From the UHGV virus genome UHGV-0398751: a stretch of 6,421 nucleotides of DNA. One strand, 5' to 3'. The translations under genes were made by a program, and so were the position numbers. Below the pieces are notes generated by a model, which was not told where the DNA came from, did not search any database, and saw only the letters and a program-made list of their open reading frames with translations. The stretch is from a virus. Shown here one piece after another: positions 1-6,421 of this stretch. How positions within the stretch are numbered: position 1 is the stretch's first letter; each line of letters starts with the position of its first letter.

Positions 1-752
1 AAAAGATCCCGAGTAGAGGGGTTAATAACCATCAAAGGTTTACCAGAAGCATCATAAGCGACAAAACGACAGCCATTATAAAAAGCAGTACGGACGTTAT
101 CCGAATCAAAGGACAAAGGAAAGGAGACTTTATCAACTGCTTTAGTTAAAGAAGGTCTAAGAGTGTCAACATAACGAAATGAAGAGACAGAGGGTGCCGG
201 ATCAGAACCAGCAAGTTCATCAGCTGTTTTAGTAAAAAGCAAGTTTTCATAAGCCGAAAGGGTAAGTCTGCCAGGCATCAAGGTAGTATTACATTGACTT
301 GTCTTGTCTCCAGTATACCAATCCCAAGTAGAAGTAATAGTATTACCAAAATTACCAACCAAAGTAGTAGGAATACCAAGATAGTCCATTAACTGACCGG
401 TCTTCAACATTTTATCAATAATCGTCTGACTGTTGAAATCATGATAAGGTTCTTCAAGACCTGTACGGAAATTTCCTATAAAATCCTTGTAATCTTTCCA
501 AAGAGCACGAAGAGGATAGCGGAAGTAAGCAATACTAGCACGCATGCGTGTTTGTATAGGAAACACCATAGGCATAAGCTGTAATGCCGGAATAGGTTTA
601 GCGCGAAAAGACGTTTTCGCAGGGACTAGTTCACACTGAATAGGTGTAATACGACCTATTTGCGTCGTTAAGTTGTTAACATGTGTCCAATCGAATGTAT
701 TTTGTTTTACATTATTATCGGGTTCTAAGGTTGCATCCCAAATATTTGCCAT
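1..752 (-). CDS. VP1: Major capsid protein VP1 (F-like), N-terminal 250 codons. ATG at 752..750; the frame stays open to position 1 and continues at the window 3' end, since the genome is circular.
   Basis: Manual minus-strand translation has no in-frame stop from 752 to 1. It gives MANIWDATLEPDNNVKQNTFDWTHVNNLTTQIGRITPIQCELVPAKTSFRAKPIPALQLMPMVFPIQTRMRASIAYFRYPLRALWKDYKDFIGNF... This matches the conserved Microviridae VP1/F N-terminal pattern (FDLSH-like FDWTH, GxLxPI, PxxxxxP, RxLW..W.DF). The partial codon at positions 2-1 plus the complement of 6421 gives TTG, which is in frame with the minus ORF ending at 4954. Confidence 0.9.
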   Translation of the reverse strand, partial: MANIWDATLEPDNNVKQNTFDWTHVNNLTTQIGRITPIQCELVPAKTSFRAKPIPALQLMPMVFPIQTRMRASIAYFRYPLRALWKDYKDFIGNFRTGLEEPYHDFNSQTIIDKMLKTGQLMDYLGIPTTLVGNFGNTITSTWDWYTGDKTSQCNTTLMPGRLTLSAYENLLFTKTADELAGSDPAPSVSSFRYVDTLRPSLTKAVDKVSFPLSFDSDNVRTAFYNGCRFVAYDASGKPLMVINPSTRDL

Positions 753-753
753 A

Positions 754-948
754 TTATTTATATTTAATGTTTATACTGGTGCTATCAGCACGTAATGTTG
801 AACTCTGTTCAGTGTTCTGAGAACTACCTGAATTATTCTTAAAGATAGACATACTAGCAGTGCAGCTATCCAAGAAAAGTACAGCGGCTACAGAAACAAT
901 CGCTGTAGCTACAATTTTTACAATCTCATAAATCTGTTCCTTTTTCAT
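754..948 (-). CDS. Small secreted, membrane or lipoprotein-like protein (64 aa). Its stop at 754..756 lies one nucleotide from the VP1 ATG.
   Basis: MKKEQIYEIVK then an 18-residue hydrophobic core IVKIVATAIVSVAAVLFL then DSC (lipobox-like L-x-S-C; TAS also resembles a signal peptidase I site), followed by a polar Ser/Thr/Asn/Gln-rich tail. Same strand as, and tightly coupled to, VP1. Confidence 0.45.
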   Translation of the reverse strand: MKKEQIYEIVKIVATAIVSVAAVLFLDSCTASMSIFKNNSGSSQNTEQSSTLRADSTSINIKYK

Positions 949-1153
949 CCTTTAAGGGGGAATAAGTAGGGTTAACAATCTCTTCAAACGAAGCAAGAAC
1001 AATAAAATCCGGATTATTATCCGAAATAGAAGAACGAATATTCTCAAGCTGAGATGGTCTTCGAAGTTCACCAATATTAATAACGAGTAACGGCTGGAGT
1101 GTTTCACGTGAAACAATTTCCAAAGATCCATAAAGTTTAGTTGGTTTTTCCAT
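926..1153 (-). CDS. Hypothetical acidic small protein (75 aa). It overlaps the start of the 64-aa ORF by 23 nt.
   Basis: ORF on the coding strand of a compact genome, with no obvious motif. Net acidic (about 12 D/E against 8 K/R). It could be a scaffold-like or other accessory protein, but I do not recognise it. Confidence 0.35.
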   Translation of the reverse strand: MEKPTKLYGSLEIVSRETLQPLLVINIGELRRPSQLENIRSSISDNNPDFIVLASFEEIVNPTYSPLKDEKGTDL

Positions 1154-1156
1154 AAC

Positions 1157-1444
1157 TTAATTATTTAAAATTTGACAATTATCCTTAAAGGCATGTTTTT
1201 CAACAACGCCTACAAGTTCAAAATTAGAAGCTTTGCAATAATCTCTAGCATCCTTATAAGCACGAGAGAGAGAAGAAGCAGTCAACATATGAATACCATA
1301 ATAACTTCTGCTAACAGTAAGATACAGGGCAATATATTCTTTTTTCATATTAGTCATTATCAGAAATAGAATGAAGGTAATATCCGGATTTCTCAAAAAC
1401 GCCATCGTATACTTGTTTGGCAATTTCAACAACGGCTTTATCAT
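1157..1444 (-). CDS. Hypothetical protein. It is 95 aa from the ATG at 1444; more likely 63-66 aa from the internal ATG at 1357 or 1348, which begins just after the upstream ORF stop.
   Basis: The long form overlaps the 60-aa ORF by 95 nt in another frame and adds a hydrophobic N-terminus (DITFILFLIM). Starting at M33 (MKKEYIALYLTVSRSYYGIH...), 5 nt separate the stop of ORF 1350..1532 (1350-1352) from the ATG at 1348-1346 on the same strand, with no overlap. The Y-I-A-L-Y...S-Y-Y-G-I spacing is faintly GIY-YIG-like but I do not consider it reliable. Confidence 0.35.
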   Translation of the reverse strand: MIKPLLKLPNKYTMAFLRNPDITFILFLIMTNMKKEYIALYLTVSRSYYGIHMLTASSLSRAYKDARDYCKASNFELVGVVEKHAFKDNCQILNN

Positions 1445-1532
1445 TCAACAAAGACATTAAAGTGTAAGCATCTACTTCAATTTCCCTTTTAATAGTTTTT
1501 TCTGTTGATTTAAATGTTAGTTTTAGTTTCAT
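1350..1532 (-). CDS. Hypothetical small protein (60 aa) immediately downstream of the Rep gene.
   Basis: ORF on the coding strand, 33 nt after the Rep stop. Mixed-charge, probably helical, with no recognisable motif. Confidence 0.35.
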   Translation of the reverse strand: MKLKLTFKSTEKTIKREIEVDAYTLMSLLNDKAVVEIAKQVYDGVFEKSGYYLHSISDND

Positions 1533-1565
1533 AATTATATCTCTTTTTTTTATTACACTACAAAT

Positions 1566-2954
1566 TTACAATATTTCTTTTTCATATGCAAGTTTTATGC
1601 TCTGAATTATGTTATAATTAACATCATTTAAAGATAGCTGTTCTTTTGAAGCAAATCTACGTTTAAGAGAAAGCTCTCTTTTTTCAAGCAATTCAGAACG
1701 GACAGAAATATACGATGCGTCATAGGTTACCAATGATAAGAAACGAACATAATAGTCTAATTCTAACTCAATAGCGAGATTACGTTTGTAAATACGATTA
1801 TAATAACGAGAATCAGGGTTAAGTATTTCGGGCTTGCAATAAGTTTGTACTTTTAAAAACCAGAACTTTTTGTAGATTTCTTTTTCGAGTTTTGAGATCT
1901 TTGGCTGAAGGGGCTCTCCAAGCAACTTATTTAATTGATATTCATTTTGGATACGTTCGGAAATAAGGAGTGTAAACTTTTTAAATGCATCACGGGTAGG
2001 TTTATCTAATACAGCGGAATTACTGGGATAATACAATCGTTTAAAATACGACGGGAGAAACACAGTTTCAGTCTTACCGGAAAATGGATCTGTAACAGAT
2101 ATATCCAAACAATCAGGGTGCTTCATATAAAAATCTTTACAATCACGGGCATAACGAGCACCGAGACCTCCATTTTTACGAGAGGATAAAAAGAATACAG
2201 GACGACATCCTTCAGGAACAGCAGGTTCTTTTCTCATGTATTTCATGACATAGGAAATAACACCTTTATCGCAGGGTTTTACAAGACAGAAGCCAAGAGA
2301 GTCGGTAACAGGCGTACCGTCGGAAAGATATTCTCCAGTAGGCACACGCCAGCAGCGCTCAATAAAATGTAACACAGCAGTAATATTCGGAAAATGTTCA
2401 GAAGGAAATGACCATAGTATGGCATGATAATGAGGACGACCAGACTTATGACCATATTCACCAACAGCAAAATAACGAATGTTCGAAGAATCAATACCTT
2501 TGCGAGTCAAGCTCATACGAAGACGCTTCATGAATAATTGGAATTCTTCTTTAAATACACCATGCTTGGGTAAATGCCTAGGATTGTATGTACATGTAAC
2601 AAACAGAGGCTGAGAGGTAGAATACACATTCTCACAAATGGCACGGAATGACCATTCACGTTTTTTCTTATCACGACAGAGATTACACTTGCCGCAGGGA
2701 ACGACCATAAACATAGGTATAATTTCACCATCAAACGTAGGTATATAGAATTCATCTACATTATCAATAGTTACACCTAAGCGACGACAAGAGTACTTAT
2801 ATTTGGGAAAATAGTAACGATATGCTGCAGCAACATCTTTATCGATAAACACCATACCATTAGGAGTATGATAACGCTTGTATAGAGACAAATTGTAAGC
2901 AAGAGTATGAGCCTGTATAATAACAGGATTAAGGCAAAATATATCTTTATTCAT
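1566..2954 (-). CDS. VP4: Replication initiation protein VP4 (462 aa), a rolling-circle HUH endonuclease (phiX174 gene A-like).
   Basis: Has the three RCR motifs: LFVTCTY (motif 1), GRPHYHAILW (HUH motif 2) and VISYVMKYMRK (Y..K catalytic motif 3). Also a CxxC zinc finger, VVPCGKCNLCRDKKKREW, upstream of motif 1. Confidence 0.93.
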   Translation of the reverse strand: MNKDIFCLNPVIIQAHTLAYNLSLYKRYHTPNGMVFIDKDVAAAYRYYFPKYKYSCRRLGVTIDNVDEFYIPTFDGEIIPMFMVVPCGKCNLCRDKKKREWSFRAICENVYSTSQPLFVTCTYNPRHLPKHGVFKEEFQLFMKRLRMSLTRKGIDSSNIRYFAVGEYGHKSGRPHYHAILWSFPSEHFPNITAVLHFIERCWRVPTGEYLSDGTPVTDSLGFCLVKPCDKGVISYVMKYMRKEPAVPEGCRPVFFLSSRKNGGLGARYARDCKDFYMKHPDCLDISVTDPFSGKTETVFLPSYFKRLYYPSNSAVLDKPTRDAFKKFTLLISERIQNEYQLNKLLGEPLQPKISKLEKEIYKKFWFLKVQTYCKPEILNPDSRYYNRIYKRNLAIELELDYYVRFLSLVTYDASYISVRSELLEKRELSLKRRFASKEQLSLNDVNYNIIQSIKLAYEKEIL

Positions 2955-3002
2955 AACTAATTATCTAGCTCACGGAAGGAGCACTTTACATCAAATCGCA
3001 AT

Positions 3003-3016
3003 AACCGTAAACGGTT
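3003..3016. promoter_or_regulatory. Inverted repeat AACCG-TAAA-CGGTT in the VP2-Rep intergenic region, upstream of the Rep start. Possible operator or Rep-regulatory hairpin.
   Basis: Perfect 5-bp arms with a 4-nt spacer, 50-60 nt upstream of the Rep ATG (2954) and downstream of the VP2 terminator. Confidence 0.3.
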
Positions 3017-3082
3017 GATACACAAGGTGTGTTAGTTGCTTATATATTATCAAGTATTTCGCGAACGATTTTGGAATAAATC

Positions 3083-3110
3083 GTAAAAAGGCGCCCGAAC
3101 AGGGGCGCCA
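3083..3110 (-). terminator. Rho-independent terminator directly after the VP2 stop.
   Basis: On the minus strand: TAA(3116..3114) GTAATTCT GGCGCCC-CTGTTC-GGGCGCC TTTTTACGATTT. It has a 7-bp all-G/C stem (3090..3096 / 3103..3109), a 6-nt loop and a T5 run (complement of the A run at 3085..3089). Confidence 0.6.
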
Positions 3111-3113
3111 GAA

Positions 3114-4283
3114 TTACCTACGTAGACCTTTAACGCCTATAGGCTTGGGTAATCCAATTCCTGTGCCGGAAATGAACGAACCAGCAGAGCCGATCACACC
3201 GGAGACGGAATCTACTATACCTGTAACAAGGTTAACACCTCTTTCAAGGTTTTTAAACGTCTTGTCAGAATCAAGGTTAAACGCGGCTTGGTCACCTTGT
3301 ATATTAATAAGGCGGTCGAGCTTCCCGTACATGCTAGTGCGGGCACGCATCTCTTCTCTGGAAGTGTATTGGGTCTTAACACCTGCTGACTTAAGAGCAG
3401 TATCTGCATTAATATTCAATACAGTAGCGGAACGGGTAGCCAAATATGTAGCAGCTTGCTCGTAATTAAGGCGAATAGTGGAATTATTGACACGCACTTG
3501 TTCCTGAAATTCTGCCACACGCTGACGAAATTCCTTCGAACGCATCATCATACCAAAACGTGTAGCTGCGGTATTCGCATTAATATTTCTGATGTTAGCT
3601 TTAACTTCATCCGCTTTCTTGTATAGCAAATCAGTATTGGCAGCAGCCTCAGTTATACGGGCAGAGGCTAGCTCAGCCTCTTTATGATTCAACTTTCCAA
3701 TAGAATGATTTACATAAATGGTAGAGCGTCCAATCTCCAAAGCTTGCTCATTCTGTGCAGCACGGGTAAGAGCATCAGCAGAGAGAATTTTACCTTCAAT
3801 CTTAAGGTTTTCAGTTTCTTGCCTTGTCTTACCTTTATCAGCCTCTAGTTTCCGAATCTGTGCAGCTACAAGAGATTGACTTACAACGTTGTTAGTGATG
3901 TCTCCAATCGTAGCTTTCTGTCCAATAGCGGAAACATCCGTAGGCGTAGCAGGAGCAACAGGAGTGACAGAAGGGGAAGAAGAAGCAGTGTTTTGAGCAT
4001 TACCACCATAGAACAAATCAGCATTAACACCTGCGTCACGAAGACGTTGGCGCATAGCTTCAGGGCTATTGTATTGGTTTTCTCTGTTCCATTGGTCAAT
4101 ACTCCATTGGTTTGCTTGCTCTGCCATAGCCTTGTTAAATACTCTTGATCTCTCATTTTCTTCACGTTGAAAAGCTATTTGCTTATCAATATTGGCGTTC
4201 TGTTGTTTATTACCAACAACATTACCAAGAAGAGAAGCTCCGCCACTAAGGACAGAGCCAAGAAATTTACTGAAAAATCCCAT
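3114..4283 (-). CDS. VP2: Minor capsid / DNA pilot protein VP2 (389 aa, H-like).
   Basis: Gly-rich hydrophobic N-terminus (MGFFSKFLGSVLSGGASLLGNVVG). Conserved Microviridae VP2 block ...FNKAMAEQANQWSIDQWNRENQYNSPEAMRQRLRDAGVNADLFYGG (the F.E.M...A.QR...AG.NP.L pattern). Long Ala/Gln/Glu-rich coiled-coil middle and a Gly-rich C-terminus. Located immediately after VP1 and the small ORF, as in other microviruses. Confidence 0.85.
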   Translation of the reverse strand: MGFFSKFLGSVLSGGASLLGNVVGNKQQNANIDKQIAFQREENERSRVFNKAMAEQANQWSIDQWNRENQYNSPEAMRQRLRDAGVNADLFYGGNAQNTASSSPSVTPVAPATPTDVSAIGQKATIGDITNNVVSQSLVAAQIRKLEADKGKTRQETENLKIEGKILSADALTRAAQNEQALEIGRSTIYVNHSIGKLNHKEAELASARITEAAANTDLLYKKADEVKANIRNINANTAATRFGMMMRSKEFRQRVAEFQEQVRVNNSTIRLNYEQAATYLATRSATVLNINADTALKSAGVKTQYTSREEMRARTSMYGKLDRLINIQGDQAAFNLDSDKTFKNLERGVNLVTGIVDSVSGVIGSAGSFISGTGIGLPKPIGVKGLRR

Positions 4284-4286
4284 AAG

Positions 4287-4598
4287 CTATTCTCCATATA
4301 ATTGAATGTCAGACTTTTGAGCTTTCATTACACGTTTTTGTGAAAGTTTTTCGGTTTCCCAAACAGAGCACATAGTTGCATCTCGTCTGAATTGCGGTTC
4401 AATATTCCAACTAGCACCTTCTTGTGGAGAAAGGAAATTTTGTGCATTCGGCAGAGAGACGGCTATACCTTTGTCGGTTAAAGCCTTGATATCACTCGGT
4501 GTGAGCGCCAAGCCAGGTTTTGTACAAATGTGATCAACCTCATGATTGTGTACGCATTGACAGGGGTTAAGCTGTGCTTTAAAAATTCTTTTTGCCAT
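4287..4598 (-). CDS. Hypothetical protein (103 aa) with an N-terminal Cys/His cluster. Its stop lies 3 nt before the VP2 ATG.
   Basis: MAKRIFKAQLNPCQCVHNHEVDHICTKPG... carries CxC-x-HxH-x3-H-x-C, which resembles a Zn-binding or HNH-type (xEVDHI) beta-beta-alpha-metal motif. The rest has no known motif. A/T-rich leader and no Shine-Dalgarno sequence, like the other genes. Confidence 0.45.
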   Translation of the reverse strand: MAKRIFKAQLNPCQCVHNHEVDHICTKPGLALTPSDIKALTDKGIAVSLPNAQNFLSPQEGASWNIEPQFRRDATMCSVWETEKLSQKRVMKAQKSDIQLYGE

Positions 4599-4953
4599 AA
4601 TCTTTTGTTTTTAATTGTTTATTTTTATTTGGGCGTTACGGCTAAAGCCGTCGGGCTTTCTGCGGTACACGGTACTGCTGTCAGTCCCTAACGCACGCAA
4701 CAAAGTTGCTATCTTTGTCCGGTATACACCGGAGAGAATCTTTTCACTTTTAATCTTACGAAACTGCAAAGATAAGGTAGAACGCTCGAAATGTCCAATG
4801 AACCTTGCACTAAAAATGATTAAATACGCGCACACGCAAGCGCGCGCACGCATTTAACAATTTTTACTACAAGAACCCTTGGTCATATCGCTCGTTCTGC
4901 TTGTGAAAGCAGTGTCGGAAGAAAAAAAGAAAAAACATTCTCTTTTTCACCAA
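4599..4953 (-). promoter_or_regulatory. Largest non-coding region (355 nt) between the VP1 stop and the next gene. It is hairpin-rich and locally GC-rich. Candidate promoter and ssDNA replication-origin or primosome-assembly-like region.
   Basis: No credible ORF on the coding strand. Hairpins at 4638..4651 (ACGGC-TAAA-GCCGT), 4700..4718 (ACAAAG-7nt-CTTTGT), 4719..4732 (CCGGT-ATAC-ACCGG) and 4897..4912 (CTGCTT-GTGA-AAGCAG). Quasi-palindrome TTAAAT-[CG/CA alternating 26 nt]-ATTTAA at 4820..4857. CACGCAA occurs at 4694..4700 and 4833..4839. The ATG of ORF 4287..4598 follows an A/T-rich leader typical of Bacteroidetes. Confidence 0.5.
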
Positions 4954-6421
4954 TTAGTCAAGACGCGGTATTGCGACACGAGCGACAGGAAGTTTCACGG
5001 TGCAATCAATTAAAATCTGTCCGTAAACTTTATCCGTAACATCTGTAACACTGAATACATCTGTAACCTGATCAGGGTCTATCGTTAAGAAGCCTTGGGA
5101 AAGTTCCGGCTTTTTATCAAACACTCGATGCATTAAGAAGTTAGACAAATCAGTACGGAATAAGCCATGCGCCTGATCATAGCGCTGACAGTATTCATAC
5201 CACGGTCTTTGATAACCAAAGGTTTCCGTCAATGAATTAGGATCAGCATTATACGCCTGAATTGGACATACTTCCTTATAAGTAATTGGCTGGAATGATA
5301 TATTATTAAACTCAGGGTTGAAGTGATCTAAAAGTCCACGATACAAGAAATGTTTCGGCAATAATTGAGTATAAACAGGCAACGGAGTAATTACCAATAG
5401 ACCCATAATAATACTTTCTTCATCACAGAAGCACTCAATGTTAGCATCAGAACCTCCACGGAAATAACCTATACCTGCTTGCGAGCCAAGGACATCTTTG
5501 TAAGCACCTTCACCTTCAGCAGTTTGATCTACGGTTTGAGAAATAGCATTCATATTAATATCACGAGAGAAGCCTCCGAAGAATTCAGGTAACAGCAAAT
5601 CAGCGTAACGTACTTTAATATCGAAACGACCCTCAATGATTTCTTTATACGAGTAACCTTTACGCATGTTAAGCTCTAGGAATTTCTGGTAGGCGTTTAC
5701 ATTACGTAAATCAGTAATAGAGATACCACTAGTTACCAAATCAAAAAGTGTACGCGCGGAACGGACGGTTGTACCATTATCGAGCTCTACATATTTAACA
5801 CCTTTCAACTCGTCCTTGTCAGATTCAAATTCAAGAGAATAACGTTTTCCATCTTCGTCAACCATAGCTACTTTTGTCTGCTGCGTTAATGTCGGGTTAC
5901 CTTGTTCGTCGTAAACTCTAGTAACCTGATCATAAGTGGTGATACCTACAAGAGGCGCATTGCCTTGCTGTGGTGATTGAACGGAAGTCGTAAGAAAGTC
6001 TTTTTCCCAGTTGGCATAACGTAACTCATAAGGATATGTATCAGCTCCACCTTCATAAGTCGGGATCCATTGATTATATTGAACAACACCATCGATATAA
6101 TATGGATTATTACGATTGTCACGATAAATGGAATTATAAATACCTTCGTAAGCACGGGCAGCGTAGGCAGAGAGCTTGATTTGTTTATCCTTATTAGCCG
6201 AGTTCGAATTATAATACGGAGAATTCGATATAGAAAGTTCGGCAATATTAGGATTGACTTCCATATAAGAAACACTGCCTAAGGTACCTAAAAACAAACC
6301 ATTAGAACCAAGAGGAGACGAAAAATTAGATGCCTGAATAGACGGGAAATATAAGCGTAACTTAGCCATCCTGCTAACTACATCAGAAGTAAGAACAAGT
6401 GTAGCTTGGTTACTAGACAGC
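4954..6421 (-). CDS. VP1: Major capsid protein VP1, C-terminal 488 codons plus TAA stop at 4954..4956. The frame is open upstream of the listed ATG (6369) to the window edge, so this is the continuation of the 752..1 segment.
   Basis: ORF track shows a 471-aa protein. The 17 codons upstream (6420..6370: LSSNQATLVLTSDVVSR) have no stop. The frame joins the 5' segment if the window is circularised, giving about 739 aa in total. The size and composition fit the large VP1 of Bacteroidetes-associated microviruses. Confidence 0.88.
   Translation of the reverse strand, partial: LSSNQATLVLTSDVVSRMAKLRLYFPSIQASNFSSPLGSNGLFLGTLGSVSYMEVNPNIAELSISNSPYYNSNSANKDKQIKLSAYAARAYEGIYNSIYRDNRNNPYYIDGVVQYNQWIPTYEGGADTYPYELRYANWEKDFLTTSVQSPQQGNAPLVGITTYDQVTRVYDEQGNPTLTQQTKVAMVDEDGKRYSLEFESDKDELKGVKYVELDNGTTVRSARTLFDLVTSGISITDLRNVNAYQKFLELNMRKGYSYKEIIEGRFDIKVRYADLLLPEFFGGFSRDINMNAISQTVDQTAEGEGAYKDVLGSQAGIGYFRGGSDANIECFCDEESIIMGLLVITPLPVYTQLLPKHFLYRGLLDHFNPEFNNISFQPITYKEVCPIQAYNADPNSLTETFGYQRPWYEYCQRYDQAHGLFRTDLSNFLMHRVFDKKPELSQGFLTIDPDQVTDVFSVTDVTDKVYGQILIDCTVKLPVARVAIPRLD

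Follow-up and report, generated by a model that had tools for sequence, protein, structure and literature searches.

The window, the whole 6,421-nt stretch of DNA analysed here, carries every recognisable gene on its minus strand, as the preliminary description had stated. Read on a circle, the order along that strand is VP1, a structured spacer of 355 nt, orf103, VP2, VP4 and four small ORFs, of which orf64 is the last. The coding strand, of which the window gives the reverse complement, is presumably the one packaged in the virion. VP1, the capsid gene, is present in two parts on the minus strand, a 5' part at 1..752 and a 3' part at 4954..6421.

Two profiles for 'pilot protein for DNA ejection', phrog_8689 (E 1e-16) and phrog_31272 (E 5e-15), matched the 389-aa product of 3114..4283 (minus strand) and identify it as VP2, the DNA pilot protein (H/VP2) of the Microviridae. 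Its gene and the one annotated as DNA pilot protein in PQ007396.1 are syntenic. A terminator-like GC hairpin followed by a T-run (GGCGCCCCTGTTCGGGCGCC then TTTTT; 3090..3109, minus strand) lies 4 nt past the VP2 stop. VP4, the 462-aa rolling-circle replication initiator (1566..2954, minus strand), matched Pfam REP_ORF2-G2P (PF23343; E 4e-18, 66 bits against a cut-off of 27.8) and phrog_942 (E 2e-57). It carries three rolling-circle motifs, namely motif 1 FVTCTY at aa 118, the HUH motif HYH at aa 175 and YVMKY at aa 235, and profiles and motifs together identify it as a Microviridae HUH initiator (A/VP4).

Among the smaller genes, orf103 (4287..4598, minus strand) is the ORF directly 3' of VP1. 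It is conserved, with tblastn matches at 39-96% identity in 52 of the 56 related loci; searches of Pfam and PHROG with its product matched nothing. An ORF at this position in Alpavirinae has been proposed to encode a VP3-like scaffolding protein (PMC3394797). The product of orf64 (754..948, minus strand), present in 49 of the 56 loci at 39-98% identity, contains a hydrophobic helix together with a lipobox-like [S/A]-C-T motif that does not vary. Matches to orf75 (926..1153, minus strand) were likewise found by tblastn in 49 of 56 loci, and this ORF was called by the Logan gene caller. Two overlapping small ORFs, orf60 (1350-1532) and orf95/66 (1157-1444), form a variable accessory module (1157..1532, minus strand) that is kept only in the three to four closest relatives and was called on both Logan contigs. 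None of the small ORFs had a match in Pfam or PHROG. The gene content had been described as a full Microviridae complement; this was borne out for VP1, VP2 and VP4/Rep, but homologues of VP3 and VP5 were not detected in Pfam or PHROG, and the set is of the Alpavirinae type. We did not accept an 80-aa ORF at 4611-4853 as a gene, as it spans the spacer hairpin, is disrupted by frame-breaking indels in relatives and was not called by Logan.

The capsid gene across the window ends

On the minus strand, the frame that begins at the ATG at 752..750 is open to position 1 (250 codons and two bases), and the ORF with its stop at 4956..4954 runs open from 6420 and meets the first half in frame. The codon at the junction is an in-frame TTG formed by the complements of positions 2, 1 and 6421, base 6421 of the 3' part completing it (residue 251). 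Circularising and translating the sequence, a check that had been proposed earlier, yielded an uninterrupted ORF of 2,220 nt that encodes 739 aa, and its sole stop is the terminal one. An in-frame stop is found six codons 5' of the VP1 ATG. Nothing is duplicated between the two halves, as had been noted, because the window is without a terminal repeat of at least 5 nt. The two end-truncated ORFs should be annotated as one capsid gene.

The expected capsid profile match spanning the junction was also obtained, with phrog_514 (major head protein) matching the joined protein once, from aa 11 to 738 and across residue 251 (E 1e-82). Pfam Phage_F was detected at E 2.6e-38 (132.5 bits against a cut-off of 25), and matches to the capsid structures PDB 8DES (E 1e-21) and 9CGM (E 7e-12) further identify the protein as a Microviridae F/VP1-type capsid. 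In a tblastn search, joined VP1 aligned over aa 3-739, as a single HSP, with ON840045.1 (71%), in which the capsid gene is uninterrupted, and the joined protein was also collinear with the uninterrupted capsid genes of PQ007396.1 and MN379637.1. Over its N-terminal 130 aa the protein shows 88-92% identity to VP1 of relatives, and the middle of the protein (aa 131-317) is hypervariable, with 5-15% identity. This replaceable cassette of about 190 aa probably marks the host-recognition surface. Since the junction lies inside the hypervariable middle, the join cannot be verified to the exact base from homology alone. It was verified by contiguous assembly, as an 80-mer over 6421|1 is internal to both of the Logan contigs considered below (L004 and L058).

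Relatives, classification and probable host

Megablast of the window against GenBank phages returned one record only, which covered 18% of the query at 78% identity, and the closest GenBank VP1 was that of ON840045.1. The closest IMG/VR and ENA genomes showed 79-94% nucleotide identity outside the replaced VP1 cassette, and the window was collinear from end to end with three relatives (L013, L049 and L054), with no loss or duplication. Gene order and size match those of circular relatives (PQ007396.1, 6,456 nt; IMG/VR and ENA genomes that carry terminal repeats and measure about 6.26-6.58 kb after trimming). The order VP1, orf103, VP2, Rep and small ORFs is shared with circular relatives between 6.36 and 6.46 kb in size. 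An exact 40-mer over the junction had no match in IMG/VR, and the genome is absent from that collection. ON840045.1, a Rattus norvegicus microvirus whose linear, partial record is broken in Rep, and the bajarodmic viruses (PQ007396.1 and others) share the order orf75, orf64, VP1, orf103, VP2, Rep. Identities to ON840045.1 and PQ007396.1 were, respectively, 71% and 53% for VP1 and 84% and 52% for Rep.

A small circular genome with all genes on one strand is as found in the Microviridae (about 4.2-6.5 kb). Within this family, the Gokushovirinae (8DES, 9CGM) have a homologous VP1 jelly-roll capsid, a VP2 pilot protein, a VP4 Rep and genes on one strand. Gokushoviruses have genomes of about 4.5 kb in which VP3 and VP5 can be recognised, and their VP1 measures about 550 aa. 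In contrast, the present genome is 6.4 kb (6,421 nt), VP3 and VP5 were undetected, its small ORFs being without a Pfam or PHROG match, and its VP1 of 739 aa contains the central hypervariable cassette.

Alpavirinae, a proposed subfamily whose name is not in the NCBI taxonomy, have genomes of about 6-6.5 kb with the order VP1-(ORF)-VP2-VP4, only these three genes being recognisable (PMC3394797, PMC3091885). The genome described here has this architecture in size, gene order and the three recognisable genes. It resembles the Alpavirinae, which include the Bacteroidetes proviruses BMV1-7 and the genomes from the human gut in Roux et al. (2012), in its size of about 6.3-6.4 kb, its long VP1, its gut metagenome origin and its Bacteroides-integrated relatives, but differs in being new at the species level. 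Among the Alpavirinae-like microviruses the genome is a new member at the species level, a placement suggested by similarity to Bacteroides proviruses and by genome architecture.

Only two relatives were found among 185,579 species genomes, both in Bacteroides (best-segment identity 56% and 71%). One of them, a prophage of about 6.5 kb whose gene order agrees with that of the window, has a TPR-protein gene on one side and a UspA-like gene on the other, and its VP1 is intact. In the prophage relatives the opening of the circle falls between Rep and the small ORFs and in no case within VP1, and the spacer matching the prophage ends is only 33 nt in the window (1533-1565). On these sequence relationships, and in line with the Bacteroides-type promoter motif in the spacer 3' of VP1, Bacteroides is most likely the host. 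With the window, the Bacteroides-associated microviruses, a group abundant in the gut but uncultured, gain one species-level genome.

Closure of the circle

In Logan assemblies, 30-mer repeats at a contig's ends are a sign that the contig is circular (PMC12424806). The preliminary description had read the window as a whole circular genome and had called for a search for terminal overlap in the source assembly. The source contig ERR8081355_2600 (L004; 6,451 nt) has an exact 30-nt terminal repeat and, once trimmed, matches the window's reverse complement exactly apart from rotation. A contig from a different run, ERR8083320_298 (L058; 6,451 nt), has its own exact 30-nt terminal repeat, which lies inside Rep. 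Trimmed, both contigs represent one 6,421-nt circle cut at different places, and no mismatch separates them. VP1 on ERR8083320_298 (1923-4142) is one unbroken 739-aa gene identical to the joined protein. Both the window junction and the closure point of ERR8081355_2600 are internal to ERR8083320_298, and each cut point falls inside some other contig.

The terminal repeat of ERR8081355_2600, that is, its closure point, corresponds to the 30-mer at 5676..5705 (minus strand), which encodes the VP1 motif RNVNAYQKFLE, occurs as a single copy in the window and falls where the VP1 alignment is invariant and free of gaps. The cut points of the assemblers are thus at 5705/5706 of the window, in VP1, and inside Rep, and the window's own cut is a rotation point only. 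This evidence for closure comes from assembled contigs, and a head-to-tail tandem array would yield identical contigs. ERR8081355 and ERR8083320 are neighbouring accessions that may share a study or subject, so that the assemblies are independent but the populations perhaps are not.

Terminal repeats could also arise if the window were a piece of a longer, non-circular Bacteroides prophage locus, with flanking direct repeats that mimic closure. Two relatives (L005 and L006) are integrated in Bacteroides, and Alpavirinae were first described as proviruses with short flanking dif-like direct repeats (PMC3091885). Members are taken to lysogenise at dif-like attachment sites by way of XerC/D. However, neither the window nor either source contig contains cellular genes, and no flanking cellular DNA is present. 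The contig repeats lie at two sites, in VP1 and in Rep, and both are in frame, whereas an att repeat would occupy one fixed intergenic site, and the prophage relatives have VP1 intact and their opening elsewhere. We consider a longer, non-circular prophage locus extremely improbable. The circle could instead be an assembly artefact, either a strain chimera or a cycle closed through a conserved 30-mer. A gut sample often holds several strains, related strains share 80-94% nucleotide identity outside the hypervariable VP1 cassette, and k=31 graphs can swap strain at shared 30-mers. Such an error is very unlikely here, as the agreement of two assemblies from two runs, with no mismatch and with different break points, argues against it, as do the intact state of all ORFs and the collinearity with L013, L049 and L054.

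We are highly confident that the window is a complete, circular, Alpavirinae-like Microviridae genome of 6,421 nt, most likely infecting Bacteroides, which is presented as its reverse complement and cut arbitrarily in VP1. As the genome is complete, it can be deposited, rotated to the VP1 start and classified, and it can count as one viral operational unit. Intergenic regions need to be read on the circle, as had been pointed out, including the junction of orf64 and VP1, where the gap between the orf64 stop and the VP1 ATG is 1 nt. The finding of a circular genome is in itself ordinary and mainly guides annotators.

From what is known of the family, coding-sense ssDNA would be packaged and converted by a host enzyme to the double-stranded replicative form. 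Rep would nick this form and drive rolling-circle synthesis through its HUH and Tyr motifs, and the progeny strands would enter VP1 procapsids. We infer an ssDNA genome in an icosahedral T=1 virion from family membership only.

The structured spacer 3' of VP1

A hairpin of about 210 nt, conserved and covarying, is formed by the 355-nt spacer 3' of VP1. The hairpin (4733..4943, minus strand) is rod-like, with about 80 pairs and a GC-alternating apex at 4827-4851. Its MFE was -48.9 kcal/mol with DNA parameters (z -7.7), and the viral-sense strand was favoured over the complement, for which -40.0 kcal/mol was calculated. Mononucleotide shuffles served as controls in one folding comparison. Across 20 distinct homologues, none of the 70 predicted pairs was broken and 17 showed compensatory changes, and 97% of the cells in the hairpin alignment were paired, as against 36-53% in slid controls. 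A search of Rfam at E<=1 returned only a chance match to mir-46 (24 bits against a gathering score of 44.7). ON840045.1 and its bajarodmic relatives keep a GC-alternating spacer hairpin, but the long rod-like hairpin is missing from them. A role for the hairpin as attP in CTX-phage-like single-strand integration was rejected, because the hairpin is intact and internal in the Bacteroides prophage L005, which ends between Rep and the small ORFs.

A Bacteroides-type promoter motif (4767..4802, minus strand), resembling the -33/-7 consensus of that genus (PMC4747536), lies on the 3' arm of the hairpin. It consists of a -33 TTG (4796-4798) placed in a helix, a 21-nt spacer, and a -7 element of the form TAnnTTTG (TATCTTTG, 4767-4774) placed in an internal loop. 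The -7 element was kept in 19 of the 20 homologues, the remaining one (L046) having TATCTTCG. Over the whole window TAnnTTTG was found 13 times against 7.6 expected and is not enriched; what is informative is solely that the copy in the spacer is conserved. A scan for sigma-70 promoters gave 20 where 18 were expected, which is chance level. L016 has a comparable rod hairpin but lacks the promoter motif.

The f1/M13 ori(-) and the plasmid Frpo are single-stranded-DNA promoters at which RNA polymerase primes. A hairpin in the same place, the spacer just 3' of the capsid gene, is the primosome hairpin of phiX174 (PMC9865509), and in Frpo the folded single strand shows host promoter elements as duplex (PMC11541004), the likeness here being to the spacer hairpin only. 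Compared with the origins of phiX174 and G4, f1/M13 ori(-) and Frpo, the hairpin described here is much longer, carries the Bacteroides -33/-7 motif and has no sequence similarity to them. By analogy with these systems, we tentatively put the hairpin forward as a candidate complementary-strand origin of this microvirus clade, a role that we regard as possible but rather unlikely. Incoming ssDNA would fold into the rod, in which the -33 element would be duplex and the -7 TAnnTTTG would lie pre-melted in an internal loop. Host RNA polymerase would then begin a primer RNA templated by the T-rich 5' arm and proceed back into VP1, which would carry the mechanism of f1/M13 ori(-) and Frpo over to the unusual promoter grammar of Bacteroidetes. 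In the dsDNA form, the hairpin sequence would double as terminator of VP1 and promoter of orf103-VP2, and the motif could also be an ordinary dsDNA promoter of orf103-VP2. The covarying hairpin with its host-type motif is a testable candidate for a complementary-strand start or a transcription-unit switch, and if the origin model is true, a change of TATCTTTG to TATCAAAC is predicted to abolish the primer.

Reading frame and identity of the joined capsid protein

The minus-strand ORF ending at 4954 was listed in the ORF table with an internal ATG as its start, and the frame running off position 1 had no entry there. We joined bases 4954..6421 to 1..752 of the plus strand and reverse-complemented the product, obtaining a VP1 (major capsid protein) ORF of 2,220 nt, a multiple of three, which translated to 739 residues with its sole stop at the end. 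The proposal in the preliminary description that the two truncated minus-strand frames, one from ATG 752..750 and one to 4954, form one VP1 gene was thereby upheld, as circularisation and translation gave this single 739-aa product. The predicted in-frame TTG was seen at the junction (complement of bases 2, 1 and 6421) and encodes Leu251. An in-frame stop lies six codons upstream of the ATG at 752..750, with no other start codon between the two, and this ATG aligned with the positions at which homologous capsid genes begin. The window lacks terminal repeats of 5 nt or longer, and therefore nothing is duplicated between the VP1 halves, as had been stated.

A single match to the PHROG profile phrog_514 (major head protein) covered aa 11-738 of the joined protein (E 1e-82; profile positions 18-515 of 531), which is the nearly full-length match across the junction that had been anticipated, and Pfam Phage_F gave a score of 132.5 bits (cut-off 25). 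Among GenBank phages, tblastn aligned aa 3-739 in a single piece to the uninterrupted capsid genes of ON840045.1, PQ007396.1 and MN379637.1 (71%, 53% and 42% identity, respectively). The N-terminal 130 and C-terminal 420 residues were well conserved in the alignment, and the central segment, inside which the window junction lies, aligned poorly. Compared with the closest relatives, aa 1-130 and aa 318-739 were 88-92% and 84-93% identical, respectively, and the segment between them, aa 131-317, was 5-15% identical. Homology of the predicted protein proves that the two VP1 halves belong together in this order; the junction base is not checkable in this way, because it sits in the poorly alignable, 5-15% identical segment.

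This central cassette (aa 131-317, ~187 aa; window 1-362 and 6224-6421, minus strand) has the look of a surface module that was exchanged or evolves fast, possibly involved in host recognition. In the relatives compared, the flanking parts of VP1 were 84-93% identical and the genome DNA 80-94%. The linearisation point of the window falls within the cassette.

Circularity of the genome and its relatives

The Rep protein of the window was found encoded on the source contig, Logan contig ERR8081355_2600 (L004), of 6,451 nt. All 31-mers in Logan contig files are distinct by construction, and circular contigs are recognised by 30-mer repeats at their ends and then trimmed (PMC12424806). L004 carried an exact 30-nt terminal repeat, the overlap to be sought in the source assembly, and when trimmed to 6,421 nt was an exact rotation of the reverse complement of the window. 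Its ends correspond to window 5705/5706, within the invariant VP1 motif RNVNAYQKFLE, and the window junction is internal to it. A look-up with VP2 (DNA pilot protein) returned a second contig of 6,451 nt from another run, ERR8083320_298 (L058), which has its own 30-nt terminal repeat inside Rep and, after trimming and rotation, equalled the window circle at 6,421/6,421 positions. VP1 is uninterrupted in L058 (739 aa, identical to the joined protein), and both the window junction and the closure point of L004 are internal to it. Contiguous sequence from another assembly thus spans every one of the three points of linearisation; the molecule is therefore circular or, formally, a head-to-tail repeat. 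The window had been described as a circular genome cut in the capsid gene, and both contigs close to the same 6,421-nt circle.

The occurrence of this genome in two sequencing runs with 0 differences suggests either that the runs share a study or a subject, or that the phage population is very stable and abundant.

The same gene order and size were found in the circular record PQ007396.1 (6,456 nt) and in many contigs of IMG/VR and ENA that carry terminal repeats; in ON840045.1, a partial linear record broken in Rep, the order matched, with orf75, orf64 and VP1 contiguous. The three nearest genomes (L013, L049 and L054) were collinear with the whole circle, and outside the VP1 cassette their nucleotide identity to it was 82-94%. 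When 185,579 species were scanned, each represented by one genome, two relatives emerged, both in Bacteroides; further relatives from a DNA pattern search included contigs labelled human gut metagenome. Bacteroides sp. f07 (NZ_BAABXI010000001.1; L005, ~7000-13580) carries a related microvirus prophage of ~6.5 kb downstream of gyrA, between genes for a TPR protein and a UspA-like protein, in keeping with the founding of the proposed subfamily Alpavirinae on Bacteroidetes proviruses (PMC3091885). In that prophage VP1 is intact and the circle is opened in the interval separating Rep from the small ORFs, which speaks against reading the window as a piece of a prophage.

The closest GenBank VP1 is 71% identical, and DNA similarity spans 18% of the genome. 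Judged by sequence, the window is a complete phage genome whose kind is known and which is new at roughly the level of a species; the preliminary description was correct in observation and interpretation, and the outcome is an ordinary one.

Gene content

On the coding (minus) strand the circle reads VP1, a 355-nt spacer, orf103, VP2, a 159-nt spacer, Rep, a 33-nt spacer, orf60, orf95/66, orf75 and orf64, which ends one base before the VP1 start. VP2 (389 aa) matched the PHROG 'pilot protein for DNA ejection' (E 1e-16), and Rep (462 aa) matched PF23343 and phrog_942 and contains motif 1 FVTCTY, the HUH motif HYH, and YVMKY. The full Microviridae complement that had been described is the Alpavirinae-type set, with VP1, VP2 and Rep recognisable, all on the minus strand; homologues of VP3 and VP5 were undetectable among the ORFs of the genome with Pfam and PHROG. 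This absence is the described state in Alpavirinae, where a VP3-like scaffold gene has been suggested downstream of VP1 (PMC3394797).

The small protein orf64 (754-948, minus strand) has one hydrophobic helix, an invariant lipobox-like [S/A]-C-T motif and a Ser/Thr/Asn-rich tail, and may be a lipoprotein that acts in lysis or exclusion. It was kept in 49/56 related loci, directly upstream of VP1 every time; the homologue in PQ007396.1 (6255-6446) is unannotated there. The variable module of orf60 and orf95/66 (1157-1532, minus strand), kept in the 3-4 closest genomes only, occupies the site where prophage relatives have their ends. Four nucleotides past the VP2 stop lies a terminator-like hairpin, a perfect 7-bp GC stem with TTTTT (3090-3109, minus strand), and the next ~70 nt upstream of Rep (3022-3092) were 79-85% conserved even in the distant L005, L010, L017 and L033.

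A conserved hairpin after the capsid gene

Nucleotides of the VP1-orf103 spacer were conserved even where the VP1 of relatives was only 56% identical. Its first part (4733-4943) forms a rod-like hairpin of ~210 nt and ~80 pairs in the coding-sense (minus) strand, with homologues at, for example, L005:10357-10591, L013:4486-4720 and L010:3244-3478. With DNA parameters the coding-sense strand gave an MFE of -48.9 kcal/mol (z -7.7), and the opposite strand -40.0 kcal/mol (z -5.1); the hairpin is strand-specific because many of its invariant pairs are G·T. In a set of seven sequences pairing held in 97% of cells and in 36-53% once the partners were slid, and 17 pairs changed on both sides, against 2-4 in slid controls; 0/500 shuffles reached the observed covariation. 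In 20 distinct sequences collected by pattern search, which represent three clades only and hence a modest number of independent events, none of the 70 predicted pairs was broken and 17 had compensatory changes. An 80-aa ORF running through the hairpin (4611-4853, minus strand) is almost certainly not a gene, as relatives carry frame-breaking indels and the gene caller skipped it.

The 3' arm carries a Bacteroides-type promoter motif on the minus strand, consisting of a -33 TTG (4796-4798), a 21-nt spacer and the -7 element TATCTTTG (4767-4774). This arrangement fits the Bacteroides -33/-7 consensus TAnnTTTG (PMC4747536), was kept in 19/20 homologues and supports a Bacteroidetes host. The consensus fold places the -33 element within a helix, and an internal loop holds the -7 element. 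The primosome hairpin of phiX174 occupies the equivalent spacer after the capsid gene, and every microvirus should be expected to have a structure of this sort (PMC9865509). Mimicry of RNA polymerase promoters by hairpins of single-stranded DNA is the case in plasmid Frpo elements and in the M13 minus-strand origin (PMC11541004, PMC7948647). On the strength of the motif and these parallels, the most interesting reading is that the hairpin is a candidate promoter-mimicking complementary-strand origin, a reading weakened by L016, a relative with a similar rod hairpin that lacks the motif. At the apex a GC-alternating hairpin precedes a T-rich run, an arrangement that a scan flagged as terminator-like, and the long hairpin could be a plain terminator plus promoter, pairing at the RNA level in read-through transcripts. 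A Rep-dependent plus-strand origin is a further candidate. A role as attP is excluded, as the L005 prophage holds an intact internal copy. Besides the promoter-mimicking origin, an ssDNA promoter is another candidate role for the hairpin.

Follow-up and report, generated by a model that had tools for sequence, protein, structure and literature searches.

What is the task of a 64-residue protein with a signal-like N-terminus, encoded ahead of the major capsid gene in a very small viral genome? The question is raised by an open reading frame (ORF) of the UHGV virus genome UHGV-0398751, the whole 6,421-nt stretch of which was analysed and is referred to here as the window. An earlier note on this DNA had proposed a lipoprotein-like membrane protein with a role in either lysis or superinfection exclusion; host lysis by microviruses, phiX174 excepted, has long been poorly understood. 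The window is the entire circular genome of an Alpavirinae-type microvirus: the reading of VP1, which matches Pfam Phage_F and phrog_514, runs round the window end to a stop at 4954, and the window is therefore a circularly permuted complete genome. The genes at this locus are:

754..948, minus strand: predicted lipoprotein precursor gene, 64 codons plus TAA; the family is conserved, with dN/dS ~0.25
1..752, continuing 6421..4954, minus strand: VP1, the major capsid gene, with its 5' part at 1..752; 739 aa across the window junction
926..1153, minus strand: upstream 75-aa ORF, overlapping the start of the lipoprotein gene by 23 nt

The product of the minus-strand ORF 948..754 is MKKEQIYEIVKIVATAIVSVAAVLFLDSCTASMSIFKNNSGSSQNTEQSSTLRADSTSINIKYK. 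Its stop codon TAA (756..754) is followed by the single base 753 and then by the VP1 ATG (752..750), which bears out the spacing of 1 nt given in the earlier note; the two are separate ORFs in different frames, so that the small gene cannot be called fused to the capsid gene. The upstream 75-aa ORF, which is kept in window-like relatives (a cluster of 19 homologues), had no family matches in Pfam, PHROGs or NCBIfam. The lipoprotein ORF is the sole small ORF of the window with a membrane-targeting segment, and no second membrane protein was found in the 6.4-kb genome. A scan of the window for sigma-70 promoters remained at chance level (20 found, 18 expected), and the Bacteroides -33/-7 promoter pattern was matched once, on the wrong strand.

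The gene is genuine, conserved and subject to purifying selection. There are 81 protein clusters at ≥77% identity to the window protein, nearly all of 63-64 aa and one of 76 aa, and dN/dS is ~0.25 in the signal and mature parts alike (0.28 in the signal part), with synonymous sites near saturation. The small ORF thus exists as it was first described. Conservation at the DNA level, as from a promoter or origin overlapping the ORF, is ruled out by codon evidence, the window and its relative L006 differing by 7 synonymous changes and 1 non-synonymous change. The family as a whole is large and unnamed: 3,231 clusters at 90% identity match the family profile, and an exhaustive HMMER search of 1.84 billion representatives yielded 112 clusters at 50% identity. 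The matching proteins were all small (37-125 aa), bar one of 1,403 aa matched in eight short stretches, which we take to be spurious, and contigs of family members reach ~6 kb where they are long enough to judge. A host-derived origin, in which the protein would mimic the N-terminus of a host lipoprotein, was rejected because no long bacterial homologue was present among the same representatives.

Searches of Pfam, PHROGs, NCBIfam, PADLOC and PDB sequences with the protein and the family profile gave nothing significant; the weak matches (E = 0.01-0.08) were to the signal-plus-tether regions of unrelated lipoproteins, and the best PHROG match had E = 0.09. One member, from Dulem virus 245, carries the automatic UniRef name 'Lipoprotein'. 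No description of this lipoprotein was found in the literature, in which Kirchberger et al. noted that small proteins, ~65 aa on average, link microviral families. The host is Bacteroides: one integrated Bacteroides prophage and two MAG contigs carry the gene, and a prophage of this kind is known from Bacteroides sp. f07 (L034). The prophage copies are intact and sited at the prophage end beside host genes, and virulent-looking free genomes carry the gene as consistently as prophages do.

The protein itself may be divided as follows:

916..948, minus strand: signal peptide n-region MKKEQIYEIVK, with a net charge of +1; the 23 nt at its 5' end are shared with the end of the upstream ORF
871..915, minus strand: h-region IVATAIVSVAAVLFL, 15 uncharged residues I12-L26; Kyte-Doolittle 15-residue mean up to 2.28
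862..873, minus strand: lipobox-like L-D-S-C, with C29 as the predicted lipidated +1 residue
757..864, minus strand: predicted mature lipopeptide CTASMSIFKNNSGSSQNTEQSSTLRADSTSINIKYK, 36 aa, rich in Ser, Thr, Asn and Gln
778..786, minus strand: D55-S56-T57, which fits the O-glycosylation sequon D-[ST]-[AILVMT] (PMC8550257)

Of the traits of signal peptidase II (SPII) substrates, the window protein shows a positively charged n-region (K2, K3), an uncharged h-region of 15 residues, within the range of 7-22, and a Cys at 29, within 15-35. The hydrophobic core noticed at first is present, although its length is 15 uncharged residues and not 18, as a stretch of 18 takes in K11; the polar Ser/Thr/Asn/Gln tail is there as described and comprises 36 residues. 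Residues Y7-K11 are unchanged across 42 close homologues, and Lys or Arg occurs within the first 7 residues of every full-length homologue listed from the fetched loci. The Cys, located at positions 29-35 across relatives, is invariant in each homologue whose motif region was read, and FLDSC is present in 81/81 proteins of the window's clade (80 parsed by script, the 81st by reading). Compared with the PROSITE lipobox PS00013, {DERK}(6)-[LIVMFWSTAG](2)-[LIVMFYSTAGCQ]-[AGS]-C, the window sequence ...VLFLDSC deviates at one position, the Asp at -2; as this residue is forbidden by the classical rule, processing in the window's lineage is uncertain. The pattern was passed by 38 of the 46 distinct relatives from fetched loci and by 36 of 65 distant full-length representatives, or 57 of the 65 under a relaxed rule. 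Lipoboxes of relatives include LSTAC, FVQSC and LTSAC, position -2 alternating between Q, E and D across the family; L003 and L034 are among the relatives with a canonical lipobox. Distant members possess short signal peptides of the classical SPII type, for example MDKFVLFLSVLLLSSC, and retain the mature part of the family motif, C-T-x-S-[LM]-S-[VI]-x-K-x-N...Q.TEQ...D-S-T-x-I-N.

In Bacteroidota, lipoproteins are exported to the surface by a signal of acidic residues at about +3/+4 after the Cys, C-S-(D/E)2 or K-(D/E)2 (PMC6222051, PMC5080379). Asp or Glu at +2 to +5 was found in 0 of 65 full-length representatives, and the mature N-terminus of the window protein reads CTASMSIFK; the lack of such residues leads to the prediction that the lipoprotein faces the periplasm. 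The general O-glycosylation sequon of Bacteroidota, D-(S/T)-(A/I/L/V/M/T), lies in the exported part of a protein (PMC8550257), and D-S-[T/I/A/V] is found in 80 of the 80 script-parsed proteins among the 81 of the window's clade and in 58 of the 65 distant full-length representatives. The AlphaFold2 model contains a single helix (residues 3-39; mean pLDDT 85-95 over residues 1-30) and a tail that is disordered, with pLDDT <50 from residue 44; the model says nothing on processing. No C-terminal hydrophobic segment is present. The window protein is a predicted lipoprotein, and this reading, already put forward in the earlier note, is supported by the relatives with their invariant Cys, mostly canonical lipoboxes, SPII-type signals in distant members and retained sequon.

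The gene's place ahead of VP1 proved to be less general. A conserved small ORF is indeed found in relatives, where it forms a large family, yet it does not always occupy the same place: Rep is the large gene that comes next in 34 of 77 complete genomes, and the lipoprotein gene abuts it as tightly as it does VP1. Adjacency to VP1 is accordingly not a property of the family, and the same count led us to reject the idea that the ORF is a VP1 leader or coupling device. The sequences do not follow the capsid either. Identities of the lipoprotein and of VP1 are hardly related (Spearman 0.14); lipoproteins 82% identical are paired with capsids 28% identical, and capsids 61-64% identical accompany lipoproteins only 46-54% identical. 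Such decoupling is consistent with a module directed against a conserved target in the host. This microvirus group has been reported to exchange genes rarely (PMC9239249); the family illustrates how a cassette is exchanged across microvirus lineages with capsids only ~25% identical.

The strongest indication of function came from the genomes in which the gene is missing. Across ~100 complete genomes the lipoprotein and peptidoglycan hydrolase genes are strictly complementary: 81 genomes encode the lipoprotein, 18 a hydrolase, none both and none neither. In 17 of the 18 the hydrolase is an M15_3 peptidase, and in the remaining one, L073, an endolysin-like protein (phrog_873, E = 3e-25; PDB 7q47). 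At least four changes of state between lipoprotein and hydrolase were counted on a VP1 tree, which was a rough neighbour-joining one, the genomes being partly retrieved via the very genes compared. Among those retrieved by VP1 alone, 35 had the lipoprotein, 5 a hydrolase, 0 both and 0 neither. The two genes also share two slots, between Rep and VP1 and between VP2 and Rep, and no lysin-like domains were detected in the other accessory ORFs of 78 lipoprotein-bearing genomes or in the window. The earlier statement that alpavirus-type microviruses lack a known lysis gene overlooks their M15 peptidases, proposed as endolysins (PMC3394797, PMC9239249); in Bacteroides siphophages, B124-14 among them, homologues of these carry the annotation endolysin. 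The M15_3 peptidases, acquired by microviruses from bacteria or tailed phages (PMC3394797), have the same two slots and the same presumed task as the lipoprotein and represent the alternative state of the phyletic pattern, although they are enzymes of ~130-160 aa, unrelated to it in sequence and mechanism.

This complementarity is the main argument for a role in lysis. Of the two roles suggested at the outset, it is lysis that gains comparative support, from the pattern in ~100 genomes, the switches between states and the common slots. The protein may be regarded as the best candidate yet for the means by which these very common gut viruses lyse their hosts; that it is a lipoprotein-type single-gene lysis factor acting in Bacteroides in place of a phage-encoded cell-wall hydrolase is a proposition that we hold to be evenly poised between right and wrong. 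From the sequences we infer the following course for the export, lipidation, cleavage, glycosylation, location, lysis function and target of the protein. The 64-aa precursor would be made together with other phage proteins, in the window's lineage from a Rep-to-VP1 transcription unit, and exported by its N-terminal signal sequence. It would then be lipidated at Cys29, probably cleaved by signal peptidase II and probably O-glycosylated at Ser56, and would be retained on the periplasmic side of the envelope, since the acidic surface-export motif is missing. There the conserved lipopeptide of 34-38 residues may engage a conserved component of the host envelope and either inhibit peptidoglycan synthesis at a periplasmic or membrane step, set free a host autolysin, or weaken the envelope in the manner of colicin lysis lipoproteins, upon which the cell would open and the virions escape.

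Several points count against lysis. The complementarity rests on only ~4 inferred switches, and the role of the M15 peptidases in microviruses is itself a proposed one. A periplasmic lipopeptide of 36 residues would need a breach in the peptidoglycan wide enough for a 25-nm particle, and in the intact prophage copies a lysis gene would have to be silenced. To the best of our knowledge, no single-gene lysis protein of a phage is a lipoprotein.

The foremost alternative, which we consider unlikely, is a lipoprotein for superinfection exclusion or receptor masking in the manner of T5 Llp and Cor. Its anchor would lie in the outer membrane's inner leaflet, and from the periplasmic side the protein would occupy a receptor, a SusC-like TonB-dependent transporter or some other, so that infected or lysogenic cells and debris stop adsorbing like virions. 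Llp acts from the periplasmic side, and like Llp and Cor the present protein is a small phage lipoprotein predicted to face the periplasm, as it has no surface-export motif (PMC6222051). The intact copies at the end of Bacteroides prophages would suit such a role, as would the fact that in the window's lineage the gene adjoins that of the capsid with its receptor-binding surface. In B. fragilis, resistance to the microvirus phiHBP1 is correlated with phase variation of susC/susD clusters and with loss of adsorption (PMC13064476), and the insignificant best match in PHROGs (E = 0.09) was to a 'Sie-like' family. Exclusion, however, does not account for the complementarity with hydrolases, nor for the fact that no genome lacks both genes. 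A protein that blocks a receptor would be expected to vary together with the receptor-binding protein, whereas the lipoprotein does not track VP1. Where Rep comes next downstream, the gene does not stand directly ahead of that for the capsid. The similarity to Llp or Cor looked for in Pfam, PHROGs, PADLOC and PDB sequences was not found, no PADLOC model or PDB chain being matched. Finally, Llp has a folded domain of ~60 residues, whereas the tail of the present protein is predicted to be disordered. If exclusion were nevertheless the role, the family would give microviruses their first described factor of this kind.

It is rather improbable that the protein remains unprocessed and acts by its N-terminal helix in the cytoplasmic membrane, as a holin or as E and LysM do, with the Cys and the tail secondary. 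The hydrophobic helix and the tail are equally invariant across the window's clade, and the dN/dS of the signal part is unusually low for a signal peptide; L-D-S-C is a poor lipobox, and AlphaFold2 gives one long helix. Moreover, several M15-bearing microviruses have ORFs of 26-29 aa with a single helix that resembles the N-terminus of the lipoprotein. They follow immediately on the M15 peptidase gene, the stop of which overlaps their start in L191 and L192 (ATGA). The resemblance is weak, with E = 4e-4 to 5e-3 in a small database and for sequences that are hydrophobic, and the mini-ORFs were down-weighted as evidence because distant members of the family keep only the tail: they replace the long N-terminus with short generic signals and retain the Cys and the mature motif, which presumably makes the tail the functional part. 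An invariant Cys preceded by a small residue in most members also speaks against an active helix. Least probable of the alternatives is an accessory, moron-like envelope protein with neither role, serving for instance outer-membrane or vesicle modulation or a lysogenic conversion helpful to Bacteroides: its carriage by prophages, its cassette-like movement between distant lineages and its lack of homology to known functional families would agree with this, but the gene is near-universal (35/41 VP1-sampled complete genomes) among genomes of 6 kb that have hardly any room to spare, is replaced and not merely lost where absent, and is no less consistently present in free virulent-looking genomes.

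The proposed lysis lipoprotein may be compared with several known systems. Closest in form are the bacteriocin-release or colicin lysis proteins (BRPs; Lysis_col, PF02402), lipoprotein precursors of ~45-65 aa with a signal peptide and a lipobox Cys, whose mature lipopeptide of ~28-36 residues is rich in Ser, Thr and Gln and lacks a globular domain. The present protein likewise is a tiny predicted precursor of a short lipopeptide, and for it as for the BRPs a single gene is presumed to make the envelope fail. The window protein does not belong to PF02402, as it matched no Pfam family at E ≤ 0.1. BRPs are encoded on plasmids of Enterobacteria, act via outer-membrane phospholipase A and bring about a quasi-lysis for protein release, whereas the present gene is that of a Bacteroides virus, its product has an O-glycosylation sequon and it would have to free 25-nm particles.

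With the single-gene lysis proteins (Sgls) phiX174 E, LysM (Sgl-M) of phage M, MS2 L and Qbeta A2, the protein has in common that it is small, membrane-targeted and the sole lysis candidate of a tiny genome. The setting typical of an Sgl, a genome without a muralytic enzyme, is that of the window and, judged by their accessory ORFs, of the 78 lipoprotein-bearing genomes, and lineages that gain an endolysin do without the gene. E is overprinted within another gene, unlike the present stand-alone gene with its lipobox. E and LysM are N-terminal transmembrane peptides in the cytoplasmic membrane that act on MraY and MurJ (10.1101/2023.10.16.562596, PMC12506998), whereas here the conserved part is the predicted periplasmic tail. 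The lipoprotein is also far better conserved than Sgl genes usually are, and has no sequence similarity to any PDB chain.

The outer-membrane spanin subunit Rz1 of lambda, with ~40 residues in its mature form, and the unimolecular spanin gp11 of T1 are likewise very small phage lipoproteins involved in lysis. Spanins come into play once an endolysin has acted, and depend on an inner-membrane partner, the i-spanin, or on a transmembrane segment at the C-terminus (PMC6139136). In the present case endolysin and partner gene are both missing and no hydrophobic segment lies at the C-terminus, and the lipoprotein is missing from precisely those genomes that have an endolysin.

Alpavirinae-type microviruses are among the commonest human-gut phages, and the problem of their lysis is now narrowed to one 195-nt gene, with endolysin complementarity as the comparative argument. 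With somewhat less than even confidence, we suggest that the family may be an unrecognised class of phage lysis proteins: a lipid-anchored, probably O-glycosylated peptide of ~35 residues that would kill Bacteroides from the periplasmic side via an envelope target that is conserved. Alpavirinae-type gut microviruses would rely on it as their main lysis system, a cassette swapped between deep lineages and interchangeable with acquired endolysins, and among single-gene lysis proteins of phages it would be the first of lipoprotein type. If this is true, its target would mark a conserved spot at which the Bacteroides envelope is weak and open to exploitation, the family would point to a new vulnerable step in the envelope of Bacteroidales, and the peptide could serve as a means to lyse or manipulate these bacteria.

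All credible genes of the window lie on the minus strand, and the gene set, together with a VP1 that runs across the window ends, therefore shows that these 6,421 nt are the complete genome of a microvirus, circularly permuted:

948..754, minus strand: lipoprotein ORF, 64 codons; a single base separates its TAA (756..754) from the VP1 ATG
752 off the window start, resuming at 6421 to 4954, minus strand: VP1, major capsid protein, 739 aa
2954..1566, minus strand: Rep/VP4, replication initiator (ORF and family matches)
4283..3114, minus strand: VP2, pilot protein (ORF and family matches)

A strong intrinsic-terminator-like site (GGCGCCC...GGGCGCC, then T5) at 3109..3090 (minus strand), directly past the VP2 stop, suggests one transcription unit comprising Rep, the small ORFs, the lipoprotein gene and VP1, apart from a 103-aa ORF and VP2. 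The 355-nt spacer between VP1 and the next gene (4953..4599) contains a GC-rich hairpin (4858..4819, minus strand) whose 18-bp stem is perfect and which stands out from the otherwise AT-rich genome; the 65-nt segment holding it reaches about -35 kcal/mol, and more GC-rich hairpins follow. The same sequence is found in L006, a relative of the window, and L034, a Bacteroides prophage, retains the hairpin with changes in both arms. A role as terminator or as signal for replication or packaging is possible, as is a link to the dif-like integration sites described for such prophages.

A VP1-based search of GTDB genomes returned three relatives, all from Bacteroides, one of them an integrated prophage within a 3.7-Mb contig of Bacteroides sp. 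f07. Because of these relatives, the large VP1 and the gene order, we place the virus with the Alpavirinae-type microviruses of Bacteroidales (PMC3091885, PMC3394797, PMC9239249). The prophage (L034, about 7000-13550 in NZ_BAABXI010000001.1) belongs to the same virus group, is apparently complete, and is flanked by a gyrA-like gene and then a 404-aa ORF on one side and by host genes on the other. Its circle is opened in the interval from Rep to the small ORFs, which puts the lipoprotein gene close to the left end of the prophage, in the orientation of the upstream host gene.

The window lipoprotein reads MKKEQIYEIVK / IVATAIVSVAAVLFL / DSC / TASMSIFKNNSGSSQNTEQSSTLRADSTSINIKYK, that is, a charged n-region leads into an uncharged core and L-D-S-C, and the cysteine is followed by a polar 35-residue tail. 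The earlier note had described the 64-codon ORF correctly in its hydrophobic core, lipobox-like cysteine, polar tail and stop 1 nt from the VP1 ATG; however, the core counts 15 residues and not 18, and the gene adjoins VP1 rather than being fused to it. In one relative (L017 271-3000, IMGVR_UViG_3300029371_000047) the lipoprotein ORF does run in frame into VP1; an error of assembly or sequencing could account for this, or natural variation. A 75-aa ORF at 1153..926 (minus strand) overlaps the lipoprotein start by 23 nt and is conserved among window-like relatives (a cluster of 19 with the common motif RPSQ.E..R.S...NNP.F); family searches with it gave no match, and it is possibly a companion gene.

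The 948..754 ORF is a real gene. A word-indexed search returned 81 clusters with at least 77% identity, nearly all of 63-64 aa (one of 76 aa), on contigs of up to about 6 kb where length allows judging. A family profile search found 3,231 clusters at 90% identity. When 1.84 billion representatives were searched exhaustively with HMMER, 112 clusters at 50% identity came up, every one a small protein except for one match of 1,403 aa, taken as spurious. Across 51 distinct gene copies, with synonymous sites near saturation, dN/dS was about 0.25 (0.28 in the signal part, 0.23 in the mature part), and the closest pair, the window and L006, differs by seven synonymous changes and one non-synonymous change. 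The conservation is therefore at the protein level, and the codon analysis rules out an overlapping DNA element as its cause. The family is unnamed: GenBank records read "hypothetical protein", and a UniRef automatic rule labelled one member "Lipoprotein". Searches of Pfam, PHROGs, PADLOC and PDB showed no relation to any described family, and as far as could be found the literature does not discuss it. Kirchberger et al. reported that microviral families are linked by small proteins with a mean of 65 aa, mostly of unknown function.

The cysteine is invariant in all family alignments, and by far the most members have a small residue (S or A) before it. Most members match the classical PROSITE lipobox pattern (LSTAC, FVQSC or LTSAC). 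FLDSC is invariant in the window clade, where Asp at -2 violates the classical rule; family-wide, Q, E and D interchange at this position. The farthest members carry short generic lipoprotein signals, such as MDKFVLFLSVLLLSSC and MKKRINYVVLSLVAIIAASC, and retain the mature motif C-T-x-x-[LIV]-x-[IV]-x-K-x-N-[ST]..S...-E-[QN]...-D-S-[TAI]-x-[IV]. Such a pattern would be expected of a cleaved lipoprotein with the mature peptide as its functional part. None of 65 members has acidic residues at +2 to +5 past the cysteine; since the lipoprotein export signal required for surface exposure (PMC6222051, PMC5080379) is thus absent, the mature peptide is predicted to face the periplasm. A triplet that in Bacteroidota serves as the general O-glycosylation sequon, D-[ST]-[AILVMT] (PMC8550257, PMC12871550), occurs in the tail of all 80 parsed close homologues (of 81), with only T, I, A or V as third residue, and in 58 of 65 distant representatives; several of the other seven have visibly aberrant or truncated C-termini. 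The sequon and the absent export signal both fit a Bacteroides host. An AlphaFold2 model gave a single helix (residues 3-39) and a disordered tail, with no globular domain.

The earlier note had looked to conservation of a small ORF at this position in relatives. Only some lineages show the tie to VP1: of 77 complete genomes with the lipoprotein, 42 have VP1 as the next large gene (within 13 nt in 19) and 34 have Rep (within 1 nt in 11), and Dulem virus 245, like many IMG/VR genomes, carries the lipoprotein gene in the VP2-Rep interval. How similar two lipoproteins are depends hardly at all on how similar the VP1s are (Spearman 0.14), with lipoproteins 82% identical in viruses whose VP1s are 28% identical, and as low as 46-54% identical where the VP1s are 61-64% identical. 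From the varying position and this uncoupling, the gene behaves as a self-contained cassette moved between deep lineages, which is unexpected given that cross-family recombination is reported to be rare in this group (PMC9239249).

In phiHBP1, a microvirus cultivated on B. fragilis, the Rep-VP1 interval encodes an M15 peptidase (Pfam Peptidase_M15_3; PMC13064476), and the genome has no lipoprotein gene. Genomes were gathered via VP1, via the peptidase and via the lipoprotein, and each was scored with profile HMMs for lipoprotein and peptidoglycan hydrolase. Two cases of apparent double-negatives were resolved. In one, L052 and L053 have divergent lipoproteins with a lipobox, the CT.. motif and a D-S-[LT] sequon. 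In the other, L073 has neither lipoprotein nor M15 and encodes a 146-aa protein (1493-1933) in the VP2-Rep slot; because it matches phrog_873, which PHROG labels "endolysin" (E=3e-25), and an endolysin of solved structure (PDB 7q47), the virus group has acquired a second, unrelated type of hydrolase.

Lipoprotein and hydrolase genes in all complete genomes and in the VP1-retrieved subset
Lipoprotein only: 81; 35
Hydrolase only: 18; 5
Both genes: 0; 0
Neither gene: 0; 0
Truncated contig, left unscored: 1; 1

The full sample was gathered partly via the very genes compared, and the independent switches are few: parsimony on a neighbour-joining VP1 tree from a quick alignment gave at least four state changes. 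Hydrolase genes sit in the same two slots as the lipoprotein gene (Rep to VP1 and VP2 to Rep), and in window-like genomes, among them PQ006733, PQ007270 and MG945169, the peptidase occupies the exact place of the window's lipoprotein gene. In 78 genomes with the lipoprotein, the other accessory ORFs gave no lysin-like domain. Bacteroides siphophages have homologues of the microviral M15 peptidases that are annotated as endolysins, and a lysis role for these peptidases was proposed by Roux et al. and Kirchberger et al. (PMC3394797, PMC9239249). In the simplest reading, lipoprotein and hydrolase would supply one same indispensable function, host lysis.

The earlier note had proposed lysis or exclusion. 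Superinfection exclusion in the manner of T5 Llp would suit a lipoprotein predicted to face the periplasm and carried by prophages, and there are hints that SusC/D-type proteins matter in microvirus adsorption; yet it explains neither the complementarity with hydrolases nor the absent co-variation with VP1, and we consider it unlikely. An unprocessed transmembrane peptide is less probable still. In its favour, the helix is unusually conserved, the lipobox of the window clade is poor, and 26-29-aa single-helix ORFs, for example MTKNKWYEVAKAIITFLGALAGALLGS, follow the M15 genes (L191 6040-6126, L192 1881-1964, L195 4860-4940, L197 30-119); those of L192, L195 and L197 are similar to the lipoprotein's N-terminal third (HMM E = 4e-4 to 5e-3), that of L191 has no HMM match to it at E<=1, and in L191 and L192 their start overlaps the peptidase stop (ATGA). 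In distant family members, however, it is the tail and not the N-terminus that is conserved. The single-helix ORFs may encode holin-like partners, or be what is left of a lipoprotein gene that was displaced. In the phiHBP1 clade (L030, which is phiHBP1, L075, L077, L081, L082 and L083) a conserved 29-aa ORF, MKLNFSVLKKVILLIHDIVTFLLQRKKNN, lies between M15 and VP1; L030 and L077, for which both ORFs are listed, also have an ORF of 71-84 aa that overlaps it in a different frame, and either may be the real gene. A mere accessory function, the least probable of the three, is hard to square with a gene that is nearly universal although the genomes span just 6 kb, and that is replaced instead of lost.

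A lipoprotein-type single-gene lysis factor is the reading to which we give about an even chance. Conservation of the gene and this architecture are established, and we infer every later step of the mechanism. The protein would leave the cytoplasm by export, receive a lipid at Cys29, probably undergo cleavage and O-glycosylation, and stay on the periplasmic side, where the conserved mature peptide would engage a conserved envelope component; we speculate that the alternating polar and hydrophobic T-x-S-L-S-V-x-K right past the cysteine suits strand addition to a partner protein. It might block a periplasmic step of peptidoglycan synthesis, as a "protein antibiotic" in the sense used for E, LysM and A2; it might trigger a host autolysin; or it might destabilise the envelope, as colicin lysis lipoproteins do. 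The lipoprotein would join the single-gene lysis proteins in kind and resemble the colicin lysis lipoproteins in design, and how abundant gut microviruses lyse Bacteroides becomes directly testable through one small gene.

Follow-up and report, generated by a model that had tools for sequence, protein, structure and literature searches.

A conserved, promoter-bearing hairpin module on the virion strand of microviruses: a candidate origin for complementary-strand synthesis

The window – the whole stretch of 6,421 nucleotides that was analysed, from the UHGV virus genome UHGV-0398751 – contains at 4599..4953 a conserved cis-acting module, cassette-like and orientation-specific, with a fold on the virion strand, which is the minus strand of the window and the strand on which the features below are read. 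The module is dominated by an imperfect hairpin of some 210 nt that holds a host-type promoter in its stem. Because the promoter sits inside the long hairpin, priming by RNA polymerase – as in filamentous phages, Frpo elements and plasmid single-strand origins – is favoured over priming by PriA, and we read the module, tentatively and at rather less than even confidence, as an RNA-polymerase-type single-strand origin; in that role it would be the best current candidate for the start of the complementary strand. That one sigma-A promoter serves two templates, priming on the folded single strand and transcribing the ORF103-VP2 (or Rep) operon from the replicative form, is a fuller proposal that we make with less assurance again.

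The region is bounded by the stop codon of VP1 (4954) and the start codon of ORF103 (4598). A first-pass annotation had described it as an unusually long, structured gap of 355 nt without a credible gene, and so it proved: no other gap in the genome is as long, the remaining ones measuring 159 and 121 nt; its two 80-aa open reading frames found no match in Pfam or PHROG; and no reading frame is conserved across 53 homologues, in which stop-free stretches vary in both frame and length. On these grounds a coding role was ruled out. The fold of the minus strand as single-stranded DNA, which that annotation had called for, reaches -70.1 kcal/mol (z = -7.6), and none of 100 shuffles was as good. 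The claim that the region is locally GC-rich did not survive, its GC content being 40.8% against 38.5% for the genome, a value matched or exceeded by 32% of stretches of equal length; GC-rich sub-segments are confined to 4633..4694 (60%) and 4819..4858 (52%). Rfam, searched with the whole window and, at permissive settings, with the region alone, returned no match at gathering score, 6S RNA included, the top score (21.6 bits against a threshold of 40) belonging to the snoRNA family snR190. Among the five small hairpins originally drawn, those at 4638..4651 and 4719..4732 are real and conserved; the other three do not stand as drawn. The one at 4820..4857 is indeed paired, but is merely the tip of the 210-nt hairpin (4943..4733), which had been missed; the one at 4700..4718 was placed in a register specific to the window, the conserved form being GCAAC-TTT-GTTGC at 4709..4697; and the one at 4897..4912 is not conserved, the stretch pairing with the opposite arm and forming one side of an internal loop.

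With an nhmmer profile we identified at least 53 distinct copies of the module, all in microvirus genomes of about 6 kb. Copies from metagenomes that pass the profile number at least 38 and lie, among the matches listed, in contigs of about 1–13 kb carrying microvirus genes; the long metagenomic contigs among at least 120 pattern matches failed the profile and were set aside as chance matches. The module has the same orientation as the genes in 57 of 57 placements. Two lineages can be distinguished: in lineage 1 (about 33 copies) it follows the capsid gene, and in lineage 2 (about 20 copies) it stands directly upstream of Rep, so that the positional analogy with phiX174 first proposed for the region, downstream of the capsid gene, holds for lineage 1 and fails for lineage 2. 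Between the lineages the module retains 66–77% nucleotide identity, against amino-acid identities of about 21–34% for the proteins VP1 and Rep. In ON840045.1, the closest GenBank relative, it is replaced by an unrelated, equally structured region, and in other microviruses domain IV (described below) occurs without the long hairpin; the mechanism is therefore not universal. In MG945248.1, an UNVERIFIED GenBank record, the fold of an equivalent, related region is on the strand antisense to the genes; a search for a relative with this inverted arrangement found none. The module is absent from phiHBP1, the only cultured Bacteroides microvirus.

The location immediately upstream of Rep in lineage 2 would suit a viral-strand (rolling-circle) origin, a Rep-binding site or a packaging signal, as would a conserved single-stranded tail, CCCAAATAA, on the 3' side of domain IV. 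Nevertheless, the two lineages share the module although their Rep proteins are only 25–34% identical, and CTTGATA is absent from the sense strand of 4599..4953. A better phiX174-like nick-site candidate lies at 3055..3029, where ACTTGATA, an AT-rich spacer and AACTAACAC follow one another, with CTTGATA at 3054..3048; lineage 1 conserves the motif some 100 nt ahead of Rep. To judge from the sequence, the viral-strand origin is probably there. We rejected a place for it within 4599..4953 in favour of this motif, and consider a role for the module of this general kind very improbable.

Evidence for the long hairpin, domain I (4733..4943), came from the minimum-energy fold of the single strand, from the inverted repeat I1 and from covariation. 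Its 5' arm runs from 4943 to 4846 and its 3' arm from 4831 to 4733, with the apex near 4838/4839, and its consensus structure was derived on alignments of 17 and 53 homologues. Pairing holds in 98.8% of cells over the 53 distinct copies and in 40–52% in slid controls; double-sided changes occur at 39 of the 72 pairs; the covariation score is 0.33 against 0.03–0.07 for slid controls; and the observed values were reached by none of 500 shuffles. Helices 1, 2 and 4 covary (18 pairs with double-sided changes). Conservation of the stems in relatives, suggested at the outset as a check, is thus accompanied by abundant compensatory change, and on the virion-sense strand only: the mismatch-type bias, 289 G:T against 9 A:C, indicates that the fold is selected on the sense strand alone, and that strand is more stable than its complement in all 53 copies, with DNA and RNA parameters alike. 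Such sense-strand-only conservation is what a single-stranded-DNA element requires.

The first-pass annotation had also predicted that the region holds the promoter of the ORF103-VP2 transcript, and this promoter lies within domain I. Its -7 box, TATCTTTG (4774..4767), fits the Bacteroidota sigma-A consensus and is invariant in 53 of 53 copies; 21 nt upstream is the TTG of a -33-like box, CATTGG (4795..4800). The consensus elements are TAnnTTTG at -7 and TTTG at -33 (PMC7366714). The module has ATTG where the consensus has TTTG, and its spacing is the upper limit of 19–21 nt; the -33 motif is weakly conserved even in hosts (PMC7366714). Throughout the 53 copies TATCTTTGC and ATTGG are both invariant, and the 21-nt spacer is fixed bar one gap in the copy L029. 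Both boxes lie on the 3' arm and are directed towards the hairpin base. Within domain I the largest internal loop, a bubble of about 7 x 7 nt, has TATCTTT (4774..4768) on its 3' side and 4908..4902 across from it. When the copies are folded one by one as DNA, the -7 box stays unpaired in 52 of 53, although the opposite strand could vary freely, while the -33 box, partnered by CCAAGG (4882..4877), is paired in all 53.

The location of the -7 box and the layout of the hairpin lead us to predict a transcription start between 4757 and 4765. With double-stranded DNA as template the transcript would head for ORF103; with the folded single strand, polymerase would read the 5' arm from about 4911 towards 4943 and into the 3' end of VP1. 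At the base of that arm lies a polypyrimidine tract, TTTTTTCTTTTTTTCTTCC (4917..4935), which is invariant or nearly so in the 53 copies while its partners on the 3' arm switch between A and G; on the priming model it would be the template for a purine-rich primer RNA. The promoter stands upstream of a same-orientation ORF103 or Rep gene in all copies, and is the only one recognisable upstream of ORF103-VP2. (A sigma-70 promoter scan was uninformative, with 20 sites against 18 expected; the sigma-70 consensus differs from that of the host.) Embedding in a hairpin is special to this promoter, because the second good promoter of the window, TTG-N20-TAAATTTG at about 1592..1561, lies in unstructured DNA (z = -0.42). 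A general rule that promoters of these phages sit in hairpins was accordingly discarded, the promoters of L006 and phiHBP1 also being without a long hairpin; in L008 the promoter does lie within a long-range stem, but a different one.

When 185,579 species genomes were scanned for the invariant 21-mer that surrounds the -7 box, the matches fitted a promoter of host type. In each of the four Bacteroidota genomes matched the 21-mer lies 13–14 nt upstream of the ATG of a long open reading frame, a position that it occupies in none of the four matches outside the phylum; in viral contigs it is always accompanied by the 5' arm (11 of 11). The promoter thereby marks the host phylum of these uncultured viruses. 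Because one arm carries the boxes and their 21-nt spacer without interruption, activity on double-stranded DNA is to be expected too. The same scan bears on integration. In shape, as a long forked hairpin in a single-stranded phage genome, the module resembles the attP of CTXphi, and near the tip is a conserved TTGTTAAAT which we take to resemble the XerD arm of E. coli dif; the module might then be a folded XerC/D attachment site, CTXphi-like or dif-like as in enterogokushoviruses, for integration into Bacteroidota chromosomes. Gokushoviruses have been shown to integrate by XerCD, and the same has been proposed for microvirus prophages of Bacteroidetes (PMC7062461). The species genomes, however, contained no copy of the element, only short matches to host promoters, and on this result the prophage idea was dropped; no bacterial contig gave a full-length nhmmer match to the element, the metagenomic copies among the matches listed all lie in contigs with microvirus genes, and no complete 28-bp dif-like core is seen in the element. 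We give an attachment site scarcely any credence.

Nor does the module look like a selfish palindromic insertion of the MITE or PATE kind, devoid of phage function, which we think highly unlikely. Two insertion contexts, absence from close relatives and a long inverted repeat are what such an element might leave behind, but the borders show neither terminal inverted repeats nor target duplications; among the matches listed there is one copy per genome, in one orientation and in microvirus genomes only; and purifying selection acts on the pairing and on the boxes of what is the only recognisable promoter of ORF103-VP2.

The region is, in sum, non-coding and orientation-specific, and consists largely of an imperfect hairpin selected on the virion strand with sigma boxes in its stem, features that are those of a single-strand origin. 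On the reading that we favour, the hairpin would offer its promoter in the infecting single-stranded DNA as a partly pre-opened duplex. Host RNA polymerase would start near 4911 on the 5' arm and copy towards 4943 into the 3' end of VP1, giving a purine-rich RNA of about 30 nt that host DNA polymerase would extend into the complementary strand. Once the genome had been converted to double-stranded DNA, the contiguous boxes would act as an ordinary promoter for ORF103-VP2, or for Rep in lineage 2. In the window, though not throughout the family, the GC-rich tip and the T-run behind it would probably terminate the VP1 mRNA as well. Several observations tell against an RNA-polymerase origin. If, as its sequence predicts, the promoter is active in double-stranded DNA, then the hairpin would not be needed to create it; domain IV might be the real origin; and the known microvirus origins, those of phiX174 and G4, work without RNA polymerase. 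Hairpin promoters that make primer RNA have precedents (PMC9849209, PMC12672017, PMC10085688, PMC4595007).

The most substantial challenge concerns the level at which the fold works. Sense RNA shares the polarity of the virion strand, and a read-through VP1 transcript could form the same structure. The module could then be an element of RNA only: the promoter would be an ordinary double-stranded one, the hairpin a terminator, 3'-end stabiliser or RNase III site for VP1 or read-through mRNA, and hairpins II and III with domain IV a structured 5' UTR with a stabilising or regulatory effect on the ORF103/Rep mRNA. G:T(U) pairs make up 7.6% of the pairing, some in tandem and two of them invariant, which is typical of RNA helices; the advantage of sense over antisense is larger under RNA parameters (-17 kcal/mol); and domain IV, which lies in the predicted 5' UTR of both lineages, has a junction with conserved purine-rich strands of RNA-like appearance. 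The tip of the hairpin in the window (4819..4858), a GC-rich, alternating purine/pyrimidine stem followed by a T-rich run, is also a good look-alike of an intrinsic terminator: with 18 pairs and a CATTTTTAGT tail it ranks first among the terminator-like sites, and it probably ends the VP1 mRNA there, as far as sequence can tell. The same look is present in lineage 2. Yet roughly one homologue in two, the L002 type with its AT-rich tips, lacks the GC-rich tip, which is thus not a family-wide feature; across the 53 copies the tip accepts indels of 20 nt.

Against a purely RNA-level function stands the lower stem, whose helices pair bases that precede the terminator-like tip with bases beyond the predicted start site. 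Its 36 pairs covary across both landmarks, and both sides are present together only in the single-stranded genome or in a read-through RNA, never in a terminated VP1 mRNA or in the promoter's own transcript. The persistent opening of the -7 box opposite a strand that is free to vary, and the lack of an Rfam match, point the same way, as do the loops, which are mostly GNA and T-rich triloops and not GNRA or UNCG tetraloops. In L006 and L008, moreover, domain IV precedes both a terminator-like hairpin and the proximal promoter, and is thus not simply a 5' UTR. We regard confinement of the fold to RNA as a serious possibility, somewhat less likely than the priming reading.

Between domain I and ORF103 lie three further structures. 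Hairpin II, CCGG-TGTATA-CCGG (4719..4732), shows compensatory replacement of its stem, becoming TGCG-TGAAA-CGCA, GCGC-GGA-GCGC or GCGC-GAA-GCGC in relatives, with GNA-type triloops. Hairpin III, GCAAC-TTT-GTTGC (4697..4709), is nearly invariant, with one compensatory change from C-G to T-A in three copies. Domain IV (4633..4694) is a stem-closed junction: three of the five pairs of its closing stem P1 (4694..4690 with 4637..4633) covary among 16 diverse copies; P2 joins GGG (4688..4686) to CCC (4655..4653), with AGG:CCT and GCG:CGC variants; and within it are hairpins IVa (4677..4660) and IVb (ACGGC-TTTA-GCCGT, 4651..4638), the junction strands AT(T/A)GNAG and GNAAAG being conserved. A pattern for variants of hairpin IVb found no match in viral contigs, and a kink-turn suspected by eye at the junction was rejected, its non-bulged strand reading AG-CCC and not GA-CCC. 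An A-rich, unstructured leader (4599..4632; GC 15%) completes the region and ends at the ORF103 start codon.

An origin of the primase (G4) or PriA (phiX174) type might instead reside in these small structures, in domain IV alone or together with hairpins II and III; the long hairpin would then be a separate promoter or terminator feature. Both known microvirus systems rely on primase or PriA, and domain IV is the most widely shared piece of the module, found without domain I in other microviruses and with a closing stem that covaries. Triloops account for 61% of the loops in hairpins II to IV, and GNA triloops for 37%, whereas shuffled sequences give 1.3% GNA; some 29 of the 76 GNA loops stem from a local hairpin that was cut off, which inflates the count. 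GCGAAGC, GCGGAGC and GCGTAGC occur in many copies, and the apical loops of domain IV are repeatedly GCGAAGC, GCGTAGC or C-GAA-G mini-hairpins. GNA-type mini-hairpins are found at the primase-dependent origins of G4, St-1 and alpha3 and at ssiA (PMC13037366), and the phiX174 site likewise follows the capsid gene, ahead of gene G (PMC9865509). Against this, domain IV is cleanly absent from the module site in L012, whose Rep is 92.6% identical to that of the window, and in L126, L084 and L039. The CTG in the domain IV of the window is not conserved. No feature of the region points specifically to a phiX174-type primosome site, and for Bacteroidota primase and PriA sites there is no sequence model with which to compare it. 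An origin of this type also leaves the covariation of the 210-nt hairpin unexplained, and we think it unlikely. If domain I is the RNA-polymerase origin that we favour, hairpins II and III and domain IV may be accessory, as SSB-resistant hairpins or a second priming site.

Microviruses rank among the most abundant phages of the gut, and to our knowledge the start of the complementary strand is known for only two of their systems, phiX174 and G4. The module provides a concrete, strongly conserved candidate with precise coordinates, and on our reading 4911..4943 should template a primer of about 30 nt whose synthesis is sensitive to rifampicin. Should the prediction hold, this would be the first single-strand origin of RNA-polymerase type in the Microviridae and in Bacteroidota, carried on an exchangeable cassette of about 340 nt that moves between microvirus lineages. 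Priming mechanisms in the family would then be host-adapted and swappable, in the manner of the single-strand origins of rolling-circle plasmids, with a bearing on host range and on the building of synthetic Bacteroides microviruses. Even were the fold to work in RNA, the region would be a well-supported new structured element – at least 53 copies, 39 covarying pairs – that is absent from Rfam.

Comparison with known systems places the module near several of them. Like the phiX174 primosome site and G4-type origins, it comprises virion-strand hairpins in an intergenic position that, in lineage 1, adjoins the capsid gene (PMC13037366, PMC9865509). Those sites, however, are 45–140 nt of small hairpins that act independently of RNA polymerase, whereas the module is dominated by its 210-nt promoter hairpin, and its position relative to the capsid gene varies. 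Conserved intergenic hairpins, predicted with DNA parameters and bearing compensatory substitutions, have been discussed as possible sites of negative-strand initiation in the reekeekee- and roodoodoo-microviruses (PMC9865509); these are 13–64 nt long, unrelated in sequence, with no embedded promoter reported, and belong to tiny microviruses of hosts other than Bacteroidota. A likeness to 6S RNA is also apparent, in that 6S RNA is an irregular hairpin of about 200 nt whose central bubble is recognised by the sigma-A holoenzyme, and Bacteroides possesses a 6S RNA with product RNAs (PMC7366714). The module differs in its small bubble of about 7 x 7 nt, in giving no Rfam 6S match and in holding the promoter sequence of its own downstream gene.

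The single-stranded promoters of conjugative plasmids – Frpo1 and Frpo2 of F, ssi1–3 of ColIb-P9 and newer classes – offer a further comparison. These are large stem-loops of a few hundred nucleotides on the entering strand, with the boxes of a primary-sigma promoter in the stem, and RNA polymerase starts on the folded single strand to make an RNA that can prime the complementary strand (PMC9849209, PMC12672017, PMC10085688). The module has no sequence similarity to them, and the boxes are of different types, Bacteroidota -33/-7 in the module and -35/-10 in Frpo. In Frpo the boxes are reconstituted by folding and silenced by conversion to double-stranded DNA, whereas those of the module are contiguous with their spacer on one arm and match double-stranded host promoters, so that restriction to the single strand is not expected from the sequence. 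The polarity differs too: the strand entering with Frpo is the template of the genes, and its RNA serves genes downstream, while for the module the entering strand is the sense strand, and the RNA, being antisense to VP1, would be of use as a primer only.

The minus-strand origin of M13, f1 and fd and the ssoA of plasmids are non-coding, orientation-specific sets of imperfect hairpins, active only when single-stranded, at which RNA polymerase makes a short primer. The module comes from another phage family, the Microviridae, and from hosts of another phylum; it differs in sequence and has no motif of the CS-6 or RSB type; its use of RNA polymerase is a prediction; and it doubles as the promoter of a gene. 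RNA-polymerase-dependent single-strand origins of rolling-circle plasmids and ICEBs1 (ssoA, ssoU and ssoT) are exchangeable cassettes that pass between unrelated replicons (PMC4595007), and the module shows similar cassette behaviour, occupying two positions in two lineages and giving way to another structured region in ON840045.1.

Because the capsid gene VP1 (752..1 plus 6421..4954, minus strand; 739 aa, of which the ORF listing gives only 471 aa) crosses the ends of the window, the sequence is a complete circular microvirus genome, opened inside VP1. All genes lie on the minus strand: VP1 is followed by a non-coding region (4953..4599), ORF103 (4598..4287), the pilot protein gene VP2 (4283..3114) and Rep (2954..1566), with several small ORFs besides. 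Since Microviridae package the strand of mRNA polarity, the virion strand corresponds to the minus strand of the window. The first-pass annotation had drawn attention to the long gap without a credible gene between VP1 and ORF103. At 355 nt this gap is indeed the longest in the genome, and the two 80-aa ORFs within it match no family and keep neither frame nor length among homologues; its supposed local GC-richness, on the other hand, is not notable (40.8% versus 38.5% for the genome).

Folding of the minus strand as single-stranded DNA – the check that had been proposed – gave -70.1 kcal/mol (z = -7.6), compared to -62.8 for the plus strand. The dominant feature is a single imperfect hairpin of ~210 nt (4943..4733), followed downstream on the same strand by hairpin II (4732..4719), hairpin III (4709..4697) and domain IV (4694..4633), which is closed by a stem. 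The five separate hairpins originally envisaged thus require revision: the one at 4638..4651 is real and sits inside domain IV, and that at 4820..4857 is present but is merely the tip of the long hairpin, while neither the hairpin at 4897..4912 nor the 4700..4718 register is conserved. The tip itself is an alternating purine/pyrimidine GC/GT hairpin (RCGTGCGYGC-loop-GCRCGCACGY; window 4825..4852) that recurs in otherwise unrelated regions of ON840045.1 (~2797..2822) and of a further sequence, L005 (~1836..1861). It is missing from approximately half of the module family, and may be an independent terminator or Z-DNA-prone module.

We conclude that this is a genuine structured region, highly conserved and forming a new family. 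A megablast search of GenBank with the whole genome matched one phage, in Rep only; the non-coding region alone retrieved 22 microvirus records at 70-94% identity, and is the best-conserved nucleotide segment of the matched genomes. When viral and metagenomic contigs were scanned with sequence patterns and the hits filtered through an nhmmer profile, at least 53 distinct copies of the module emerged. Among the matches listed, every copy is on a contig (about 1-13 kb) bearing microvirus genes, and none of those surviving the genome scan and profile filter is in a bacterial genome or long contig. An attachment site is unsupported, the one-genome-per-species scan and profile having revealed no integrated copies. 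The region matches no Rfam family, and we found no description of the element in the searchable literature. The nearest precedent is provided by short conserved hairpins with compensatory changes predicted in very small microviruses, which were likewise proposed as negative-strand initiation sites (PMC9865509).

A critical issue is whether the pairing is under selection. The stems are kept in relatives, which the first-pass annotation had set as a test of its interpretation. In the 53-sequence alignment the consensus structure comprises 72 pairs, with 98.8% of cells paired – a count that overstates independent events, given that the copies are phylogenetically related – against 40-52% when partner columns are slid. 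Both sides have changed in 39 of the 72 pairs, and the covariation score is 0.33 versus 0.03-0.07 in the slid controls, with the observed values reached by none of 500 shuffles; a first pass with 17 sequences gave the same picture. The stronger evidence for selected pairing comes from the slid-partner controls, along with the range of pair types present in two microvirus lineages and several sub-types. Moreover, G:T pairs outnumber A:C pairs by 289 to 9, and in 53/53 copies the sense strand folds more stably than the complementary one, with DNA and RNA parameters alike. This bias assigns the fold to the virion strand or to sense RNA; it is neither a cruciform nor a protein-binding palindrome.

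Conservation in the 3′ arm is highest in two blocks, GTTCATTGG and CCTATCTTTGCAATTTCGTAA; the spacer between them varies and covaries in sequence but keeps a fixed length. The sequence TATCTTTG (4774..4767) fits the Bacteroidota sigma-A -7 consensus TAnnTTTG, and a TTG is found 21 nt upstream, where the consensus has TTTG at 19-21 nt (PMC7366714). Scanning a 21-mer around this -7 box against one genome per species gave eight matches: all four in Bacteroidota sit 13-14 nt 5′ of the ATG of a long ORF, in the correct orientation, and none of the four outside Bacteroidota does so. On sequence grounds this placement marks the conserved block as a true promoter of host type, and indicates that the host belongs to the Bacteroidota. 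In keeping with such a host, phiHBP1 – the only cultured Bacteroides microvirus (PMC13064476), and a distant relative of lineage 2 – uses TAnnTTTG boxes, although it lacks the module. The promoter that the region was expected to hold for the ORF103-VP2 transcript has thus a strong candidate. A second Bacteroidota-type promoter, TTG-N20-TAAATTTG (~1592..1561, minus strand), overlaps the end of Rep and precedes the small ORFs and VP1; the sequence around it is unstructured (z = -0.42).

The embedded promoter is in the 3′ arm and directed to the hairpin base. Under DNA parameters the TTGG of its -33 box is base-paired in 53/53 copies (consensus and individual folds), and 52 of the 53 leave the -7 box unpaired, as one strand of the largest internal loop (4774..4768 facing 4908..4902); the opposing side varies freely in sequence. 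The 5′ arm tract TTTTTTCTTTTTTTCTTCC (4935..4917) is nearly invariant. Because the second promoter is unstructured, and because the 21-mer is accompanied by the opposite arm in 11/11 viral contigs, embedding of the promoter in a hairpin looks purposeful. With the promoter so aimed, transcription on the folded single strand would use as template first the 5′ arm and next the VP1 3′ end. It would give an RNA of ~30 nt – purine-rich on account of the tract TTTTTTCTTTTTTTCTTCC – that is annealed to the virion DNA and has its 3′ end placed for extension into the complementary strand. The layout, from whose anatomy we infer the use of RNA polymerase, would match the way in which RNA-polymerase-dependent single-strand origins and plasmid single-stranded-DNA promoters are arranged (PMC9849209, PMC12672017, PMC10085688, PMC4595007; the last defines single-strand origins and their three priming routes). 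A complementary-strand origin, as originally suggested, is plausible and has survived the check on stem conservation; nothing in the region marks a PriA-type primosome site, and we favour an RNA-polymerase/promoter-hairpin mechanism over one. In PQ006760.1 a promoter is enclosed in a single-strand fold by other means: a perfect 15-bp inverted repeat (CATTCCGCGCAAGAA / TTCTTGCGCGGAATG) in the non-coding region (1083..1811) brackets the Rep promoter and Rep start codon.

Function at the RNA level is a live rival to this mechanism, and strand polarity alone cannot separate the two. The terminator-like tip of the window's hairpin, the junction-like architecture of domain IV and the 7.6% of G:U-type pairs, some invariant, all suit an RNA. 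However, the lower helices, which covary (18 pairs with double-sided changes), join sequence upstream of the terminator-like tip to sequence downstream of the predicted start: both sides are present only in the genome or in a read-through transcript, which leans to DNA. The loops of domains II-IV also lean to DNA, being mostly triloops (61%). GNA triloops make up 37% of these loops versus 1.3% in shuffles, although a local hairpin that was cut off accounts for ~29 of the 76 GNA loops, and the copies share descent. Many are closed by C-G or T-A (including GCGAAGC, GCGGAGC and GCGTAGC), and are like the extraordinarily stable DNA mini-hairpins present at the complementary-strand origins of G4, St-1 and alpha3 (PMC13037366). 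Finally, in other microviruses domain IV sits 5′ of a terminator-like hairpin and proximal promoter, and is therefore not simply a 5′ UTR. That the fold acts solely as RNA seems to us less likely than not.

One record departs from the general pattern. In MG945248.1, an UNVERIFIED GenBank entry, a related non-coding region (5489..5878; domain IV plus a ~170-nt hairpin) folds on the strand opposite all annotated genes (-64.7 versus -52.2 kcal/mol) and has no exact -7 box. We found no independent relative. The arrangement results from misassembly or from a genuine inversion, and would, if the record is sound, weaken any strand-specific model.

A viral-strand origin within the module is unlikely, there being a better phiX174-like candidate at 3055..3029. 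Here, ~100 nt upstream of Rep on the minus strand, ACTTGATAATATATAAGCAACTAACAC comprises ACTTGATA, an AT-rich spacer and AACTAACAC, and is kept across lineage 1 as AACTTGATA-N9-11-AACTGACAC. It resembles the phiX174 viral-strand origin (CAACTTGATATTAATAAC...), and is a candidate rolling-circle nick site. Nearby, directly 3′ of the VP2 stop, is a canonical intrinsic terminator, GGCGCCCCTGTTCGGGCGCC then TTTTT (3085..3109, minus strand); no exact TAnnTTTG box occurs between it and Rep.

Among the copies listed the module has just two placements, and in every case it runs in the direction of the genes. In lineage 1, to which the window belongs (about 33 copies listed), it falls between the VP1 stop and ORF103. 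Lineage 2 (about 20 copies listed), whose members have a separate scaffold gene, carries it between VP2 plus small ORFs and Rep. Lineage 2 proteins are only ~21% (VP1) and 25-34% (Rep) identical to those of the window, whereas the module retains 66-77% nucleotide identity. ORF103 (4287..4598, minus strand) is always directly 3′ of the module across lineage 1, at 41-96% amino-acid identity; its N-terminus is Cys/His-rich (CQCVHNHEVDHIC), and neither Pfam nor PHROG gives a match. Two 8200-nt contigs (L013 and L040, from a viral and a metagenome collection) contain the module twice, 6382 nt apart: these are assemblies exceeding one genome unit, not genomes with two copies.

Domain IV is cleanly missing in four relatives (L012, L126, L084 and L039), and is also found without the long hairpin in other microviruses. 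The first of these relatives (IMGVR_UViG_3300045988_002883) has a Rep 92.6% identical to that of the window and a mosaic VP1 (66.7% over residues 1-563, 93.8% over 564-739), a pattern that suggests recombination inside the capsid gene. ON840045.1, the closest GenBank relative (Rep 83.5%, ORF103 78.6% amino-acid identity), carries at the module position an unrelated, equally structured region of 471 nt (2680..3150; z = -6.55). Non-coding regions are exchanged as cassettes between close relatives. Plasmid single-strand origins are likewise orientation-specific, structured non-coding modules swapped among diverged rolling-circle replicons, and it is this exchange that the swapping of the module between diverged microviruses resembles.
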